Part shown: one piece after another, positions 1 to 64,000 of the stretch
Layout of the letters: the number at the start of each line of letters is the position of its first letter
Position numbering within the stretch: the stretch's first letter is position 1
Assembly (NCBI GenBank): GCA_964592785.1
Contig: CAZQHU010000002.1
Coordinates: forward strand, 12,680-76,679
Direction of reading: 5' to 3'
Length of the DNA: 64,000 nt
Source of the DNA: an uncultured Gammaproteobacteria bacterium
Lineage (GTDB): Bacteria > Patescibacteriota > Patescibacteriia > Magasanikbacterales > UBA922
Position numbers and translations under genes: made by a program
The notes under the pieces: generated by a model
Database searches by the model: none
Seen by the model: the letters and a program-made list of their open reading frames with translations, nothing else
What the model was told of the DNA's origin: nothing

Positions 1-245
1 AAAAACAAATATTGGTTGAACAGGTAAATTGGATTAGACAAAAATCAAAATTTCCATTAAAATGTTTAGTGAGATTGAGACATCGTCAGTCATTGCAACA
101 AGCAGTAGTTTTTCCTCTTAAAAAAGGGGGAGGAAAGAGAATTTTGGTGGTCAATTTTATTAAACCCCAGCGTGCCATCACTCCCGGTCAGTTTGCTGTT
201 TTTTATAAAAATAATGAATGCTTGGGTGGAGGAGTAATAAAATAA
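1..245 (+). CDS. mnmA: tRNA 2-thiouridylase MnmA, C-terminal fragment; the gene starts upstream of the window
   Basis: Open frame from the window edge; the C-terminal peptide ...RAITPGQFAVFY... is typical of the MnmA C-terminal beta-barrel domain. Confidence 0.55.
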   Translation, partial: KQILVEQVNWIRQKSKFPLKCLVRLRHRQSLQQAVVFPLKKGGGKRILVVNFIKPQRAITPGQFAVFYKNNECLGGGVIK

Positions 246-347
246 ATATGTCATGGATTTGGGAATTATTTATTTCAAGTATTGGTATTATTATTTTGGT
301 TATCATTTTGGTTTTTGTGGCTTTTAAAATTAGACAATAGTTTATAT

Positions 348-2165
348 ATGTTAACATCCAAAGAACTTCGTCAAAAATATTTAGATTTTTTTCAAAAACA
401 CGGGCACTCTATCATCCCGTCAGCTTCGCTTATTCCAGAAAATGATCCTACTGTACTTTTTACCACAGCTGGCATGCATCCGCTCGTGCCTTATTTATTG
501 GGTGAAAAGCACCCGGCTGGAAACAGGTTGACCAATGTTCAAAAATGCGTGAGAACTGGGGATATTGATGAAGTTGGGGATAGTAGTCATTTAACTTTTT
601 TTGAGATGCTTGGCAACTGGTCTTTGGGGGATTATTTCAAAATGGAATCTATTCAGTGGAGTTGGGAATTTTTGACTTCAGCTGATTATTTAAATTTAGA
701 TAAAAATAAATTAGCAGTGTCAGTTTTTGAAGGTGATGCAGATGCTCCTTTTGATGATATGGCTTATAACGCTTGGTTGAATGCTGGAATACCAGTTGAA
801 AGGATTGCCCAACTGCCAAAGAAAAATAATTGGTGGGGTCCAGCAGGTGTTACTGGTCCTTGCGGTCCGGATACTGAAATATTTTATTGGGTGGGAAAAA
901 CCAATCTTCCCCCGGCTGGTAGCAATCCCGGAACTGATGAAGATAATTGGTTGGAAATTTGGAATAATGTTTTCATGCAATATTTTAAAAAAGAAGATAA
1001 AACTTTTGAACCACTCCAACAAAAAAATGTTGACACTGGTATGGGAATGGAGCGAACTTTGGTGACTTTGAATGGTTTTACTGATGTATTTGAAGTAGAT
1101 ACTCTCAAACCAATTATTGAGAAGATTGAGAATATTTCTGGTAAGAGATATAAAGTTGAGGATTCTTCCCCGCAAGGCGGGGTTCAAAATGACATTGTCT
1201 CAATGCGCATTGTGGCAGATCATTTGCGTACCGCGACAATGATCATGGGTGATAGTCGAGGTGTAGCACCAAGCAATGTTGACCAAGGTTATATTGTGCG
1301 TCGTCTGATTCGTCGTGCCGTTCGTCATGGACGCTTGCTGGGTATCAGTGAAAATTTTTGTGCTGAGGTTTCTGAAGAAGTTATCAATATTTTTGCGGAG
1401 ATTTATCCGGAATTAAACAAAAATAAAATTTTTGTTCTTACTGAAATGGAAAAAGAGGAAACAAAATTTAGAAATACACTAGAACAGGGGATCAAAGCTT
1501 TTAATCAATATATATTAATAAACAGTGAGGCAGGAAAAACAATTTCAGGAAAAGAAGCTTTTGATCTTTTTCAATCATATGGGTTTCCTTTGGAGATGAC
1601 AATTGAGCTCGCAACTGAGAAAGGATTAAAAGTTGATGTAGAAAAATATCAGGAGGAAATGAAAAAACATCAAGAATTATCCAGAGCTGGCGCAGAACAA
1701 AAGTTTAAAGGAGGTTTGGCAGATACTTCGGAAATATCCACCAAATATCATACAGCTACTCATTTGCTCTTGGCGGCTTTGCGTCAGATTTTGGGTACAG
1801 ACATTGTGCAAAAGGGGAGTAATATTACTGCTGAAAGATTGAGGTTTGATTTCAATTGGCCAGAAAAATTAACTTCTGAACAACTTCAAGCCGTGGAAAA
1901 TTTAGTAAATCAAAAAATTGCTGAAAAAATTTCTGTTACTGTGACTGAGATGCCCAAAACAGAAGCTGAAGATATTGTCACTGTTCGTTCTTTTGATCTG
2001 GATAAGTATGGTGATGTGGTAAAAGTTTACAAGATTGATGGTTTTAGTATAGAATTTTGTGGCGGTCCTCATGTGGAAAATACTGGTGTCTTGGGTCACT
2101 TTAAGATTGTCAAAGAAGAAGCTTCTAGCGCTGGAGTTAGGAGAATTAAAGCTATTTTAGAATAA
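348..2165 (+). CDS. alaS: Alanyl-tRNA synthetase, short form (about 606 aa) lacking the C-terminal C-Ala domain
   Basis: N-terminus MLTSKELRQKYLDFFQKHGH...NDPTVLFTTAGM. Class II motif HLTFFEMLGNWSLGDYFK. Editing-domain motifs HTATHLL and CGGPHV. Start taken at the internal ATG at 348 that matches the conserved AlaRS N-terminus. Confidence 0.9.
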   Translation: MLTSKELRQKYLDFFQKHGHSIIPSASLIPENDPTVLFTTAGMHPLVPYLLGEKHPAGNRLTNVQKCVRTGDIDEVGDSSHLTFFEMLGNWSLGDYFKMESIQWSWEFLTSADYLNLDKNKLAVSVFEGDADAPFDDMAYNAWLNAGIPVERIAQLPKKNNWWGPAGVTGPCGPDTEIFYWVGKTNLPPAGSNPGTDEDNWLEIWNNVFMQYFKKEDKTFEPLQQKNVDTGMGMERTLVTLNGFTDVFEVDTLKPIIEKIENISGKRYKVEDSSPQGGVQNDIVSMRIVADHLRTATMIMGDSRGVAPSNVDQGYIVRRLIRRAVRHGRLLGISENFCAEVSEEVINIFAEIYPELNKNKIFVLTEMEKEETKFRNTLEQGIKAFNQYILINSEAGKTISGKEAFDLFQSYGFPLEMTIELATEKGLKVDVEKYQEEMKKHQELSRAGAEQKFKGGLADTSEISTKYHTATHLLLAALRQILGTDIVQKGSNITAERLRFDFNWPEKLTSEQLQAVENLVNQKIAEKISVTVTEMPKTEAEDIVTVRSFDLDKYGDVVKVYKIDGFSIEFCGGPHVENTGVLGHFKIVKEEASSAGVRRIKAILE

Positions 2166-2169
2166 TTTT

Positions 2170-2616
2170 GTGTTTGAAAAAATATTTTTTTTCTTAAAAA
2201 ATAATCAAAAACAATTATTTCGTTATTTTATTACCGGTTCTTCAGCCTTTGTTTTGGATTTTGCTACTCTGCTATTTTTAAAAGAAAGTTTATCTTTACA
2301 TCCTGCTTTGGCCGTGGCCCTAAATCAGATTTTGGTTTTAAATTATGTTTTTTTGATGAATAAACACTGGTCTTTTGGTTCCAAAGGCGAAGTAAAAACT
2401 CAGATGTTAAGATTTTTTATTTTAATGTCTTGGAATTATGTTTTTTCAGTATCTTGGATTTGGATTTGGGTTGAGTGGTTGGATTTTTCTTTTTATTTGC
2501 CTTGGTTTAGTCAAAATATAGGTTATTTGATTGGACGTTTGGTGAGTATTTTGATACAAGTTAGTTGGAATTTCTTGTTGTATAAACATTGGATATACAA
2601 AAATGCACTTAAATAA
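2170..2616 (+). CDS. GtrA-family membrane protein (polysaccharide synthesis associated)
   Basis: 148 aa with four predicted TM segments; N-terminal YFITGSSAFVLDFATLLFL pattern typical of the GtrA family. Confidence 0.55.
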   Translation: MFEKIFFFLKNNQKQLFRYFITGSSAFVLDFATLLFLKESLSLHPALAVALNQILVLNYVFLMNKHWSFGSKGEVKTQMLRFFILMSWNYVFSVSWIWIWVEWLDFSFYLPWFSQNIGYLIGRLVSILIQVSWNFLLYKHWIYKNALK

Positions 2617-2664
2617 GCAAAAAACTTATTCACACCTTGGACGGATTTTTTGCCCTTGACAGGG

Positions 2665-2670
2665 TATAAT
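2665..2670 (+). promoter_or_regulatory. Possible -10 element TATAAT upstream of infA; the nearby TTGACA is at non-canonical spacing
   Basis: Sequence ttgacagggtataat about 40 nt upstream of the infA ATG, with GAGGT as a possible SD. Confidence 0.3.
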
Positions 2671-2708
2671 AAATCCTGTAAAATAGCGCCGAGGTTAAAA
2701 AATATCTC

Positions 2709-2924
2709 ATGTCAAAAAAAGATGTAGTGGAAATGCGTGGGAGCATTGAAGAATTGCTTCCCGGCGCTATGTTCCGTGTAAAATTAGAGAACGACCATGA
2801 AATCATTGCCCATCTCTCTGGAAAAATGCGAATGAATCATATTCGTTTGGGAGTAGGCGATGAGGTCAAAGTTGAAATGACCCCTTATGATTTGACTAAG
2901 GGTCGGATCAATTATCGTTTTTAA
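2709..2924 (+). CDS. infA: Translation initiation factor IF-1
   Basis: 71 aa. [62 protein letters not shown] matches the S1-like IF-1 family. Confidence 0.95.
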
Positions 2925-3042
2925 TAAAATTTAAGGAGTATCAACCAGTGCGGTGTAGCTCAAGTCCCTGCGAATAGGCTTTTGTGTCATTAGGGCGAGC
3001 GCCAAAATCGCGGCAGTGGTTGGTATTTTTTTAACTTATTTT

Positions 3043-3180
3043 ATGAAAGTTCAGGCCTCGGTAAAACCCAGATGTGCTAAATGCAAAACTGTGAGAAGAA
3101 GCGGCACAGTTTATGTTATTTGCGATAATCCGCGCCATAAACAGCGCCAGGGTTCTAAATTAAGAAAAAAATCCGCTTAA
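3043..3180 (+). CDS. rpmJ: 50S ribosomal protein L36 (absent from the ORF track because it is under 60 aa)
   Basis: Manual translation gives [45 protein letters not shown], with the C-x2-C...C-x5-H zinc ribbon of L36. It sits in the canonical infA-rpmJ-rpsM position. Confidence 0.9.
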
Positions 3181-3190
3181 TTTTAAATCT

Positions 3191-3577
3191 ATGCGTGTTG
3201 CCGGTGTAACAATTCCTAAAGAAAAAAAGGTAGAGGTCTCATTGACCTATGTTTTTGGTATTGGTAAAACTTCCGCTAAAAAAATTCTAGCGGCTGCTCA
3301 GATCGATGGAAATATTAGAGTCAAAGATTTGACTGAGAGCCAGGAAGATAAGATTCGTACAATTGTTGAAAAACAATACAAGACAGAAGGTGATTTACGT
3401 CGTGAAGTTCAAAGCAATATCAAGCGTTTAAAAGATATTAAATGTTATCGTGGTGCTCGTCACACCAAACATCTACCAGCTCGTGGTCAAAGAACCAAGA
3501 CTAACAGTCGAACAGTGCGGGGTAATAAGAGAAATATTGCTCCTTCTGGTAAAAAACCAGCTGCACAAAAGACCTAA
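3191..3577 (+). CDS. rpsM: 30S ribosomal protein S13
   Basis: [33 protein letters not shown] is the S13 N-terminus; the C-terminus is basic. Confidence 0.95.
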
Positions 3578-3598
3578 AGTTTGTTAATTTTATAATTT

Positions 3599-3991
3599 AT
3601 GGCGAAAACTGTTAAAAATACAAAAAAGAAAAAAGTAGCAAAACAAGTTTCTCATGGCCGTGCTTATATTCAAGCTACTTTCAACAATACCATTGTCAGT
3701 TTAACTGATCCGAATGGTGATGTGTTGGGTTGGGCTTCGGCTGGTATGGTTGGTTTTAAAGGGCCCAAAAAAGCTACTCCTTATGCTGCTTCGCAAGTGG
3801 TTAAGAGAATTGTTGATAATATTGCTGAAGTTGGCTTGAAAGAAGTCAATGTTTTTGTCAAAGGTATAGGCGGTGGTCGTGAAGGAGCTATTCGCGCCTT
3901 GAATAACAATGGTATTCAAGTTTTATCTATCAAGGATATTACACCAATTCCACACAATGGCTGTCGTCCTCCAAAACGTCGCCGCGTCTAA
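3599..3991 (+). CDS. rpsK: 30S ribosomal protein S11
   Basis: [37 protein letters not shown] is the S11 core. Confidence 0.95.
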
Positions 3992-4009
3992 TTTTAGTAA
4001 ATTTTTATT

Positions 4010-4633
4010 ATGGGAAGATCTATTGGACCAAAAAATAAAATCGCACGCCGCTTTGGCGTTAATTTGGGTTTGAAGAGCAATCCTACCAAAGTTGCTCGCC
4101 GTTTAAGTCAGCCACCAGGAGTACATGGCCCCAAAAAACGTCCTGGTGCTTCTTCCAGTTATGGTAAACAGCTTTTGGAAAAACAGAAAGCCAAATTATT
4201 GTATGGTTTGAGAGAGCGTCAGTTTGCCCGTTATGTAAAAATGGCTACTTCTCAAACTGGGGATTCGGGAGTAACTTTACAACGTATTTTGGAATCACGT
4301 TTGGATAATATAGTCTATCGTTTAGGCTTTGCTCTTACTAGAGCACAGGCTCGTCAGTTTGTCAGTCACGGTATGTTCAAAGTTAATGGTAGAAAAAATA
4401 ATATTCCTTCCCACTTATTAAAAGTTGGAGATGAAATTAGTTTGGCTGAAAATAAAACTAAAAAACAAATTTTTGTAGGTATTGAAGATAGGCTTTCAAA
4501 AATAGAACTTCCAGCTTGGTTGAAGATTGATCCAACCAAAAAATCTGGTAAAGTTTTAAATTTGCCTGAAGAAAGGGATTTCGAAAGAATTTTTGATGTA
4601 AAATTAATTATTGAGTATTATTCAACTCGTTAA
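4010..4633 (+). CDS. rpsD: 30S ribosomal protein S4
   Basis: MGRSIGPKNKIARRFGVNL N-terminus and an S4 RNA-binding domain (LESRLDNIVYRLGFA). Confidence 0.95.
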   Translation: MGRSIGPKNKIARRFGVNLGLKSNPTKVARRLSQPPGVHGPKKRPGASSSYGKQLLEKQKAKLLYGLRERQFARYVKMATSQTGDSGVTLQRILESRLDNIVYRLGFALTRAQARQFVSHGMFKVNGRKNNIPSHLLKVGDEISLAENKTKKQIFVGIEDRLSKIELPAWLKIDPTKKSGKVLNLPEERDFERIFDVKLIIEYYSTR

Positions 4634-4685
4634 TCTGTCCTTGGAGTCGGTTCCAAGAGACTTTTAATCTTTAGCATTATTTTTT

Positions 4686-5498
4686 ATGGAGGATATACTT
4701 TTGCCAACTACAATAGAATTTAACGAAGGAGAAACCAAAAATGTTGGGAAAGTTGTGATTACCCCTTGCCAGCAAGGTTATGGTACTACTCTGGGTAATG
4801 CTCTTCGTCGTGTACTTTTGTCTTCTTTGCCGGGTGCGGCAGTTGAGGCAGTGAAGATTTCTGGTGTTTCTCATGAATTTTCCACTGTTGAAGGCGTAAG
4901 AGAAGATATGATTCAAATTATTTTGAATCTTAAACAATTGGCTGTGCGTTGTTTTTCTGACCAGCCAGTCACTCTTTCTTTGCATAAAAAAGGTAAAGGT
5001 GATGTAACAGCCGCTGATTTTGAAAAAAATGCTGATGTGGAAATTGTGAATTCTGATTTGAAATTATTTACTATCACTTCGGACGCTACCAAGATTGACA
5101 TGGAAATTATTATTGGTAGAGGGCGAGGTTTCAAACCGGTAGAAGAAAAAAATTCCAAAGCTTTGGATTTGGGTACTATTTTGATTGATTCTCTTTATAC
5201 TCCTATTCGGGATATTGGTTATAATGTAGAATTGACTCGCGTGGGTGATGTTACTGACTATGAAAAATTGAATTTGCACATTGAAACCAATGGCACAATT
5301 ACTCCCAAAGAAGCAGTTCAACAGGCTACTAAAATATTACTGGAACATTTTTCTTTGATTTTGGAAGCTGCGGATGAACAAGGTCTCAAAAAAAGTAGTT
5401 CAGCATTAACAGAAGAAGAAACAGTTGAAACAACAGAAACAGAAATTTCCGAAGAACCTAAGAAAAAAACTGCTCGTAAAAAAGCTAAAAAAGAATAA
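4686..5498 (+). CDS. rpoA: DNA-directed RNA polymerase alpha subunit, N-terminal domain only; the alpha-CTD appears to be missing
   Basis: LLPTTIEFNEGETKNVGKVVITPCQQGYGTTLGNALRRVLLSSLPGAAV is the alpha NTD. The protein is 270 aa and ends in a K/E-rich tail; no helix-hairpin-helix CTD is present. Confidence 0.9.
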   Translation: MEDILLPTTIEFNEGETKNVGKVVITPCQQGYGTTLGNALRRVLLSSLPGAAVEAVKISGVSHEFSTVEGVREDMIQIILNLKQLAVRCFSDQPVTLSLHKKGKGDVTAADFEKNADVEIVNSDLKLFTITSDATKIDMEIIIGRGRGFKPVEEKNSKALDLGTILIDSLYTPIRDIGYNVELTRVGDVTDYEKLNLHIETNGTITPKEAVQQATKILLEHFSLILEAADEQGLKKSSSALTEEETVETTETEISEEPKKKTARKKAKKE

Positions 5499-5500
5499 CT

Positions 5501-5851
5501 ATGCGTCATCAAAAGAAAAAATTTACCCTTGGCAGGACTACCAAACCACGACGCGCGCTTATGCGTTCACAGGTGGAGAGTTTGGTTTTGCATGGGGGAA
5601 TCAAAACTACTCTGGCAAAAGCCAAGGCTTTGCGTACCATTGTAGAACCCTTGGTTACTAGAGCCAAGAAAGATACAGTTGCCAATCGTCGTTTAGCCAT
5701 GAAAACACTTTATACACAAAAAGCATTGCGTAAACTTTTTACTGAGATTGGTCCGCGTTATCAGACCAGACAGGGTGGCTATACTAGAATCATCAAATTA
5801 GCTGTTCGTCCTCATGATGCTGCTCCTACTGCCAAAATTGAATTTGTCTAA
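5501..5851 (+). CDS. rplQ: 50S ribosomal protein L17
   Basis: MRHQKKKFTLGRTTKPRRALMRSQVESLVLHGGIKTTLAKAKALR. Confidence 0.95.
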   Translation: MRHQKKKFTLGRTTKPRRALMRSQVESLVLHGGIKTTLAKAKALRTIVEPLVTRAKKDTVANRRLAMKTLYTQKALRKLFTEIGPRYQTRQGGYTRIIKLAVRPHDAAPTAKIEFV

Positions 5852-5861
5852 AATTAAATTT

Positions 5862-6218
5862 ATGAATACCAAAAGAGAAAAAATTGAAATTGATGCGGCA
5901 GGAAAAGCTCCTGGCAGAGTAGCTACTCAGGTGGCTATGGCTTTGCGTGGCAAAAATAAACCAGGTTTTGCTCCCCATATTGATAATGGTGCCAAGGTGA
6001 CAGTTATCAATGCTAGTCAGGTAAAGTTTACCGGTCGTAAATTGGCTCAAAAAGATTATTATCATCATAGTATGCACCCGGGTGGTATCAAACGCACTCC
6101 GATGCAGAAAGTTTTTTTAGCAAAGCCAGAAACCATAATCCGTAAGGCTGTTAATGGCATGCTTCCCAAAAATAAATTAAGAAAAGAAATGATGAAAAGA
6201 TTGGTAATTAAAGCTTAA
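5862..6218 (+). CDS. rplM: 50S ribosomal protein L13
   Basis: MNTKREKIEIDAAGKAPGRVATQVAMALRGKNKPGFAPHIDNGAKVTVINAS; start taken at the internal ATG at 5862. Confidence 0.93.
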   Translation: MNTKREKIEIDAAGKAPGRVATQVAMALRGKNKPGFAPHIDNGAKVTVINASQVKFTGRKLAQKDYYHHSMHPGGIKRTPMQKVFLAKPETIIRKAVNGMLPKNKLRKEMMKRLVIKA

Positions 6219-6223
6219 ATTTT

Positions 6224-6634
6224 ATGGCAAATTTGAAAAAAGAAAATTCAACTACTCGAGCGGTTGGACGTCGTAAAACTTCTTCTGCCAGAGTACAATT
6301 GGAACTCAAGAAAGATGGAGAAATTGTTGTCAATGGAAAATCTTTGGCAGTGTATTTTCCTTTGGATCTTTATCAACAAAAAATTAAAGCTCCTTTGGTA
6401 AAAGTTGGTAAAGAAAAAGACTTCGCCATTTCTGTAAAAGTCGTCGGTGGTGGTGTCAATTCTCAAGCTGAAGCTGTACGCCATGGTATTGCGAGAGCCT
6501 TGGTAGAATGGAATGAAGATTTTAAAAGTGTTTTGAAATCAGAAGGTTTTTTGACTCGTGATTCACGAGCCAAAGAAAGAAAGAAATTTGGACGTCATGG
6601 AGCAAGAAGGGGACATCAATGGAGAAAACGTTAA
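6224..6634 (+). CDS. rpsI: 30S ribosomal protein S9
   Basis: GRRKTSSARVQL...GGGVNSQAEAVRHGIARAL...KFGRHGARR is the S9 signature. Confidence 0.95.
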   Translation: MANLKKENSTTRAVGRRKTSSARVQLELKKDGEIVVNGKSLAVYFPLDLYQQKIKAPLVKVGKEKDFAISVKVVGGGVNSQAEAVRHGIARALVEWNEDFKSVLKSEGFLTRDSRAKERKKFGRHGARRGHQWRKR

Positions 6635-6646
6635 TTTTTTCGAATC

Positions 6647-6680
6647 AAAAAAGAGACCAATATGGTCTCTTTTCTTTTAT
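6647..6680 (+). terminator. Rho-independent terminator after rpsI
   Basis: Perfect hairpin aaaagagaccaatatggtctctttt followed by a T-run. Confidence 0.8.
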
Positions 6681-6725
6681 TATTGAAAAATAATGATAAT
6701 TGAGGTAAAATATGACAGTAAACTT

Positions 6726-8156
6726 ATGTCAAATTCTGTAGCCAAAAACACAGCTTTTATCACCAGTGCTTACGTTGGACAAAAGATTATTTCTTTTGTT
6801 TATTTTACTTTGATCGCTCGCCATTTGGGAGCAGAAAATACTGGTAAATATTTTTTTGCTATGTCTTTCACCACTATTTTTGTGGTTTTTGTAGATTTGG
6901 GTTTGACCAATGTTTTGGTGAGAGAAGCCGCGAGAATAAAAGAAAATGTTCAAAAATATTTTTCCAGTATTTTGTTTGTCAAAATAATTCTGGGTATTTT
7001 TAGTTATTTGGCGGCTTTTGCTACGATAAATTTATTGGGATATGATGTGGAAATCAAAAATTTGGTTTATCTCTCAGCGGTCACCATGCTTTTTGATTCT
7101 CTGCATTTATCAATTTACGGGGTTTTGCGAGCTTTGGGTAATTTGAAATATGAGGCTTTGGGGATTGTCGGTTCACAAACAATTACTTTGTTTTTGGGCA
7201 CTTTCTTTTTGTATACCAATAAGCCATTGATTTACTTAATAGTAGCTTTTGTTGTGCCAAGTTTTTTGAACGTTTGTTATGCTGGTATAACTTTGTACAA
7301 AAAATATCAAATTAAATTTCGACCACATTTTGATAAAGAAATATTTAAATACTTAGGGAAAATCGCCATCCCTTTTGCTTTGGCGGCTATTTTTGCCAGA
7401 GTTTATTCTTACATAGATTCAATTATTCTTTCCAAAATGGTGGGTGATACGGCTGTCGGTTGGTATAGTATCCCATATAAAATTACCTATGCTTTTCAGT
7501 TTATACCTCTGGCTTTGACAGCCGCGCTCTATCCTCGTTTCAGTGAATTTTTTATTTTTGATAAACAAAAATTGGCTTATTATTTTGAAAGGGGGATGAA
7601 ATATTTAATGATTATAGTTTTTCCCATTGCTATCGGCATAGGGGTATTAAGTAAAGAAATTATTTTGTCTATTTACTCCAGTGAATTTTTGCCTTCTATT
7701 TTACCTTTAAAAATTTTGATGATAAGTTTAGTTTTTTCTTTTCTGAGTTTTCCAATTGGTTCACTACTCAATGCTTGCAACCGACAAACTGCCCAGACAA
7801 TTTTGGTATTGGTGGTTTTGATTTTTAATATAACTCTCAATTTAATTTTAATTCCCCAATATGGAGTAGTAGGAGCAGCTTTGGCCGCTTTGGCTGGTAA
7901 TATTGTTTTGACTGGGGTTGGTTTTGTGTTGGTGCAAAAAGTTAGTAAAATTCCCAATAAATTGTTGTTTAAAGATTTTATTTATTTATTATTTTGTGCC
8001 ACAATAATGGGGATAGTCGTTCGTTTGTCGGCGGATCGTTGGCACTACCTATGGGCAATTATTTTGGGGATGATTACTTATCCAGCTTTGCTTTTTTTGA
8101 CTCGGATGATAACTAGAAAACAAATTTTAGAGGCTATTTATTTAGTAAAAAGATAA
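6726..8156 (+). CDS. Polysaccharide/oligosaccharide flippase (MOP/Wzx-like, polytopic membrane)
   Basis: About 476 aa with at least 12 TM helices and the typical Wzx/MATE-like topology; start taken at the internal ATG at 6726. It lies next to glycosyltransferase genes. Confidence 0.7.
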   Translation: MSNSVAKNTAFITSAYVGQKIISFVYFTLIARHLGAENTGKYFFAMSFTTIFVVFVDLGLTNVLVREAARIKENVQKYFSSILFVKIILGIFSYLAAFATINLLGYDVEIKNLVYLSAVTMLFDSLHLSIYGVLRALGNLKYEALGIVGSQTITLFLGTFFLYTNKPLIYLIVAFVVPSFLNVCYAGITLYKKYQIKFRPHFDKEIFKYLGKIAIPFALAAIFARVYSYIDSIILSKMVGDTAVGWYSIPYKITYAFQFIPLALTAALYPRFSEFFIFDKQKLAYYFERGMKYLMIIVFPIAIGIGVLSKEIILSIYSSEFLPSILPLKILMISLVFSFLSFPIGSLLNACNRQTAQTILVLVVLIFNITLNLILIPQYGVVGAALAALAGNIVLTGVGFVLVQKVSKIPNKLLFKDFIYLLFCATIMGIVVRLSADRWHYLWAIILGMITYPALLFLTRMITRKQILEAIYLVKR

Positions 8157-8157
8157 T

Positions 8158-9297
8158 ATGAAAAAGGTTTTGATTATCACTTTGGAATATCCACCCCAGG
8201 TCGGAGGAATTGCGACTTATTTGAAAGAATTTGCCAATCATTTGGAACCACAACAAACAATAGTGTTGGCACCAAAAAATAAAAATGCCCAGGAGTTTGA
8301 TAATTTACAAACTTATAAAACTATTAGAAAAAAGTTTTATTTTCCTCTACCAATTTGGCCACGTTGGTTGCGTCTGGTTTGGCAAACTTTTTGGATTTGT
8401 CGAAAAGAAAAAGTTAAATTGGTTTTGATTCACCATGTGTTACCGGTCGGTTATGTGGGAATAATCATTAAAAAGTTGTTAAAAATACCTTTTCTAGTTT
8501 TTTCTCACGGCACTGACATACAATTGGCTTCAACCAATCCTTGGAAAAAAAGAATGTTTATAAAAGTGGCTAAGCAGGCGGAGCAATTATTTTTTAATAG
8601 TGAATCACTCAAACGTCGGACCGGAGAAATCTTTCCTGATTTTGAGTCAAAATTTTCTGTGCTTTATCCTTGTCCCAATCAAGATTTTTTCTCACCCCCC
8701 AAAACGGAAATTATTGAGGATTTGAAAGCTCGTTATGCTTTGGAAGGCAAGAAAGTTATGCTGACTGTCGGAAGAATGGAAGATGGCAAAGGCTATCCAC
8801 ATCTTTTACGAATTTTTTCACAAATTATTAAAGATATTCCCAATCTTATTTGGCTGGTGATTGGTGATGGCAGCAAAAGGCAGCGGTTTTTGGAGGAAGC
8901 GGAAAAAAAATCTTTGCAAAGTTCTATTCGTTATTTAGGTGAGATATCCTATTTAGAATTAAAAAATTATTATTATTTGGCAGATTTATTTGTTTTACTT
9001 ACTCATCCTGATGAAGGAAAAGAGGAAGGTTTGGGTTTGGTGTTTTTGGAAGCTGCCGCCGCGGGGCTACCGGTGGTAGCTGGTAAAAGTGGTGGTGTAG
9101 AAGAAGCAGTTTTGCACGAGGTCACTGGTAAGGTTTTCAATGTTTACCAGGAGGATAAAATTATTGTTGAAAATGTAGTTGCACTTTTGAAAAATAAAGA
9201 ATTATCCCAAAAATTTGGACAAGCAGGTAAACTTAGGATGAGAAATGATTTTCAATGGTCTTTGGAGATTAAAAAATTAGATAAATGGATAATTTAG
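8158..9297 (+). CDS. Glycosyltransferase family 4 (GT-B, retaining)
   Basis: C-terminal EGLGLVFLEAAAAGLPVVAGKSGGVEEAV is the EX7E motif region of GT4/GT1. Confidence 0.85.
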   Translation: MKKVLIITLEYPPQVGGIATYLKEFANHLEPQQTIVLAPKNKNAQEFDNLQTYKTIRKKFYFPLPIWPRWLRLVWQTFWICRKEKVKLVLIHHVLPVGYVGIIIKKLLKIPFLVFSHGTDIQLASTNPWKKRMFIKVAKQAEQLFFNSESLKRRTGEIFPDFESKFSVLYPCPNQDFFSPPKTEIIEDLKARYALEGKKVMLTVGRMEDGKGYPHLLRIFSQIIKDIPNLIWLVIGDGSKRQRFLEEAEKKSLQSSIRYLGEISYLELKNYYYLADLFVLLTHPDEGKEEGLGLVFLEAAAAGLPVVAGKSGGVEEAVLHEVTGKVFNVYQEDKIIVENVVALLKNKELSQKFGQAGKLRMRNDFQWSLEIKKLDKWII

Positions 9298-9301
9298 ATT
9301 T

Positions 9302-9961
9302 ATGTCTTCGCTTATCAGTGTAGTAATACCGGTCTATAAACAAGAAAAAGAGCTTGAACAAGCTTTGTTGTCCATAAAAAATCAGACTTACAAGAATATT
9401 GAAATTATTATAGAAAAAGATGAATTACATGAAGGCGCATCAGTAATGAGAAATAGGGGATTTGCTAAGGCCAAAGGAGATTATCTAATATTTTGGGATG
9501 CGGATGTAGTGGCTGTGCCAAAGATGTTGGAAGTGATGAAGAGTAAGTTGGATGAAAATCCGGGGGCTTCTTTTTCTTATTGTGATTACAATTTACAATT
9601 ATCAATTTTCAATTTCCAAAAAATTTTCAAATCTCAAATTTTCAATATTCAAACTTTAAAACAAAATAATTATATTCATTCCACTTCTCTCATTCGTCGA
9701 GTGGACGCTATAAAATGGGATGAAAAGTTAAGACGTTTCCAAGATTGGGATCTGTGGCTTACCATGGCTGAACAAGGAAAAGTTGGTGATTATATACCAG
9801 AAGTATTATTTACTATTATAGCCAAAGGTAGCATGAGCAGTTGGTTGCCAAGCTTTGCTTATAAAAAACCCTGGAAATGGCTTCCAGGATTTATAAATAA
9901 AGTGAGAGCTTATGAAGAGGCCAAAAAAGTTGTTATTTCTAAGCATTTTTTAGGCGATTAA
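9302..9961 (+). CDS. Glycosyltransferase family 2
   Basis: VVIPVYKQEKELEQALLSIKNQTYKNIEIII...FWDADV is the GT-A fold with a DxD motif. It contains an internal AT-rich low-complexity repeat at about 9594-9665. Confidence 0.8.
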   Translation: MSSLISVVIPVYKQEKELEQALLSIKNQTYKNIEIIIEKDELHEGASVMRNRGFAKAKGDYLIFWDADVVAVPKMLEVMKSKLDENPGASFSYCDYNLQLSIFNFQKIFKSQIFNIQTLKQNNYIHSTSLIRRVDAIKWDEKLRRFQDWDLWLTMAEQGKVGDYIPEVLFTIIAKGSMSSWLPSFAYKKPWKWLPGFINKVRAYEEAKKVVISKHFLGD

Positions 9962-11444
9962 AAACCCGGTAAAGAATTTTTATTGTCCGTTCAAAACCTT
10001 GGGTGTGTCTAAGGGCTAGAGTGGCTACCAAGGCTATAAAAAGAATGGTATAAACATGAAAAAGCGCGGGAATAGTAATATTCATCACCAAAAAAGCGAT
10101 AATTCCAGCCAAAAGTCCAACATCCAGATCATGCCAATCTTGGGTGTTTTTTATTTTTTTAATTAAACGAAAAATTACAAAAAAATAAAAGCTTAAAAGT
10201 ATTAAAGCTCCCAAAATTCCTAGTTCGGTCCACATTTCTAGATAGCCCCAGTCAAAATTTGCAGTAGTGATATTGGTATAAGTCAAAGGATTATAAAAAG
10301 TCACCATTGCCCCTAGGCCTTGTCCAAGAAGAGGATTTTGAGTTATTAGGTGCCAAATTTCTGGTAAAATGATCATTCTAGTTTCTGTGGATATCTCTAC
10401 GCTGGGATTAACAAAACTTTGGAGTCTTATACCAAAAAGCTCTAAACCCAAGGTTTTACCTCCTGAAGCCAAGAGATTACTGCCAATAAAAACTGAAAAA
10501 ATCAAAGTTATTAAAATAAATGATTGTTGCAACCATTTTTTCCAACTGTGTTTATATTTTAAAACTAGAAGACCGACCAAGAGTGCCAAAAAATATCCAC
10601 GTGATAAATTCAATACTAAAATGATAATTGCTGAAAAACGCAATACTCCCCACATCGGGTTGTGTTTTTCATCTCGCATTAGAAGAGAGGAAATGAAAAG
10701 TATCAAAGGAGCAATCAAAAGATGCTCCGGTTCTACGATTCGAAAAAAGCCATTGCCGAGATCAGTGATTTTTCCCAAATTTATATCTCTATACCAAGTA
10801 TAAAAATCCCCGTGGATTATTGACCAACCATTGCTAAAGAAAACAAAAGTAAAAATAGAAAAAATTGCCGTAGCCAAAATAAAAACTGTTAAAAGGCGAA
10901 CTAGGAATTCTTGCGTTTTCTCTTCTTGAAAAAGATGATAAGAAGGAAAGATCAAAAATAGAAGTATAAAAGGCACAAAATCGGCAACAATCTGATGCCA
11001 GCTGTGACTGTGATAAATGCCATTAATAATGGAAAAAAAGAGTAAAACAAAGAGTGTAATTAATAAATAAGTAAAATTTTTATCCAGATGCAGTCTTTGT
11101 TTTAGATTGTTTTTTCCTAATTGATGAAAAAACCAGAGAAAAAGAAAAAAACAAATAAATAAAGTACGAATGGATAGTCCCAAAAATTCCAAATAGTGTC
11201 CTGAACCTCCTAAAAAAAATTCACCTAAAAGCAAGTACCACCCATATTCTGGTTTTTTGAAATAAAGAATACCCAAAATCATTAATAATAAAAAAACCAA
11301 AAATGCTTGGATTAAATGGTGAGGAAATAACAAATAAGAAAAAAGCCTAATTAAAAAATAGACAATAAAAAGCAGGAAAGTTTGTTTGGTAAAAAAAATG
11401 GATTTATTGGCCAGATGTTCTTCGTACATATTAAATAAAGTCAA
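9939..11444 (-). CDS. O-antigen ligase/polymerase-like polytopic membrane protein (Wzy/WaaL family candidate)
   Basis: 501 aa with more than 10 TM helices and a large periplasmic-like loop; adjacent to the flippase and GT genes. Confidence 0.5.
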   Translation of the reverse strand: MTLFNMYEEHLANKSIFFTKQTFLLFIVYFLIRLFSYLLFPHHLIQAFLVFLLLMILGILYFKKPEYGWYLLLGEFFLGGSGHYLEFLGLSIRTLFICFFLFLWFFHQLGKNNLKQRLHLDKNFTYLLITLFVLLFFSIINGIYHSHSWHQIVADFVPFILLFLIFPSYHLFQEEKTQEFLVRLLTVFILATAIFSIFTFVFFSNGWSIIHGDFYTWYRDINLGKITDLGNGFFRIVEPEHLLIAPLILFISSLLMRDEKHNPMWGVLRFSAIIILVLNLSRGYFLALLVGLLVLKYKHSWKKWLQQSFILITLIFSVFIGSNLLASGGKTLGLELFGIRLQSFVNPSVEISTETRMIILPEIWHLITQNPLLGQGLGAMVTFYNPLTYTNITTANFDWGYLEMWTELGILGALILLSFYFFVIFRLIKKIKNTQDWHDLDVGLLAGIIAFLVMNITIPALFHVYTILFIALVATLALRHTQGFERTIKILYRVFNRLKNA

Positions 11445-11454
11445 AATTCAAAAA

Positions 11455-12399
11455 TCAAATTTCAAAACTTTTTAGATAACCATTGACAAAACTCCTGGCA
11501 TTTGTTGCTTTGGCACCTTCCAACTGTAATTCTACCACTTCTATTGAATTTTCACCACAACCAATAAATAATTTTTCGTTTTCCACTTTCCACTTTCCAC
11601 TTTCCACTGGCAACTCATCCAATCTAATTTTTAAAAGTTTCACTCGTTTGCCTTTCCATTCCGTCCACACTCCCGGCCAAGGCGTTAGCCCCCGATATTG
11701 GTTGTAAATATCCTTGGCAGTTTTTGTCCAATCAACTTTACCATCTTCCCGATTTAAGATTTTTGTATAGGTGGCTCGGGTATTATCTTGAGGGGTGGGT
11801 TTGATTATTCCTGAAATATAACCAGAAATAGCCTCTGTAAGGGCAAAATTGGCGATTTTAGCCAGTTTTTGGCTAAGTATGGGGTAAGTGTCGTTTGGAT
11901 CAATTTTGAGTGTTTTTTGTAGTAAAATTGGCCCGGTATCCATGCCAGCATCCATTTTCATAATCGTCACTCCAGTTTCGGTTTCACCATTTAACAAAGC
12001 TGTTTGAATAGGTGAGGCACCGCGGTATTTTGGCAGTAGGGAAGTGTGGACGTTTATGATGCCATGCTTTGGCGCATTTAAAATATTTTCTGGAATAATT
12101 AGTCCATATTGGGCACAAATTCCCCAGTCAAAAGTCTGTAAAGTCTTAAAGTCAAAAGTCTTGAGTGAGACAGGTTGTAATATTTTAAGATCGTGTTTCT
12201 CGGCCAAAATTTTTACAGCGGATTTTTGAAGCTCTTGTTTTCTGCCCACTGGTTTGTCGGGTTGAGTAATAACCAATCCAATACTAAAATTAGGATTGTC
12301 AATTAACCCTTGTAAAATTTCTGCGGCAAAGTCGTGCGTGCCAAAGAAAATGATATTGATTGTATTATTGTCCAATTGTTTTATTGTGGGACTTGACAT
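11455..12399 (-). CDS. fmt: Methionyl-tRNA formyltransferase
   Basis: IIFFGTHDFAAEIL...QPDKPVGRKQELQ...HTSLLPKYRGASPIQTALLNGETETGVTIMKMDAGMDTGPIL. Contains a (ttccac)4 repeat insertion. Confidence 0.92.
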   Translation of the reverse strand: MSSPTIKQLDNNTINIIFFGTHDFAAEILQGLIDNPNFSIGLVITQPDKPVGRKQELQKSAVKILAEKHDLKILQPVSLKTFDFKTLQTFDWGICAQYGLIIPENILNAPKHGIINVHTSLLPKYRGASPIQTALLNGETETGVTIMKMDAGMDTGPILLQKTLKIDPNDTYPILSQKLAKIANFALTEAISGYISGIIKPTPQDNTRATYTKILNREDGKVDWTKTAKDIYNQYRGLTPWPGVWTEWKGKRVKLLKIRLDELPVESGKWKVENEKLFIGCGENSIEVVELQLEGAKATNARSFVNGYLKSFEI

Positions 12400-12581
12400 G
12401 ATTTTAATTTTATGTTATGATATTTCGTCATCTAGTTATTTCCAATACCGTTGTAACGGGATAGTGTTTTTACACTATCGGAAATAATAGGATGATAATG
12501 GATGAATCTAAGTAGGTATGGGGTGTTCTAGTTCTAGGTTCCCTCGTGTTCCGTTCTAAACCCTCACCGAAAGGAGACACC

Positions 12582-12854
12582 ATGTTCAGTTACCGGATTT
12601 ACGACCACACCACGTTTCATACTGGTGGAACCGCTACAATTTTCTTTCATGTCGGTGATATCCGAATGCTTGGGCTCAATGGGACAACGATCGGATTTGT
12701 CGATGTGGAAAAAATGAGATGGTTCCGGTTTAACGGCAGAAAGCTCGCGAAAGCGAGAGTAATTCAGGCGCCAGGAATGGAAGAAACCTTCCGACCTGGC
12801 ACTGACATTCTCATCTTCGTGAGCAAATGTCGTCCCGCATATATCTTGGTCTGA
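12582..12854 (+). CDS. Small hypothetical protein (90 aa) in GC-rich island 1; paralog of the 57992-58291 protein
   Basis: Strong SD aaaggag 6 nt before the ATG. GC far above background. It shares the leader/start architecture and peptide motifs with island 3 (N-terminal FS..IxxHTTF versus FSLSVHSTSF; AKxxxxxxxG; KC). The ORF-track start at 12546 lacks an SD. Confidence 0.5.
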   Translation: MFSYRIYDHTTFHTGGTATIFFHVGDIRMLGLNGTTIGFVDVEKMRWFRFNGRKLAKARVIQAPGMEETFRPGTDILIFVSKCRPAYILV

Positions 12855-12861
12855 CTTTTGC

Positions 12862-12903
12862 CCCCGGGTAACGCGTAATGGCGACCCGGGGCTTCACTTT
12901 TTT
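12862..12903 (+). terminator. Intrinsic terminator closing GC-rich island 1
   Basis: ccccggg...cccgggg stem with a 16-nt loop, then cttcac and a T6 run. Confidence 0.6.
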
Positions 12904-13396
12904 ACTCAATTTTTTTTATATTTTTCGCTTTATCAATAAACAAAACCCCATCCAAATGATCCACTTCATGCTGAATCACTCGCGCGAAATAACCATGAGC
13001 TTTAAATTTTATTTCTTCACCATGTTCATTCCAAGCTCGTACTTCAATATCTGAATATCTTTTCACTTTGCCAATAGTTTTGGGAACTGATAAACAACCT
13101 TCTTCTTCTACATTGGTTTTACGACTAGTTTTTTGCCAAATAGGATTTACCAAAACCAAGTCAGCGATGGGTAGTTTATTTTTTTTATCCATTTTTAGAG
13201 CTTCTTGGCCAATGATACAAAGACGAATATTATGTCCAATTTGTGGAGCTGCCAAACCAATGCCATCGGACTCATACATTTTGGGGATCATCTCCTCAAT
13301 CAATTGTTGAGTTTTTTTTAATAATAAAAAATCACGGTCAATTTCTTGGGAACGTTCTCTAAGGGAAGAGGTTGGTAGGGTAATAATAGACAGCAT
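12902..13396 (-). CDS. def: Peptide deformylase
   Basis: Def motifs GLAAPQIG, EGCLSVP and HEVDHLDG. Confidence 0.95.
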   Translation of the reverse strand: MLSIITLPTSSLRERSQEIDRDFLLLKKTQQLIEEMIPKMYESDGIGLAAPQIGHNIRLCIIGQEALKMDKKNKLPIADLVLVNPIWQKTSRKTNVEEEGCLSVPKTIGKVKRYSDIEVRAWNEHGEEIKFKAHGYFARVIQHEVDHLDGVLFIDKAKNIKKIE

Positions 13397-13467
13397 ATTT
13401 TTATGTCACCCCTGCGAAGGCAGGGGTCTAATTGAGATTCCTGCTTTCGCAGGAATGACAGCTTATT

Positions 13468-13758
13468 TTATTCTTTTTTTTGCTTTTTGTCAAGGCTAGG
13501 CACTTCTTTACTTTTCCAAATAAAAAGCTTGCCAGGAGTGCTGGCGTTACTTTGTTTAATTTCCGAAAAAATTCTTTGAGCCTCTTTTACTCCAATCCTC
13601 TTGATAACTCCCAAATACATGGCAAATTTTTTTCTTTCTCCAAAAGCAGTGGAAATTTGATCCGCCCAATAATGTACTTCTGAATGTATATTTTTATTTT
13701 TTTCTTTTCTGGGCTGAATGAGTTTGCCAATACTGTCCATATTTTTAATCCAAAACAA
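13468..13758 (-). CDS. Hypothetical small protein
   Basis: ORF only, 96 aa and basic; no recognisable family. Confidence 0.3.
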   Translation of the reverse strand: MFWIKNMDSIGKLIQPRKEKNKNIHSEVHYWADQISTAFGERKKFAMYLGVIKRIGVKEAQRIFSEIKQSNASTPGKLFIWKSKEVPSLDKKQKKE

Positions 13759-14536
13759 AATTTCCTACTAAATAACCCACACCAAAAGGGCCTTCATAAG
13801 AGTAATTTTTGAAATTATAATTTACCCCTTGGAGTATTCCTAATAAAATGAGAATTGAGCGATAGCCACATTCAGCAGCTTCTTCTACAAGCTTGGGATC
13901 AAGTTTACTAAAACCCAAAGTATTGTGGTTTTCCAGAAGTTCGATAACATCTTGATCAAACTTAGTCCCGGCTGGTGAAAAGCCGGCGGGGGCGCCGGTG
14001 GCCAAAGCGTGTGATAGATCTCCAGAAGCGATTACTGCCACACGTTTGCTGGTATTCATGAATGATTCTTTCATAAGTTCACCAAAATCAAGATGCTGTT
14101 TATTATCCAAAAGACTATAACCGACCGGTAAAATTCGACAGTTTGGTAAATGAGTAGTCAAATAAAATAGTGGTACTGTAGTGCCATGATCCAAAAGCTC
14201 TTCACTAATTAGCTGAACTCTCATATTGAGATCATTGGCCGCATGAGCGATGGTAGAAGCAAGTGATGGTTCTCCTTGCCAATTAAGTTTAGTTTTTAGA
14301 TCGCCAAATTCGGCAAAATTTGAAGAAAAATTGGTGTTGGCATTGAGACAAAAAGCATCAGGAAAGAGACTGCCGTGAGGAGAAATAACAACTATTACAT
14401 CTGGCTTGGATAGATAAAGATCTTCCTCGAGTTTGTTTAGAGCTTTTTTAGTTTGTTCAACTTTGGCGATTTCCTTTTTTCCTATATCTGGTATAAGAAG
14501 CGGGGGATGAGGAGTAATTCCAGCAAATACTAACAT
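13745..14536 (-). CDS. Extradiol dioxygenase class III subunit B-like / MEMO1-family protein
   Basis: N-terminal GITPHPPLLIPDIG and a His-rich fold typical of the LigB/MEMO superfamily. Confidence 0.5.
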   Translation of the reverse strand: MLVFAGITPHPPLLIPDIGKKEIAKVEQTKKALNKLEEDLYLSKPDVIVVISPHGSLFPDAFCLNANTNFSSNFAEFGDLKTKLNWQGEPSLASTIAHAANDLNMRVQLISEELLDHGTTVPLFYLTTHLPNCRILPVGYSLLDNKQHLDFGELMKESFMNTSKRVAVIASGDLSHALATGAPAGFSPAGTKFDQDVIELLENHNTLGFSKLDPKLVEEAAECGYRSILILLGILQGVNYNFKNYSYEGPFGVGYLVGNFVLD

Positions 14537-14545
14537 AAATAAAAA

Positions 14546-16798
14546 TTAAAAATTATTAATTACCCAATTGGTTAATTTTTCTGGTTCATCAAAACGACGA
14601 TTGTATTCTGCATTACCCATGGTGATGATAATAAATTTTTTACCATCTAGTGGTCGTTCTATGAGCATGGCCAAACCAGCACCGGCTTCATCCAGATATC
14701 CGGTCTTGCTGGCAATTATATTAAACGACAAATTTGATTTATTAGCAAGATCATTACTGTTATTATCAAAATGTTTAGGTTTGCCGTCAAGATCTTTTAT
14801 TTCTAAATATTCGTAACTTTTTAATCCTAAAGTTTTTTGTAAAGTGTCATTGGTTACCGCCTTAGTGAAAATAAACAAAAATTCTCTAGCAGTGCCAACG
14901 TTTTTCAAATCATAACCATAGGTATCAGTAAATTTGGTTTTTTCCAGGCCCCAAGATTTTATTTTTTCATTCATTTTTTTAACCATTAATTTTTCACCAC
15001 CCAGTTCATTGGCTAGCATTTTGGCGGCAGTATTGATGGAAGAAACCAACATGGCTTCTAGTAAATTCTGATTTTTTATTTTTTCTCCTTCGGCCACTCG
15101 GAAATTATGATAAGCTGATTTGTCTAAACTGCCAGCGTAAGTGTGGGAATGATTTAGTTGTAACCCCGCATGTAAAAATTCATAGGCTGACATGATTTTG
15201 GTAAAAGAGGCTAGGGGACGAACAAAGTCTATATTTTTTCCAGCTAAAATTTCGCCAGTTTTGTAATCCGCTACCAGGTAAGTGTCTAGATTGGTTTCAA
15301 ATTTTTTATCACCAACAAAAATTGTTGTTGTGGCTCTGATCATTTTCTCTGTGTCACCAACTCCGCCATTATCCACTTGGGTGGTTGGCGGTGTGGAAGT
15401 TTGTTTTTCATCAAGAGAAGTGTTCAGGCGTGAAGGTAGGTAAAGAGGCTGTCCGGAAGGGTGATTCATGCCGGTTATTTGATCAGTCCAAATAATGTTT
15501 TTCCAATTAAAGCCAAAACCATTAAAAACTTCTTCTGAAGCAATGTGGCGTTTTTTGCCTTTTTCAATTACATAAATTTTATTATCCCCCTTGATTCCCA
15601 TAAGTGTGCCATCTTGAAATTTGAGGATCTCACCAGTAGTGTAATTTTGTAATTCAGTAATTGAAACCATTTCAATTTGTAGATTGGGAAAATTAATTTT
15701 GGCAATTTGTGAATCGGTCAAGGGATAATAGAAATTATCTTTTAAATAATAAAGGGAATTGGTTTCTTTGGTTTTGACCAACCGTCCTATGGGTGCAGTC
15801 TCCAAATCAGTAGTGATCACTGTACCCATGTTATAACCCAGCAAATCGCTGGGAGAGACATCGATTATTTCTTCTGGATTGTAACCAAGACTTCTCACTA
15901 CTTCTTCTGATGCAAAAGGACGAATGGTGTCAAAATCTATTAAATAATAATTTGAACCTTGGCGTAAAATAGAGTAATTGGGAAAATTTAATTCTTTACC
16001 ATCGGCATAATTGGCCAATTCGGAAGCTGGTATAGTGATTACCATTTTTGGGTCAAAACGGCTGGCTAAAATTCCCATACTTTTGATTAGTCTTTTGGTT
16101 CCATCTTGTAAAAGATAGACAGCTGGATTATTGGAAGTTTTTACCAAAGAACCATCTGGGTAAACTTGGCCAAACCATTCATTCCAAAGTTTCCAAAAAT
16201 TTTTATTACCATGAAGATGTGGGGTATAGGTGTAGAGAAAAGCAGTGGCAAAATTTTTGGGAATCACTATTTCCCCGTCAATTACATAGGAACGATTGGG
16301 TCGTTTGATCCATACTTCGGTGAAATAGTTATCATAGTACCAACGAATTATGCCGGCGGCCGCATCTACTTGTTTGCCAAAACCTTGATTTTTACTATCA
16401 CAGCCACCAGAATCAGGGCAACCATAGCCAGTAGCGAAATCAAGCTGTCTTTGAGTTGGATTTTTGACAGTGATGAGACTCATTTCTTTTTGCAATTTAA
16501 CTAGCAAATATTTAGGGTTTATTTTGTATTCTTGGGCTGCTCGGTAAATAATATCTGCAGTTTTGCGTTCAATTCCATCCTTGTCTGCAGTTCGCCAATT
16601 GGCAATGTAACCATCAAAATCATCCAAAAATGCTTGGATTTCTTCTCTGGTAAGACTGTTATATTCCTGCATTTCTTCATCAGAAATAATGTAGTTAGGA
16701 TTAAAATTATCTTTGCCAATTGTCAGAGCAGAGGAATAACTAACTAAAAAAAATACTGATAAAAACAAAATATAAGCTATTTTTTGGGCTTTATTCAT
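14546..16798 (-). CDS. Secreted D-alanyl-D-alanine carboxypeptidase-family (PBP5/S11-like) protein with a large N-terminal extension
   Basis: Signal peptide MNKAQKIAYILFLSVFFLVS; C-terminal about 250 aa with an SxxK-type motif (RPLASFTK) and the S11-like region. Confidence 0.55.
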   Translation of the reverse strand: MNKAQKIAYILFLSVFFLVSYSSALTIGKDNFNPNYIISDEEMQEYNSLTREEIQAFLDDFDGYIANWRTADKDGIERKTADIIYRAAQEYKINPKYLLVKLQKEMSLITVKNPTQRQLDFATGYGCPDSGGCDSKNQGFGKQVDAAAGIIRWYYDNYFTEVWIKRPNRSYVIDGEIVIPKNFATAFLYTYTPHLHGNKNFWKLWNEWFGQVYPDGSLVKTSNNPAVYLLQDGTKRLIKSMGILASRFDPKMVITIPASELANYADGKELNFPNYSILRQGSNYYLIDFDTIRPFASEEVVRSLGYNPEEIIDVSPSDLLGYNMGTVITTDLETAPIGRLVKTKETNSLYYLKDNFYYPLTDSQIAKINFPNLQIEMVSITELQNYTTGEILKFQDGTLMGIKGDNKIYVIEKGKKRHIASEEVFNGFGFNWKNIIWTDQITGMNHPSGQPLYLPSRLNTSLDEKQTSTPPTTQVDNGGVGDTEKMIRATTTIFVGDKKFETNLDTYLVADYKTGEILAGKNIDFVRPLASFTKIMSAYEFLHAGLQLNHSHTYAGSLDKSAYHNFRVAEGEKIKNQNLLEAMLVSSINTAAKMLANELGGEKLMVKKMNEKIKSWGLEKTKFTDTYGYDLKNVGTAREFLFIFTKAVTNDTLQKTLGLKSYEYLEIKDLDGKPKHFDNNSNDLANKSNLSFNIIASKTGYLDEAGAGLAMLIERPLDGKKFIIITMGNAEYNRRFDEPEKLTNWVINNF

Positions 16799-16828
16799 AG
16801 GTTTTTATTATAGCATATTTTGAAGAAT

Positions 16829-16861
16829 AAAAAAACTGCCCAAAATGGGCAGTTTTTTTAT
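16829..16861. terminator. Bidirectional intrinsic terminator
   Basis: Hairpin aactgcccaaaatgggcagtt flanked by an A-run and a T-run. Confidence 0.7.
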
Positions 16862-17172
16862 TTTCTCGCTTCTATTCTATGTTTATCAATAAGAGCACCT
16901 ATTAAAAGTCCTATAAATACTCCTACTAAAATAGTAATAAGTGGTAATCTAATACCCAATAAATTTTGAAAAAAACTATCTATTGAAGCCACAGGGCCAG
17001 CAGGATTTAGAAAAAAATCATAATCAAACCAAGTAATTATAAAACCTATTATAAAACCAAAGACTCCACATTTTATAATCATTGTTTTTTTTGATTTCAC
17101 GGTAATCATAAATATCCCAATAATGAGTATAATTGGTGTAATTATAATCATATACCACAGGAAATTACCCAT
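16858..17172 (-). CDS. Small integral membrane protein (hypothetical)
   Basis: 104 aa with three hydrophobic helices. Confidence 0.4.
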   Translation of the reverse strand: MGNFLWYMIIITPIILIIGIFMITVKSKKTMIIKCGVFGFIIGFIITWFDYDFFLNPAGPVASIDSFFQNLLGIRLPLITILVGVFIGLLIGALIDKHRIEARK

Positions 17173-17197
17173 ATTTTTTAATAAAAAATTAATTAAT

Positions 17198-19834
17198 TTA
17201 TTTTATCAAAATTTTATTTTTTTCCACCTCGATCTTTACATTTTGTCCTTCTTGAATTTTACCTTCAATAATCAAAAGCGAGAGGGGATTGAGGACTTCA
17301 GTTTGGATTAAACGTTTGAGTGGACGAGCACCAAGATTGGGATCATAACCTTTTTTACCCAAATAATCTTTGGTTTTCCCCAAAATATTGAGAGTAATCT
17401 TTTTTTCAGAAAGACGGTCAATAACTTTTTGAAGTTGTAAATCCACAATTTGTCGAATTTCTTTTTCTCCCAGAGGGTGGAACATAATTATTTCATCAAG
17501 ACGGTTGAGAAATTCTGGTTTGAAGTTTTCTTTGAGTTTTTCTAGGATTTTTTCTTTAATATTTTCTTCGCGATTTTTTCCATTTTTTTTGTTTTCAACT
17601 CCAAAACCAAATTCTCCACCTTTGTTCATCTGCATGATTATTTCTGAGCCAATATTACTGGTCATGATGATGACCGTATTTTTGAAATTTATCTTTCTTC
17701 CTTTAGCATCGGTTAAATGTCCATCTTCGAGTATTTGCAACATCATATTGAAAACATCGGGGTGAGCTTTCTCTATTTCATCAAAAAGAATCACAGAATA
17801 AGGCCGACGACGAATTATTTCAGTCAGTTGTCCTCCTTCTTCATAACCAACATAGCCAGGAGGCGAACCAATCATTTTGCTGGTGGAATGTTTTTCCATA
17901 TATTCACTCATATCCACTCGGACTAGGGCTTCTTCATCGTTAAAAAGAAATTCTGCCAAAGCTTTGGCTAATTCTGTTTTGCCAACTCCAGTCGGCCCCA
18001 TGAAGATGAAGGAACCAATAGGTCGTTTTTCTTCACCAATCCCTGCGCGTGAACGACGGATAGCGTTGGCTACTGCGGTGATGGCCTCTGTTTGACCGAT
18101 CACCCGTTTGGAAAGTTCGGCTTCTAGATGGGCCAATTTTTTCACTTCATCTTGAAGCATTTTGGAGACTGGAATACCAGTCCAACGTGAGACTACACCG
18201 GCAATATCTTCTTCAGTAACTTCTTCTTTTAAAATTATTCTACCTTTTTGAATTTCCGCCAATTTTATTTCATTTTTTTTGATAGCTTCTTCCAGTAAAG
18301 GAACTTGTCCATAGCGAACTTCGGCTACTTTTTGTAAATTGCCACGACGTTCTTCTATATCGGCTTGAGACTTGAGTTTCTCAATTTCTTTTTTGTGTTC
18401 GCGAATTTTAGTAATGATATCTTTTTCATTTTTCCAATGAGCTTCCAGTTCATTACTTTTTTCTTTGAGATTGGCTAATTCTTGTTTTAATTTTTTTTCT
18501 CTTTCTTTTGATTCTTGATCAGATTCTTTTTTCAAAGCTCGCAGTTCAATATCTATTTTCATCATTTTGCGTTTCATTTTATCAAGATCATCAGGCATGG
18601 AATCTATTTCCATACGAAGTGCCGAGGTGGCTTCATCTACCAGGTCAATAGCTTTATCAGGTAAAAATCTATCGGTAATATAGCGATTACTAAGCTCTAC
18701 CGCTGCCACGATCGCTGGATCGGTGATACGCACACCATGATGAACTTCATATTTTTCTTTTATTCCACGTAAGATGGCGATAGCATCATCCACTGCAGGT
18801 TCACTCACCAAGACTGGTTGAAAACGACGTTCAAAAGCCGCGTCTTTTTCAATGTGTTTTTGGTATTCTTTCAAAGTAGTGGCGCCAATAGTGTGAAGTT
18901 CGCCACGAGCCAAAGCCGGTTTCAACATATTGCTAGCATCAATTGCCCCCTCACTTGAACCAGCACCGACAATAGTGTGCAATTCATCAATGAACAAAAT
19001 TATTTTACCATTGGATTCTGTCACTTCTTTTAAAACTGCTTTGAAGCGTTCCTCAAATTCACCACGAAATTTTGTCCCGGCTATAAGAGCCCCAACATCT
19101 AGAGCAATCACTTCTTTGTCTTTGAGACTTTCTGGTACGTCACCATTGACAATTCTTTGAGCCAAACCTTCAACAATTGCTGTTTTTCCTACACCAGGTT
19201 CACCAATTAAAACTGGATTATTTTTGGTTCGTCTAGACAAAACTTGCATTACTCGACGAATTTCATCATCACGACCGATCACTGGATCAAGTTTTTCTTT
19301 ACGCGCAAATTCTGTAAGATTTTTTCCGTATTTTTCCAAAGCTTGATATTTGCTCTCCGGTTCAGGGGAATCTACTTTTTGGTTACCGCGAATTAAAACT
19401 AAAGTTTTCAAAATCTCAGCGTATTGAATTCCCTGATGAGAGAGAGTATCACTAATCGGATTTTTATTGGTCAAAAATGCCAAAAGCAGGTGTTCTACTG
19501 AAATATAATCATCACCCATTTTTTGGGCTTCATTTTGAGCGTTTTGTAAAATATACATCATGGCTGGACCAAGCATTATTTGTCCCAAACCACCAGCTGG
19601 AGAAGAACCAAATTGTTTGGGCAGAACCCCAATCATTTTTTGAACTTCCAAACGTAATTGTTCCAAATTGATATTTAACTTTTTAAAAAGAGAAATAACC
19701 ACACCTGCTTCATCTTCTAAAAGTGACAAAAAAAGATGGGGCGGTTCTACTTGTGGCTGACCATTTTCATGGGCTATTTGTGAAGCTCTTTGCAGGGCTT
19801 CTTGGGATTTATGGGTAAAATTTTGTGGATTCAT
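17198..19834 (-). CDS. clpB: ATP-dependent chaperone ClpB (Hsp100)
   Basis: Two AAA+ modules ([18 protein letters not shown]; [15 protein letters not shown]), a middle coiled-coil domain and a Clp N domain; 878 aa. Confidence 0.95.
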
Positions 19835-19942
19835 AAAGTTTTGTCACCCTGAACTTGTTTCAAGGTCTTTTTTAGGTTTTATTTTTTAGTAAATATAATT
19901 TTAGAAAAGATGCTGAAATAAATTCAGCATGACAATTCTATC

Positions 19943-19961
19943 ACTCAATATATGAGAGTGA
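19943..19961. promoter_or_regulatory. CIRCE-like inverted repeat CACTC-N9-GAGTG upstream of clpB
   Basis: tatCACTCaatatatgaGAGTGata matches the core of the HrcA CIRCE consensus TTAGCACTC-N9-GAGTGCTAA, with the exact 9-nt spacer. Confidence 0.35.
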
Positions 19962-19976
19962 TAATATTATACTATA

Positions 19977-19996
19977 TTGTCAAACACTGTCAAGTG
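19977..19996. promoter_or_regulatory. CtsR-box-like direct heptad repeat TGTCAAA-cac-TGTCAAG upstream of clpB
   Basis: Matches the CtsR operator consensus (A/G)GTCAAA-NAN-(A/G)GTCAAA; a third GTCAAAT lies at about 20042. Confidence 0.4.
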
Positions 19997-20061
19997 TGAT
20001 AATATTATAGCATAATTTTGCTATTTATTTGTAGTAAATTTGTCAAATTAGGGATAAAATA

Positions 20062-20526
20062 GTGTTTGAAATTTTTTACTTAATTATGAATAGTGTTGTA
20101 CTTAAAAAAGCCACTCTCAATGATTATAAAGAAGTTGCTGAAATAGAAAAAATGGCTAGTTCAAAAACATACTCAGCTAGATTAAAGGAAAATGAAATCA
20201 AAAATTTTATTGAAAAAGATTTTGTTTTTCTTATTATACACGATCAAACAACTGTCGGATTAACATCTTTTCAAGTTTTAAAAAATAAAATCGCGCATTG
20301 CAATGGATTGGCTATTTACCCAAAATATAGAAGAAAAGGCTTTGCTAAAAAGGCAATGAATTTATTGCTAAATAAAATGAATAAGTATCAACATGTTGAA
20401 TTGGTTGTTCACCCATATAATAATACCGCGATTACTCTTTATCTCTCTTTGGGTTTTAAAATTACAAAATGGTTAAATAATCACTTTGGGGATAATGAGC
20501 CAAGACTTTTAATGATCAGAAAATAG
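20062..20526 (+). CDS. GNAT-family N-acetyltransferase
   Basis: Acetyl-CoA binding region YRRKGFAKKAMNLLL and the GNAT fold pattern. Confidence 0.75.
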   Translation: MFEIFYLIMNSVVLKKATLNDYKEVAEIEKMASSKTYSARLKENEIKNFIEKDFVFLIIHDQTTVGLTSFQVLKNKIAHCNGLAIYPKYRRKGFAKKAMNLLLNKMNKYQHVELVVHPYNNTAITLYLSLGFKITKWLNNHFGDNEPRLLMIRK

Positions 20527-20528
20527 TT

Positions 20529-21269
20529 ATGGAAATTTTGAGTGTTAAAGTTAACAATATCCAAAAATCTGAAATTCTGAATCAAATTAGACAATTTTTA
20601 AATTCAGATACATCACACAAAATTTTTACTCCTAACCCAGAGATGCTCGTTGATGCAGATAAAGACCAATATTTTAAAGAAATTTTGAATAGTGGTGATT
20701 TGAATGTTTGCGATGGGTTTGGACTTTCACTTGTGAGTGGAATCAAACGCTATCCGGGTGTAGAATTAATGTCAGATATCTGCGCATTGGCAGAAAACGA
20801 AAATAGGAGCGTATATTTACTTGGGAGTGGGAGTGATGAGGTGCTTAAGAAAACAGTGGAGGAATTGAATAAAAAATATCCAAATTTAAAAATTGTCGGC
20901 TATAATAAAGGCCCAGCAATTGGACTACAGACTATAGACCACAGACTACAAATCAACAAAATTGAAAATGAAGAGATTTTGAATGATATTATTATGTCTG
21001 CACCTGATATTCTCTTCGTTGCCTTTGGTCACGTTAAACAAGAAAAGTGGATATATGAAAATTTAAAACACCTGCCTAGCGTAAAAGTCGCTATGGGAGT
21101 AGGTGGAGCTTTTGATTTCATTTCCAAGAAAACCAAACGTGCCCCTTTATTTATGCGTAAAATTGGGTTAGAATGGTTATATCGCTTAATTAAACAGCCG
21201 TGGAGAATTAAACGAATTTGGAAAGCGACGGCGATATTTTTATTTTTATATGTTAGACAAAAGAGGTGA
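20529..21269 (+). CDS. WecB/TagA/CpsF-family glycosyltransferase (N-acetylmannosaminyltransferase-like)
   Basis: FTPNPEMLVDA...YLLGSG...VAFGHVKQEKWIYEN...VAMGVGGAFDFISKKTKRAPLFMRKIGLEWLYRLIKQPWR. Confidence 0.85.
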   Translation: MEILSVKVNNIQKSEILNQIRQFLNSDTSHKIFTPNPEMLVDADKDQYFKEILNSGDLNVCDGFGLSLVSGIKRYPGVELMSDICALAENENRSVYLLGSGSDEVLKKTVEELNKKYPNLKIVGYNKGPAIGLQTIDHRLQINKIENEEILNDIIMSAPDILFVAFGHVKQEKWIYENLKHLPSVKVAMGVGGAFDFISKKTKRAPLFMRKIGLEWLYRLIKQPWRIKRIWKATAIFLFLYVRQKR

Positions 21270-21648
21270 ATGGCCTGTAAGAAAGTATTCGTATATAAGT
21301 GATCTATCTGGTAATTATGGTCCCGATAGACCAGTCGTTGGTTTAACAGCTGAAGGAGAAATTGCCCAGGTTGATGTACCTGAAATTATTTCTGAAGTTT
21401 TTCATCTAATGACTGAAGAGCAAATCGATTTCTATTTTTCAAATTATATATTCAACTCTCCAGAACAAAAAATGTTTGATGCGCTTGGTAATGACACTGG
21501 TGCCAAAATATTAAAAATTAGAGAAAAAGTTAAAACTAACCCAGCAAATTCAAATTTAACACAAGAAGAATCTGATCTTTTAGTTTTTGGTTTCAAAAAT
21601 TATTTACTCACACAAGGTATTCGTTTACCAGAAGAAGATGATATCTAA
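21250..21648 (+). CDS. Hypothetical protein
   Basis: 132-aa ORF with no recognisable domain. Confidence 0.35.
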   Translation: MLDKRGEWPVRKYSYISDLSGNYGPDRPVVGLTAEGEIAQVDVPEIISEVFHLMTEEQIDFYFSNYIFNSPEQKMFDALGNDTGAKILKIREKVKTNPANSNLTQEESDLLVFGFKNYLLTQGIRLPEEDDI

Positions 21649-22423
21649 AATTATGCTTTCAGAAAGAATTAAAAAACATCTTGCTAAACTTCAACAGAAA
21701 AAATTTCGAGCTGAGGAGGAAGAATTCATTATTGAAGGGATAAAAGGAGTGGATGAAGCTTTAAACGCATCTGCCGAAGTTGTGTTACTTGTCATAGAAG
21801 GTAATAGGCGAGACGAACCAGATATTCAAAGCCTTGTTATCAAAGCAGAAGCTAGAGGAGTACCAATAGAATTTTGTGGCCGTAAAGATATTGGTGAAAT
21901 AAAAACTACTGATACTTTCCCTGGTATTTTAGCGATTATCAGGACAAAAGAAATTGAAATTCAAAATTTGATTAGTGAAAAAATAATTTGTTTAGATGGA
22001 ATTAAAGATCCAGGCAATTTGGGGACGATTATTCGTACAGCTGATTGGTTTGGCATTAAAAATATTCTGTTATCAGAGGACTGTGTAGATACCTACAACC
22101 CCAAAGTTGTTCGTAGTACTATGGGTTCGATTTTTCACTGCCAAATAATGGAAAGTCAAAATATAATTAAAGATTTATTATATCTACAAAATCATCATGA
22201 ATACAAAATTTATTCACTAACTATGAACGGTGAAAATTTTGATAAATTGGAAAAAAATAAAAAAGTTGTTTATATTATTGGTAGCGAATCCCACGGTGTG
22301 AGGCCAGAAATTGAAAAAATATCTGATAAACGCTATACTATACACGGTCAAGGTCAAGCAGAGTCACTCAATGCTGCTGTGGCCGCTGGAATTTTAATGA
22401 GTAAAATATATGATAAGAACTAG
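21638..22423 (+). CDS. TrmH/SpoU-family RNA 2'-O-methyltransferase (RlmB-like)
   Basis: SPOUT motifs DGIKDPGNLGTIIRTADWFG, IIGSESHGV and LNAAVAAGI; start chosen at the internal ATG. Confidence 0.85.
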   Translation: MISKIMLSERIKKHLAKLQQKKFRAEEEEFIIEGIKGVDEALNASAEVVLLVIEGNRRDEPDIQSLVIKAEARGVPIEFCGRKDIGEIKTTDTFPGILAIIRTKEIEIQNLISEKIICLDGIKDPGNLGTIIRTADWFGIKNILLSEDCVDTYNPKVVRSTMGSIFHCQIMESQNIIKDLLYLQNHHEYKIYSLTMNGENFDKLEKNKKVVYIIGSESHGVRPEIEKISDKRYTIHGQGQAESLNAAVAAGILMSKIYDKN

Positions 22424-23870
22424 ATTTGCCCCTTCACCAACTGGCTTTGTTCATGTGGGTTCATTACGCACTGCTCTCTATGCTTATTTATTTGCTAAAA
22501 AAAATAAGGGTGCTTTTATTTTACGTATTGAAGATACAGACAGAGAAAGATATGTGGAAGGAGCCATTGAAAATCTTTTGAAATCACTTCATTGGTCAGG
22601 ACTGACAATTGATGAAGGAGTGGATTTTGATTTGAATAATAAAATTGTTCAAAAAGGAGACTGTGGTCCTTATGTTCAATCTGAAAGGCTAACTATATAC
22701 AAAAAACATGCTGAAAAATTGCTAGAAAAAAATCATGCCTATTATTGTTTTTGTTCAAAAGAAAGACTGGAAGAAGTGAAAAAAATTCAAGAATTAAATA
22801 AACAGCCAACTGGTTATGATGGGCATTGTCGTAATCTTCAACCGACTGAAGCCAAAAAAAGAGTTGAGGCAGGGGAGAGTCATGTAATAAGAATGAAAAT
22901 GCCAAAAGAGGGTGTGACCAAATTTAATGATTTGATACGTGGCGAAGTTTCTTTTGAAAATAAATTAGTTGACGACCAAGTAATAATGAAAGCTGATGGT
23001 TATCCTACTTATCATTTGGCGGTTGTAGTAGATGATCATCTCATGGAAATTACTCACGTCATCCGTGGTGAGGAGTGGCTTTCATCTACTCCTAAACATA
23101 TTGAACTTTATAAAATGTTTGGATGGCAAGCTCCTGAATTTGCTCATTTACCTTTACTTTTAAATTCTGACAAGTCAAAACTCTCCAAACGGCAAGGTGA
23201 TGTGGCGGTAGAGGACTATCGTGACAAAGGATATTTAGCACAAGCTTTGGTAAATTTTGTAGCCTTTTTGGGTTGGAATCCTGGAGATGAACGGGAAATA
23301 TTTAGTTTAGAGGAGCTTGTTAAAGAATTTAGTTTGGAAAAAGTTAATAAAGCTGGTGCCGTCTTTAATCTAGAAAAACTGGATTGGTACAATCGAGAAT
23401 ATATGAAAAAAATGAGTGATGAAGAATTAGCTGATTTATGTCAGCCCCTTTTGGAAGAAAAATTTCAAATTTCAAATTTCAAATTTCAAATTGACAAAGT
23501 TGTTGCATTAGAAAAAGAAAGAGCGACAACTTTGGTAGAGCTAGTGGAAAATGTTAGATTTATTTTTGAGCTGACTGATTATGAAGCTGATTTATTGATC
23601 TGGAAAAAGAGTGATGGAGTGAAAACCAGAGAAATTTTGGCTAAATTAAGCGATTTTTTGGCTAAATTAAGCGATTTTTCCAAAGAAAATCTAGAAAAGA
23701 AAATAGGGGAGTGGCTTGTTTCTGAGGGGTTTGGTACTGGTGATGTTCTGTGGCCGATGAGGGTTGCATTATCAGGACAAAAAAATTCTCCGGGGCCATA
23801 CGAAATTGCTGAAGTCTTGGAGAAAGAAGAAACTTTGAAAAGAATTAAAAATGCCATAGCTAAATTGTGA
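22410..23870 (+). CDS. gltX: Glutamyl-tRNA synthetase
   Basis: RFAPSPTGFVHVGSLRTALYAYLFAK...ILRIEDTDRER (HIGH region) and KLSKRQG (KMSKS). Contains internal short tandem repeats. Confidence 0.95.
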   Translation: MIRTRFAPSPTGFVHVGSLRTALYAYLFAKKNKGAFILRIEDTDRERYVEGAIENLLKSLHWSGLTIDEGVDFDLNNKIVQKGDCGPYVQSERLTIYKKHAEKLLEKNHAYYCFCSKERLEEVKKIQELNKQPTGYDGHCRNLQPTEAKKRVEAGESHVIRMKMPKEGVTKFNDLIRGEVSFENKLVDDQVIMKADGYPTYHLAVVVDDHLMEITHVIRGEEWLSSTPKHIELYKMFGWQAPEFAHLPLLLNSDKSKLSKRQGDVAVEDYRDKGYLAQALVNFVAFLGWNPGDEREIFSLEELVKEFSLEKVNKAGAVFNLEKLDWYNREYMKKMSDEELADLCQPLLEEKFQISNFKFQIDKVVALEKERATTLVELVENVRFIFELTDYEADLLIWKKSDGVKTREILAKLSDFLAKLSDFSKENLEKKIGEWLVSEGFGTGDVLWPMRVALSGQKNSPGPYEIAEVLEKEETLKRIKNAIAKL

Positions 23871-23899
23871 ACGGTTTTAAAATATGTTATAATTTAACC

Positions 23900-25117
23900 A
23901 TGAAGAAATTCGTGGTTATTTTATTTTTATTATCAGCCATACTTAGTTGGCCGGTTTTTTATTGTTCAGCGGACAATAGTCTCGAAATAGACAAATTGAA
24001 TCAGGCGATTGCTGAAAAGAAAGAAAAAACCAAACAATTGGAAGCCAGTATTGCTGAATATAAAGAAAAAATAGCTAAAAAACAATTGGAAGCTGTGTCA
24101 TTAAATAATCAAATGTCTATTTTGGACAACCGCATGTCGGCTATTGAATTGGATATCCAAGCAACTACTGAAAAATTAAATTCAATAATGTTGGAAATTG
24201 AAGCGTTAAATTTATCCATACAAGATAAAGAAGAAATAATTAATAAACAAAAAGATTTAGTAGCAGAGCTTTTGCGAACATTACATTATAAAAATGGTAA
24301 AAGTTATATAAAAATTGCTGCTACTTATGAAAATTTTTCTGATTTTTATAACCAAGTTCAATATTTAAAAACAGTGGAAACCGATTTGACTAAAAATGTT
24401 AAAAATTTAAAATTAGCCAAGACTGAATTGGAAAATAAAAAAGATCAAACAGAAGAAAGAAAAATTGCTTATGAAGATGTTAAGCAAGATTTACAGGCCA
24501 AAAAGGAAGAATTACAGGCCCAAGTAAATGTTAAACAAAATTTATTAATAAAAACACGTTCTTCAGAAGCTGCTTTTAAAACAGTTCTTAGTAATTTAAA
24601 AACTCAATACCAACAAATTGAAGGAGAAATTACTGGAATAGAACAGGAAGTTCGTAAAAAATTGGCTGAACAAAATAAACTTGAATCTTTGTCCACGGAC
24701 GATGACGCTTTTGGTTGGCCTGTTCCCAGTCATTACATCACTTCAGGTTTTCGGGATCCGGATTATCCTTATCGTAATGTTTTTGAGCATACTGGTATTG
24801 ATATTCGCGCCAGTCAAGGGACTGCTGTACGCGCCGTAGCTTCTGGCTATGTAGGTATTGCTAAACGTTGTTCTTTGGCTTCTTGTTATAGTTATGTTAT
24901 GTTGATTCATAGTAGTGGTTTGGCCACTGTCTATGGACATCTTAATAAAATAACTGTAAATGATGATCAATTTGTCACCAGAGGAGATGTGATAGGCTAT
25001 AGTGGTGGCACACCAGGAACAGCCGGGGCTGGTCCATTTGTGACAGGTCCGCATCTGCATTTGGAGGTAAGAAAAAATGGTATCCCAGTAAATCCATTGA
25101 ATTATTTGGCCCAATAA
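23900..25117 (+). CDS. M23-family peptidoglycan metalloendopeptidase with an N-terminal coiled-coil (EnvC-like)
   Basis: Signal/TM MKKFVVILFLLSAIL, a long coiled-coil region, and the C-terminal M23 motifs HTGIDIRA and GPHLHLEV. Confidence 0.85.
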   Translation: MKKFVVILFLLSAILSWPVFYCSADNSLEIDKLNQAIAEKKEKTKQLEASIAEYKEKIAKKQLEAVSLNNQMSILDNRMSAIELDIQATTEKLNSIMLEIEALNLSIQDKEEIINKQKDLVAELLRTLHYKNGKSYIKIAATYENFSDFYNQVQYLKTVETDLTKNVKNLKLAKTELENKKDQTEERKIAYEDVKQDLQAKKEELQAQVNVKQNLLIKTRSSEAAFKTVLSNLKTQYQQIEGEITGIEQEVRKKLAEQNKLESLSTDDDAFGWPVPSHYITSGFRDPDYPYRNVFEHTGIDIRASQGTAVRAVASGYVGIAKRCSLASCYSYVMLIHSSGLATVYGHLNKITVNDDQFVTRGDVIGYSGGTPGTAGAGPFVTGPHLHLEVRKNGIPVNPLNYLAQ

Positions 25118-25142
25118 GAAAATAAAAAATATATAAAATTAA

Positions 25143-25172
25143 AACAACCCCTGTTAAATGGAGGTTGTTTTT
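25143..25172 (+). terminator. Intrinsic terminator after the M23 peptidase gene
   Basis: aacaacccctgttaaatggaggttgtt followed by ttttt. Confidence 0.7.
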
Positions 25173-25289
25173 AATTGTTTTGGAGGATGAAGAATTGTCT
25201 TACCTTGGTATATAGTGTCGTATAAGATATATTGTGCGACATCATATACTATGAGCAGGCAGAGCTTTTATCTCTCTTCCCTATCATTA

Positions 25290-26297
25290 TTACTGCCAAA
25301 AAATTCTTCCTGGAAATCTTAAATCAATATAATTTAAATTATTAATATCTATTTTTTTATTTTGTAATAAATATTGTAAAGAATTATATTGAATTTCCAA
25401 ATCTTTTTCCAAATTGATTTTCAAAAGCCAGCCATCCCCTGTGTGAATTATCCCCTCTCCCCGATCATTGTCCAAAAAGACATAATTAAATTTAATATTA
25501 GTTGATTTATTTAAAAAATTAAACCATTGAATAATTCCACTGGCTAATTCTTTTGGTAAAATTGGGGTATTAACATTCAATTCTAAACCACGTGAATCAT
25601 AAACGATCGGATAATCGCCAAATTCCAAAATCAAATTTTTGACAGGTGGTGAATGTTTCTGGCTGATAATTTTTTCTTCAGTTAATTCTTGGCCCAACTC
25701 ATTGGTCGAAGTGACAGTGATTTTTTCTCTTTGCCACTCATCTTCACCAACCAGACGCAGTGTTTCCAAGAATAACCCGTCTGCGCCTAAATAACTGTAA
25801 TTTTTGCCATTATCATAAATCAAAGTAGAAACTTTTTCTTGTACTACAAATAATATATCATGAGGGAAAGACTTATCAATGACTATGTTTTCAAAAGAAA
25901 ATCTTTGATTCAGGATATACTGGAGTTCTTTTTCGTTTATTAAAAAATAATTATTTCCAGGAAAAATTAAAAAGCGCTGGCAATTTATGACACCCTGAAC
26001 CGCACTTTTGAATTCTTGTTCATTGATTCTTTGTAGACCAGTTACTTTTATTGAACTAATATGGAAATAGGGGTGGTATATAAGAAAACTTAAAGTTAAA
26101 ATAAACAATAAAAATAAAATTATCAAACGGAATTTTACTTTCCAATTAGTCCTTTCTTTCTTATAAGGATTAACTTTTCTTTCATGCCAATCAAAATCTC
26201 TAGGTAAGGCATCTTTTTCAAAAACAAAACCAGTTGCTTTCTTAAAAGCCCTGCCTAATTTTCTTTTTTGTTTGTAGGGATTAAAAATTTTACCCAC
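25290..26297 (-). CDS. ftsQ: Cell division protein FtsQ/DivIB-like (POTRA domain)
   Basis: Basic N-terminus, single TM helix (LIILFLLFILTLSFLIY), then a POTRA-like region ISSIKVTGLQRINEQEF. Confidence 0.5.
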   Translation of the reverse strand: MGKIFNPYKQKRKLGRAFKKATGFVFEKDALPRDFDWHERKVNPYKKERTNWKVKFRLIILFLLFILTLSFLIYHPYFHISSIKVTGLQRINEQEFKSAVQGVINCQRFLIFPGNNYFLINEKELQYILNQRFSFENIVIDKSFPHDILFVVQEKVSTLIYDNGKNYSYLGADGLFLETLRLVGEDEWQREKITVTSTNELGQELTEEKIISQKHSPPVKNLILEFGDYPIVYDSRGLELNVNTPILPKELASGIIQWFNFLNKSTNIKFNYVFLDNDRGEGIIHTGDGWLLKINLEKDLEIQYNSLQYLLQNKKIDINNLNYIDLRFPGRIFWQ

Positions 26298-26306
26298 ATT
26301 TTTTAT

Positions 26307-27335
26307 TTAAGCATTGAATCCCCTTTTTTCTTTTCTAATCATCTCTATCAACCAATTAAACCAATAATTTTTACTGACAAGCAAATCTTGACAATGCAAA
26401 AGATTTTTTTGGGCTCCACCAAAACCTTTTTTGAAATGAGTAATCCCATAAAAAGGATGGGAGAAATGTGCTCCTTCGGGGGCAATGCCCCAAAAATTAT
26501 ACCATTTACAACCACGTTCTTTGGCTTCTTTTATAGCTTCCCATTGCAATAAATAAGATGTGGGGATTTTTTTATCACTACCTAGAGAGGCTCCATGGCG
26601 ATATGCTGCCATATTTCCGTAATACATGATCACTGCCGAAGAATCTAGAGTGCCATCTGCTAAATAAGCATGCAAAACCAGGGCTTGATTGTTTTTTGAA
26701 AAAGCGAAAAATTCTTTATTTACATAGTTTTTTGAAAAACGATGAAAATTGTGACGTTCGGCTGTGATATCATGCAATTTATTAAAATCTTCTAGAGCAG
26801 TATCATAGTTAAATTTTTTTACTTCAACTTTTTCTCTTTCGCAACGGTGTATCAAATTACGGTGGTTTTTGTTCATGCCCATAAGCAAATCGTGGTGAGA
26901 AACATCTAAATTCAAAATCCAAGTTGTTTCGGCCAAGATGTGCATGGGTGCTGATCGATAGCCTGCTTCTCTGAAGATCCTCTTATTTTCTTGGTCATCA
27001 TTTAAAAAAGGACTAACTCTAACAAAATCATATTTATTTTTTTTGGCAAAATTAAATAAATTATTTGTTAATAATTTTAAACTTTCCAATTTTTTATCTA
27101 GGGGTAAAATCGGCCCGTAAGGCAGAAACAAAAAATTTCCTCGTTTAGCGTGCACTGAAACTACTAAAGAACCCCCAATCAAAATATTTTTTTCATAAAT
27201 ACCAAAAAGCCAAAAATCTTCATTTATTGATTTGTAAAATTCTCCATAGCTGGCAGATTGCATGAATAGAGTGTAAGGTTGGGATAAAACAAAATCTTCC
27301 CATTCAGCAAAATTGGTAATAATTTTAATTTCCAT
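26307..27335 (-). CDS. FemAB-family peptidoglycan peptide-bridge aminoacyltransferase-like protein
   Basis: 342-aa GNAT-like duplicated fold and a FemABX-like pattern; it neighbours Mur ligase and aminotransferase genes. Confidence 0.5.
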   Translation of the reverse strand: MEIKIITNFAEWEDFVLSQPYTLFMQSASYGEFYKSINEDFWLFGIYEKNILIGGSLVVSVHAKRGNFLFLPYGPILPLDKKLESLKLLTNNLFNFAKKNKYDFVRVSPFLNDDQENKRIFREAGYRSAPMHILAETTWILNLDVSHHDLLMGMNKNHRNLIHRCEREKVEVKKFNYDTALEDFNKLHDITAERHNFHRFSKNYVNKEFFAFSKNNQALVLHAYLADGTLDSSAVIMYYGNMAAYRHGASLGSDKKIPTSYLLQWEAIKEAKERGCKWYNFWGIAPEGAHFSHPFYGITHFKKGFGGAQKNLLHCQDLLVSKNYWFNWLIEMIRKEKRGFNA

Positions 27336-28572
27336 AATTATTAATAATATCTACAATTTTTTGGGCATCCAGTAGTGTGATTTGTCTATCTGTTGGTAAA
27401 TTAATTGATTTGAGGGCCAAATTTTCATCATTGGGACAAGTGCCTTTTTGATAATCAAAAATTGTCAAATCAACATCTTTGGGGGCGACTGGGGCATCAT
27501 ACCAATTCCCCAAAATAATTCCATTTTTTTTGGCCAAGACATGCAGTTTTTTAGGATTTTCTACCAAAATATTATAGCGAAGCCAAATCGTTTCATTATT
27601 CCATTCTGGTTTAATGATTATTGGGTTATTAATTTTTTCTTCATAAAAATGGGCTATGGTTTTTTGATGTTTGATAACTTCTGAAAGATCCAAAAATTGA
27701 TTTAACAAAATATTTGCCAAAGAATTGGCTAGTTTAGCAGGATAAAATACAACAGGCAGACCAAATTTTTCAGGAGTATAGATTATTTTATTATAAATAT
27801 TAAAATATTTTGCTAGAGCCAAGAGCCACTTACCTATTCCTAAATTGTAAATTGGTTTGGCTAAATAAAAAATAGGATAATGCAAAAGATGTTGTATGGT
27901 TTTTCCTAATTTGGGAAATGATAAATTTTTTTGATAATTTTTAATTTTCTCAAACAATACAAGATCAGCTGTAAGTAGTGCTCCACCGCGTACACAAGAA
28001 AGTATTTTATCACTGCCAAAACTTAACATCCCAATATCGCCCATGGTGCCGGTCAATTTTTCTTGGTATTTAGCACCGAGTGAATGTGCACAATCTTCGA
28101 TTATTTTCAAATTGCTTTTTCTAGCCACAGAAATCAATTGTTCCAAATTTGCTGGTCGGCCAAAAGTGTGTTGAACAATTAAAGCTTTAGTTTTATTGGT
28201 TATTTTTTTTGATAAATCCTCCACTGACATATTACAATCATCTTTTACATCAACATAAATCGGTTTGGCTCCGGTCCATTTAATGGCATTGATAACCACC
28301 AAACAAGTATAAGATTGAACCAAAACCTCATCGTCTTCTCCAATTTCTAGGGCTTTTAGAGCAAAATAAAGAGCACTGCGTCCGCTATCAAAAGCAATAG
28401 CTGGAATGCCAAAGTATCTTTGTAGCCAATTTTCGACTTCTGATATTTTGGTTCCAACTATTATTTTTTTCCAGTTCCAGGGGAAAATCAAAAAACTAAA
28501 AGCAAGTTTTACATCGCGTTTAGTGAGATTTGGTGAAAAACCTGTAAAAATTGGTTTTTTAAAAAATTTCAT
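27325..28572 (-). CDS. DegT/DnrJ/EryC1/StrS-family PLP-dependent sugar aminotransferase
   Basis: SGRSALYFALKAL...HTFGRPANL...SFGSDKILS (the PLP-lysine region). Confidence 0.8.
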   Translation of the reverse strand: MKFFKKPIFTGFSPNLTKRDVKLAFSFLIFPWNWKKIIVGTKISEVENWLQRYFGIPAIAFDSGRSALYFALKALEIGEDDEVLVQSYTCLVVINAIKWTGAKPIYVDVKDDCNMSVEDLSKKITNKTKALIVQHTFGRPANLEQLISVARKSNLKIIEDCAHSLGAKYQEKLTGTMGDIGMLSFGSDKILSCVRGGALLTADLVLFEKIKNYQKNLSFPKLGKTIQHLLHYPIFYLAKPIYNLGIGKWLLALAKYFNIYNKIIYTPEKFGLPVVFYPAKLANSLANILLNQFLDLSEVIKHQKTIAHFYEEKINNPIIIKPEWNNETIWLRYNILVENPKKLHVLAKKNGIILGNWYDAPVAPKDVDLTIFDYQKGTCPNDENLALKSINLPTDRQITLLDAQKIVDIINNYGN

Positions 28573-30167
28573 ACTACACTTTTTTTACCAGTCAATTCGT
28601 AATAAACGTTTTCAGGCAAACGATTTTCTAATAAAATCACTGTTTTGGTATTTTTTAAAGATTTGAGATAATTGAGTAATTCTCTATTTTCAAAAATGAA
28701 ATTAACTTTGGTATTGAACCTATCGCCTACTCCCTCTGCCAAGGCCAAAGCTTGATCTTTGTTTATAATTATTAATTCTTCGGCTACCAGAGAGATTTCT
28801 TCCCCGATTGATCTATGTATTTCAAAACTTTTTTCTCCTAGTTCCAACATGCCTCTAGTCACAATCACTCGTCGGTATTCAGAGGGAAAAGTTTTTAATA
28901 CATCCAAAACAGCCAAAAAACCATTGGGATTGGAATTGTAGCTGTCGTCCAAAACTTTGGCTTGGCCATATTCATAAATTTGCAGTGATCCTTCTGGTAA
29001 TTTTAAAGTTAAACAACGTTCTCTAACTTGTTGGCGAGTCATACCTAGAAATTTTCCTATTAAAAAGCAGGGAGCAATATTCATAAAATTATGTTCTCCT
29101 ATAATTGGTACATCGACCTGCCCCAATTCTCCATCCATGTAACCAACACAATGAATTCCTTGATCGGTACGCTTTACATCTTTGATTAAAAAATCAGGTT
29201 TGTTTTCTTCCTTCGCACCAAAGGTCCAAACTGGAGATTTAAGTTCATTTACAAATTCCATACACAGCTGATTGTCAGCATTGGTAACTGCCAATCCATC
29301 TGGAGGTAAAGATCGCAATAATTCGTATTTTGTTTCTTGAGTTTTTTTGATATTTCCAAAAAGAGAAAGATGTTGCTCGTTGATAGCTGTCAAAATTCCT
29401 ATTTTGGGGTGAACAATATTGCAAATTCTTTTTATTTCACCTATACAATAAGCCCCCATTTCCACTATAAAAATTTCAGCATGAGAAAAATCGGCACGAA
29501 GAATAAATTTGGCCACACCAATTTCAGTATTAACATGCTTTGGTGTCATTACTGTTTTAAATTTACCCTGTAAAATATGATGGAGAAAAGTTTTGGTGGT
29601 GGTCTTGCCATAACTACCAGTAATTCCTATTACTATCAAATTGGGATAATGACTTATTTTTTTGGTTGCCTTTTTTATGATCCAGTGTTTGACCAAATCT
29701 GTTAATTTATTAACCAAGAAAACAATGAAAGCTAAAATAAAAAATCGTAAAATTAGTAACATTAGAGGTAGTGTCCACTCTTTTGTAAAAACAAAAAGTC
29801 CACCTTCAAAAACTAGAGCAATAAATACTATTAAAATAGCTTTGGCTGTGAGTACTGGATGAGATAATCTGTGATATAAAAATTTATATAAATTATATAA
29901 AAAATCCAAGCTAAAAATTCCTAATAAAAGATATTTTATAGTTGGAATATCATTAATTGGCCAGAAAAAAATAATTATCGCCAAAGAAGATCGCCAAAAT
30001 AAAGAATATTTCAAAAAAAAGACTTTGCCTTGTTGAGTAGAAAGAAAATCTCTAAAACGATCCAAACGATATTCTTTTAATTGCCAGAGATAACAAAAAT
30101 CAAGGTAATCCACTACAGCACTCAAAAACCATAAGCTGGCGATAATTATATTAATTGGTGAAATCAT
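28569..30167 (-). CDS. Mur ligase family protein (MurF-like) fused to an N-terminal polytopic membrane domain of about 170 aa
   Basis: GITGSYGKTTTK P-loop, a Mur ligase middle domain and a C-domain; the N-terminal 170 aa hold 5-6 TM helices. Confidence 0.7.
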   Translation of the reverse strand: MISPINIIIASLWFLSAVVDYLDFCYLWQLKEYRLDRFRDFLSTQQGKVFFLKYSLFWRSSLAIIIFFWPINDIPTIKYLLLGIFSLDFLYNLYKFLYHRLSHPVLTAKAILIVFIALVFEGGLFVFTKEWTLPLMLLILRFFILAFIVFLVNKLTDLVKHWIIKKATKKISHYPNLIVIGITGSYGKTTTKTFLHHILQGKFKTVMTPKHVNTEIGVAKFILRADFSHAEIFIVEMGAYCIGEIKRICNIVHPKIGILTAINEQHLSLFGNIKKTQETKYELLRSLPPDGLAVTNADNQLCMEFVNELKSPVWTFGAKEENKPDFLIKDVKRTDQGIHCVGYMDGELGQVDVPIIGEHNFMNIAPCFLIGKFLGMTRQQVRERCLTLKLPEGSLQIYEYGQAKVLDDSYNSNPNGFLAVLDVLKTFPSEYRRVIVTRGMLELGEKSFEIHRSIGEEISLVAEELIIINKDQALALAEGVGDRFNTKVNFIFENRELLNYLKSLKNTKTVILLENRLPENVYYELTGKKSVV

Positions 30168-30921
30168 AAATTATTTGCAATAATTTATCCGGCATTTGCA
30201 AGTGTAAACCATGGCGTCCATTTTTAATTATTTCCAATTTTGAATTTTTAATCAATTCATTTAGCTTATAAGCATCTTTAATTGGTAAATAATTGTCCAT
30301 GGTACCCCAAATAATGAGCGCGGGTAGTTTAATTTTATTGGCTTCCTCTCCCCTATCTTGGCGGATGATTTTTTTAAATATTTCGCGTTTAATTCCCGAA
30401 CTATCATGATAATCATGAGCACCAATAGCTTTGTGGTAAATTTCTTCCGCCCAAAGTGAACCTTTTTCTATCCAAGGAATTTTAAAAATTAACTTACCAA
30501 ATTTGGCTCCAATATTAAAAATGATTCTTCTGAAAGTTTTTTTTGGTCTAAAAACCGCTGGTGCCACCAAAACAAGTTTATCAATCATTTCAGGATATTT
30601 ACTAGCAAAAACTGTCGCCACCTGCCCACCAAAACTATGGCCTAACAATATTACTTCGTCATTCTGAATCCGCCCTTTGGCGGACGAAGAATCTCTTTCG
30701 TTTAGATCTTTCGATTCTGTCTTGTTTCTCTCAAGGTGATTTCTTACAAAATCTACATACTCCTCTACCCCCCAAGTTGTCTCTGGGCAGGGCTCATCAC
30801 CAAAACATGGTAAATTAATTATCTCAACCTCAAAATATTTACTAGCTAAATTAGCAAATTCTTTCCAAGTTTCTTTGTTGCCTCCCCAGCCAGGGAGAAT
30901 TAGCAAAGATTTTTTATTCAT
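30151..30921 (-). CDS. Alpha/beta hydrolase-fold protein
   Basis: GHSFGG nucleophile elbow; 256 aa. Confidence 0.7.
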   Translation of the reverse strand: MNKKSLLILPGWGGNKETWKEFANLASKYFEVEIINLPCFGDEPCPETTWGVEEYVDFVRNHLERNKTESKDLNERDSSSAKGRIQNDEVILLGHSFGGQVATVFASKYPEMIDKLVLVAPAVFRPKKTFRRIIFNIGAKFGKLIFKIPWIEKGSLWAEEIYHKAIGAHDYHDSSGIKREIFKKIIRQDRGEEANKIKLPALIIWGTMDNYLPIKDAYKLNELIKNSKLEIIKNGRHGLHLQMPDKLLQIIYDFTN

Positions 30922-30924
30922 GCT

Positions 30925-32184
30925 TTATTTAATTACTTTTTTATCCAAATATTTTTTCAAAACTTTTGGCACTTTTATGTTGCCATCTTTTTGTTGGTAG
31001 TTTTCTACTACAACTAATGGCCAACGACTGGTATTTACAGCTGTGCCATTTAAAGTATGCACATATTCATTGGTGCCGTCAGCTTTTTTATATCTTATAT
31101 TCAATCTCCTCGCCTGATAATCTGTACAATTGGAACAACTAGTAATTTCGCCATAATCACCTTGAGGTGAGCTTGCCGAACCTTTCATTGGCATCCAAGC
31201 TTCTATATCATATTTTTTATAAGCCGGTCCACCCAAATCTCCAGAAGCAATATCAATCACTCGGTAAGCAATATCTAGTCCTTCAATAATTTCTTTTTCA
31301 ATGTCTAAAATTTCTTGATGATATTTTTCACTCTCTTCTGGCTTGCAATAAACAAACATTTCTAATTTTGTAAATTGATGAACTCGGTATAAACCTTTGG
31401 ATTCCTTACCATAAGCTCCAGCCTCAGTGCGAAAACAATGAGATAAAGCAACATATTTTTTTGGCCCAGCTGATAAATCCAAAATTTCATTCATATGATA
31501 GCCACCAACAGTAATCTCCGCTGTACCAATAAGACTTAGATCTGTATTTTCCAGACTATAAACCTGGGTTTCTGCCCCTCTGGGATTGAAGCCAATACCC
31601 TCCAAAACCTCATTTTTGGCCAAATCCGGGGTTTCTATCAAGGTGTAGCCATATTTGTTCACAACCTCTATTCCGTAGCTGATTAAAGCCATATTTAGCC
31701 TTACTAAGTCATTTTTTACAAAGTAAAATTTGGCTCCAGAAACTTTGGCTCCTCGTTCAAAATCTATCAAATCCAAATTTGTTAACAGAGTTTCATGATC
31801 TTTTGTTTCAAAATCAAACTTAGGCACTTTTCCACCAGTGGATACAATTTTGAAATCTTCTTCTCCACCAATTGGCGAAGTTGGATGAGTTAAGTTTGGC
31901 ACTTGTTTTAATAAAGAAAAATATTCAATCTCAATTGCTTGCAACTCAACTTCCAAAGATTTAATCCCCTCTCCTACCAAACGCATCTTGGCAATTTCTT
32001 CTTCATTTGGTTTACCTTTTGATTTTTCATTTCTAGTCGCTCTAAGATCTTCGATTCTTTTTATTATGCCTTTCCTTTTTTCATCCAAAGAAATTAATTT
32101 ATCTAAATCAACTTTGACTCGGCGATTGGTACAATTATTTTTTACCAATTCTAAATTTTCACGAATAAATTTAATATCCAACAT
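30925..32184 (-). CDS. serS: Seryl-tRNA synthetase
   Basis: N-terminal coiled-coil, and class II motifs FRTEAGAYGKESKGLYRVHQFTKLEMF. Confidence 0.93.
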   Translation of the reverse strand: MLDIKFIRENLELVKNNCTNRRVKVDLDKLISLDEKRKGIIKRIEDLRATRNEKSKGKPNEEEIAKMRLVGEGIKSLEVELQAIEIEYFSLLKQVPNLTHPTSPIGGEEDFKIVSTGGKVPKFDFETKDHETLLTNLDLIDFERGAKVSGAKFYFVKNDLVRLNMALISYGIEVVNKYGYTLIETPDLAKNEVLEGIGFNPRGAETQVYSLENTDLSLIGTAEITVGGYHMNEILDLSAGPKKYVALSHCFRTEAGAYGKESKGLYRVHQFTKLEMFVYCKPEESEKYHQEILDIEKEIIEGLDIAYRVIDIASGDLGGPAYKKYDIEAWMPMKGSASSPQGDYGEITSCSNCTDYQARRLNIRYKKADGTNEYVHTLNGTAVNTSRWPLVVVENYQQKDGNIKVPKVLKKYLDKKVIK

Positions 32185-32189
32185 AAATA

Positions 32190-32519
32190 CTAATTAATTT
32201 TTAAATATCTATTTAAAGCCTTGCGAATCGCCTCTTTTTCAACAGCAGTAAATTGTCTACTATCCTGCACTCTAATCCCTTCTTTTAATAAATAACCTGT
32301 CTTGACAGCCTCATCTTCTCCCACATAAGTGTCCATAGCCTCATGATCAAACCCATCGAAATCTGTACACCATAGTTTTATTGTTCCATTAAAAATCGAC
32401 CAACTCAATCTCTTACCGGCATCATAAAGAGTACGGAGTATGCCAGAACTTGTAGGAGATTCAACTGTAAAAATGTATGACAACTTTTCTGCCTCAAGAT
32501 CTGTTTCAAAATCGTTCAT
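32190..32519 (-). CDS. Hypothetical protein
   Basis: 109-aa acidic ORF with no recognised domain. Confidence 0.35.
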   Translation of the reverse strand: MNDFETDLEAEKLSYIFTVESPTSSGILRTLYDAGKRLSWSIFNGTIKLWCTDFDGFDHEAMDTYVGEDEAVKTGYLLKEGIRVQDSRQFTAVEKEAIRKALNRYLKIN

Positions 32520-33553
32520 AGTTTATGATTATCAATAACTTGTCTTAATTCTGGTAAAAACTTATCCAACATTTTATTATCCTCATATAAAAACTTAAAT
32601 TTTCTGTGTTCTTCCGGATTTATCCACTTTGCGTCCAAGACCTCAGCATCATTCAAGGATAGTTTTCCTCCCACAATCTTACAAACAAAAGGTACTAAAT
32701 AAACCTGGTAAGAAAAACTAGGAAAACTAAGATTTTTAACAGAAATACCTTGTAATTGTTTTATTATTTTTACTTTATAGCCCACTTCTTCTTGGACTTC
32801 TTTTACCACTGTGGATTCGGTATTCTGTCCAAAATCCACAATACCGCCGGGCAACTCCCATTTTCTGTGATTTTCTTTTCTGTGAGGATCATTACGAAGA
32901 GTAATTAACAATTTGCCATTTTTTATTATCAGAGCAATCGGTACCACAATATGCTTGGCACCGTACTGATTTTGTAAATAATATTTTATTTTAATAAGAG
33001 CCTTACCACGATGTGAACAAGAATTTTTTTCTTGTATATTCATCTGGCTAAAAGTTTTTTTTAGCTCATCTACATAAAAAATCGGATCATAAGTAAAACC
33101 GCCATTTTTGTTTATTTCTTTCAAAGTAATTTTGCCGTTAGTTTGACCCAAAGACAAGTACAGATCTTTGTTAGTTGGATTATAAAGAGCGCTGACATTG
33201 GCAAAAATTGCTTTTCTATTTTTTTTATTTTTTAAATTTTTCAAAATTATGCTTCTTCTTTCCTGGTCAGTCCTGCCAATTCTGGCTGAATGTACTCCTG
33301 GATAATTTTTTAAAGCTTTTATAAATAATCCTGAATCTTCGCTCAAGGTTATTAGTCCGGATTTTTCTCCATAATAAGTGGCTTTGAGAATAGCATTTTG
33401 TTCTAGGCTTTCTCCATTTTCATATGGTTCTTTTATTTTCTTTTTTAAATCACTCAAATTCAAATACTCAAATGGCAAATCAGCCAAAAAATGTAACATC
33501 TCTTTAAATTTTCCCTGATTGGTAGTGGCGATCAAAATTTTTTGTTTCTTCAT
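32516..33553 (-). CDS. Fusion protein: RdgB/HAM1 non-canonical purine NTP pyrophosphatase (N-terminal) plus a Nudix hydrolase (C-terminal)
   Basis: N-terminus MKKQKILIATTNQGKFKEM...YDPIF is the ITPase fold. C-terminus LPGGIVDFGQNTESTVVKEVQEEVG is a Nudix box. Confidence 0.75.
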   Translation of the reverse strand: MKKQKILIATTNQGKFKEMLHFLADLPFEYLNLSDLKKKIKEPYENGESLEQNAILKATYYGEKSGLITLSEDSGLFIKALKNYPGVHSARIGRTDQERRSIILKNLKNKKNRKAIFANVSALYNPTNKDLYLSLGQTNGKITLKEINKNGGFTYDPIFYVDELKKTFSQMNIQEKNSCSHRGKALIKIKYYLQNQYGAKHIVVPIALIIKNGKLLITLRNDPHRKENHRKWELPGGIVDFGQNTESTVVKEVQEEVGYKVKIIKQLQGISVKNLSFPSFSYQVYLVPFVCKIVGGKLSLNDAEVLDAKWINPEEHRKFKFLYEDNKMLDKFLPELRQVIDNHKL

Positions 33554-33969
33554 ACCAATCTTTCTATGTATTTTCTAATTTTACTAGTTTTAAATTTATT
33601 TTCTTGATAAGGAGATAGACGAACAATCGGAATTTTTAAATCAGCAGCAGTAATGGCACCTTCTAGTTTATCAACATAAACTTTTTGATCATAACCAAGA
33701 GCAATAATATCTGGCTTTATTTCTCTTATTACTTTATAAACATCAGTTTCGTCGCCCAAAATGACCTCATCCAATAATTTAATATTTTTTAAAAAATCTA
33801 GACGTTCATTTTCATCGTGTAGTGGTCCAATACCTTTTACCTTTTCAGTATTAGCATCACGCGCTACCACAGCAATTAATCTGTCCCCGTACTCTTTGGC
33901 CTCACGAAACATGTGTAAATGCCCAGCATGTACGATATCAAAAGTCCCAAAGATCATGACTGTCTTCAT
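33550..33969 (-). CDS. Cytidylyltransferase-like nucleotidyltransferase (TagD/RfaE domain II family)
   Basis: GTFDIVHAGHLHMF, the (H/T)xGH nucleotidyltransferase motif. Confidence 0.75.
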   Translation of the reverse strand: MKTVMIFGTFDIVHAGHLHMFREAKEYGDRLIAVVARDANTEKVKGIGPLHDENERLDFLKNIKLLDEVILGDETDVYKVIREIKPDIIALGYDQKVYVDKLEGAITAADLKIPIVRLSPYQENKFKTSKIRKYIERLV

Positions 33970-35036
33970 ATTTGGTTCTGTTCTTCATAAAGTGCGTCCA
34001 ATCGTCTAATTATTGATTTATTGGTCATTAATTTTTTTATTATTCGTTGCACTTCTTCTGGAATTTGTGAAGAATTACCTGGTTGTGTCATGAATTTTTG
34101 AAAATCTTCTTTAATTTTTTTTAAAGTTTCAGAAGGTCTTTTTTGTTCACCTCGAGAACTAATAGCCTGGTACATATCTGCCAGTTCTACCAGGGTAGCC
34201 AGTCTATCTGCTAAGGCATGAATTTCTGGATTGTCAGGAAGATTTTCAAGCAAATGACCATTTGGATTGTAAGAATAATTATGCATCCAACGATGATGAT
34301 TACCAACCAAAAAAATCAAAACAGGATCAACCGGCATCTCACTTCTTTCTTGATAAGCTTGTAAAACATCCAAAGAATATTGAAGATGTGAACCAAACAA
34401 ATCTTTCATTTTTTTATCCAAAAGACCTAAGGATTTCATCGTCTTGGTAACCCCTTCCTTTCTATCCAGAGGGATATGATTTTCTATAGCCTGAGCTATA
34501 GAGCATTCTGGTAAACTACTACCTTCTTTTTTATTTTTTTCAAAAATACTGAAAAGTAAAACAAAATCGTCATTCATTTCAGTTGGAATTTTTTGACCAT
34601 CAACCATTTCTGGACCAGTTTTACCAATGTCATGAAGTAAAGCGGCAGTAATAACTTTTCTTTCCAAAACTTGATAATCTGAACTGCCAGGTTTTTCGCG
34701 TAAAAAATGTGGCAACAAAATTTTTAAAATTTCTGCTAGTTTCAAACTGTGTTCAAGATGAGTTTCATTCTTTTTTACAACAATATTGCCTTCGGCGTCT
34801 TCGGCTTCATAAGTCTTATTATCAGAAGAAAGACAATTTCCATTGCTACATCTAGGTGTATCCAAAAGTTTTAATCGCTCTATTATTCCTGGTGGTAATT
34901 CTATTTGTTCTCTTTCCAGCACACTTAACAATTCTAAAATATTTTTAGAATTATTATCATATTGATCTCTGGAATCCACTCTCGGTAGTCTGCCCTCGAT
35001 TCTTGGTAACATGCCCTCCATTTCCATTCTGTTCAT
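33966..35036 (-). CDS. HD-domain phosphohydrolase
   Basis: AALLHDIGK and downstream His/Asp residues of the HD superfamily. Confidence 0.65.
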   Translation of the reverse strand: MNRMEMEGMLPRIEGRLPRVDSRDQYDNNSKNILELLSVLEREQIELPPGIIERLKLLDTPRCSNGNCLSSDNKTYEAEDAEGNIVVKKNETHLEHSLKLAEILKILLPHFLREKPGSSDYQVLERKVITAALLHDIGKTGPEMVDGQKIPTEMNDDFVLLFSIFEKNKKEGSSLPECSIAQAIENHIPLDRKEGVTKTMKSLGLLDKKMKDLFGSHLQYSLDVLQAYQERSEMPVDPVLIFLVGNHHRWMHNYSYNPNGHLLENLPDNPEIHALADRLATLVELADMYQAISSRGEQKRPSETLKKIKEDFQKFMTQPGNSSQIPEEVQRIIKKLMTNKSIIRRLDALYEEQNQI

Positions 35037-35049
35037 AGTTTATATTTTA

Positions 35050-36513
35050 TTATTTATCATTAGGTTTAACTAGTGGAAATATTACACATTCTCTAATCGG
35101 TTTGTTTTCCAAAAAAGAAAATAATCTTTCGGAAAAACCAAAACCGCAGGTTGGCGGCATACCATGTTCCAGAGCTTCTACAAAGTCATAATCGTGCATT
35201 TGAGCTTCACTATCCCCTGCCTCACGCATGGCAGCTTGTTCTTGGAATCTTCCAGCTTGATCAATTGGATCATTTAATTCTGAATAACCATTCCCTAATT
35301 CTGAACCGGCAATAATAATTTGAAAACGTTCAGTCAAATTTGGGTTATCAACTCTGCGTTTGGCCAAAGGTGAAACCATAACAGGAACATTAATCAGAAA
35401 TCCCGGACCTTTGAGAGAACGTCGACAATATTTCCAAATGGCGTCGATCAGACTGCTACGCCCCTCAGTTTCTTCATATTTGACTTCTAATTTTTTCAGT
35501 TCTTGTTTTAGCTCTTCGTCACTAGCTTGTAAGACATCCACCCCTGTTTTTTCTTTGATAGTGGAAACATAATCATATCTTTCCCACTTTTGGCCAAGAT
35601 CAATCTCCCCAAATTCACCAATAGTAAATCTTAAAGTTTCATAAGTTTCTTGTGCAATATGTTTGACCATCCTTTCCACTAAATCCATACCCATCTCATA
35701 ATTGGCGTAAGCCCAATAAAATTCCATTTGTGTATAATCTTGTAGATGCTCACGACTCATGCCCTCATTTCTAAATTGACGACCAATCTCAAAAGTTTTT
35801 TCAAAACCAGAGACCATGAGTCTTTTTTGCCAAAGCTCGCCCATAGAAATTCGCAGGTAAACATCTATATCCAAAGCATTATGATGAGTAACAAAGGGTG
35901 TGGCACTGGCGCCACCAGCTGTAGTTTCCAAAGCTGGAGTTTCTACTTCCAAAAATCCTTCTTTCAACAAAAATTGACGTGTACTATTCCAAAATCTACT
36001 CTTACGCACAAAAATTTGTTTGATTTCGGAGTCTGTTAAAATTTCTAAATAACGTTTACGTAAACGAATTTCTTCATCTTGAAGGCCATGAAATTTATCT
36101 GGCAAAGGGAGAAGAGCTTTGGTGAGCAGGAGCCACTCTTTCACCAAAATAGACTCTTCACCAGTGTGAGTAGTAAAACGTTCTCCTTTTACATAAATAA
36201 TATCACCAGTGTCTATTTTTTTAACAAACAATTTATAATTTTCTTTTTCTAAATTTTCATCTTTAAAAGCCAGCTGTATTTTACCGCTATTATCAAGGAT
36301 TGTACAAAAGGTCAATTTGCCTATTTCCCTCTTCAAAACAATTCTGCCAGCTACAGCTACAATTTCACCTGACTTTTTACCTAGAGCACTAATGGTCGTT
36401 TCTCTTGGTGGACAGCTAGCTGGAAAAGGATTAACCCCCAATTCTTTCAAATCTTTAAGTTTTTCCAAACGTACCTGACGTTCGTCGTTGATATTTAGAT
36501 TTTTTTTGTTCAT
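35050..36513 (-). CDS. lysS: Lysyl-tRNA synthetase (class II)
   Basis: FLEVETPALETTAGGASATPFVTHHNALDIDVYLRISMGELWQKRLMVSGFEKTFEIGRQFRNEG. Confidence 0.93.
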   Translation of the reverse strand: MNKKNLNINDERQVRLEKLKDLKELGVNPFPASCPPRETTISALGKKSGEIVAVAGRIVLKREIGKLTFCTILDNSGKIQLAFKDENLEKENYKLFVKKIDTGDIIYVKGERFTTHTGEESILVKEWLLLTKALLPLPDKFHGLQDEEIRLRKRYLEILTDSEIKQIFVRKSRFWNSTRQFLLKEGFLEVETPALETTAGGASATPFVTHHNALDIDVYLRISMGELWQKRLMVSGFEKTFEIGRQFRNEGMSREHLQDYTQMEFYWAYANYEMGMDLVERMVKHIAQETYETLRFTIGEFGEIDLGQKWERYDYVSTIKEKTGVDVLQASDEELKQELKKLEVKYEETEGRSSLIDAIWKYCRRSLKGPGFLINVPVMVSPLAKRRVDNPNLTERFQIIIAGSELGNGYSELNDPIDQAGRFQEQAAMREAGDSEAQMHDYDFVEALEHGMPPTCGFGFSERLFSFLENKPIRECVIFPLVKPNDK

Positions 36514-36547
36514 AATAATTTGGCTTATTTGTAAGATAATTTTACCA

Positions 36548-36590
36548 AAAAATCAAAAAAAATACAAATACCTCAACACGTGAGGTATTT
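36548..36590 (-). terminator. Intrinsic terminator downstream of greA
   Basis: Minus-strand hairpin aaatacctcacgtgttgaggtattt followed by a T-run. Confidence 0.65.
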
Positions 36591-36610
36591 GATTAAAATT
36601 TTGGCTTATT

Positions 36611-37078
36611 TTAGCTTATTTTCAAAATCTTATACACCTGGGTGCCAGCAGGTATTTCCACTTCCACTTTTTCTCCCTTCTTTTTACCCAGGAGGGCGCT
36701 GCCCAAAGGAGACTCATTGGAAATTTTCCCTTCCAAAGGATTGGCCTCTTGGGCACCAACAATTGTAAATTCTTTTTCTTTTCCGTGAGTTTCAACTTTG
36801 ACAGTGGCCCCGATAGTTACTTTTCCACTTTCATCCTGACCTGTCTGAATAATTTGGGCATTATCTAAAATTATTTGTATTTCTCCAATTCTTGATTGGA
36901 CCCAAGCTAATTCTTCACGAGCGGCATGATATTCAGCGTTTTCGCTCAAATCACCCATTTGTCTCGCTTCATCGATGCGTTTACGTAGTTGAGGAGCTTT
37001 ATTATTTTTTAAATCAGATAATTCTGTTTTTAACTCATCAATTTTTTCTTGGGACATGTATTGTGTTTGTTCTGACAT
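36611..37078 (-). CDS. greA: Transcription elongation factor GreA
   Basis: MSEQTQYMSQEKIDELKTEL...GDLSENAEYHAAREE; start moved to the internal ATG. Confidence 0.9.
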   Translation of the reverse strand: MSEQTQYMSQEKIDELKTELSDLKNNKAPQLRKRIDEARQMGDLSENAEYHAAREELAWVQSRIGEIQIILDNAQIIQTGQDESGKVTIGATVKVETHGKEKEFTIVGAQEANPLEGKISNESPLGSALLGKKKGEKVEVEIPAGTQVYKILKIS

Positions 37079-37174
37079 ATAAACAAAAATTAACAAAAAT
37101 ATTCCGCTTGAGGCGGACCACTTAAGTATAGACTTTAAAAAAACAAAGTACAACCCAATACCTGTGGATATGTT

Positions 37175-39184
37175 TTATTCTTGAATATTACGATAAAAAC
37201 TCCACCACTTATAAAAATCATAAGCAATTGGCGCAGCTGTGGCACTTCCTTCTCCTCCTTCCTCCACCAAAATGGTGAGAGTAATTTCGGGATTTTCAAA
37301 TGGTGCAAAAGAGGTAAACCAAGCATGATTTGGTTTTTTACTATTCCATTGTGCAGTTCCAGTTTTTCCGGCAACCGAAATTGGCAAGAGCGACAAACGT
37401 CTACAGGAACCATAATCTACACAATCTTTCATGCCCATCCTAATAGTTTTAATATTGTCTGGATTAATAAAGTTTTCATTCAAAATGGAACTTTCTACGG
37501 GTTGCTCTTCTTTGGTGATTGGATCAATAACTGCTTTAATGATTTCTGGTTTGTAAAGAGTTCCACCATTGGCAAAAACAGCGGTCATGGCTGCTACTTG
37601 TAAAGGTGTAACCAGGAGATCCCCTTGTCCGATTGAAAGATTATAAGTATCACCTACATACCATCTTTCATTTTTAACCCTTTCCTTCCATTCTTTAGAT
37701 GGCAAAAATCCTTTTTCTTCACCTGGTAGATCCAATCCTAAAATTTTTCCAAAACCAAATTTTTTTAAATACTCTGTGATTTTTTCTACTCCCAAACCCA
37801 TAAAGTTATTATAACCACCACCAATATAATAAAAGAAGGTATTGACCGACCAAGCCAGCGCTCTTCTGACATCTGTGGAGCCATGGCCACCGGCTTGCCA
37901 ATCTGGAAAAAACCATTGCCCTACTTGCAGGCCACCAGTACTCAAAAAAACTGTTTTAGCATTAATAATCCTCTCCTCCATGGCTGCTGCAGCAATTGCT
38001 GGTTTGATAGTTGATCCCGAAGGAAAAATTCCGCTGTAAGCTCGACTAAAAAGAGGTTGATCAGGATCATTTAAATAATTATTGTAAATTTCTTTTTTGA
38101 TACCGCCAGAAAAATCATTATTATCAAAAGTTGGTAAACTAACCAAGGCTAACACTTGACCATTATTAGGATCAAGAACAATAGCGCTAACCCGGCGTAA
38201 ATTGGAATTTTTTAAATAAGACAAAATTATCTCTTCCAATTTATTTTGTATGATTTTATCTATACTTAATTCTAAATAAAAACCAGGAACTGGTGCTTCT
38301 TCAGCCAAAACAGTTTGTTCACGACCAGCAGCATCCACTTCTATTCTTTTACGACCATAGGTACCTCTAAGAAAAGTTTCATAACTTTTTTCAATCCCAG
38401 TTTTACCAATTAAATCTGAAGGATAATAACCTTCTGAATATAGACTTTTCAATTCGTCTTTGTTTAATTTACCAATATAGCCAACCACATGTGATAAAGA
38501 ATTGGGTGTTGAGGTGGTAATTTCTTCTGTTTGGGTATTTAAATAAAGACGTTTGCTACCGCGTTGAATTTGAATACCAGGCAAATCATCTCCCAGGGCA
38601 ATTAAAATAGACAGAGCTGTATCATATTCTAAATTTTCTTTGATAACTATAGATTCATAAGTGTAATCCTTGTATTCTTCCAATAAAGCACGGATTTCTT
38701 CCACGGAAATACCAGTCAATGAAGAAAGTTTTGAAATAATATTTTCTCTCAATTCCACTGATCGAGGCAAGGATTGAGGAATTATAGCCAAAGAAAAATT
38801 TGGGATATTCTTGGTCAAAGATAAACCGTTGCGGTCATAGATTAATCCTCGTTCAGCTGGAATAGGTACAATGCGTTGGCGATTATTTTCAGCCAGAACT
38901 CGATTATCAGTACCCTGAATAATTTGTAAATAAAAAAGTCGTAAAAAAATAAAAAGGAAAATTATGAATACAGATAAAAATAAAAAAAATAACCGTCGAG
39001 CAGTGAAACTATTGCCCAAATATTCTCTAGTGTAGTTGGAAAATTTTTTTTGTTTACCGTAAGCTTTTTCAAAATAAAAAGACTCTTCAACCCAGTCTTC
39101 GTGAAAATTTTCGGAAAATTTTCCTACTGAAATTTCTCCGCCTGATTTGAATAGATCTTTTTTAACTTCTTCCATAAATACCAC
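37175..39184 (-). CDS. mrdA: Penicillin-binding protein 2 (elongasome transpeptidase)
   Basis: N-terminal TM helix, a dimerisation domain, and transpeptidase motifs STIK (SxxK) and KTGTAQ. It lies downstream of mreBCD. Confidence 0.88.
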   Translation of the reverse strand: MVFMEEVKKDLFKSGGEISVGKFSENFHEDWVEESFYFEKAYGKQKKFSNYTREYLGNSFTARRLFFLFLSVFIIFLFIFLRLFYLQIIQGTDNRVLAENNRQRIVPIPAERGLIYDRNGLSLTKNIPNFSLAIIPQSLPRSVELRENIISKLSSLTGISVEEIRALLEEYKDYTYESIVIKENLEYDTALSILIALGDDLPGIQIQRGSKRLYLNTQTEEITTSTPNSLSHVVGYIGKLNKDELKSLYSEGYYPSDLIGKTGIEKSYETFLRGTYGRKRIEVDAAGREQTVLAEEAPVPGFYLELSIDKIIQNKLEEIILSYLKNSNLRRVSAIVLDPNNGQVLALVSLPTFDNNDFSGGIKKEIYNNYLNDPDQPLFSRAYSGIFPSGSTIKPAIAAAAMEERIINAKTVFLSTGGLQVGQWFFPDWQAGGHGSTDVRRALAWSVNTFFYYIGGGYNNFMGLGVEKITEYLKKFGFGKILGLDLPGEEKGFLPSKEWKERVKNERWYVGDTYNLSIGQGDLLVTPLQVAAMTAVFANGGTLYKPEIIKAVIDPITKEEQPVESSILNENFINPDNIKTIRMGMKDCVDYGSCRRLSLLPISVAGKTGTAQWNSKKPNHAWFTSFAPFENPEITLTILVEEGGEGSATAAPIAYDFYKWWSFYRNIQE

Positions 39185-39707
39185 CTTCGATAATGGCAGC
39201 GCTCAATCTTCTAGAAAAGCGCGACATAATCAAATAAAAAAATAAAACTACTAAAGCTGTAAAAAATGTTTCCCAAAACCAGGTAACAAATAGTAAATCC
39301 CAAAAAATAAAATCGATTATATTTAAAATATATAAAATTAAAATTCCCAATAAATATAATAATCTAAAAAAAGTGACGGTAAAAATAGCCAAAACTGTGG
39401 AGGCATACCAGGAACGGTTGGTAAAAATATTACGATAAAGCCAAAAACTAACCAAAAAAGCACAGGTACTTGAAAACAAAACCAAACCAAAAGGACTGGC
39501 ATTGAAAAGTTCCAAAAGAAAATGAGAAAAAAAGACTAGCCAGACAACCATCCCAGAGTCAGACCACAAAAGCCATAAAATAAAAAAGGCAAAAAGAAAA
39601 TTAAATTTAGAAAAAGGAAAAGGTAAAAGATATGTTAAACCAAGATGTAAAGCAGTGAAGAAAATTAAGATAAAAAAAATGGCTATAAAACGAAACAGAA
39701 TGCGCAT
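39162..39707 (-). CDS. mreD: Rod shape-determining protein MreD
   Basis: 181-aa polytopic membrane protein between mreC and mrdA. Confidence 0.65.
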   Translation of the reverse strand: MRILFRFIAIFFILIFFTALHLGLTYLLPFPFSKFNFLFAFFILWLLWSDSGMVVWLVFFSHFLLELFNASPFGLVLFSSTCAFLVSFWLYRNIFTNRSWYASTVLAIFTVTFFRLLYLLGILILYILNIIDFIFWDLLFVTWFWETFFTALVVLFFYLIMSRFSRRLSAAIIEGGIYGRS

Positions 39708-39708
39708 A

Positions 39709-40506
39709 TTAATTAGAGATAATAACGCTAACCATAAAAATTTTGTTCAAATCAAAAAAAGGCGTAAGAATAGCATTTTGAAAAGGCTGATAAGCTTCTT
39801 TTTCTACAGTTTCCACCCTACCAATCAAAAGACCTTTGGGAATTTTTTCTTCCAAACCAGATGAAACCACTGAGTCCCCCACGTTGATAATTTCATTTTG
39901 TGGAATATAATTTAAATAAACGCTTATACCATAGCCACCTTCTACAAGACCTAGACTTTTATCTTTGTTTATCACCGTAGCAGCAATTTTACTTTGGTTA
40001 TCATTAATTAAACGGATAACAGAAGTTTTTTCTTGAACTTTGGCTATTGTGCCGACCAATATTCCCTGATTGACTATGACTGGGTTGCCAACCTGGAGGT
40101 CACTATCTTCACCACGATTGATGATTATGGTGTTTCCCAGAGTATCAATATTTTTACCAATTACTTCCGCTCCGACAGTTTGCCAAGATTTTTTTTGTAA
40201 AAAACTTAACTGTTCCCGCAATTCGTTATTTTCATCTTCCAATAATTTTTTTTGAGTGCTGTCAATTTTATTTTTTAAAAATTCTTCTTTCAAAGTAAAA
40301 TAAGCTTCTCGCCACTCCTCCAAAGTGGAAAATTGTTGTTCTCGATTTTGGATATTTATATTCCAATCATACATTTCCTGTGAAACTGGGGTAATAATTG
40401 ATCGTAAAAAATTTTCCAATCCTGAAAGCCAACCTAAATAATGAAAAAAAATTGTTAAAAAAATAACAAAAACTATAGATACTAAAGTTCTCATTTTTTT
40501 ATTCAT
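39709..40506 (-). CDS. mreC: Rod shape-determining protein MreC
   Basis: N-terminal TM helix, coiled-coil, and MreC beta-domains (GDSVVSSGL...GLLIGRV). Confidence 0.85.
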   Translation of the reverse strand: MNKKMRTLVSIVFVIFLTIFFHYLGWLSGLENFLRSIITPVSQEMYDWNINIQNREQQFSTLEEWREAYFTLKEEFLKNKIDSTQKKLLEDENNELREQLSFLQKKSWQTVGAEVIGKNIDTLGNTIIINRGEDSDLQVGNPVIVNQGILVGTIAKVQEKTSVIRLINDNQSKIAATVINKDKSLGLVEGGYGISVYLNYIPQNEIINVGDSVVSSGLEEKIPKGLLIGRVETVEKEAYQPFQNAILTPFFDLNKIFMVSVIISN

Positions 40507-40511
40507 AAGGG

Positions 40512-41564
40512 CTATTTCTTATTAATGCGAGCGGAAGGTAAAACTATTTCTTTCAAAAGGTCGGGTTGATCCAAAAGAATTCCCGTACCTCGTACCACAG
40601 CACTCAAAGAGTCATCAGCCAAACGGACGGGAATTTCGGTAGCTTCGGCTATCACTCGATCAAGACCTTTGAGAAGTGAACCACCCCCAGTCAGAAGTAA
40701 TCCTCTCTCGTGGATGTCGGCAGTCAATTCCGGAGGAGTTATTTCCAAAGTCATTTTTATATGTTCTACTATAGTATTCACAGAACGTTCCAAAGCTTCA
40801 CGAATTTGAACGTCAGTCACAGTCACTTCCCGGGGCAAACCAGTAATAACATCTCTTCCTTTCATGGCAAATTCAGTAGTTCCGCCCGTATCCATGGCTG
40901 AGCCAACTTTAATTTTTATTTGTTCTGCTTGTGTCTCACCAATAAAAAGATTAAAAACTTCACGTGCATATTGCATAATATTGCGGTTCATTTCATCACC
41001 TGCTACTGGTGTGGATTTCCAAGCGACTATCCCGTGTAAAGAAATAACTGCTACTTCTGTATTACCTCCTCCAATATCCACAATTAAATTACCTACCGGG
41101 TCTTGAATTGGCATACGCGCCCCAATCGCCGCTGCCATTGGTTCTTGAACCACAAAGACTTCTTTGGCTCCAGCTGATAGAGTGGCATCTTCCACAGCTT
41201 TGGTTTCTACTTCAGTAACTTCCAAAGGTACACAAATAATAACTCTTGGTCGATTCAAAAAATTCCAAGCATCATCTTGAATTTTATCAATAAAATACCT
41301 TAACATTTTTTCTGTAACCTCATAATCTGATATTACTCCCTTGGTTAAGGGACGAGTAACCGTAATGTGAGGGGGTGTTTTACCTAGCATACTTTTGGCT
41401 TCATTACCTACAGCCAATATTTGTTCGGTACGGGTGTTCACAGCAACTACCGAAGGTTCATCAATAACAATCCCCTTGCCTTTAACATAGACCAAAGTGT
41501 TAGCAGTACCTAAATCAATGCCGATGTCCTTGTTAAATTTTTCAAAAAAATTTTTAAATATCAT
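40512..41564 (-). CDS. mreB: Rod shape-determining protein MreB
   Basis: IGIDLGTANTLVYVKGKGIVIDEPSVVAV; actin-fold motifs. Confidence 0.95.
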   Translation of the reverse strand: MIFKNFFEKFNKDIGIDLGTANTLVYVKGKGIVIDEPSVVAVNTRTEQILAVGNEAKSMLGKTPPHITVTRPLTKGVISDYEVTEKMLRYFIDKIQDDAWNFLNRPRVIICVPLEVTEVETKAVEDATLSAGAKEVFVVQEPMAAAIGARMPIQDPVGNLIVDIGGGNTEVAVISLHGIVAWKSTPVAGDEMNRNIMQYAREVFNLFIGETQAEQIKIKVGSAMDTGGTTEFAMKGRDVITGLPREVTVTDVQIREALERSVNTIVEHIKMTLEITPPELTADIHERGLLLTGGGSLLKGLDRVIAEATEIPVRLADDSLSAVVRGTGILLDQPDLLKEIVLPSARINKK

Positions 41565-41567
41565 AAT

Positions 41568-42803
41568 TTAAATTTTATTCAATAATACCAAGTTGGTTTC
41601 CCCACTTTTCCGATCAATCACTTCTACACTTTCTTTTTCTAAAGTTTTGGCGCTAATAATATAACGATAAGGTATGCCAATTAAATCGCTATCAGCAAAT
41701 TTTTGCCCAGGAGTTACTTCTTCTCGATCGTCAAATAAAACTTCTTTGCCAGAAGCCAATAATTTTTTATATAATTTTTCAGCTTGCTCTTTTTCTGTGG
41801 AAATTTTGGCCAAAGAAACCAAATGAATTTCAAACGGTGCAACCTCTTCAGGCCAGACGATACCCTTTTCATCAGACAAGATTTCTACAATAGTGCCCAT
41901 AAGCCGACCCAAGCCTATGCCATACGAACCCATAAAAACCAGGCTTTCTTCACCTTTTTCATTTTTGTATTTGAAATCAAACGGCTCGGAAAATCTTGTA
42001 CCCAAAGTAAATATATTACCAACCTCAATGGCCTTTGCTTCTTTTAGGTTTTCTTTTTCTAAGTTTAAATCTTTCAAAACTTGGTCGTTGTAGACTTCTT
42101 TGTTAACTGCCAATTTTTTTTCTTCATCTAAATAAATAATATCTTCCCCTGCTTCACAAATAGTTTGAAACTCATGACTATAACGAGAAAAAGTTCCACC
42201 CGAAGCGAAGGTCAAATAAGTTTGTTTCGCTATACCGACACGATTAAATATTTTTTTGTAAGCCTCTGAAGCTTGGTTATAAAAAGATAAATGTTCAGAT
42301 TCATTTTTGGAAAATGAATATAAAGCTTTCCAAAAAAATTCCCTACCTCTTAAAAGACCTGATTTACTCCGAGCTTCATTTCTAAAAATCTCTTTAAAAT
42401 CATAAGGGTAAGCCGGTAAATCTTTATATGAATTAATATATTGTTTTAAAATATTTGAGTAAGCTTCTTCATTAGTAAAAGATAAACCAACTTCTGTGCC
42501 ATTTTTAAATTTTGTTTTAAACCAATTATCAACCAAAGAATCATCCCATCTATTAGATTTCATCCAAACTTCTTTGCTTTGTAAAACTGAAGTTTTCATT
42601 TCTATTCCCCCAATGGCATTCATCTCCTCTCTTATAATTTTTTCAATTTTTTTAATTACTCTCAATCCCAAAGGTAATAAAGAATAAACACCAGCCATTT
42701 CTTTGAAAACAAAACCGCCTCGGATCAAAAACTGAGCATTTTGGGCGGTCTCATCAGCTGGAACTTCTCGCCTAGTTTTGATAAATAATTGTGATTGACG
42801 CAT
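41568..42803 (-). CDS. proS: Prolyl-tRNA synthetase, minimal form without the INS editing domain
   Basis: MRQSQLFIKTRREVPADETAQNAQFLIRGGFV...YSLLPLGLRVIKKIEKIIREEM matches the bacterial ProRS N-terminus; only 411 aa. Confidence 0.8.
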   Translation of the reverse strand: MRQSQLFIKTRREVPADETAQNAQFLIRGGFVFKEMAGVYSLLPLGLRVIKKIEKIIREEMNAIGGIEMKTSVLQSKEVWMKSNRWDDSLVDNWFKTKFKNGTEVGLSFTNEEAYSNILKQYINSYKDLPAYPYDFKEIFRNEARSKSGLLRGREFFWKALYSFSKNESEHLSFYNQASEAYKKIFNRVGIAKQTYLTFASGGTFSRYSHEFQTICEAGEDIIYLDEEKKLAVNKEVYNDQVLKDLNLEKENLKEAKAIEVGNIFTLGTRFSEPFDFKYKNEKGEESLVFMGSYGIGLGRLMGTIVEILSDEKGIVWPEEVAPFEIHLVSLAKISTEKEQAEKLYKKLLASGKEVLFDDREEVTPGQKFADSDLIGIPYRYIISAKTLEKESVEVIDRKSGETNLVLLNKI

Positions 42804-42809
42804 ATAATC

Positions 42810-43214
42810 TTAATTTATTAATTGATCATTATTATTAAACTTTTTTTTAGAAAATTTTAACAGTGCCATGAAAAATATCAAACCCATAAAAATACCAAAA
42901 TTCCACCAACGTAAATAACCCTGACCTTGTAAAAATAATAAAAAAACTAGAATAAAAGAAATCAAAAAAGCCCAAACAAAACTTCTTTCCACAGCTTTAA
43001 ATAAAAGTATTTCTGTAGACGAAAAATAATAATAAAATAAAAAACTAAACAAAGAAAAAGTACCCAAAAGAGCTAAAAATAAACTAAAATAGAAAAAAAC
43101 AAAACCCATCAAAGCCTCTTGAAATGGATCAACATTCATTATAACCATACCCCAAGCCACCCAGCATAAAATGGCCCCCAAGGTCATAATCAAAAGATAC
43201 TGTCTAAGAGACAT
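42810..43214 (-). CDS. Hypothetical membrane protein
   Basis: 134 aa with four TM helices. Confidence 0.4.
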   Translation of the reverse strand: MSLRQYLLIMTLGAILCWVAWGMVIMNVDPFQEALMGFVFFYFSLFLALLGTFSLFSFLFYYYFSSTEILLFKAVERSFVWAFLISFILVFLLFLQGQGYLRWWNFGIFMGLIFFMALLKFSKKKFNNNDQLIN

Positions 43215-43285
43215 AATAAAAAAATAAAATAGCTTATACTATTCTATAGTTTACCCTTTTTGGCCAATTTTAGCAAGACTTCTTC

Positions 43286-43585
43286 TCAAAGCAAATAACG
43301 AATCCTGTCCACATCTTTTTTGCCTAATTTTTCATTGATTTTTTCAAGTATCTGAACTTGATGGGCCATAAGTTCAGCAGCCAGTTCGGCTTTGACGCAA
43401 GCTATGGTCAAGGTCCTATTTTTCAAAAATAAAGGCCTGAAATCCAAGACTCGATCTTCGCCGAAAATTTCCTTGATACTGTCCTCAGCTTTTTTCACGA
43501 CCAAATCAGAGACATCCAATTTTTTATTACTTGTCCCATTGTTTTTATTTTTTTTTGGAAAATTGTTGGAATTATTAAAAGTCAT
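43286..43585 (-). CDS. DUF721/DciA-like protein
   Basis: C-terminal RTLTIACVKAELAAELMAHQVQILEKINEKLGKKDVDRIRY fits the DUF721 pattern. Confidence 0.55.
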   Translation of the reverse strand: MTFNNSNNFPKKNKNNGTSNKKLDVSDLVVKKAEDSIKEIFGEDRVLDFRPLFLKNRTLTIACVKAELAAELMAHQVQILEKINEKLGKKDVDRIRYLL

Positions 43586-44103
43586 ACTATATACAAATAT
43601 ATATTATCATTTTTTTCTTTATATTGCCAATCTGGAAAAGTAAAACCATGAGAAATCACTCGACTACCTGGTCTCATTTCTTTTTTAATTTTTTTAGACA
43701 TCTCTTGCATTTTGGTGTTTATAAAATACATAAACAAAACATCAATATGATCTAAATCATATTGCCAAAAATTAGTGCATTGAAAACTAACATTTTTTAC
43801 ACCTCTAACAAAAGCGTTTAACTTTGACCAATAACAAAGTATCGGATTTATCTCAATCCCTAAGCAGTCAGCGCCAGTTTTGGCAGCAGTAAAAACTATA
43901 CGACCATCACCAGAACCAAGATCCAACGCTTTTTCACCTGACTTCAAATTTGATAAATAAATCATCTTATCTGTTCTCTTTTTATCAGTGGGTACAAAGG
44001 GAGCGCCTGTGTAAAATGAATAAAATATGTAAAACAAAAATATCACAATTAAAAACAGTAGAAAAAAAGAAGATAAACTTATAATTATTTCAATGATAAA
44101 CAT
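43582..44103 (-). CDS. Class I SAM-dependent methyltransferase with an N-terminal TM anchor
   Basis: SAM motif I ALDLGSGDGRIVFTAA; start set to the internal ATG to avoid overlap with the upstream gene. Confidence 0.65.
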   Translation of the reverse strand: MFIIEIIISLSSFFLLFLIVIFLFYIFYSFYTGAPFVPTDKKRTDKMIYLSNLKSGEKALDLGSGDGRIVFTAAKTGADCLGIEINPILCYWSKLNAFVRGVKNVSFQCTNFWQYDLDHIDVLFMYFINTKMQEMSKKIKKEMRPGSRVISHGFTFPDWQYKEKNDNIYLYIV

Positions 44104-44104
44104 A

Positions 44105-47035
44105 CTACAATTCTCTAAACTCACAAATATCCCTGAAATCACAATGAGCACAAAGAAAATGATTGGGAGTTGGGGTAAAATCATTTTTTTTGATATTTTC
44201 AATTGTTTCCAGAACTTTTTCTTTAATTTTTAAAAGTTCCTGATCAGTGCCTATAAATTCCAACTTAATATTTTCTTCTAAATAATAAAAAACTAATTGT
44301 TCAACTGGGCCTAAATTTTTGTATTCCGGTAGAGTTTCCACTGCCAATTGGTAAATTAAAAGTTGATCTTTATCATCAGCCAAAAGTTTTTCTTTGGCCT
44401 TACCTGTTTTATAATCAATTATTCGTAAATTGCCTTCTGTCGATCGGTCTATTCTATCCATTCTGCCTTGCAAAAAATAATCACCCACTTTTATTTTGAA
44501 CCAGCCTTCCAAAGAGACTGGTATCTGCCATTGGCCATCTTCTGCTTGATAAAAAATTTTTAAAATTTCTCTACCTTTTTTATAATAAGCTTCACGCTGT
44601 TTTTCGCTTTCATACCAATCGGCAATCCAACAAGTTTCAAACAAATCTAACAAATCTTGAAGTGAAGGAGCTTTTATTAATTCTTTTGAGGTGTTTTCAA
44701 TAGTTGGCAAAGAAAAAAGAGAATTTTGTTTGAGACTGTTCAATTCTATTATCTTTTCATAAAATTTTTGTAAAGTATTGTGGACACTTTGTCCAAAACT
44801 AAAACTAGCAGAACCTTTGGTTGGTATATGGAGAATATGAGCCAATTTGTATTGATAAGGACATTTTTGATAAGAATTTATTTGTGAATAAGAAAATTTA
44901 TCTGGAGTTGGGTAACTATTTTCTTTTTCTATCGAAGTATTTACCAAAGGTTTGGAAAAAATAGAAGAATTATTTTTTTGAATTTCTTCTGTAAACAAAT
45001 CCTCGGATAATTCTGTCAAAAATCTACTTAATTTTTTCTGGCGAACACCACCATAATTCAGGGCTGAAGTTAAAAATAACTTTTCTTTAGCTCGAGTTAC
45101 ACCCACATAAAAAAGTCTTCTTTCTTCTTGGATATGAAAATCTCCTTCAGGTAATCTTTCCTTGATCAAAGCCAGTGGTAATTCAATAGCTTCTGAACGT
45201 CTACGACTGGGAAACCTATCCTCTACCAAATTAACCATAAAAACATACCTAAATTCCAAGCCTTTGGCACCATGGATAGTCATTATCTTTAGTGAATCAA
45301 AAAAATCATCAGGGTGATGCAGAGAACCTTCATCCCCTGCTTCCATAAGATATTGGTAATGATTTACAAAATCAGAAACTTTGGCTCCTGACAAATTTTC
45401 TTCAAATTTTGCAAGTTCAGAAAAGAAATCACGTAAATGATGGATTTGTTTAATGATTCTTTCATCACCCTCTGTTTCTTTTTTCGTTAAATAAGCCAAA
45501 TAACCACTGTTTTCCAAAAAATCCAATAGAACAACTGTGGGTTTTTCTGTACGCGCTTTTTTTACTCCTTCGATTATTAAAGAATACAGATGCTGACAAA
45601 TATTTTCACCTTTTTGGCTCAGACCAATTTCTGGAATGATTTTTAAAACTTCAAAATAACTTAATGATTTTTTCTTTGAAAAATGAATTAATTGTTGTAA
45701 ATCTTCTTCGGATAACCCCCAAAAAGGCAGTAGTAGAAGCCGATAAATCGCTGTTGACTCATGATAATGATCAATAACTTTCAAAAAATTCAGAACATCT
45801 AAAATAATAGGTTGACGATAGAGCCCAGAAGAAGCTAAAAATTCATAAGGGATTTTGGCTTTTTCCAAAGCATTTATAAAAGGATCGGCCTGTGCATTGG
45901 CTCTAATCAAAATAACAAAATCACTCCAAACCGCACCTTGATTTTTTAATTCAAAAATTTTTTGTAATACCCAATCCACTTCTGCTTCTATTGTTTTTTC
46001 TTGAACTTGTAAAATTTGTGAATTTATTTGATTATTTTTAGCATCCAATTTTTTAACAATGTTTAATTTAACTTCCAAGCGATCCGGATTGTTATTCTGT
46101 ATTGAATGATATGCCAAATCCAAAATCTTCTGCCCCGAACGATAATTTTCTGTCAAAACAATTTCTTTGGCTTCTGGATAATCATCTTTGAAACGTAAAA
46201 TATTGGAAACACTGGCACCCCGAAAAGCATAAATACTTTGGTCATCATCACCCACGACTGTCAGTTGACTATTCTTGGCCAAAAGTCTGACTAGTTCATA
46301 TTGAGCAAAATTTACATCTTGAAATTCATCTACTAAAATAAATCTGAATTGTGAACGCAATTGTTCTAAAATATTTTGTCTTTCTTTGAGTAACTTTAAA
46401 CTATAGAAAATTAAATCTCCAAAATCCAGGGCATTATTATCCAAGAGCAATTGATTATAAACATGATAGGCATTGGCCACCTCTTCCAAGCGAGTTTTTT
46501 CGTCACTATTTATTTGATCGCTATCCAATTTTAAATTTTCTACATAAGAAAGATAATCATCCGTTGAAATCAATTCATCTTTACATTTGGAAAAATGCTT
46601 GATCAATTCATGAATATGCCGTGCAGGATTGCCAATAGGGCGATAATAATTCAAATTAAATTTATCTAAATTTTCCCTTACCAAGAGCCAGGCATCGATA
46701 TTGGTGAGAAGTTTAAAATGATTGGGTAAACCAATATCCAAACCATAATTTTCTAAAAGTTTTTGGCCAAAAGCATGAAAAGTGGAAATTTGCATCTCAC
46801 TATAGCCAATTGTCAATTGTTGATCTACTCTTTCTTCCATTTCTCCAGCGGCTTTTTCAGTAAAAGTCAAAGCCAAAATTTCTTCAGGTTTAGCTAATTT
46901 TTTATTTATTAAATAATTTATTTTTTCGCTAATAACAGTAGTTTTGCCTGTACCAGCTCCGGCCACGATCAAAAGTGGACCACTGATGTAATCCACTGCC
47001 TCCTGCTGTTGTTTGTTCAAAATTTTTTCTGACAT
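44105..47035 (-). CDS. UvrD/PcrA-type SF1 helicase fused to a C-terminal PD-(D/E)XK RecB/Cas4-like nuclease with an FeS cysteine cluster (AddA-like)
   Basis: N-terminal Walker A LIVAGAGTGKTTV, UvrD helicase motifs, and a C-terminal nuclease ending ...CPYQYKL...FLCAHCDFRDICEF. Confidence 0.85.
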   Translation of the reverse strand: MSEKILNKQQQEAVDYISGPLLIVAGAGTGKTTVISEKINYLINKKLAKPEEILALTFTEKAAGEMEERVDQQLTIGYSEMQISTFHAFGQKLLENYGLDIGLPNHFKLLTNIDAWLLVRENLDKFNLNYYRPIGNPARHIHELIKHFSKCKDELISTDDYLSYVENLKLDSDQINSDEKTRLEEVANAYHVYNQLLLDNNALDFGDLIFYSLKLLKERQNILEQLRSQFRFILVDEFQDVNFAQYELVRLLAKNSQLTVVGDDDQSIYAFRGASVSNILRFKDDYPEAKEIVLTENYRSGQKILDLAYHSIQNNNPDRLEVKLNIVKKLDAKNNQINSQILQVQEKTIEAEVDWVLQKIFELKNQGAVWSDFVILIRANAQADPFINALEKAKIPYEFLASSGLYRQPIILDVLNFLKVIDHYHESTAIYRLLLLPFWGLSEEDLQQLIHFSKKKSLSYFEVLKIIPEIGLSQKGENICQHLYSLIIEGVKKARTEKPTVVLLDFLENSGYLAYLTKKETEGDERIIKQIHHLRDFFSELAKFEENLSGAKVSDFVNHYQYLMEAGDEGSLHHPDDFFDSLKIMTIHGAKGLEFRYVFMVNLVEDRFPSRRRSEAIELPLALIKERLPEGDFHIQEERRLFYVGVTRAKEKLFLTSALNYGGVRQKKLSRFLTELSEDLFTEEIQKNNSSIFSKPLVNTSIEKENSYPTPDKFSYSQINSYQKCPYQYKLAHILHIPTKGSASFSFGQSVHNTLQKFYEKIIELNSLKQNSLFSLPTIENTSKELIKAPSLQDLLDLFETCWIADWYESEKQREAYYKKGREILKIFYQAEDGQWQIPVSLEGWFKIKVGDYFLQGRMDRIDRSTEGNLRIIDYKTGKAKEKLLADDKDQLLIYQLAVETLPEYKNLGPVEQLVFYYLEENIKLEFIGTDQELLKIKEKVLETIENIKKNDFTPTPNHFLCAHCDFRDICEFREL

Positions 47036-47041
47036 TTGAAA

Positions 47042-47464
47042 TTATTTTAAACTAATCAAAATTGCTCCACCAGCAATCATAGCCGAACCTAGTAAACTTC
47101 GCCAAGTTAAACCTTCACCAAGAAACATCGCTGCCAATAAAATCACAAAAACAATACTCAATCGATCAATCGCTACTACCTTACCAGCAATACCATATTT
47201 AAGAGCAAAAAAATAAAATAACCAAGATAGAGCCCCGGCAATACCAGACAAGGTGATCAAGAGCCAATCTTTACCACTTAAATCATTAAAATTGAAACCA
47301 TTAAACTTTTTCATGGCCAAAGCTAGAGAAAACAAAAAAATCGCCATGATAATAGAGCGAATGGTAGTCGCCAAGGTAGAATCTACGGTCTTTAGACCCA
47401 ATTTACCAAAAATAGCCACAGCTGCGGCAAAAGCTGCTGAAAGAAAAGCATAAAATAACCACAT
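47042..47464 (-). CDS. EamA/DMT-superfamily small membrane transporter (4 TM)
   Basis: 140-aa four-helix membrane protein with the EamA-like pattern. Confidence 0.55.
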   Translation of the reverse strand: MWLFYAFLSAAFAAAVAIFGKLGLKTVDSTLATTIRSIIMAIFLFSLALAMKKFNGFNFNDLSGKDWLLITLSGIAGALSWLFYFFALKYGIAGKVVAIDRLSIVFVILLAAMFLGEGLTWRSLLGSAMIAGGAILISLK

Positions 47465-47539
47465 AATAAATTATCTAAAAAATAATTAAGACTGATTTAT
47501 TTTAACATTATTTTTTATAAATTGACAGTACCCAAAAAC

Positions 47540-47566
47540 AAAAGCGGTTTTTTGACCGCTTTTGTA
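47540..47566. terminator. Bidirectional terminator hairpin
   Basis: aaaagcggttttttgaccgctttt. Confidence 0.65.
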
Positions 47567-47570
47567 AGAA

Positions 47571-47702
47571 TTACATTTCTTCATCAGAGAGATCTTCTTC
47601 ATCACTCTCTTCGGAATAGCACTCGCAACAATTGTCGCAAGCGTCGCACTTTGGACAAGCAATATCCTCATCCATGGGCATACCACATTGTGGACACTCC
47701 AT
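47571..47702 (-). CDS. Small zinc-ribbon protein (44 aa; absent from the ORF track)
   Basis: Manual translation gives MECPQCGMPMDEDIACPKCDACDNCCECYSEESDEEDLSDEEM (CPxCG plus CPKC and an acidic tail); a terminator hairpin follows. Confidence 0.45.
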   Translation of the reverse strand: MECPQCGMPMDEDIACPKCDACDNCCECYSEESDEEDLSDEEM

Positions 47703-47777
47703 ATAAAATATTAATGATTATTGTATGTCTATATTATCCCACATCTATAATATTTTCGTCCAGAAATTCATCCACAA

Positions 47778-49091
47778 CTAGATAGCCTCCCCTGGTTTTT
47801 CCATTTTCATTCCACTTTGTTTCATTACTTCTTTTTCAAAAAGAATGGCACCCAAAACTGTAACCAAGATTACAGCCAAAAGACCGGCCGCTGCGGTGAT
47901 TTCATCCAAAGCATGATTGGCCAAAGCCACAGCAATAAACACCAATCCCACTTCGCCACGGATTGACATAGCCAAACCCACCAATTTACCATCTTCTTTA
48001 TCTTTCAAAAGATAACGAGTAAGATACTTACCTACAAAAGCTAAAGCAGTGAGAATGATCGCCCAAAGCCAAGCCTTGGGAGCTAATAAAGATTCCCGAG
48101 GTAACATCGTACCAATACTGACCAAAAATCCACCAACAAAAATGTGCATATACCCTTCAACTTTTTCCCAAGTTTCGTGCTTAAGTTCATTATCAACTTT
48201 GGATAATACCACCCCGATACCAAAAGCACCTAGAACTGGTTCAAGACCAATAACCCCAGCCAAAGCACCGGCCAACATGAGTGCCCCGAAGAAAAATCTA
48301 GTAAAAGGCCCGGTGACTGCTTCAGAATTTTCTTGATAATGTTTTTCCAAGTACTTGGCAATTTTGTCAGCCACACCCCACATCCAAAGTACATAAGCCC
48401 CACCAAAGAAAGCGATTACCGCTACAAAAATCCAAACAATACTCATGGCTTCAAGTTGTCCTCCTGATAACTTAGCCAAAATAGTCAAAACCAAAACGCC
48501 TAAAATATCATCAATGACCGCAGCTCCCACAATTTTATTACCCACATCACTTTCCAATTTACCTGCTCTCTTCAAAGCCTCAACTGAAAGACCAACAGAG
48601 GTGGCAGTAAAAACACCGCCCAAAAATATTGCTGGCATCCAAGCCAAAGCAAAAACGTAATGTCCCAATAAAGCCACAGTTACCAGAGGAACCAAAACAC
48701 CTACACAAGCAATGACTGTGGAAATAAACCAATTTTTCTTGAGTAATTCCATGTCAAAATGAAGACCGGCTTCAAAAAGAATAAATAAAACACCAGCTAA
48801 ACGAGCCAATTCCACACCTTCGGAATATGGTTGTAAAATCCCCAATACTGCTGGGCCGGCTACTATACCCATGATAATTTTACCAGCCATAGGTGCAAAG
48901 CCAAGTAATTTGGCCAAACGACCGCCAAACGAGGCATAAACAGCCAAAAAAGCGATATCTATAAGCATCACCATAATCACGCTAATCTCATGACTGTGTG
49001 AGGCTTCTAGAGCAGCCCGCAAATAGTGCAAACCTACTGAGATGACCAAAACTTCTATAATCAACGTCAGCAAAGATCTTAATTTTTGCAT
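47778..49091 (-). CDS. Cation:proton antiporter (Na+/H+ exchanger family)
   Basis: 437 aa with 11-12 TM helices and the CPA-family pattern. Confidence 0.75.
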   Translation of the reverse strand: MQKLRSLLTLIIEVLVISVGLHYLRAALEASHSHEISVIMVMLIDIAFLAVYASFGGRLAKLLGFAPMAGKIIMGIVAGPAVLGILQPYSEGVELARLAGVLFILFEAGLHFDMELLKKNWFISTVIACVGVLVPLVTVALLGHYVFALAWMPAIFLGGVFTATSVGLSVEALKRAGKLESDVGNKIVGAAVIDDILGVLVLTILAKLSGGQLEAMSIVWIFVAVIAFFGGAYVLWMWGVADKIAKYLEKHYQENSEAVTGPFTRFFFGALMLAGALAGVIGLEPVLGAFGIGVVLSKVDNELKHETWEKVEGYMHIFVGGFLVSIGTMLPRESLLAPKAWLWAIILTALAFVGKYLTRYLLKDKEDGKLVGLAMSIRGEVGLVFIAVALANHALDEITAAAGLLAVILVTVLGAILFEKEVMKQSGMKMEKPGEAI

Positions 49092-49174
49092 ACAATAAAT
49101 TAATTAATAAAATTGTTTTAACCGGCAATAGTATACTCTAAATATAAATACTTTTCAATATTATTTGTGGATAA

Positions 49175-49207
49175 AAAAATAACCAGTAATTTCGGTTATT
49201 TTTTAAA
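49175..49207. terminator. Bidirectional intrinsic terminator
   Basis: aaataaccagtaatttcggttattt flanked by an A-run and a T-run. Confidence 0.6.
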
Positions 49208-49298
49208 AAATATTTTATTCCCCCACCCCGCGCCGGATCTTACCTTGTCTTAAAAAGACTTGGCAGAAATTCCGGCGCGGGGGCCTCGGCAGGTCGGC

Positions 49299-49775
49299 CT
49301 AGAAGACCAAGAAACGGAAACGGTACCTGAGATCATCGGTCCCAAGAGGTTCGAGCACCAACCCGTAGGCGGGGATTCCGAATCTCTGCTGGAACCACTG
49401 CAGACCATCATGAGCGGTCTGAATGTTCTCCAGATCACCCAAACCGCCATCGGCAGCAGCGTGGCAACCGACCACCGAACCCCGTCCGATGTGGGTGATC
49501 CCCACGAAGTGTGTAGGCTGGAAGATCCTCACCGCCCGCTCCAACAACTCACGGTTGTTGAATGGCGACCCTTCTGCCAGCCCGAGAATGGTACCGGGAG
49601 TAGCCACGACGTGCTTATCCCAGCCCTTGGAGCCGGCAGCACAGTCGATCCCCATCATCAGTTTCACGGAAAATCGATCATCTGAACACACGGCAAAAAG
49701 CACGCGTGCACCCTCCGGAATCAACAGTTCACTCAACTTGACCACATCAACCATAACTGAAGTAACTTCGGGCAT
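49299..49775 (-). CDS. Hypothetical 158-aa protein in GC-rich island 2
   Basis: About 60% GC in a roughly 33% GC background. SD GAGGTG 5 nt before the ATG (MPEVTSV...). Plus-strand ORFs here look non-proteinaceous. No family recognised; weak flavodoxin-like/CxDxR-like hints only. Confidence 0.45.
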   Translation of the reverse strand: MPEVTSVMVDVVKLSELLIPEGARVLFAVCSDDRFSVKLMMGIDCAAGSKGWDKHVVATPGTILGLAEGSPFNNRELLERAVRIFQPTHFVGITHIGRGSVVGCHAAADGGLGDLENIQTAHDGLQWFQQRFGIPAYGLVLEPLGTDDLRYRFRFLVF

Positions 49776-49855
49776 CTGACACCTCACTTTTCTTTGTTTA
49801 TTACCGGTTTCCGCCGGTACGGTTCCCTTTCCGCCGAGGAAGGGTGTTGCTAGAA

Positions 49856-49884
49856 CTTATATCAAAAAATCTTAAAAAAGTCAA
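49856..49884 (-). promoter_or_regulatory. Sigma70-like promoter driving island 2
   Basis: Minus strand TTGACT, a 17-nt spacer, then TATAAG; about 90 nt upstream of the ORF. Confidence 0.55.
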
Positions 49885-49888
49885 GACA

Positions 49889-49918
49889 AAAAAACAGCCG
49901 AATAATGGCTGTTTTAAA
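49889..49918 (-). terminator. Intrinsic terminator after the SnoaL-like gene
   Basis: aaaaacagccattattcggctgttttttt on the minus strand. Confidence 0.7.
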
Positions 49919-49933
49919 AAATATTTTATTTTA

Positions 49934-50359
49934 TTATTCTCTCGGTTTGACTGATGAATGATGATGAATAATTTTCCATTCTCCTTGGTCATTTTTTTGC
50001 CACACAAATGAAAATCTAGCTTCAACTACCTGTCTATTTGATTCCGGACCAACTTCAAAATTATACATTCCAGAATGGAGATAAACATCCTGCCCCAAAA
50101 CTTGAACTTCATCCTGCACTATTTCACCATTAGGATTTTTTTTCAAAAAATGATGAAAATAACTCTCTGCCCCAGACTGACCTTTTTTAAATTCAGAAGA
50201 AACGGTTGGTAAAAATGTGGCCTCTGGTGTATATAAATCAGCAACAACTTTAGGATCACGTGTTAACAAAGCTTCACCCCAACGAGAAAAATTATTTTTA
50301 GCAATTTCGTTAAATTCAATTTCTCTATTTTTTGTAGAACTTTCTTGTGTATCTGACAT
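49934..50359 (-). CDS. SnoaL/NTF2-like fold protein (DUF4440-like)
   Basis: 141 aa with an NTF2-like pattern (WGEALLTRDPKVVADLYTPEATF...W..I). Confidence 0.5.
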   Translation of the reverse strand: MSDTQESSTKNREIEFNEIAKNNFSRWGEALLTRDPKVVADLYTPEATFLPTVSSEFKKGQSGAESYFHHFLKKNPNGEIVQDEVQVLGQDVYLHSGMYNFEVGPESNRQVVEARFSFVWQKNDQGEWKIIHHHSSVKPRE

Positions 50360-50363
50360 AATT

Positions 50364-50801
50364 TTATTCTTTAATATTAATCTTCTTATATTTCTTCCCT
50401 ACTCTCACTCGATTCATTTCACGATCAATCACTGCTTGCAACTTGGCATAATCCACATTTTCTTGTCCTTTAACTTTGGCCATTTCTTCTTCAGCACGCC
50501 TTCTCGCTTCTTCAGCGCGGTCAATATCAATTATCTCCGCACGTTCAGCATTATCAGCAAGAATAACTATTTCATTGTTGGCACGAACCTCCAAAAAACC
50601 ACCAGAAACAGCGATGATATGCTCACCTTCTTTATCTACAATTTTAAGTTCACCAGCTTGTAAAATTGAAACAAGTGGCGAATGATGCGGTAAAACAGTA
50701 ATTTCACCAGTAGTTGTTGGAATGGAAACTTGAAGAACATCGTCTTCATAAACAACTTTTTCTGGTGTAGCGATTTTGAAGTGGATTGTTGACACTGACA
50801 T
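50364..50801 (-). CDS. atpC: F1 ATP synthase epsilon subunit
   Basis: N-terminal beta-sandwich and a C-terminal helical hairpin; it is the last gene of the atp operon. Confidence 0.85.
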   Translation of the reverse strand: MSVSTIHFKIATPEKVVYEDDVLQVSIPTTTGEITVLPHHSPLVSILQAGELKIVDKEGEHIIAVSGGFLEVRANNEIVILADNAERAEIIDIDRAEEARRRAEEEMAKVKGQENVDYAKLQAVIDREMNRVRVGKKYKKINIKE

Positions 50802-50906
50802 AAACGTCTGTCATCCTGAATTTATTTCAGGATCTTTCTTAAAATAATATTTACTTAATTGATAATATGACGGAAAGATGCTGAAACAAGTTCAGCATGA
50901 CAATTC

Positions 50907-52295
<1,389 letters not shown>

Positions 52296-52454
52296 TCATT
52301 CCGAGCGAAGCGAGGAATCCCTTTACAAGTCTCGAACACTCGATTTATATTATTAATTTTTTAGTAAAATTATTTAATAAATTATTATATAAAGCATCTT
52401 TTAAACCCTTGAAAAGGGATCCCTCACCCCTATCGGGGATTCGGGATGATATTA

Positions 52455-53432
52455 CTACTCCAACGCTGCCGCTCCACCAGCAATTTCTGCAATTTCTTGT
52501 GTAATACCAGCCTGGCGTGCTTTATTAAAGGTTAAAGTTAATTCTTTAATCATGTCTGAAGCAGCATCAGATGCATTCCTCATAGCCATCATCCGAGCAG
52601 AATGCTCCGAAGCAGCAGATTCAAGAGCTGCTTGGTAAACTTGTGTTTCCACCAAACGGGGTAAAATTATTTCCAAAACATTATCTTGGGTTGGTTCAAA
52701 AATATAATTATCCAATTCTATTTCTGCTTCTTCAACATTTAAATCTTTTATTTTTTTCTTCATTTCTGTAACATCCTCTCCCAATTCACCGATCATTTTT
52801 TCCAAATCTATTTGTGAAATAGGTAAAACTTGTCGTAATTTAGCTACTTGATTTACAGTTGACTTAAAATCTGTGTAAGCAACAACTACTTTATCATAAG
52901 TTTTCTTCTGGTATTCATCTATCACTAACCGGGAAATAGGCAGAATATCATTCAACTTCGGTGTATCAGACATTTCGGAAAAACTGGCAATGAGATTATA
53001 GCCCATTTTTTTGGCAAAATCAGCGCCTTTTTTCCCTACTCCAACCACATCAACTTGAATATTTTCTGAAGGTTCTATAAAACCATCCTGCACTCTCTGA
53101 CGGCTGATATTCTTAGGATCTGCCAATTGAGCAGCAGTTTTTTTGATAATATTGGCATTGAAACTGCCACACAACCCACGATTGGAAGTAATAAGAATAA
53201 CTAATAATTTTTTAACAGGACGAACTTCTAACAATGAAAATTGTTCTTTTTGTACTTTGGATAATTTTACGAGCAAATCCCAAGCCAGCGTCGCATAAGT
53301 GCGCGTATTAACAGCAGCTTCGGTCGCTTTCCGCATCTTGACTGCTGAAATCATTTCCATGGCGCGAGTAATCTTCTTGGTCGAGCCGACAGATTTGATT
53401 CTTCTTTTAATTGCCTTGGTATTTACGGGCAT
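52455..53432 (-). CDS. atpG: F1 ATP synthase gamma subunit
   Basis: ITKAMEMISAVKMRKA N-terminus and the conserved C-terminal helix. Confidence 0.92.
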   Translation of the reverse strand: MPVNTKAIKRRIKSVGSTKKITRAMEMISAVKMRKATEAAVNTRTYATLAWDLLVKLSKVQKEQFSLLEVRPVKKLLVILITSNRGLCGSFNANIIKKTAAQLADPKNISRQRVQDGFIEPSENIQVDVVGVGKKGADFAKKMGYNLIASFSEMSDTPKLNDILPISRLVIDEYQKKTYDKVVVAYTDFKSTVNQVAKLRQVLPISQIDLEKMIGELGEDVTEMKKKIKDLNVEEAEIELDNYIFEPTQDNVLEIILPRLVETQVYQAALESAASEHSARMMAMRNASDAASDMIKELTLTFNKARQAGITQEIAEIAGGAAALE

Positions 53433-53683
53433 ACAGGTTCATTCCGAGCGAAGCGAGGAATCTTTCTTACCTCGTACTCTCTTAGAAAATAAATTATTGA
53501 TTATAAAATTCTAATTTTTTATTCATACTTTCAGTTTCTTGTGTATGAACAATAAATATTATTACATAGTACGTCAATAAAATCATTCCTACTAATATCA
53601 TAGCCAATAAAATTGGATTACCTTTCTTCATATTATATCTTAAGAAAGATTCCTCACTCGACTTGAGCCGAGATTCGGAATGA

Positions 53684-55171
53684 CTAACGCACAAACTCCC
53701 CACAAGCTTCTTTCAATTCGTTCTCCACGTTTTCATCCCATTCACCCTTAGCAAGCTTATCTAATAATGTTTTTTTGGTTTTGTGCATGAAATCAATAAA
53801 CTTCTTCTCAGCTTCTGAAACTTCTTTAACTCCAAATTTATTGAAATACTCATTGGATACAGCATAAATAACTGCTACTTGATCTTCTACCGCCATTGGA
53901 CTGTATTGAGGTTGTTTTAAAAGTTCTGTCATGCGCTGACCAAGATCAATTTGTTTCTTGGTTTCCGGATCAAGATCAGAAGATAACTGGGCAAAAGCTT
54001 CTAGTTCACGAAACTGGGCCATAGCCAATTTTAATTTACCGGCAACTTTTTTCATAGATTTGATTTGTGCTGAACCACCAACACGAGAAACTGAAATACC
54101 AACATTCAAAGCAGGACGAATACCACGATAGAACAAATCTGTTTCCAAGAAAATTTGGCCATCAGTAATGGAAATAACATTGGTTGGAATATAAGCAGTC
54201 ACGTCCCCTGCCTGAGTTTCAATGATTGGTAATGCTGTAATAGAACCACCGCCATATTTTTCATTAAGCTTGCAGGCACGTTCCAAAAGTCTTGAGTGTA
54301 AATAAAACACGTCTCCTGGATAAGCTTCACGCCCTGGCGGACGACGAAGTAAGAGGGATATTTCACGATAAGCCCAAGCTTGTTTGGTAAGATCATCATA
54401 AATAATGAGTACATCTTCGCCTTGATCAGCAAAATATTCTGCCATGGCTACCCCAGCATAAGGAGCAATAAAGGACATAGCAGCTGGATCAGAAGCGCCA
54501 GCCACAACTACTGTAGTGTATTCCATAGCGCCAGCTTCTTCTAGCTTGGCAACAATGCGAGCCACTTTGGATTCTTTTTGACCAACAGCCACATAAATAC
54601 ATTTCATGTTTTGGCCTTTTTGATTGATGATAGTGTCAACAGCAATAGCAGTTTTACCAGTTTGGCGGTCACCAATAATAAGTTCGCGCTGACCACGACC
54701 AATCGGAATCATAGCATCAATCGCTTTGATACCAGTTTGCACTGGTTCGTGCACGCCCTGGCGAGTCATGACGCCTGGAGCAATCTTTTCTACTGGATAA
54801 AATTTGTCAGCTTTTATTTCACCTTTGCCATCAATAGCTTGGCCAAGAGCATTCACTACACGCCCTACAACATTTTTTCCAACTGGAACTGACAAAATAC
54901 GACCGGTACGCTTTACACTATCACCTTCTTTAATACCTTTATAATCACCCAAAATAACCGCACCAACAGTTTCTTCTTCCAAGTTCAAAGCCACGCCAAA
55001 AACCCCACCAGTAAATTCCAACATTTCTTGGTATTGACAATTGGAAAGTCCGGTCATACGAGCAATACCATCGCCCACTTCAATGACTGTGCCGACTTCC
55101 TCAACTTCAACTGACTTTTCAAATTCGGCAATGTGTTTTTTTAATTCTTCAACGATCTGATTACTTGACAT
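53684..55171 (-). CDS. atpA: F1 ATP synthase alpha subunit
   Basis: [10 protein letters not shown]-loop. Confidence 0.97.
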
Positions 55172-55264
55172 AAAAAATAAATTTAGTTGTTAATAATATT
55201 TTTTTAATATTTGTTTAGTATTTATAAAATATTAGCTAAATACTAGAAAAATACTAACCAAATA

Positions 55265-55657
55265 TTAATTAGATATTTTTTGATGTAGTTTTTTAAGTTG
55301 TTTCTTTATGCTCCCATCAAAAATCTTGTCTTCAGTTTTTATTTTCACTCCACCCAATAGAGCTAGATCAAGATCTTCAGTCATTTCGGTTTTACCTCCA
55401 AAAGCTTTATTAATTAAATCCAAAGTATGTTTCTCCAACTTTCGGGCCGAAGACACTGTCATCGTCACAATCCCCTCTTGTTTTTTATAATAAGAAACGT
55501 ATTCGGCTATAATTTTATCCGCTTTTTTCAATTTATTATTACGTACCAAAACTACAACAAACTGCTTCAAAGCTTGATGCAATTTCTCGCCTTTCAAATC
55601 TCTTGTCGCTTCATACAAGGCTTTGGCAAATTGTTTGTTCGAAATTTTACGACGCAT
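55265..55657 (-). CDS. atpH: F1 ATP synthase delta subunit (OSCP), short
   Basis: Position between atpF and atpA; 130 aa, helical N-domain. Confidence 0.7.
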   Translation of the reverse strand: MRRKISNKQFAKALYEATRDLKGEKLHQALKQFVVVLVRNNKLKKADKIIAEYVSYYKKQEGIVTMTVSSARKLEKHTLDLINKAFGGKTEMTEDLDLALLGGVKIKTEDKIFDGSIKKQLKKLHQKISN

Positions 55658-55664
55658 AAACTAA

Positions 55665-55745
55665 TATACAGATTGGAACACGGATCTAACGGATCAAACG
55701 GATTTGAACGGATTCGTTTTAATTCGTTAAATCCGTTCAATCCGT
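55665..55745. repeat. Array of AACGGAT heptamers (4 direct, then inverted copies) forming an imperfect palindrome in the atpF-atpH spacer
   Basis: aacacggatctaacggatcaaacggatttgaacggattcgttttaattcgttaaatccgttcaatccgtgtgc. Confidence 0.7.
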
Positions 55746-55748
55746 GTG

Positions 55749-56318
55749 CTATTTATCTAACTTTTTTAATGAATTTTGAATAAGTAAAATATCTTTCTTC
55801 TCATCCAACTTCTCTTCCAAAATTTTCTCTACAGCTGCTACCACCAAATTAGCAGTCTCAACTTTAATACCACGCATTACTTCTTCTTTTTCGTCTTTAA
55901 TTTTTCCTCTAGCTTGTTCTACTAAATTTTCAATTTCAGTCTTGGCCTTGGCTTTCATGTCAGCTGTCAAACGTTCTCCGTCGGCTCCAGCACGCTCCAA
56001 AATTTTATTATATTCTGCTTTGGCTTCTTCCATTTTTTCTTGAAACTTTTGATTACTCATCACTAAATTTGCTTCCACTTCTTTGGCTTTGTCTAGACTC
56101 TCATCAATTATCTTCTTGCGTTCTTCAAGTTTACTGGTCAAAGGTTTCAAAATAAGAAACCAAACAATCGCTGCCACAATAGCAAAATTGAGAAGTTGAA
56201 AAGCAAATAGTTGGCCGTTTAAACCAAGAGAAGCAGCAACACTCTCATTTCCGGCTGATTCAGTAGTGTGTTCTATGGTTGCCTCTTCAGAGGCATATGC
56301 AATATTAACTAAATTCAT
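55749..56318 (-). CDS. atpF: Fo ATP synthase b subunit
   Basis: N-terminal TM helix followed by a long charged helix. Confidence 0.85.
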   Translation of the reverse strand: MNLVNIAYASEEATIEHTTESAGNESVAASLGLNGQLFAFQLLNFAIVAAIVWFLILKPLTSKLEERKKIIDESLDKAKEVEANLVMSNQKFQEKMEEAKAEYNKILERAGADGERLTADMKAKAKTEIENLVEQARGKIKDEKEEVMRGIKVETANLVVAAVEKILEEKLDEKKDILLIQNSLKKLDK

Positions 56319-56375
56319 AATTTTTAATTTTAAATAATTTCATTCTACCGGACCAAATTGATCCGGTAAATAAAA

Positions 56376-56660
<285 letters not shown>

Positions 56661-56686
56661 TCACCGTTGATATTTAATTAATTATT

Positions 56687-57475
56687 TTAATGTTCCTCTG
56701 ACCCATGAGGTTCTGAACTTGCTACTGTTAAGTAAACAATTGTCAACATAGAAAATACTGCCGCCTGAATAAGACCAACTAATAATTCTAATAACATAAA
56801 TGGTGTTGGTACAAAAGCAGCCACTAGTGCAGAAATAACGGAAATAAGCACTTCACCAGCAAAAATATTACCGAAAAGACGGAGAGACAGGGATAAAATT
56901 TTAGCCACTTCCGAAGCAATTTCAATAATTCCAACCATAAATTCAATCAAAGCAGTAAAAATAGCAATCGGTCCTTTTTTAATACTCTTGACAATATTGC
57001 CAAGCTGAACAAACTTACCAAGATGAGTAAAAAAACCAATGGCAAAAAAAGCATAAACATGAGAAGCCAGCACAGATATCAAAGCCATAGCCAAAGTCAA
57101 ATTCAAATCAGTATTGGCCGGTCGTAAAACAAAAGTGTGCCCAAGAGTCAGACTGCCAGTACCTGGAAGGAGACCCAACCAATTTGATAATAAAATAAAA
57201 AAGAAGATAGATCCGACTATTGGTAAAAACTTTATAGTCTTTTTTCTATCTCCTGTCACTTGATCAAAATAACCTAAGATACTTTCTAAAAAATATTCAC
57301 AAACATTTTGTAATTTACTTGGTTTGAGACTCACTCTACGGCGCAAAGCAATCCCCAACCCCAAGAAAATCAAAATTGCAATCCAGGCATTCACCATAGT
57401 ATTGGTGATGCTAATACTACCAATATGAAACAAAACATCTGGTGCAAGGGTAGGAATGTGAATTTGTCCTGACAT
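56687..57475 (-). CDS. atpB: Fo ATP synthase a subunit
   Basis: Polytopic protein; conserved Arg in LSLSLRLFGNIFAGE. Confidence 0.92.
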   Translation of the reverse strand: MSGQIHIPTLAPDVLFHIGSISITNTMVNAWIAILIFLGLGIALRRRVSLKPSKLQNVCEYFLESILGYFDQVTGDRKKTIKFLPIVGSIFFFILLSNWLGLLPGTGSLTLGHTFVLRPANTDLNLTLAMALISVLASHVYAFFAIGFFTHLGKFVQLGNIVKSIKKGPIAIFTALIEFMVGIIEIASEVAKILSLSLRLFGNIFAGEVLISVISALVAAFVPTPFMLLELLVGLIQAAVFSMLTIVYLTVASSEPHGSEEH

Positions 57476-57477
57476 AA

Positions 57478-57753
57478 CTATTCTTTTTTGTCATTGCTTC
57501 CCTTTTCAATATTTTGATATTCTTTTCCGTAAGCTTTGGCTTTCTTATAAATCATCTTGCCAGAAAGTAATACTGCCAAGACAAAAGCCAAAACTGTAAA
57601 CCATGGACTCTTTTCATATTTGCCGTCCAACCACTGCCCAATAATAACAAAAATGATTATTGGCACCGCAATGGTTGCCCCAAAATCTCCGGCGATACGT
57701 AATCCCATTAACATATACTTCCGGTCGTTTGGATCAGACGGCAAAAGGCTCAT
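57478..57753 (-). CDS. atpZ: AtpZ/AtpI-family small membrane protein
   Basis: 91-aa two-TM protein immediately upstream of atpB. Confidence 0.6.
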   Translation of the reverse strand: MSLLPSDPNDRKYMLMGLRIAGDFGATIAVPIIIFVIIGQWLDGKYEKSPWFTVLAFVLAVLLSGKMIYKKAKAYGKEYQNIEKGSNDKKE

Positions 57754-57921
57754 ACACTAGTCTCGCCGTAGCTTGCTGAGTGGCAAGCGAAGGCAGATTG
57801 AAAAGAAAAAGCACTTTTTTAAAGTGCCGCTATTTTACCCTATTTCAAAACCCCCGTCAAGTGTATTTTTTAGTTAGAATGTGGATGAAAAACAACTCAA
57901 TTTTAATATCCACAATAAGAC

Positions 57922-57950
57922 TTGACAATTTTCAAAACTTTTGCTATATT
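57922..57950 (+). promoter_or_regulatory. Near-consensus sigma70 promoter driving GC-rich island 3
   Basis: TTGACA, a 17-nt spacer, then TATATT. Confidence 0.65.
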
Positions 57951-57970
57951 TAGCGGTCCAATCGGGGACC

Positions 57971-57985
57971 CCTCCTTGAAGGAGG
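57971..57985 (+). promoter_or_regulatory. Perfect hairpin CCTCC-TTGA-AGGAGG sequestering the SD of the island 3 ORF
   Basis: cctccttgaaggagg is a 6-bp perfect stem; AGGAGG is the SD, placed 6 nt before the ATG. Confidence 0.6.
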
Positions 57986-57991
57986 AACACC

Positions 57992-58291
57992 ATGCATTTT
58001 TCACTGTCCGTTCACAGCACCTCGTTCCTGATCATGGTCATCAGAAAGAGAGGGCGTAGGATTGCTGCGTTCGCAGGGCCAACTCGAGAAGACATCCTGA
58101 GACTGATGAATGGCATGGGCTACGACCCCCAGGAGATCTCCACCGCGCATGAGGCCACACCGCGACACCTGGAAATGATCGCGAAATACCAGGCGCGATC
58201 GTTCGCCGGCTTCATCATTGCGATGATGAAGAGTGGAAAATGCTCCGAAGAGTCCTACTACATCGGTGAACTCTACAAGCGCGCTGGCTGA
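57992..58291 (+). CDS. Small hypothetical protein (99 aa) in GC-rich island 3; paralog of the 12582-12854 protein
   Basis: Consensus promoter and AGGAGG SD; GC-rich; leader, start and peptide motifs shared with island 1. Confidence 0.55.
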   Translation: MHFSLSVHSTSFLIMVIRKRGRRIAAFAGPTREDILRLMNGMGYDPQEISTAHEATPRHLEMIAKYQARSFAGFIIAMMKSGKCSEESYYIGELYKRAG

Positions 58292-58443
58292 GCGAGTCTC
58301 AATCATCACGAATGCCTCCAGCATGCCCGGCACGCAACCACCCCACCAGTGCCGGCATCGTTCTTTCCCACCACTCCGGCACACCCCAGTTATTATCTCT
58401 AGAAGGTAATAAATGAAAAAAACCGGAGTGAGTGAAGAAAAAT

Positions 58444-58481
58444 AAAAACAACTTTAAATTTTAAGGTTGTTTTTTATTTTT
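58444..58481. terminator. Bidirectional intrinsic terminator (serves island 3 and tatD)
   Basis: aaaaacaac...ggttgttttttattttt. Confidence 0.7.
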
Positions 58482-58508
58482 CCTCCTTTCGCAAAGGGAG
58501 GAATTAAA

Positions 58509-59459
58509 TTATACTTTTATTTTATTGAAAAGTCGTAAAGCATTTTCCAAAGTAATTTTCTCCACTTCCTCAACAGATAAATGCCTAATCCCCGCAATTT
58601 TCTTCACCACTTCTTCCACCATCCAAGGTTCACATTTTTGCCCGCGATAAGCTTGAGGGGCCAGATATGGCGCATCGGTTTCCACCAAAATTCTATCCAA
58701 AGGACATTTTTCCACAACTTCCAATAAATCCAATGTTGGTTGAGGATCAGTTTTACGTGCAGGAAAAGTGATGACACCAGTGAAACCAATATAGAGTCCC
58801 AAAGTAAGGAATTTTTCTGCTTGTTGCCAATTACCGCCATAGCAGTGGACTACGCCCCAAGGTTCATTCCGAATCCCGCTCAAGCGGAGTGAGGAATCTT
58901 TCGAAGTAAGAACCTGTTGAATTACATTAGAATTGTGTACCCCAAAGTTATCTTCTCCGAAAGATTTCTCGCCTTTTAGTCTCGAAATGAGTGGAAACAT
59001 CTCATCGTAAGCATCGCGAATGTGAATAACAAGAGGTAAATTATGCTTTTGCGCAAAATTATATTGCTTAATAAAAATTTCTCTTTGTTTCTCTAAAACT
59101 TTTTCTTTATCTAACTCTTCCGGAAGATGAAAAAGTTCCAGCCCACACTCCCCTACTGCTATCACTTTTTTTGACTGTGCCAATTCATCATAAAATTTTT
59201 CATCAAAATCTTCTTCGTGCGATAAAAAACTGGATTCTTCCTCGTCTACTTGTTTGGCATGAAGGTGAATTGGATGAAGACCAATTGTCGCATAAATATT
59301 TTCATATTTTTCTGCCATTTCCACAGCTTTTTTACTGGTGTCCATTTGTGTACCAACAGCATTCATAACCACACCTTTCTGACGACAACGCGACAAGACG
59401 GCCTCGCGGTCGTCTTGATATCCTTGAAACTGAATATGACAATGAGTATCAATCATCAT
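58509..59459 (-). CDS. tatD: TatD-family metal-dependent hydrolase
   Basis: MMIDTHCHIQF and later His/Glu/Asp motifs; contains an in-frame repeat-element insertion at 58862-58898. Confidence 0.88.
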   Translation of the reverse strand: MMIDTHCHIQFQGYQDDREAVLSRCRQKGVVMNAVGTQMDTSKKAVEMAEKYENIYATIGLHPIHLHAKQVDEEESSFLSHEEDFDEKFYDELAQSKKVIAVGECGLELFHLPEELDKEKVLEKQREIFIKQYNFAQKHNLPLVIHIRDAYDEMFPLISRLKGEKSFGEDNFGVHNSNVIQQVLTSKDSSLRLSGIRNEPWGVVHCYGGNWQQAEKFLTLGLYIGFTGVITFPARKTDPQPTLDLLEVVEKCPLDRILVETDAPYLAPQAYRGQKCEPWMVEEVVKKIAGIRHLSVEEVEKITLENALRLFNKIKV

Positions 59460-60001
59460 AAATTATCTGCCAGTACATCTTCCATATAGTCAACTGAAGA
59501 TCTCAAAAGTTTCAAAGCTTCTGGTACAAAAGGTAATAATATCGCTGCAATAGATACTGTATAAGGTACGACTACTGAACCAGCCATCCAGCCCATAAAA
59601 CGCTCGGAAAGTGGTATTCTTTCAATAAAATAAAAAACTATCCCCAAACTAATAAGACCTTCCAAAAGTCCAAAAATTAAACCCAAAAAGCGATTGATAC
59701 CTCTAATGAAAGGCAAATAAGTAATAACATTGGTAGTCTTTTCTATTATCCAAAAAACAAAACCAACTAAACGGTTGATCACCACAAAAGCAATAATGAA
59801 CATGAGCACTTTGGAAAAATTGTCTCCCCAACCAGTAACTCCGATAAGCCAATCAGCCATCGGGCCATAGTAGCGAGTAGCCAAATAAACCCCAAATATT
59901 GTTCCCAAAAGAGAACCTAGAGTATGGATAAGTCCAAACCAAAACCCAAACATTCCAAAACCAGCAATGATAATGAGGAGAATGATGTCAAACAGGCCCA
60001 T
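59456..60001 (-). CDS. cvpA: CvpA-family membrane protein
   Basis: MGLFDIILLIIIAGFGMFGFWFGLIHTLGSLLGTIFGVYLA pattern. Confidence 0.8.
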   Translation of the reverse strand: MGLFDIILLIIIAGFGMFGFWFGLIHTLGSLLGTIFGVYLATRYYGPMADWLIGVTGWGDNFSKVLMFIIAFVVINRLVGFVFWIIEKTTNVITYLPFIRGINRFLGLIFGLLEGLISLGIVFYFIERIPLSERFMGWMAGSVVVPYTVSIAAILLPFVPEALKLLRSSVDYMEDVLADNL

Positions 60002-60094
60002 ATAGATTAATTTTAAAATTAAAATTTTTAATTTTTATTGACCCCTGCCGGACGGAAGCTTGGTTTTTTGCTTCCGTCCGGCAGATTCTGATCC

Positions 60095-60286
60095 TCACGA
60101 CATCTTTTCAACACTTTGTCCTCGAGTCAGCCACTGCCAACCCACAACGAAGTAGTAAGCAGTGTGTCTCCAGACAAGACCGGAAATGTACCAATACCGC
60201 TGCCTAACCGTAAGCGGCTTGGTATCCATCTTGACAACACCGACCCCCTTGCCCCACCATAGAGTCTTTTCCGCTGAAGTAGCCAT
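60095..60286 (-). CDS. Small Trp-rich hypothetical ORF (64 aa) in GC-rich island 4
   Basis: AGGGGG SD-like sequence 7 nt before the ATG (MATSAEKTLWWGKG...); GC-rich; a 16-bp perfect hairpin follows. May be a structured RNA rather than a protein. Confidence 0.3.
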   Translation of the reverse strand: MATSAEKTLWWGKGVGVVKMDTKPLTVRQRYWYISGLVWRHTAYYFVVGWQWLTRGQSVEKMS

Positions 60287-60297
60287 TGGCAAACCCC

Positions 60298-61830
60298 CTA
60301 TTTTTCGAGCCGTGGAAAAAGAATTTCCTTTGCGCCTATGAGAGATCCCCCCCTAAGCGCGCCCCATGTTACTACTTTATCACTTGTATTTAATTGATTC
60401 AATATCTTTTCCGCAGTCTCGGGAATAATCGGAAATAAAGCCACAGCAATATGACGCAAACCTTCAGCTAGCTGATATAACAAACCAGAAATGTCTTCAC
60501 CAGCTTTGGCTTTTTTCCAAGGTTCTTGTTCAGAAATGAAACCGTCTAATCCTGCAACAAACTTATTTATTAAATTAACAACTTCTTCAAATTTATATTC
60601 ACCTAAATATTTATTATACTCTGTCCAAAAACTTTCCACTTTCCACTTTCCACTTTCCACTTGAGGAATCTTTGATTCCGAATATTTTTCAACCATTGTT
60701 AAAATCCTACTAGTCAAATTCCCTACTCCATTTACAAGATGTGCGGTATAAAATTCTTCAAAACGAGTAATACTAAAATCACCATCATCATAAGCTGGCA
60801 TGCCTCCAAGCAAAAAATAACGTACTGCATCTGTACCATATTTTTCAACTACTTTATAAGGTTCCACTACATTACCAAGAGATTTACTCATCTTTTGTCC
60901 TTCAGAAGTAATAAATCCATGAATAAACACTTGTTTTGAGTTTGGTAAACCAGCTGACATGAGCATTGCTTGCCACATAGCAGTCTGCTGACGTAAATTG
61001 TCTTTACCAGCTACTTGTACTCCCGGCCAAAACTCTGTATATAAGTCGGGTTTACCCGCCGAAGCTTTAGCGTAGATGGGCTTGTCCGGCGTAGCCTTGG
61101 CGAAGCCGGGCCAACCGAGTGTGGAAATATAGTTTATCAAAGCATCAAACCAGACATACATTACTTGCGTTTCATCTCCTGGTACAGGAATACCCCAAGG
61201 CATTTTTTCAGCCAATCTAGAAATACTAAAATCTTCCAAACCTCGCTCAACAAAGTTTTTAATTTCTAGCTGTCTATTTTGAGGTATAACAAAATTTGAA
61301 TTTTTTTCGTATAATTTTAATAAAGGTTTTTGGTATTTAGAAAATTTAAAAAAATAATTTTCTTCTTCAATTAATTCCAATTCCAAATTGGGGTGAACTG
61401 GACATTTACCATCAACTAGCTCTGAATCCGTTTTTTCCAATTCACAACCTACACAATATTTAACACTATAATTCTTTTTATAAATATCACCATTTTTTTC
61501 ACATAATTTCCAAAATTCCTGAGCAGCTTCTATGTGATGTTTATCAGTGGTGCGAATAAAATTGGTATAACTTAAATTCAAAGCTTGCTTCAAAGAATCA
61601 AATTTAGCAGCATATTCATCACAATATTTTTGTGGGTCAATTCCCAACTCTGTGGCTTTGCGAAAAATCTTTAGGCCGTGTTCATCCGTACCAGTATTAA
61701 AAATTACTTCTTCACCCAATAATTTGTGATAACGAGCGAGAACATCAGCTTGAATAATTTCCAAAGCAAAACCGATGTGAGGTTCAGCGTTTACATATGG
61801 CAAGGTGGTTGTAATATAATAGTTTTTCAT
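60298..61830 (-). CDS. metG: Methionyl-tRNA synthetase
   Basis: TTTLPYVNAEPHIGFALE (HIGH), KMSKS, and a zinc-knuckle CxxC...CPVH. Carries a (ttccac)4 insertion and a 30-nt tandem duplication. Confidence 0.95.
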   Translation of the reverse strand: MKNYYITTTLPYVNAEPHIGFALEIIQADVLARYHKLLGEEVIFNTGTDEHGLKIFRKATELGIDPQKYCDEYAAKFDSLKQALNLSYTNFIRTTDKHHIEAAQEFWKLCEKNGDIYKKNYSVKYCVGCELEKTDSELVDGKCPVHPNLELELIEEENYFFKFSKYQKPLLKLYEKNSNFVIPQNRQLEIKNFVERGLEDFSISRLAEKMPWGIPVPGDETQVMYVWFDALINYISTLGWPGFAKATPDKPIYAKASAGKPDLYTEFWPGVQVAGKDNLRQQTAMWQAMLMSAGLPNSKQVFIHGFITSEGQKMSKSLGNVVEPYKVVEKYGTDAVRYFLLGGMPAYDDGDFSITRFEEFYTAHLVNGVGNLTSRILTMVEKYSESKIPQVESGKWKVESFWTEYNKYLGEYKFEEVVNLINKFVAGLDGFISEQEPWKKAKAGEDISGLLYQLAEGLRHIAVALFPIIPETAEKILNQLNTSDKVVTWGALRGGSLIGAKEILFPRLEK

Positions 61831-61833
61831 AAC

Positions 61834-61858
61834 TTAGTAAGTAGTAATTAGTAAATAG
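61834..61858. repeat. Left 25-bp perfect inverted repeat flanking the four-helix-bundle gene
   Basis: ttagtaagtagtaattagtaaatag; its exact reverse complement lies at 62244-62268. Confidence 0.85.
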
Positions 61859-61861
61859 AAA

Positions 61862-62224
61862 TTAGGATAGGTTAGATTCTGTAGATCGAATTAAACCATT
61901 AATTAACTTTGCAATTTCAATACTTTGTTCACCTAATTTCCGACTTATTATACCATCAATAAAATTTAAATCTTTAGCTAATAAAATAAAATTTTGGACT
62001 TCTGCCACTGAACCCCTAGCTTGATAATAAAATCTTATTTTATCCTTAAAATGATATCTAGCAAAACCTTCAGCAATATTGGCAGTTATGGAACTAGAAG
62101 CTCTTCGTAACTGACTAATAATTCCATATAATTCTTCTCTTGGCAAATCATTTGTCATCTTATAAATTTCTAATACTAGCAAATGACCCTTCTTCCAAGC
62201 ATCTAGATCATAAAAATTCATCAT
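61862..62224 (-). CDS. Four-helix-bundle protein of the 23S rRNA intervening-sequence (IVS) protein family
   Basis: MMNFYDLDAWKKGHLLVLEIYKMTNDLPREELYGIISQLRRASSSITANIAEGFARYHFKDKIRFYYQARGSVAEVQ is typical of the TIGR02436/S23-IVS family. Confidence 0.8.
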   Translation of the reverse strand: MMNFYDLDAWKKGHLLVLEIYKMTNDLPREELYGIISQLRRASSSITANIAEGFARYHFKDKIRFYYQARGSVAEVQNFILLAKDLNFIDGIISRKLGEQSIEIAKLINGLIRSTESNLS

Positions 62225-62243
62225 AAAAAAGTTACTAGTTACT

Positions 62244-62268
62244 ATTTACTAATTACTACTTACTAACC
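62244..62268. repeat. Right 25-bp perfect inverted repeat; supplies the last codons and stop of rsmI
   Basis: ctatttactaattactacttactaa is the reverse complement of the left copy. Confidence 0.85.
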
Positions 62269-62984
62269 ACCACCACAAATTCCCCTTTTTCACTAATATT
62301 CATTTTTAAAATTTCTTGAATTGTTCCTCGATAAACAGTTTCAAATTTTTTGGTCAACTCACGACAAACGCAAATCTGTCGTTTTTTATCCAAAACTTCG
62401 GCCAATTCGCCCAAACATTTCTTGATCCTATGTGATGATTCATAAAAGGCCACAGTATATTCTGCTTTAACCACTTCTTTAAAAAATGTTTGTCGGCCTT
62501 TTTTGTGTGGAGGAAAACCGAGAAATAAAAATTTATTCGTATCAAACCCTGATATAGATAATGCAGTTATAACTGCGCTTGGACCTGGGATTGGCACTAC
62601 CACGTCATCCTGAGCGATAGCCGAAGGATCTCTTTCCTCAACGAGATATTTCGACTTTGCCCTTCGGGCTTCGCTCAATATGACGCTAACAAGTTCATTC
62701 CCCGGATCACTAATCCCTGGTGTACCGGCATCAGTTACCAAGGCCAGATTCTTACCACTTTCTAATAATTTCTCAATTTCCATTAATTTCCCAGTCTCGC
62801 TATGTTGATGATAAGAAATTGTTTTGGTTTTTATATTAAAATGATTCAAAAGTTTTTGGGTATTCCTGGTATCCTCGCATAAAATAAAATCCACGTCCTT
62901 TAAAATTTCCAAAGCACGCAAAGTAACATCACCAAGATTTCCAATTGGTGTAGCCACTATGTAGAGTTTGCCTAGTTCTGACAT
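62256..62984 (-). CDS. rsmI: 16S rRNA (cytidine1402-2'-O)-methyltransferase RsmI
   Basis: LYIVATPIGNLGDVTLRALEILKDVDFILCEDTRNTQKLL; tetrapyrrole-methylase fold; contains a roughly 22-aa insertion. Confidence 0.88.
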   Translation of the reverse strand: MSELGKLYIVATPIGNLGDVTLRALEILKDVDFILCEDTRNTQKLLNHFNIKTKTISYHQHSETGKLMEIEKLLESGKNLALVTDAGTPGISDPGNELVSVILSEARRAKSKYLVEERDPSAIAQDDVVVPIPGPSAVITALSISGFDTNKFLFLGFPPHKKGRQTFFKEVVKAEYTVAFYESSHRIKKCLGELAEVLDKKRQICVCRELTKKFETVYRGTIQEILKMNISEKGEFVVVVSK

Positions 62985-63020
62985 AACAATATTCTATCGA
63001 AAATTGGCTAAAAAAGCAAA

Positions 63021-63048
63021 CTTGATAATAATAAAATATGTGGTAAAA
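63021..63048 (+). promoter_or_regulatory. Putative promoter of GC-rich island 5
   Basis: TTGATA, a 16-nt spacer, then TAAAAT. Confidence 0.45.
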
Positions 63049-63049
63049 T

Positions 63050-63290
63050 AACTTTATCTTGTCAAAGGAGACCTATCTTCGAAGAAAGACAGCACCTACC
63101 GCTACGCAGGGAAAGTGGCTACACGCCGTTCAACTGCCTGGCTATCCTTCTGGATGGCCTCTTCGACCTCGTCGCCCTTCTCCAAGACAAGTGGCGCCAA
63201 GCCGCTTGAACCATTCGCCGGCCAGCTATCCACGCGCCGGCACTTCCAAAAATAAACCCGCCCCACATATTCCGGGGCGGGTATTTTTAT
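63050..63290 (+). ncRNA. GC-rich island 5: candidate small RNA, or degenerated relative of the island 1/3 genes
   Basis: About 240 nt at more than 55% GC between a promoter-like element and a strong terminator. Its only ORF starts at TTG without an SD and encodes a P/R/S-rich low-complexity peptide. Its 5' end (aaaggagac...) resembles the island 1 leader. Confidence 0.3.
63255..63289. terminator. Bidirectional intrinsic terminator (island 5 and the ferredoxin/nifU operon)
   Basis: acccgccccacatattccggggcgggt flanked by A-runs and T-runs. Confidence 0.75.
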
Positions 63291-63320
63291 CCTCTTCTTT
63301 TTAAAAGTAAAAGAGGAAAA

Positions 63321-63506
63321 CTACTCCAATATAATTGCTCCAACTGGACAATTGTCCCGAGCGTCATTCAAAGCTTGTTCGCTATCACCGGGTGGATTGA
63401 TCCCCACAGCCTTACCATCATCTTCTATTTTAAAACTTCCAGATGCCAAAATAGGGCAAGTACCACAACCAATACAAAGATCTTTATTTACTTTTACTTT
63501 AACCAT
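63321..63506 (-). CDS. Small 4Fe-4S ferredoxin
   Basis: CIGCGTCPILA...DNCPVGAI. Confidence 0.85.
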   Translation of the reverse strand: MVKVKVNKDLCIGCGTCPILASGSFKIEDDGKAVGINPPGDSEQALNDARDNCPVGAIILE

Positions 63507-64000
63507 AATATTTTTCTTTATAAAATCTAATTAATTCTTCAATTGCTGGAATAGCTTCTGGATCCCCCACACCAACTTTTAGTTTTTTCTGTACATCTTC
63601 TAGAGTCTGTGCACCTTCCAAAACTGCTTCTTCAATATCCTGATCAGTAATTTTTAATTTTTGATCAATAACTCTGGCGCCTTCGGTAATTATTCTATCA
63701 TGTTGACCGGTTTTACGAAAGTAATCATTTACTGCTGCTCTCAAGGCCTTATCACCAAGAACAGAGCAATGAACTTTTCTAGCTGGAAGGCCGCCCAAGC
63801 GGGCCATGATATCTTGAGGTTTAATTTTCAAGGCTTCATCAATTTTCATACCTTTGTTTTCAGTTATTATCACCGAAAGCATGGAAGTGGAAGCAATGGC
63901 ACTGCCACAACCAAAAGTTTGCCATTTGCAATCTATTATCTTATCATTTTTCTTATCTACTTTTATCCAGATCACCATCTCATCACCACAAGCTGGAGAC
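63499..64000 (-). CDS. NifU/IscU-like FeS cluster assembly scaffold, 5' partial (continues beyond the window end) with a C-terminal Cys-free extension
   Basis: ...SPACGDEMVIWIKVD...FGCGSAIASTSM...KVHCSVLGDKALRAAVNDY carries the three conserved Cys of the U-type scaffold. Confidence 0.8.
   Translation of the reverse strand, partial: SPACGDEMVIWIKVDKKNDKIIDCKWQTFGCGSAIASTSMLSVIITENKGMKIDEALKIKPQDIMARLGGLPARKVHCSVLGDKALRAAVNDYFRKTGQHDRIITEGARVIDQKLKITDQDIEEAVLEGAQTLEDVQKKLKVGVGDPEAIPAIEELIRFYKEKYYG

Follow-up and report, generated by a model that had tools for sequence, protein, structure and literature searches.

A probable horizontally acquired, GC-rich single-gene cassette beside the ATP-synthase operon of a Ca. 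Magasanikbacteria genome

We analysed a 64-kb stretch of DNA (64,000 nts, hereafter the window) from a Ca. Magasanikbacteria (CPR) genome and found that a GC-rich island within it is a real, horizontally acquired one-gene cassette. The island is probably a self-contained expression cassette of ~690 bp, acquired horizontally into the chromosome and organised like a phage "moron". We consider it acquired because it is absent at this site in relatives, has a foreign base and codon composition, and is flanked by an exact 19-nt direct repeat. The cassette is inserted in the spacer between the ATP-synthase operon, with a SnoaL-like gene following it, and nhaP; its neighbours are atpD, atpC, the SnoaL-like gene, nhaP, EamA, and UvrD. 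Horizontal gene transfer is frequent in Patescibacteria (PMC12455944). The features of the locus are collected in Table 1.

Table 1. Features of the GC-rich island and its borders, in window coordinates.
Feature	Position	Strand	Basis or remark
AT-rich terminator hairpin, AAAAAATAACC-N9-GGTTATTTTTT	49174..49204	-	5′ of the nhaP promoter region
Downstream copy of the 19-nt direct repeat	49201..49219	-	With the next terminator, corresponds to the ancestral atpC-nhaP spacer (L012 alignment)
3′ UTR stem-loop, perfect 12-bp GC stem (CCCCGCGCCGGA / UCCGGCGCGGGG)	49226..49282	-	Inverted-repeat search; folding
Antisense ORFs of 141 aa (49260-49685) and 118 aa (49423-49779)	49260..49779	+	Non-coding by-products of the GC-rich gene
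End of L016 homology, putative attB crossover region	49283..49287		L016 alignment
ORF158, 158 aa, pI 5.7, 17.2 kDa	49299..49775	-	TAG stop at 49301-49299; GC3 0.64
Predicted 5′ UTR, ~74-75 nt	49776..49849	-	Folds; comparison with L003
Putative cassette promoter	49856..49884	-	From sequence; conserved in L003
Intrinsic-terminator-like hairpin, AAAACAGCC-ATTATTC-GGCTGTTTT, then T run	49891..49915	-	After the upstream repeat copy and before the cassette promoter
Upstream copy of the 19-nt direct repeat, AATAAAATATTTTTTAAAA	49912..49930	-	Directly 3′ of the SnoaL/SgcJ-like gene stop

The GC content of the island is ~56% (49220-49850), with peaks of 60-63%, in a genome of 35% GC (0.354 for the whole window). 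The 400-nt segment 49201-49600 reaches 0.568, and the 100-nt segments between 49400 and 49650 lie at 0.60-0.63. An earlier reading of this DNA made from the letters alone (the sequence-only reading) had called it the most GC-rich part of the window, at about 60-65%; the richness is borne out, while the mean was slightly overstated and a second island at 58001-58400 (0.563) is level with it. The island also departs from its flanking genes in both GC (0.56 vs 0.34-0.42) and GC3 (0.64 vs 0.18-0.35). Its upstream junction was found in four independent Logan assemblies and its downstream junction in two of those four; since the junctions recur in this way, the island is a true locus and not an assembly artefact. 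The organism is present in the SRA runs SRR10276719, SRR10276721, SRR8925817, and SRR8925793.

Codon-level comparison indicates that the gene in the island truly encodes a protein. ORF158 shares 76% nucleotide identity with L003, the sole distant homologous locus, and the differences are distributed 27/19/46 over the three codon positions. In the sense frame, 22 codon changes are synonymous and 25 non-synonymous, and neither sequence has a stop, whereas every other frame contains stops or just 3-9 synonymous changes; the wobble-matched antisense frame has two stops in L003, and the other antisense frames are stopped in both sequences. ORF158 thus passes the coding-potential comparison that had been proposed for it, and the plus-strand ORFs behave as the suspected by-products of GC richness. 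The L003/L004 copy carries a 1-nt deletion within the ORF, past which the amino acid similarity resumes in the corrected frame. Because of this deletion and of an abutting IS, the L003/L004 copy may be decaying, which would speak somewhat against a function of selective importance.

GC islands of AT-rich genomes are classically taken for structured non-coding RNAs; here, the whole island would then be RNA and the ORF fortuitous. Indeed, the 638-nt transcript folds better than shuffled sequences (z -3.7 for the sense and -4.4 for the antisense strand, from 20 shuffles only), three long ORFs overlap, and the L003 copy is frameshifted. However, the 3′ hairpin alone (z -3.2) supplies much of the folding excess, Rfam returns no matches, and the predicted protein has a compact fold (pTM 0.67). 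Furthermore, the excess of third-position substitutions, the synonymous changes in a frame that is open in both sequences, and the amino acid similarity persisting beyond the L003 indel are those of a gene; on this codon evidence we rejected the RNA explanation, which we regard as scarcely credible.

The promoter sequence assigned to the minus strand by the sequence-only reading is present. Its -35 element TTGACT (49884-49879) is followed by a 17-nt spacer ending in TGa and by the -10 element TATAAG (49861-49856), the TG at 49864-49863 making this an extended -10. L003 keeps the -35 element, the 17-nt spacing, the TG, and TATAAG. The promoter is absent from the list of our consensus scan because that scan demands a T at position 6 of the -10 element. 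At this sigma-70-type promoter with its extended -10, transcription would start near 49849. The GAGGTG Shine-Dalgarno sequence (SD, 49785-49780), the leader string, and the ATG at 49775 are likewise all as described, and this ATG is aligned with that of L003. Two hairpins are predicted at the 5′ end of the transcript: P1, in which 49844-49838 pair with 49832-49825 (CCCUUCC/GGAAAGGG, loop UCGGC), and P2, in which 49819-49814 pair with 49807-49802 (UACCGG/CCGGUA, loop CGGAAA). An A-rich linker leads from P2 to the SD.

Both hairpins and the promoter elements accompany the gene into the L003 context. Loops included, the hairpin block differs between the window and L003 at 3 of 46 nts, as against 24% of the coding sequence (binomial P 0.0018; P 3e-6 against the third-position rate), so that the leader is 93% and the gene 76% identical. 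Because the hairpins are significantly better conserved than the coding sequence, a cis-acting role of some kind is likely, and the two 5′-proximal GC hairpins would constitute a sequence-constrained cis element.

Such a leader invites the proposal, made from the letters, of a ligand-sensing, riboswitch-like 5′ UTR, in which P1 and P2 would form the aptamer and the pyrimidine-rich arm of P1, by pairing alternatively with the SD, would act as the switch for ORF158 translation. The better conservation of the hairpin block is in keeping with it, as is the fact that the sole change in the stems is A-U to G-U. In addition, the 5′ arm CACCCUUCCUC is complementary to the SD both in the window (-6.9 kcal/mol) and in L003 (-8.5 kcal/mol). 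The proposal nevertheless fared badly. The suggested Rfam check was run, and no matches were obtained at gathering thresholds over the whole window; relaxing the cut-off to E<=10 over 49000-50100 brought no credible match to the P1/P2 hairpins of the leader (49802-49844). The lone overlap with the leader at this level is Plasmid_RNAIII (49818-49932), which scores 19 bits (E 3) where its gathering score is 60; the remaining matches correspond to AT-rich terminators or coding sequence. The leader folds no better than shuffled sequences (z 0.04 for 83 nts, and 0.06), and the hairpins alone reach only z -1.1. Between the two independent sequences, 12 of the 13 proposed pairs are invariant, one is changed on one side only, and none shows a compensatory change.

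An expression platform conserved with the hairpins is likewise missing from these two sequences: P2 is followed by no U-tract, no terminator lies 3′ of the hairpins, and both linker and SD differ between the window and L003. The predicted partner of the SD changes too, being codons 5-6 of the coding sequence in the window (P 0.95) and the 5′ leader in L003 (P 0.25-0.5). Two hairpins of 6-7 bp with loops of 5-6 nts would also leave scant space for a ligand pocket. Finally, the public metagenome contigs scanned and the protein sets of 5.8 and 1.84 billion entries yielded just two independent sequences; the exact leader 21-mer has no match in IMG/VR and seven in JGI metagenomes, one of which is L003 and six of which are chance occurrences in coding regions of genomes with 62-68% GC. 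The leader therefore resembles the structured leaders and riboswitches of Rfam in being a GC-rich, conserved hairpin 5′ UTR that precedes one gene and whose pyrimidine-rich arm complements the SD, and differs from them in consisting of two small hairpins only, with neither an Rfam match nor thermodynamic excess, covariation, or a conserved expression platform. A riboswitch is thus unlikely. By analogy, the hairpins are most likely a 5′ mRNA-stabilising or protein-binding module, perhaps also influencing SD access, rather than a metabolite sensor. The riboswitch reading gains no positive support here, which makes the feature a fairly ordinary one.

At the other end of the gene, an 11-bp GC stem had been described as overlapping the 3′ end of the ORF. 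The stem exists and is 12 bp long; it starts 17 nts past the stop codon and therefore lies in the 3′ UTR, clear of the ORF. Its arms (49282-49271 and 49237-49226) are 33 nts apart and enclose an inner GUCUU/AAGAC hairpin, UGGGGG follows the stem, and the region folds at -42.5 kcal/mol over 101 nts (z -3.2). This stem-loop would protect or end the transcript just before the host terminator. The gene is bracketed by terminators, as had been noticed, one on either side (Table 1). Moreover, the window contains exactly two occurrences of an 18-mer of the direct repeat, one on each side of the island, where 0.4 occurrences are expected at <=2 mismatches; the 19th base was read directly from the sequence. 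A length of 19 bp exceeds ordinary IS target duplications.

The order atpD-atpC-nhaP is found without the island in the relatives L012 and L013, whose NhaP proteins are 86% and 76% identical to that of the window, and the downstream repeat copy with its terminator aligns to the L012 spacer. By these alignments, the island is an insertion relative to related genomes. In L003, the cassette lies directly after an IS inverted repeat, a second and unrelated context. No recombinase gene was found in the 64-kb window; the cassette is chromosomal and lies outside any prophage.

A sister-strain contig, L016, reveals a further event at the same locus. Its homology to the window ends at 49285 (last aligned base), after which comes a convergent large serine recombinase gene (Resolvase/Recombinase/Zn_ribbon_recom) that is absent from the window. 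The recombinase element sits 14-17 nts past the ORF158 stop and ahead of the 3′ GC hairpin. The five positions at the end of the homology are the putative attB of this element, judging from one junction; if so, the far end would be expected to read into GCCCCCGCGCCGG and then nhaP. The junction motif CGTCTCTC(C/T)TGGC(T/A)C is common to L016 and to three of four related tRNA-integrating elements (L019-L021), L022 having only TGGCTC, and the junction adjoins a tRNA 3′ end in three of the four (L020-L022). The L016 junction is thus similar to the attB sites used by the large serine recombinases of small CPR integrative elements (IMG/VR L019-L022) in its motif and dissimilar in its target, which is the 3′ UTR of ORF158 and not a tRNA gene; a tRNA/tmRNA scan of the window found none. 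No GC-rich cassettes were found within the related recombinase elements. Judged by the alignments of these contigs, the place where the cassette lies is a hot spot for mobile DNA. In one public gene call, the recombinase is fused to the antisense of ORF158.

These contexts bear on a possible though doubtful origin of the island, as cargo left over from a larger integrative element now without its recombinase, or as the margin of such an element, the 19-nt repeats being its attL/attR cores. Such an account concerns origin only and is compatible with an acquired cassette. It would fit the exact repeat on both sides of the island, the downstream copy of which belongs to the ancestral spacer, the occurrence of the same gene beside an IS in L003 and beside a serine-recombinase element in L016, and the existence of a second island with the same build and a 10-nt flanking repeat. 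However, the L001 annotation shows no gene for an integrase, a transposase, or a phage protein in the 10 kb on the nhaP side, and atpC and atpD occupy the other side. Integration by serine recombinases leaves no long repeats behind, the junction of the L016 element is at 49285, away from the repeats, and phage, IMG/VR, and plasmid collections gave no matches to the cassette.

As for the protein, the earlier statement that ORF158 has no confident family stands. Pfam, NCBIfam, PHROGs, and PADLOC gave no family, the anti-phage defence models of PADLOC included. A word-indexed search of 5.8 billion proteins returned only a strain variant (97% identical) and a single fragment (72% identical), and an exhaustive phmmer search of 1.84 billion representatives only that fragment and TPR_12 repeat proteins. 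The ORF158 protein pattern in IMG/VR and tblastn against phage and plasmid collections found nothing beyond a lone Rhodococcus match (E 0.7). AlphaFold2 with a 3-sequence alignment predicts, with moderate confidence (pLDDT 62.6, pTM 0.67), an alpha/beta sandwich of topology b-a-b-a-b-a-b-b with 6-7 strands; the single sequence gives pLDDT 40. The product would accordingly be modelled as a soluble alpha/beta three-layer sandwich protein; the earlier "flavodoxin-like" is a fair description of the predicted fold. Foldseek comparison of the model with the PDB gave nothing at E<=1e-3.

The phmmer matches to the TPR_12 proteins P0003, P0004, and P0006 (E 1e-24 to 8e-4), which cover query residues 48-146 with a 42-residue period, could suggest that ORF158 is a captured fragment of a TPR_12/kinesin-light-chain-type repeat protein from another organism. 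Yet these E-values are sums over 5-12 near-identical repeats that all fall on the same query segment; the top single stretch scores 35-41 bits, which is not significant among 1.84 billion proteins. Pfam TPR models do not match even at E<=10, and the model alternates strands and helices instead of forming an all-helical solenoid. We therefore rejected TPR_12 membership as a summed-repeat artefact and hold such a capture to be very improbable.

The best lead, below threshold and with membership not established, is to the Cab-type beta-carbonic anhydrases (M. tuberculosis Rv1284, PDB 1ylk; CafC, 6jqc; Cab, 1g5c). Their length is comparable (158 vs 163-170 aa), and the predicted topology of ORF158 matches theirs. 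The N-terminal VLFAVCSDDRFSVKLMMGI resembles IAIVACMDARLDVYRMLGI, with Cys, Asp, and Arg conserved, and HVVATPG resembles HVIRNAG. At the end of strand 1, C30-S-D32-D-R34 is aligned with the CMDAR of 1ylk, 6jqc, 5ztp, and 3vqj, and is kept in L003. Profile comparison by hhalign with a beta-carbonic anhydrase alignment gave P 0.0012 over residues 16-67, with a probability of only 19%, and 9 of 2000 shuffles reached the score of the corresponding HMM. On the other hand, Pfam Pro_CA does not match ORF158, ATPG replaces RNAG, and the second zinc motif HxxC is absent, its place being taken by H95-I-G-R98 (H-I-G-R-R in L003) in an alignment made by eye outside the hhalign span. ORF158 may thus be a degenerate Cab-type relative; it is probably no canonical zinc enzyme, because the HxxC cysteine is lost, while Cys-x-Asp-x-Arg and a His are kept. 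Lumazine synthase (RibH; PDB 1di0, 2obx) was also considered. It is of equal length, has a flavodoxin-like sandwich, and supplies the only sequence-level near-matches to ORF158 in the PDB (phmmer E ~1, residues 87-155). However, the RibH fold ends in two C-terminal helices, with which the predicted C-terminal beta-hairpin of ORF158 does not fit, and this candidate was rejected (DMRL_synthase, hhalign P 0.3, with 164 of 2000 shuffles scoring equally).

Morons are autonomous accessory-gene cassettes, a concept of Juhala and Hendrix. They are defined by their own promoter and terminator and a deviant GC content (PMC3594210). The island resembles them in being a single ORF with what appear to be its own promoter and 3′ hairpin/terminator, in a GC and GC3 sharply off those of its neighbours, and in lying between two otherwise adjacent genes and in different genomic contexts. 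Unlike phage morons, it resides in a bacterial chromosome beside the ATP synthase operon, with no prophage and no phage genes in the window, and it has a copy of a 19-nt direct repeat on either side, a feature not described for morons. Integron gene cassettes, whose hallmarks are an attC site (an imperfect palindrome with R″/R′ boxes and GTTRRRY), a nearby integrase, and the lack of a promoter, were rejected as a model: the 12-bp GC palindrome at the 3′ end here is perfect and lacks a GTT core, the gene comes with its own promoter, and no neighbouring integrase was recognised.

The second island shares no DNA-level similarity with the cassette, and tblastn with either island's protein finds only its own locus in the window. 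No homologues of its 99-aa ORF were found, and its ORFs have no family in Pfam, NCBIfam, PHROGs, or PADLOC. Both islands might be undescribed miniature mobile CPR expression cassettes that integrate at or beside intrinsic terminators and duplicate ~10-19 bp of the target. Their build may comprise a terminator-insulated promoter, a hairpin leader, an orphan gene, and a GC-rich 3′ stem-loop, and the conserved leader hairpins would then be a new cis-regulatory RNA that travels with the gene, serving either as the site recognised by an undescribed RNA-binding regulator or as a very small riboswitch. We give this broader scheme little credence.

The acquired moron-like cassette opens no long-standing question. 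Of modest interest are a leader held at 93% identity while its gene drifted to 76%, a 19-bp flanking duplication with no recombinase to account for it, and a cassette 3′ UTR serving as the integration site of a serine-recombinase element whose relatives target tRNA genes. The value of the locus lies mainly in a lesson for annotation: a GC island in an AT-rich genome need not be a structured RNA, and the antisense ORFs within such islands are mis-called. If our reading is right, the cassette would be a further case of single-gene horizontal acquisition by a streamlined CPR genome.

The window has an overall GC content of 35.4%, and its 400-nt GC profile contains two outliers, 49201-49600 (0.568) and 58001-58400 (0.563). 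At 100-nt resolution the first of these (island 2) extends over ~49220-49850 and reaches a maximum of 0.60-0.63. The sequence-only reading had correctly seen a GC-rich island here, although its estimate of ~60-65% lies above the mean, which is nearer 56%. The minus-strand arrangement of promoter, leader, SD, ORF and terminators that it described is accurate; the 11-bp GC stem that it placed over the 3′ end of the ORF is also present, but measures 12 bp and belongs to the 3′ UTR, clear of the ORF. Island 2 is no assembly chimera: four independent Logan assemblies contain its upstream junction, and two of these the downstream junction as well.

Elements of the two GC-rich islands, island 2 in minus-strand order
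Feature	Position	Strand	Details
Direct repeat, upstream copy	49912-49930	minus-strand reading	first in minus-strand order
Terminator hairpin	49915-49891	minus	after upstream repeat copy
Promoter	TTGACT 49884-49879; TATAAG 49861-49856	minus	17-nt spacer ending TGa; sequence reading
Leader	between TATAAG and SD	minus	string as quoted in the sequence-only reading
SD and start	GAGGTG 49785-49780; ATG 49775	minus	
ORF158	ATG 49775 to TAG 49301-49299	minus	158 codons
GC inverted repeat	49282-49271 / 49237-49226		perfect, 12 bp; 17 nt past ORF158 stop, then G-run
Direct repeat, downstream copy	49201-49219		3′ of G-run
AT-rich terminator	49174-49204		last element
Island 1	57920-58390 (57888-58453 including the direct repeats)	plus	GC 0.563; architecture as island 2, opposite strand
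Island 1 promoter	57922-57950	plus	TTGACA-17-TATATT
Island 1 5′ hairpins		plus	GGUCC/GGACC; CCUCC/GGAGG over SD
Island 1 ORF	57992-58291	plus	99 aa, basic, GC3 0.69
Island 1 3′ hairpin			GC-rich, CCGGCAC/GTGCCGG
Island 1 direct repeat	57888 and 58444		10 nt, AAAAACAACT; downstream copy within terminator

A GC island within an AT-rich genome is a classic signature of structured RNA, and the folding energy of the whole of island 2 departs from that of shuffled sequences (z = -3.7 and -4.4, 20 shuffles). This excess resides largely in the 3′ hairpin (z -3.2 alone), neither Rfam nor ARAGORN gave a match for the island, and the structured-RNA interpretation is outweighed by the codon evidence. Among 5.8 billion proteins the ORF158 product has two relatives, namely a 97%-identical, syntenic strain variant (L001/L002) and a product of 100 aa with 72% identity, encoded on the 1.5-kb JGI contig L003 (the ENA contig L004 is identical). 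The DNA of the window and L003 is 76% identical across ORF158, with 27/19/46 differences at codon positions 1/2/3. When all six frames were counted, the ORF158 frame was stop-free in both sequences, with 22 synonymous and 25 non-synonymous changes; the antisense frame sharing its wobble positions is interrupted by two stops in L003, and the other frames contain stops in both. The frame counts and the codon-position bias show that ORF158 is a real gene and that the plus-strand ORFs are artefacts of GC richness, a suspicion of the earlier reading that is thus borne out. In the L003 homologue 1 nt is missing at codon 92; past this point the similarity persists, free of stops, in the frame of the window (ITHIGR.SV.GCHAA...GL.DLENI). 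This copy is possibly a recent pseudogene. With a GC3 of 0.64, against 0.18-0.35 in the neighbouring genes, ORF158 is compositionally foreign.

Homology between L003 and the window begins at the -35 element, and both share TTGAC, the 17-nt spacing and TGaTATAAG, then CACCCTTCCTCGGCGGAAAGGGAACCGT(A/G)CCGGCGG(AA/TG)ACCGGTAA. Within the 46-nt leader block 3 positions differ, compared with 24% of those in the CDS (P 0.0018; relative to the third-position rate, P 3e-6), which places the leader under sequence constraint. Its MFE structure comprises two small hairpins, one of 7 bp that includes a bulge and one of 6 bp, not followed by a U-tract; 12 of the 13 pairs are invariant and one changes from A-U to G-U, in a comparison of two independent sequences, for which covariation analysis is impossible in principle. 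The riboswitch-like character previously proposed for the leader gains no support beyond this conservation: the suggested Rfam search was run on it and returned no match, the folding energy is indistinguishable from that of shuffles (z 0.04 in the window, 0.06 in L003, -1.1 for the hairpins alone), and linker and SD are not kept (GGGGGU in L003 vs GAGGUG). In partition-function folds the SD of the window pairs with codons 5-6 (P 0.95), while that of L003 pairs weakly with the 5′ end. Scanning JGI metagenomes for exact matches to 21 nt of the leader retrieved L003 and six chance matches in high-GC coding regions; the same scan of IMG/VR gave none. Stabiliser hairpins occur at the 5′ termini of bacterial mRNAs; by analogy, our preferred reading is a 5′-proximal hairpin module that would stabilise the mRNA and/or bind a protein. 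Because the loop bases are conserved, sequence-specific recognition is favoured over mere stability.

The Na+/H+ exchanger encoded by nhaP matches Candidatus Magasanikbacteria MAGs with 86% and 76% identity. In both of these relatives (L012 and L013) atpD-atpC is followed directly by nhaP, with an AT-rich spacer between them from which island 2 and the adjacent SnoaL/SgcJ-like gene are absent (2/2). The alignment between L012 and the window covers the spacer, where it takes in the downstream repeat copy and the terminator of the window, as well as the 5′ region of nhaP; this places the right-hand boundary of the insert at ~49219/49220. The 19-nt direct repeat, AATAAAATATTTTTTAAAA, is found at exactly two places in the window, enclosing a 692-nt segment; for an 18-mer of it, 0.4 matches would be expected in the window even at two mismatches. 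None of the genes neighbouring island 2 is a recognisable integrase or transposase. The SnoaL/SgcJ-EcaC-like gene (CaMKII_AD/DUF4440; 49934-50359, minus strand) begins 4 nt past atpC, is of native composition (GC3 0.18) and has homologues of up to 74% identity widespread in Patescibacteria; it was probably acquired earlier or from within the CPR. Downstream of nhaP lies a small ORF of 43 aa rich in Cys and acidic residues (MECPQCGMPMDEDIACPKCDACDNCCECY..., 47571-47702, minus strand), called in L001 too; the atpC-nhaP spacer of L013 (~3780-3910) contains a Cys-rich small ORF as well, but a different one (MDDKCTTCAIILDSEDQYCSCNDSLCRRCCDCENDCGCGCKVN, sequence read by eye).

The ORF158 product matches no family in Pfam (E<=10 included), NCBIfam, PHROG or PADLOC, and no relative of it turned up in phage and plasmid collections. 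An exhaustive phmmer search of 1.84 billion representatives returned the L003 fragment and four long repeat proteins. Three of these are TPR_12 proteins whose low E-values arise from 5-12 near-identical repeats aligned to one query segment; the fourth, P0005, has 2213 aa (E 5e-5). As single stretches score 35-41 bits and the query has no Pfam TPR match, TPR_12 kinship was discounted. AF2 gave an unusable model from the single sequence (pLDDT 40) and, with a three-sequence alignment, a b-a-b-a-b-a-b-b pattern (pLDDT 62.6, pTM 0.67), for which Foldseek found no match at E<=1e-3. The model points to an orphan alpha/beta sandwich, in keeping with the flavodoxin-like impression gained earlier. Two families were compared using PDB-verified sequences. 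Against a Cab-type beta-CA alignment, hhalign aligned residues 16-67 (P 0.0012, probability 19%), pairing VCSDDR with ACMDAR and HVVATPG with HVIRNAG, and 9/2000 composition-preserving shuffles reached the beta-CA HMM score; the HxxC motif of beta-CA corresponds to H95-I-G-R98. Lumazine synthase was rejected (hhalign P 0.3; 164/2000 shuffles score equally). The protein may be a degenerate beta-CA relative.

From atpC through ORF158, contig L016 of a sister strain (Logan SRR8925817) runs collinear with the window; it diverges at window position 49285, 14 nt past the ORF158 stop and immediately ahead of the GC stem. There, a convergent large serine recombinase gene (Resolvase, Recombinase and Zn_ribbon_recom domains; L016 1540-3118) replaces the GC hairpin and nhaP. 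Its relatives (66-72% identity) lie at the ends of four small CPR-type integrative elements from IMG/VR (L019-L022; regions concerned: L021 4723-4796, L022 7056-11626 and 11557-11880) and adjoin a tRNA gene at its 3′ end in three of them (L020-L022; tRNA-Trp in L021). In L022, the element examined, a Zot-like ATPase and a rolling-circle Rep are encoded too. The L016 junction motif ...CGTCTCTC(C/T)TGGC(T/A)C| is common to L019-L021, and L022 keeps only its 3′ part. From this junction and these relatives we infer that part of the population has the cassette 3′ UTR as an integration site, the window representing the unoccupied state. In L022 the tRNA halves are split by ~230 nt of structured-looking sequence, which may be an intron. 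In L016 a public gene call of 654 aa runs the recombinase and the antisense of ORF158, free of stops, together in one frame; this is an annotation artefact.

In L003 (= L010) the ORF158 homologue (1107-1491) directly follows an IS with an rve-type transposase, on the side of the right inverted repeat of that IS. This IS occupies L003 1-1005, with one rve-family transposase (92-985) and inverted repeats TGTATAGTACACCTT / AAGGTGTACTGTACA, and ends 6 nt upstream of the cassette -35; the L003 and L004 contigs end at the same base within the ORF. Between the window and L001, 99.1% identical overall, substitutions cluster at 49294-49331 (13 differing positions, in the last 11 codons of ORF158 and the first 3′ UTR bases) and in atpC (50500-50750; 53 positions). 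Both clusters look like recombination patches from diverged alleles; the L001 contig end falls inside the atpC patch.

Morons are defined by their own promoter and terminator and by deviant GC (PMC3594210); island 2 is alike in all three and differs in its chromosomal, not prophage, site. Frequent HGT and genomic islands are documented in Patescibacteria (PMC12455944). No sequence similarity was found between islands 1 and 2, and none of the databases searched contained a homologue of the 99-aa ORF of island 1. Island 2 is a real single-gene cassette of foreign composition with an orphan protein, an acquired accessory-gene cassette, and the same build in both islands suggests a recurrent mode of acquisition.

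Follow-up and report, generated by a model that had tools for sequence, protein, structure and literature searches.

The window analysed here is a 64-kb stretch of DNA with a GC content of 35.4%, which comes from a CPR, Magasanikbacteria-like genome. In the GTDB genome set, the proteins most similar to its MetG (up to 68%) come from Magasanikbacteria and other Patescibacteria (CPR). The metG and cvpA genes lie on the minus strand within the gene order nifU-fdx-rsmI-metG-cvpA-tatD, which is conserved among relatives, and are separated in the window by a spacer of 296 nt. Across CPR, the gap between these two genes is mostly 20-35 nt (the range is usually 11-35 nt), or is AT-rich where it is longer. 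Most of the spacer in the window is occupied by a GC-rich segment, called island 4 in an initial annotation and hereafter. The features of the junction are the following.

60298-61830, minus strand: metG
60300-60298, minus strand: metG stop codon TAG, followed directly by GGGG, which creates the sequence AGGGGG
60040-60297, minus strand: GC-rich inserted segment (island 4), from the metG stop to the AT-rich cvpA leader, delimited by its composition and missing from the nearest relatives
60294-60299, minus strand: Shine-Dalgarno (SD)-like AGGGGG, overlapping the metG stop TAG (60300-60298) and ending 7 nt before the ATG of the open reading frame (ORF)
60095-60286, minus strand: orphan ORF of 63 codons plus stop (MATSAEKTLWWGKG...SVEKMS), with its ATG at 60286 and its stop at 60097-60095
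60045-60084, minus strand: perfect 15-bp GC-rich stem with a 10-nt A-rich loop (AAAAAACCAA in minus-strand RNA), beginning 10 nt past the ORF stop
60002-60039, minus strand: AT-rich palindromic spacer directly upstream of the cvpA ATG, recognized by its sequence and by inverted repeats I2-I8
59456-60001, minus strand: cvpA

Read along the minus strand, the AGGGGG at the metG stop codon is thus followed by the 63-codon ORF, 10 nt, the 15-bp stem-loop and a 40-nt AT-rich cvpA leader. The claim that a GC-rich island lies between metG and cvpA was borne out, as the stretch from 60037 to 60373 has a GC content of about 0.52 compared with 0.354 for the window. This stretch spans the whole metG/cvpA spacer minus its AT-rich last 40 nt, and also includes the last ~75 nt of metG. 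The minus strand of island 4 consists of 34% G and 26% T. The AT-rich sequence at 60002-60039 resembles the AT-rich metG-cvpA spacers of relatives, and on this resemblance it is probably the ancestral metG-cvpA junction. A short direct repeat that can be read from the sequence, AGGGG(G)T...CAAT, is present at both borders of island 4 (60299-60285 and 60044-60035), and such a repeat is compatible with microhomology-mediated insertion.

No sigma-70-like promoter was found on either strand of the island 4 region, a terminator scan of 59800-60500 returned 0 sites, and cvpA-tatD have no recognizable promoter of their own here. No tRNA or tmRNA was found.

The neighbouring genes carry peculiarities of their own. 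The last ~20 codons of metG are GC-enriched and diverged (WGALRGGSLIGAK vs WGKLKDGDIICKG), and at ~61021-61110 the gene has a 17-aa in-frame insertion (GFAKATPDKPIYAKASA; GC 0.58, GC3 0.63) that is missing from the MetG proteins of five relatives. TatD likewise has an insertion of ~30 aa (KSFGEDNFGVHNSNVIQQVLTSKDSSLRLSGIRNE).

Distribution of the segment and of comparable islands

Island 4 was found only in Logan contigs of the same species, which derive from three runs (SRR10276719, SRR10276721 and SRR32129872). One of these contigs (L093) breaks inside the hairpin loop. The copies are nearly identical, with 1 SNP in 296 nt. This sole strain difference inside island 4 is a C to T change at 60188 (minus strand). 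It is a synonymous change at the third base of an ORF codon (TAC to TAT), it lies in a loop that is unpaired in the predicted fold, and as a single SNP it is uninformative about selection.

The closest relatives found, in JGI metagenomes, share 76-77% identity in MetG and 76% in CvpA with the window genome, and they do not carry island 4. Their metG-cvpA gaps, and those of the next closest relatives, showed no similarity to island 4 by blastn:

L082: gap of 11 nt
L083: gap of 132 nt, AT-rich
L084/85 (next closest): gap of about 180 nt, AT-rich and palindromic

No second copy of island 4 exists in the 64 kb or in 93 fetched loci besides the same locus of the same species. Searches of JGI metagenomes and IMG/VR, and of GenBank phages by DNA comparison and tblastn, likewise revealed no relative, and plasmids yielded only one 23-nt chance hit. 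Island 4 was found only in the one species and is absent from the nearest relatives, and therefore we regard it as a recent lineage-specific insertion that is fixed in the sampled strains. Conservation of the ORF in related genomes had been proposed as a test of the gene, and the ORF fails this test because the nearest relatives are without the whole island.

Two relatives have other elements at this junction. In L084, the metG-cvpA spacer (L084:1853-2032) contains the inverted repeat ccctgttaaat...atttaacaggg between direct repeats (cacctaatt / cctaattcacctaat), and looks like a miniature insertion with target duplication. In Magasanikbacteria RIFOXYD12_FULL_33_17, the closest GTDB relative, the junction holds a GC-rich element of ~165 nt (L002:4546-4712), which has a closing stem of ~33 bp, contains a multi-branch junction (-99.7 kcal/mol, z = -10.2) and is followed by a canonical terminator. 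This element matches no Rfam family, resembles neither island 4 nor any other fetched locus, and looks like an undescribed structured RNA.

Compared with L082 and L083, the window genome contains additional DNA at nearly all operon junctions. Island 5 separates fdx from rsmI, a 120-aa gene lies at the rsmI-metG junction, island 4 at the metG-cvpA junction, and island 2 follows tatD. The 120-aa gene (61862-62224, minus strand) is AT-rich. L082/L083 lack it and have only 8 nt between rsmI and metG; in L009, a homologue is located between metG and cvpA. The GC-rich islands that were compared with island 4 are as follows.

49299-49775: island 1, a 158-aa orphan gene followed by a CCCCGCGCCGGA/TCCGGCGCGGGG hairpin
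57871-58347: island 2, a 99-aa orphan gene with promoter TTGACA-N17-TATATT and SD sequence AAGGAGG
L081:2277-2927, also in L088: alternative island 2 cassette encoding a 144-aa stand-alone MshEN / PilB N-terminal domain, with promoter TTGACA-N17-TACTTT
63022-63292, plus strand: island 5, a self-contained transcription unit antisense to the operon, with promoter TTGATA-N16-TAAAAT and an extended -10 TG
49776-49790, 57975-57991 and 63062-63070: gene-start sites of islands that were compared with 48 native starts

The islands have GC contents of about 0.52-0.60 in genomes of 0.33-0.41. Only 2 of the 48 native gene starts bear a Shine-Dalgarno motif, and native leaders are AT-rich; SD motifs (GAGG, AAGGAGG, AAGGAG, GGGG) are present in the GC-rich islands 1, 2 and 5 and in the L081 cassette. 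This pattern suggests, from sequence signals, that the islands derive from SD-using donors. Among the promoter matches with an extended -10 TG in the last 20 kb, the two best belong to islands 2 and 5, and both lie on the strand opposite to that of the operon.

Island 2 is polymorphic. Its 477-nt segment of promoter plus gene is swapped for a different GC-rich segment of 651 nt in L081/L088, and a GC-rich 3' flank of ~80 nt (58348-58429, with a GTGCCGG/CCGGCAC hairpin) is common to both alleles. The island 1 gene has a relative at L091:1020-1459 (72% identity in protein, 77% in DNA), which forms a GC-rich patch in an otherwise AT-rich JGI contig and adjoins an rve/HTH_23 transposase gene. Island 5 comprises about 240 nt of GC-rich sequence that folds with z = -5.5 and has a bidirectional terminator at 63256-63282. 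Its only protein-like frame (IFEERQHLPLRRESGYTPFNCLAILLDGLFDLVALLQDKWRQAA) has no canonical start codon, and the island may be an sRNA. L082/L083 lack island 5 and have an fdx-rsmI gap of 56 nt.

Comparable insertions are present in other relatives, where mutually unrelated, GC-rich (0.56-0.60) orphan ORFs of 110-189 aa occur at cvpA-tatD or post-tatD junctions (L039:1817-2305, L084:2677-3174, L005:5049-5401, L004:6076-6502 and L037:6035-6716). In L083, an insertion of 3.8 kb separates cvpA from tatD. These two junctions seem to be general insertion hot-spots in the clade. Islands 1 and 2 and the L081 cassette had no match among phages or viral contigs, and a literature search on GC-rich intergenic islands in Patescibacteria found nothing relevant.

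No significant pair emerged when islands 1, 2, 4 and 5 and 11 islands from relatives were compared with each other by blastn and tblastx. The loose resemblance between the starts of islands 4 and 5 that had been noticed earlier was not recovered in this comparison and is not above chance. We also considered a 'MATS' start, ATGGC(T/A)ACTTCA, common to island 4 and the L081 cassette, and this candidate was rejected because its score of 25 is not significant relative to shuffled sequences (19.9 ± 2.2, maximum 29). The hairpin was similarly discarded as a recombination site common to all cassettes, since the other islands are without comparable hairpins. The assignment of island 4 to the same class as the other islands holds for composition and history, in that all are lineage-specific GC-rich insertions at junctions, but not for sequence or anatomy, because the promoters of islands 2 and 5 and the codon periodicity of islands 1 and 2 have no counterpart in island 4. 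Island 4 is atypical of the class in being the smallest, in having no promoter of its own and in having by far the strongest hairpin. Judged by their sequences, the islands together indicate that foreign, SD-using gene cassettes of higher GC content move into hot-spots at the junctions.

The open reading frame

The initial annotation described a 64-aa ORF with 8 Trp residues behind an SD-like AGGGGG. Both the ORF and its peptide sequence were confirmed, as was the AGGGGG motif (60299-60294, 7 nt before the ATG), but the product has 63 aa and 6 Trp residues. A TTG at 60292, upstream of the ATG, would give a product of 65 aa. The predicted protein is basic (net charge +6), contains 4 Tyr residues in addition to the Trp residues, and has a maximum Kyte-Doolittle 19-residue hydropathy of 0.47, which is not transmembrane-like. 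Tandem UGG UGG codons occur at positions 10-11, and the 6 in-frame TGG triplets compare with 2.5 expected (P = 0.027). The Trp richness is largely expected from the strand, because a G+T-rich sequence favours both Trp codons and open frames. The SD-like motif says little about expression of the ORF, since the host seems not to rely on such motifs.

Searches for relatives of the ORF product returned no homologue. It has no match in Pfam, PHROGs, NCBIfam or PADLOC, and a word-indexed search of 5.8 billion clustered proteins matched only an identical Logan protein, which is the ORF itself. An exhaustive phmmer search against 1.84 billion representatives retrieved, besides the ORF itself, only two proteins that are translations of tandem DNA repeats and that we regard as artefacts. 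The five other reading frames of island 4, concatenated, also yielded nothing in a protein search. A conserved family of Trp-rich peptides, for which a search had been suggested, was thus not encountered in protein family collections or among billions of proteins. AlphaFold2 produced a single-sequence model with a beta-hairpin and a long helix at a mean pLDDT of 77. We give this value little weight because it is only a little above that of a non-coding control, a W/R-rich antisense ORF (mean pLDDT 66). A Foldseek search of the model against the PDB found nothing (best E-value 3.6). An apparent internal duplication, a 14-nt in-frame repeat at 126-nt spacing, was dismissed as not significant (P = 0.09).

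The length of the ORF is of borderline significance and gives it modest support. An ATG-initiated ORF of at least 63 codons arises on the minus strand in 0.36% of dinucleotide shuffles (P = 0.0036). Its codon positions (purine at position 1, 0.59; A3, 0.14; GC3, 0.56 versus 0.48 for both GC1 and GC2) mildly resemble the pattern of the clear genes in other islands. The description of island 4 as a small aromatic-rich peptide gene may be right but is unproven. The ORF takes up the island, its start is plausible and its length exceeds chance expectation, but it has no homologue anywhere. We consider the chances that it is translated and functional to be roughly even.

The main rival to a gene cassette is that island 4 was acquired but has no function. 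A piece of a GC-rich cassette, or what is left of one after decay, could have entered by illegitimate recombination and be awaiting deletion, with the ORF a by-product of G+T-rich composition and the hairpin a relic. Several observations suit this explanation in addition to the lack of homologues in every frame, the lack of a promoter in the island and its rank as the smallest of the islands. Codon-position GC is flat over the whole of island 4, whereas islands 1 and 2 show strong periodicity. When any start codon and either strand are allowed, an ORF of the same length is found in 3.7% of dinucleotide shuffles (P = 0.037), and a second frame on the same strand, which continues metG, is open for 56 codons. 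The AGGGG(G)T...CAAT repeat at both borders is also what microhomology-mediated insertion could leave behind. However, CPR genomes are compact, with relatives having only 11-35 nt at this junction, and useless DNA should be short-lived in them. Moreover, island 4 is fixed in contigs from all three runs, whereas island 2 is polymorphic, and the ATG-initiated ORF, improbable as it is on its strand, fits exactly between the metG stop codon and the hairpin. We judge inert DNA to be rather unlikely, while still the most serious competitor of the reading developed below.

The hairpin and RNA structure

The inverted repeat CTGCCGGACGGAAGC-N10-GCTTCCGTCCGGCAG occupies 60045-60059 and 60070-60084. It had been reported as a perfect hairpin of 16 bp; the hairpin is real, but its perfect portion comprises 15 Watson-Crick pairs, and a 16th pair forms only as U·G when the minus strand is read as RNA. 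In 1000 dinucleotide shuffles of the spacer, the perfect stems reached at most 10 bp, compared with the 15 observed, and no other GC-rich hairpin in the 64 kb is as strong. A U-tract is absent on both strands (minus-strand tail GGGGUCAAUAAAAA, plus-strand tail AUUCUGAUCC). Of the two features of a canonical (L-shaped) intrinsic terminator, the site thus has the GC-rich stem-loop but not the U-tract immediately 3' of it.

For the whole 299-nt spacer, the folding z-score is -5.5 on the minus strand and -4.8 on the plus strand. When the hairpin is removed, the remaining body of 214 nt folds no better than shuffled sequences (z = -0.99 and -0.66, respectively), and the value of -5.5 is attributable to the hairpin, which alone supplies all the excess stability. 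A search of the whole 64-kb window with Rfam 15 gave 0 hits at gathering score. A sensitive Rfam scan of 59950-60350 gave only sub-threshold matches to the generic hairpin, of which the best, rli61, scored 31 bits where the threshold is 50.

These data bear on the possibility that island 4 is a non-coding RNA element, either an sRNA derived from the metG 3'-UTR, with the hairpin as its 3' end, or an intercistronic element acting in cis, which would use the hairpin to set the expression ratio of metG to cvpA-tatD. The position of a very strong hairpin at the 3' end of the island in the operon direction accords with such a function, as does the folding of the full spacer. An RNA-like, highly structured element (z = -10) with its own terminator also resides at the same junction in L002, but it is unrelated to island 4 and has no similarity to it. 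Against an RNA function stand the ordinary stability of the body and the lack of an Rfam family and of a promoter. The only copies are near-identical and from one species, and their single SNP lies at an unpaired position. The earlier suggestion of a structured RNA, for which an Rfam match had been the proposed check, fares poorly on the same grounds: island 4 is not supported as a known or detectably structured RNA, and we consider an RNA element improbable. For annotation pipelines, this case is a warning against taking every GC-rich island in an AT-rich genome for a structured RNA.

Possible origin and function, and comparison with known systems

The reading we prefer, tentatively and with slightly less than even confidence, is that island 4 is a small foreign gene cassette that is read through from metG and ends in a hairpin without a U-tract. 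Under this reading, about 255 bp of foreign-type DNA would have been inserted recently, and in this species only, into the normally tight metG-cvpA junction of a CPR operon. Island 4 would then be the smallest of several GC-rich accessory cassettes gathered at the junctions of the same operon by this lineage and its relatives. A foreign origin is proposed from composition, signals and absence from relatives, since no donor was identified.

Because island 4 has no promoter of its own, it would be co-transcribed with metG by read-through. The ORF may then be translated to yield a small, basic, aromatic-rich accessory protein. By analogy with known elements, the hairpin could act as a weak, I-shaped terminator or as a 3'-end or intercistronic mRNA stabilizer, which would protect the upstream mRNA and terminate transcription partially. 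We picture a partial rather than a full stop because there is no U-tract. Partial termination would leave cvpA-tatD expressed, and read-through into these genes is argued by their lack of a recognizable promoter and by their arrangement in relatives, where they are packed directly behind metG.

A broader proposal is that island 4 and its sister islands belong to an undescribed cassette traffic in Magasanikbacteria-like CPR bacteria. Single GC-rich, SD-bearing foreign genes or RNAs would be inserted and exchanged at a few hot-spots in one conserved core operon (fdx|rsmI, rsmI|metG, metG|cvpA, cvpA|tatD and tatD|atp). These episymbionts might take up the DNA from a host of higher GC content, or from other members of the community, by means of their competence and pilus machinery. 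The unusually perfect hairpin of island 4 might then be a recombination or processing signal and not a terminator. We regard this extended scheme as improbable too.

Island 4 could also be a miniature element, either transposable or palindromic (of the MITE, REP/PATE or Rickettsia palindromic element kind). This would account for a perfect palindrome within an insertion; relatives such as L084 have small palindromic insertions at the same junction, and metG itself contains GC-rich in-frame insertions. Nevertheless, island 4 is present once in 64 kb and, among the 93 fetched loci, only at the same locus of the same species; terminal inverted repeats were not found, and there was no match in viral contigs, phages or plasmids. 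This origin is very unlikely. Least probable of all is a regulatory peptide gene, because a Trp-codon-rich leader that controls read-through of the hairpin into cvpA, as tandem Trp codons followed by hairpins might suggest, would be far longer at 63 codons than known leaders, would lack a U-tract and any evident alternative antiterminator and would precede genes (cvpA and tatD) unrelated to tryptophan, whereas a type I toxin with an antisense RNA, which is typically a small, orphan, lineage-specific intergenic ORF like this one, would be expected to be hydrophobic, which this peptide is not (maximum hydropathy 0.47, charge +6), and to have an antisense promoter, and no promoter-like site was found on either strand.

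Island 4 alone is an orphan insertion and matters little. The more useful pattern is that a compact, AT-rich and apparently SD-independent CPR genome tolerates and exchanges small, foreign, GC-rich and SD-bearing cassettes at specific operon junctions. If expressed, such cassettes are candidates for strain-level accessory functions of unculturable organisms, for example in host interaction or phage defence, as exemplified by the stand-alone PilB N-domain cassette of the sister strain. They would also provide a handle on how CPR bacteria acquire DNA.

Several known genetic systems share individual features with island 4. Attenuators of the trp type also carry tandem Trp codons early in a short ORF upstream of a hairpin; however, island 4 has a 63-codon ORF, no U-tract terminator, no antiterminator alternative and downstream genes that are not Trp-related. 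Integron gene cassettes, which consist of a promoterless ORF and an attC site, resemble island 4 in the sequence of a small promoterless ORF and an inverted repeat, and in having neighbouring cassettes that are exchangeable between strains. In contrast to integron arrays, the islands are scattered singly at different junctions, and some of the others have their own promoters. Furthermore, the island 4 hairpin is perfect and does not have the bulges, extrahelical bases or R/L boxes that define attC, and no integron integrase was noticed in the window, which was not systematically searched for intI.

The intercistronic REP/BIME hairpins that stabilize mRNAs in enterobacterial operons are similar in that a strong stem-loop, not a canonical terminator, lies between co-directional genes of an operon. 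REP elements are imperfect and occur many times per genome, whereas the island 4 hairpin is perfect and unique in the 64 kb. Intrinsic terminators without a U-tract (I-shaped) are associated with high-GC bacteria and have been described for mycobacteria. Island 4 shares with them a long, perfect, GC-rich stem just past a stop codon and the absence of a U-run, but the terminator-like sites of the host have A- and T-tracts, and island 4 is by analogy only a candidate site of termination.

The closest counterparts are lineage-specific islets of ORFan genes. Acquired DNA is usually AT-richer than its host, whereas island 4 is GC-richer, which is expected with a recipient of 35% GC. Island 4 departs from such islets also in that the insertions bear SD motifs while the host's own genes lack them, and in that no donor or vector (integrase, tRNA site or phage) was identified for it. 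Nonetheless, it has their atypical composition, their absence from close relatives and a single short homologue-less ORF between conserved core genes, and the neighbouring islet (island 2) is polymorphic between strains. Island 4 is therefore best filed as an orphan member of this familiar category of lineage-specific acquired islets.

Follow-up and report, generated by a model that had tools for sequence, protein, structure and literature searches.

A probable intervening-sequence-type cassette between rsmI and metG, with a four-helix-bundle gene framed by complementary heptamer arrays

Between the stop codon of rsmI and the start codon of metG, in a Magasanikbacteria (Patescibacteria) genome, lies a small repeat-bounded segment which we judge, with moderate confidence, to be one copy of a widespread cassette of about 430 bp that belongs with the ORF-bearing intervening sequences (IVSs) of 23S rRNA. 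Across loci, three to six tandem heptamers form its 5' array, followed by a bAvd-like four-helix-bundle (4HB) gene and a reverse-complement 3' array. It is co-oriented with its neighbours and abuts a stop codon on its upstream side and a start codon on its downstream side. Some close relatives have this discrete unit and others lack it, and it also occurs as dispersed paralogues. The first-pass annotation of this DNA had suggested a mobile or excisable IVS-like element in a protein-coding operon; of this, an IVS-type unit outside rRNA and with variable presence is borne out; its excision at the RNA level, its movement at the DNA level and the target of the protein are proposals.

In the analysed stretch of 64,000 nucleotides (64 kb; hereafter the window), rsmI, the 4HB gene and metG all lie on the minus strand (Table 1), and the placement of the 4HB gene between the other two was annotated correctly from the start. 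Nothing resembling a terminator was found from rsmI to metG, and a scan for an own promoter gave weak consensus matches only (16 vs 9.6 +/- 3.3 expected for the region). The two host genes are presumably co-transcribed. The window contains no rRNA or tRNA and gave no Rfam rRNA match, in agreement with the earlier statement that the element lies outside any rRNA gene; in place of the rRNA surroundings of a classical IVS, rsmI and metG flank it.

Table 1. Features of the rsmI-metG junction (window coordinates; arm sequences in transcript sense).
Feature	Position	Strand	Evidence or content
metG, methionine-tRNA ligase, downstream host gene	60298..61830	-	TIGR00398 7.3e-131; aligned with orthologues
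Extra 424 nt relative to the empty junction of L041/L042	61832..62255	-	filled/empty comparison
3' arm	61834..61865	-	(TAA stop) TTTC TATTTAC TAATTAC TACTTAC TAA; complementary to 5' arm
Four-helix-bundle (4HB) gene, 120 aa, PF05635/TIGR02436, bAvd-like	61862..62224	-	profile matches
5' arm	62231..62266	-	T + TAGTAAG TAGTAAT TAGTAAA TAGTAAC TAGTAAC, five tandem heptamers
rsmI, 16S rRNA C1402 2'-O-methyltransferase, upstream host gene	62256..62984	-	TIGR00096 7.1e-68, PF00590

The insert has the complementary borders typical of an IVS. A perfect 25-bp inverted repeat (61834-61858 and 62242-62266) retains 30/32 matches when lengthened, giving arms at 61834-61865 and 62235-62266 that are 94% complementary over 32 nt and spaced by 369 nt. 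Because the 25-mer pair bounds 61834-62266, the element measures 433 bp and not 435 bp as first reported, while the exactness of the repeat stands. The exact 25-mer, TTAGTAAGTAGTAATTAGTAAATAG, occurs once per strand (61834-61858 on the plus, 62242-62266 on the minus strand), with a chance expectation of 0 for such a pair in 100 shuffles allowing up to 3 mismatches. A search for other copies, which had been recommended as a check, returned none in the 64-kb window and none in 185,579 species-representative genomes, a set that does not include the source genome. The sole metagenome match (L038) is unrelated to the cassette: a solo array of TAGTAAN units stands there before an ATG, with a histidine-kinase-like gene end and no 4HB gene, and the contig is GC-rich. 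In the sequence covered, the 25-mer thus does not behave as a multi-copy terminal repeat; arm sequences are specific to each cassette.

What the first-pass annotation had missed is that both arms are built of tandem heptamers (TAGTAAN), which Tandem Repeats Finder reports with period 7 and 5.1 copies at 62230-62265 and 4.1 copies at 61835-61862. In transcript sense, 62266-62242 of the 5' arm pairs exactly with 61858-61834 of the 3' arm; TTTTTT (62230-62225) bridges the 5' arm to the 4HB ATG, leaving a gap of 6 nt, and GTT separates the 3' arm from the metG ATG, leaving 3 nt. The arms thereby have the traits that define a tandem heptamer array, namely at least three head-to-tail 7-nt units in intergenic position that end a few bases before a start codon. 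As an RNA the 25-bp duplex by itself amounts to -31.5 kcal/mol and is part of the minimum-free-energy fold of the transcript, which confirms that the transcript can form the 25-bp terminal stem described earlier. Solo heptamer arrays are also present in the window, along with further period-7 arrays, and the genome has a G+C content of 35%.

The 4HB protein matches PF05635 (3.7e-34, 117.6 bits, cut-off 33.8), TIGR02436 (3.2e-32, 111 bits, cut-off 24) and PDB entry 2GSC (6.7e-15). Its AlphaFold2 model (pLDDT 93) predicts the four-helix-bundle fold expected of a PF05635/TIGR02436 member, with 2GSC (TM 0.87, rmsd 1.1 A) and 2RLD (TM 0.85) as best fold matches, followed by bAvd (4DWL/8UB7); both solved relatives, 2GSC and 2RLD, have five chains, as has bAvd. 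For relatives of the protein, PF22296 matches are on record, and a tblastn search of 50,697 phage records for phage carriage of 4HB gave no match. The dN/dS of the gene is 0.07 against the orthologous cassette of L047 and ranges from 0.07 to 0.23 across comparisons, and this substitution pattern indicates that the protein is under purifying selection.

The comparison of relatives whose MetG is 73-84% identical to that of the window, and in which rsmI orthologues with the same synteny were found, reveals the unit directly. The junction is filled in L047 and in the window, empty in L041/L042, where the rsmI stop, a single T and the metG ATG follow each other, and of different content in L039, L043, L045, L060 and L061, so that its states comprise empty, filled, possible remnant and other small inserts. 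Presence in related genomes is thus sporadic, a trait shared with IVSs. The 90-nt spacer of L039 aligns convincingly to the cassette over its first 25 nt only (20/25) and is classed as no more than a possible remnant, since the overall alignment score lies within the shuffled range. Other small repeat-armed hairpins, which have no ORF, are found at junctions of this type. At the upstream border, the 5' arm shares its outer end with the last rsmI codons GTT AGT AAG TAG (62267-62256), AGT AAG TAG falling within the outer 11 nt of the arm. The right repeat had been credited with supplying the final codons and stop of rsmI. This is not supported, because an insert-free relative has such codons too (...ATT AGT AAT TAA T ATG) and the sequence of the outer 11 bp of the stem is also found at the empty site; the last rsmI codons are therefore native or a relic, and not demonstrably element-borne.

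The same layout recurs far beyond this genome. In about 40 relatives from Patescibacteria, Cyanobacteria and Bacteroidota, a heptamer array precedes the ATG of the 4HB gene and mostly its complement follows the stop; Nostocales, Picosynechococcus and Riemerella share the layout with different heptamer units. A flanking inverted repeat exceeds the 99th percentile of 1050 control placements at 27/35 loci. Self-identity at lag 7 reaches 0.73 upstream and 0.71 downstream of the 4HB gene compared with 0.39 in controls, and periods other than 7 give no signal in these flanks. Lag-7 values of at least 0.7 are found in 82% of the 4HB upstream regions vs 7.9% of 216 other gene starts from the same loci (p about 1e-15). 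In about 30/35 loci the flanking genes run in the direction of the 4HB gene, and the downstream start is never more than a few bases away from the 3' arm. The many different host operons have no function in common (aminoacyl-tRNA ligases, ftsK, dnaJ, ruvA, murC, cas genes), and on two cyanobacterial plasmids the 4HB gene separates cas6 from cas4 and cmr2 from cmr3. The premise that the family is usually encoded within 23S rRNA intervening sequences finds no echo in this set, as none of the 40 relatives' loci scanned contains rRNA; most members of the family lie outside rRNA. Two cyanobacterial cassettes deviate: in L057 the arrays are direct rather than inverted and L054 has no arrays, and members of the family can therefore do without a stem.

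Besides its distribution, the cassette is marked by the upkeep of arm pairing: the arms keep their complementarity while their sequence drifts, even where synonymous sites are saturated. Between the window and L047, dS is 1.34, yet the window arms pair at 25/25 positions. Arms match those of their own cassette better than those from other loci (18.3 vs 11.7), and the consensus fold of five pheS-pheT orthologues closes in a terminal stem of 26 pairs, two of them compensatory. As to the level at which pairing is maintained, arm mismatches show no excess of G-U over A-C (43 vs 43), and it could therefore be concerted evolution or a constraint on the DNA, instead of selection on the sense RNA, that maintains pairing. 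Duplex energy weakly favours the sense strand (23/36 loci, p = 0.02). A purine asymmetry between 5' and 3' arm is seen in 24/32 loci, which are not phylogenetically independent, and is given no weight here.

This missing bias is one of the points in favour of the strongest alternative, which we nevertheless regard as unlikely: a DNA-level mobile element such as a MITE or small insertion sequence, in which the RNA stem would be incidental, the 4HB gene cargo or a cofactor, and the arms either terminal inverted repeats for a recombinase encoded elsewhere or single-stranded DNA hairpins. It would account for the variable presence at one junction, for the ORF-less hairpins at comparable junctions and for the finding that proteins 76-79% identical to the window 4HB occupy unrelated junctions. 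It would also fit two paralogous cassettes within one metagenome-assembled genome (L007 and L008), which are 81% identical over about 440 bp with a similarity that stops at the arms. Against it, no transposase or recombinase was found in or beside any cassette, and no target-site duplication was seen at the filled/empty pair. Of the traits of a MITE or insertion sequence, the window offers the inverted repeat, as a single 25-mer pair in 64 kb. Repeats recognized by a single enzyme would be conserved in sequence, whereas the arms of orthologous cassettes differ and yet stay complementary; the orientation of the host operon is nearly always kept; and the divergence of the pheS-pheT cassettes among diverged Moraniibacteriota parallels that of the flanking genes, which means long residence and not active hopping.

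The long residence at pheS-pheT would also suit a domesticated host regulatory module, in which the 4HB protein acts as an RNA-binding regulator that recognizes heptamer arrays and the stem couples or gates expression of the downstream gene, nothing about it being selfish. The strong purifying selection on the protein, the constant proximity of the downstream start to the 3' arm and the solo arrays in the window point in the same direction. We nonetheless hold this explanation to be improbable, as the cassette is absent from the same junction in close relatives with the same gene order, its host operons share no function, and in Coxiella the ORF decays while the element persists (PMC4990558).

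That the gene could be the Avd of a diversity-generating retroelement (DGR), or the segment an invertible phase-variation switch, is very improbable. The bAvd-like fold (TM about 0.8) and the PF22296 matches of the relatives recall the former, and a segment of roughly 400 bp between inverted repeats recalls the latter. An Avd gene would stand beside a reverse transcriptase and template/variable repeats, but neither a reverse transcriptase nor a template repeat lies beside the gene in the window, where the neighbours are rsmI, metG, ferredoxin, NifU and a CvpA-like gene, or at the loci with recorded Pfam matches. An inverton would be met in both orientations relative to its flanks, which the comparison across loci did not reveal; the co-direction in about 30/35 loci therefore gives no sign of flipping. 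An integron cassette was rejected alongside the DGR and inverton readings. Finally, a chance or compositional origin of the inverted repeat in an AT-rich genome rich in tandem repeats, for which the low G+C content, the other period-7 arrays and the already heptamer-like native end of rsmI might speak, has practically no probability left and is refuted by the shuffles, the control placements and the restriction of the period-7 signal to the flanks of 4HB genes.

For the IVS-type cassette that we favour, the following course of events can be envisaged. Presumably lacking its own promoter and terminator, the cassette would be transcribed together with rsmI and metG, and in that RNA the arms would close a stem of at least 25 bp around the ORF. 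By analogy with the Coxiella IVS, RNase III may cut this stem, although no RNase III gene was found within the 64-kb window by its signature motif; the cut would free the 4HB message and separate the rsmI from the metG message. The metG start, only 3 nt away, would be hidden by the stem in an organism that seems not to use Shine-Dalgarno sites (a Shine-Dalgarno-like core precedes 1/43 ORFs in the window). It could be unmasked either by cleavage or by a ribosome that terminates 8 nt inside the arm, on the stop codon of rsmI, and we propose that the insertion would thereby be harmless. The predicted pentameric 4HB protein most likely binds heptamer arrays as RNA or single-stranded DNA.

A wider and more tentative idea, which we think rather doubtful at present, is that PF05635 pentamers are the trans-acting partners of tandem heptamer arrays in general, and that both belong to one pan-bacterial self-propagating module colonising cut-tolerant sites. 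If true, this module (5' array, 4HB gene, complementary 3' array) would join the STRR, TAACTGA, GGGAATC and TAGTAAN array families and range over Cyanobacteria, Bacteroidota, Beggiatoaceae, Xanthomonas, Coxiella and Patescibacteria. Its cut-tolerant sites would be the tips of rRNA helices, as in classical IVSs, and the places in operons where a stop meets a start. Protein and heptamer unit would evolve together within each cassette, about one subunit binding one repeat, and solo arrays before other genes as well as in-frame arrays would be footprints or secondary targets.

To our knowledge, the IVS ORF has been without a known role for 30 years, and IVSs have passed for a peculiarity of rRNA genes. 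If the element routinely sits between protein-coding genes, it is defined by its arms and gene and not by rRNA, and the protein, which clearly has a function in some lineages, is open to study where it is selected. The IVS ORFs, the "S23 ribosomal protein"/bAvd-like family and the heptamer repeats at start codons would then become one testable system. In addition, guilt-by-association screens repeatedly pick up the family as a "neighbour" of operons, those with cas genes among them (PMC3936711, PMC10910872), and such cas-neighbour matches may be insertions rather than functional partners.

Among known systems, MITEs and REP/BIME palindromes resemble the cassette in being small, repeat-bounded, intergenic and variable among relatives. 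In contrast to them, the cassette has a conserved protein gene and copy-specific heptamer arms, and neither a duplicated target nor a cognate transposase was found. With bAvd (4DWL, 8UB7) it shares the four-helix-bundle fold (TM about 0.8) and, in the closest solved relatives, the five-chain assembly, but sequence identity is 7-9% and no reverse transcriptase, template or variable repeat lies nearby. Tandem heptamer arrays are described as TAACTGA repeats in Beggiatoaceae, Cyanobacteria and Bacteroidetes (PMC4679880), as GGGAATC repeats of Xanthomonas, with 70-75 convergent (inverted) pairs per genome (PMC4692102), and in Nostoc (10.1101/2022.06.06.494920). These arrays and ours have in common units of 7 nt in 2-6 or more copies, a position mostly between co-directional genes and a few bases before a start codon, an occasional overlap with the upstream ORF end and stops in all frames. 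Unlike the arrays as published, those of the cassette form a complementary pair around a four-helix-bundle gene. A full-text literature search returned no paper linking four-helix-bundle genes with flanking heptamer arrays, except the Coxiella description, and we did not find the layout described as a general pattern.

The closest counterpart is the 23S IVS of Coxiella burnetii and Leptospira (PMC4990558), which has the same size of about 430 nt, an S23p/PF05635 ORF in host-transcript sense, complementary borders that form a long stem, and a sporadic distribution among relatives. In candidate phyla radiation (CPR) bacteria, 23S_rRNA_IVP ORFs are likewise known from rRNA insertions (10.1101/2024.02.27.582315). 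Several differences separate our cassette from the IVS of Coxiella and Leptospira. Its host transcript is the rsmI-metG mRNA and not rRNA, and the ribosome therefore cannot hold the fragments together; its ORF is under purifying selection, as opposed to the decaying one of Coxiella; and RNase III cleavage, mapped experimentally within the stem of the complementary borders in Coxiella (PMC4990558), is here predicted from the stem. Common to both is the placement of tandem heptamers directly before the ATG of the four-helix-bundle ORF, three copies of GACAGAT before S23p in Coxiella (PMC4990558) and TAGTAAN in the present cassette.

The inverted repeat that the first-pass annotation had described around the four-helix-bundle (4HB) gene is confirmed by our analysis, and the element measures 433 bp (61834-62266). 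On the 5' side, the transcript reads ...GTG GTG GTG GTT AGT AAG TAG (rsmI stop) TAAT TAGTAAA TAGTAAC TAGTAAC TTTTTT ATG (4HB start), and on the 3' side 4HB TAA TTTC TATTTAC TAATTAC TACTTAC TAA GTT ATG (metG). Tandem heptamers thus make up both arms (TAGTAAN in one, its complement in the other), and Tandem Repeats Finder called both as period-7 arrays. The 25-bp RNA duplex (-31.5 kcal/mol) is present in the minimum-free-energy fold of the region. Within the 64-kb window the 25-mer has no further occurrence, even with 3 mismatches allowed (0 matches in shuffled sequence), and there is no rRNA or tRNA gene.

Genes and arms of the cassette at the rsmI-metG junction
Feature	Position	Strand	Evidence
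rsmI	62256..62984	minus	TIGR00096, 7.1e-68 (profile search)
Inverted-repeat arms around the 4HB ORF	61834-61865 and 62235-62266		30/32 positions pair, 25 nt exact
4HB ORF, 120 aa	61862..62224	minus	PF05635, 3.7e-34; TIGR02436, 3.2e-32 (profile search)
metG	60298..61830	minus	TIGR00398, 7.3e-131 (profile search)

This single locus is modest, yet it exposes a cassette architecture that is conserved across several phyla. A scan of one genome per species yielded 37 loci, most of them in Patescibacteria, whose proteins are 44-76% identical to the window 4HB. Nearly everywhere, the stop of the upstream gene is followed by 3-6 AGTAAYN-type heptamers and the ATG of a gene of 120-126 aa, after whose stop 3-5 complementary NRTTACT-type heptamers and another 2-10 nt lead to the ATG of the next gene. 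Scores of the best flanking inverted repeat have a median of 18, compared with 7 for 1050 mock placements at these loci, and 27/35 loci score above the 99th percentile of the controls. In the flanks of the 4HB gene, self-identity at lag 7 reaches 0.73 (upstream) and 0.71 (downstream) compared to 0.39 in random windows, with no signal at lags 4-6 and 8-11; a lag-7 identity of at least 0.7 applies to 82% of 4HB genes versus 7.9% of the 216 remaining gene starts at these loci (p ~1e-15). Both neighbours are co-directional with the 4HB gene in about 30 of 35 loci. The family had been described as usually residing inside 23S rRNA, but our sample lies mostly elsewhere, as none of the 40 relative loci scanned contains rRNA. 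In a Levybacteria chromosome (L031), the gene 60 nt 3' of the 4HB gene encodes a tRNA and not a protein (4448-4520), and the arms are weak and lack heptamers.

The same plan, with other heptamer units, also occurs outside Patescibacteria, on plasmids of cultured organisms: GAGTCAG in Aulosira and Nostoc, AAGGTTY in Riemerella and GGAGATA on a Picosynechococcus plasmid (NZ_CP016476.1), where the 4HB gene is inserted between cmr2 (cas10) and cmr3. On a Pseudanabaena plasmid (NZ_CP112875.1), 16 and 10 units, direct and not inverted, surround a 4HB gene between cas6 and cas4, and one Calothrix 4HB gene has no arrays. Insertions such as these two, into cas operons, could be why association screens pick up the family as a "CRISPR-associated" neighbour.

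Gain and loss affect the cassette as a whole. One Magasanikbacteria genome contains two paralogous cassettes, L007 and L008, with 81% identity over ~440 bp; this similarity runs from arm to arm only, and the flanks are unrelated. The closest relatives of the window protein occupy differing junctions, namely rsmI-metG (L047, 83% identical), pheS-pheT (L051, 77%), the junction of ftsK and an HTH_25-domain gene (L048, 76%) and a site upstream of a radical-SAM gene (L052, 79%); further downstream ORFs among the relatives we take, from their N-termini, to be dnaJ, ruvA, murC, nrdR and rplK. Starting from relatives of RsmI, we reached loci that share the gene order IscS-NifU-ferredoxin-RsmI-MetG-CvpA, in which the content of the rsmI-metG junction varies. 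A 4HB cassette is present in L047 (MetG 84% identical to the window) and, frameshifted, at the same site in L035 (46.5%). L041/L042 (79.5%) are empty, reading "...GTA ATT AGT AAT TAA T ATG", and L039 (78%) has a 90-nt spacer of which the first bases alone resemble the 5' arm (20/25). Other loci carry an ORF-less hairpin of 9-nt repeats (L060), a GC-rich palindromic element (L045, MetG 75.5%, and L061) or an unrelated 368-nt insert (L043, MetG 73%). The latter insert, from a Magasanikbacteria relative (3676-4043; also in L044), is GC-rich and non-coding and could be a structured RNA. In the five cassettes at pheS-pheT, the 4HB protein diverged in step with PheS and PheT, and these copies have thus long been inherited vertically.

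The protein is under purifying selection, and the arms stay paired. For the 4HB gene, dN/dS amounts to 0.07 in the comparison of the window with L047, and to 0.08 (L002/L006), 0.07 (L007/L008), 0.13 (L001/L012) and 0.23 (L011/L013) for other pairs of relatives; by this measure the protein is functional here, in contrast to the decaying ORF of Coxiella. With a dS of 1.34 for the window and L047, sites free of constraint have turned over. About half of the variable arm positions differ between these two cassettes, and still each pair is complementary. Furthermore, 5' arms match the 3' arm of their own cassette better than those of other cassettes (mean 18.3 versus 11.7), and a consensus fold computed for the five pheS-pheT cassettes contains a 26-pair terminal stem with compensatory changes at two pairs. 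Taken together, arm pairing is actively maintained, at either the RNA or the DNA level. Arm mismatches comprise 43 G-U and 43 A-C, and the sense-strand duplex is slightly more stable than the antisense one.

The first-pass annotation would have favoured coincidence if no other copy of the 25-mer existed and rsmI orthologues ended alike. We found no further copy, and orthologues do end alike, but coincidence is contradicted by the family-wide evidence for the repeat, and this criterion was too narrow because arm sequences are specific to each cassette. That the right repeat supplies the final rsmI codons is not demonstrable, as the empty L041 junction has ...AGT AAT TAA there; the rsmI end would be either native sequence with which the 3' arm pairs, or a relic kept in L041.

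As there is no convincing promoter or terminator within the cassette or between rsmI, the 4HB gene and metG, the cassette is probably co-transcribed with both neighbours. A stem of at least 25 bp is the type of duplex cut by RNase III in intervening sequences (IVSs), and by analogy cleavage would release three separate messages. A Shine-Dalgarno core precedes only 1 of 43 window ORFs versus 6% of random positions; the host makes no use of such sequences, and initiation should therefore require a start region free of structure. The stem reaches to within 3 nt of the metG ATG, and this start could be unmasked either by stem cleavage or by a ribosome terminating at the rsmI stop; with this stop 8 nt inside the 25-nt arm, such a ribosome would melt essentially the whole stem. 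We infer the latter route by analogy to long-range translational coupling in RNA phages. Each route would keep the tight coupling of the empty junction (TAA T ATG), and either would explain why insertion is tolerated exactly at stop/start junctions.

The AlphaFold2 model (pLDDT 93) of the window protein (pI 8.9) superimposes best on Xcc0516 (2GSC) and BT_0352 (2RLD), both solved with five chains, followed by bAvd of the Bordetella phage retroelement (4DWL, 8UB7; TM ~0.8, identity 7-9%). Matches to the bAvd family PF22296 are recorded for relatives, and no reverse transcriptase adjoins the 4HB gene in any locus with identified neighbours. Based on the tandem 7-nt units, their usual count (3-6) and the fact that bAvd binds nucleic acids, we hypothesize that a 4HB pentamer may bind the heptamer arrays.

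Solo heptamer arrays are general in this genome, as further period-7 arrays occur in the window (23460-23492, 20923-20950, 60007-60037, 9586-9661, 11437-11467; AAATTTC x4.7, GACTACA x4, TTAATTT x4.4 and others). Long ORFs contain two of them, and array 60007-60037 begins 6 nt upstream of the start of a CvpA-like gene (59456..60001, minus strand). An identical (TTTCCAC)x4 array (plus strand) is found in metG (60631-60662), where it replaces a segment variable among relatives, and at 11580-11608 in an ORF (11455..12399, minus strand) presumably encoding methionyl-tRNA formyltransferase; both are in frame and encode "VESGKWKVE". Elsewhere, the 25-mer has a single exact match, in a solo (TAGTAAN)x5 array of a GC-rich metagenome contig (L038, JGI11643J11755_10947426, 790-829); read on the minus strand, this array stops 4 nt short of the ATG of a 109-aa ORF, and the 1-kb contig has no 4HB gene. 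An ORF-less hairpin between two minus-strand ORFs (55677-55748; AACGGATYN x4 in 9-nt units, TTTT loop, complement) is of the same kind as that of L060 (1724-1808). GC-rich in-frame inserts also interrupt the AT-rich genes rsmI (~62590-62690, "SEARRAKSKYLVEERDPSAIAQDD"; other inserts or none at this site in relatives) and metG (~61050-61120, "GFAKATPDKPIYAKASAGKPDLYT"; missing in L039, L041 and L045, different in L043), and a similar palindrome (GTCATCCTGAGGAATCCCGAC...GTCGGGATGAC) fills the L045/L061 spacer, supplying the last codons of RsmI. Between the ferredoxin gene and rsmI, a GC-rich stretch (63059-63304) contains a strong terminator-like hairpin followed by a T-run (63282-63256, minus strand); relatives encode a hypothetical protein of 127-143 aa there.

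Tandem heptamer arrays near start codons have been described in Beggiatoaceae, Cyanobacteria and Bacteroidetes (PMC4679880), in Xanthomonas with 70-75 convergent pairs per genome (PMC4692102) and in Nostoc (10.1101/2022.06.06.494920), in each case with no link drawn to the 4HB family. Our full-text literature search, which covered few subscription journals, found no description of a complementary pair of heptamer arrays around 4HB genes in protein-coding operons. The closest known counterpart is the ORF-bearing 23S IVS. In the IVS of Coxiella burnetii, the borders are complementary, three tandem GACAGAT heptamers directly precede the S23p ORF, and RNase III cuts were mapped within the stem (PMC4990558); rRNA insertions in CPR bacteria are reported to include 23S_rRNA_IVP ORFs (10.1101/2024.02.27.582315). 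The initial reading as a mobile or excisable IVS-like element is partly supported: the underlying observation stands, but the window element lacks the defining location inside rRNA and is not an IVS in the strict sense, whereas all other tested structural features are common to both. This architecture ties together IVS ORFs, bAvd-like proteins and heptamer repeats in a way that is directly testable.
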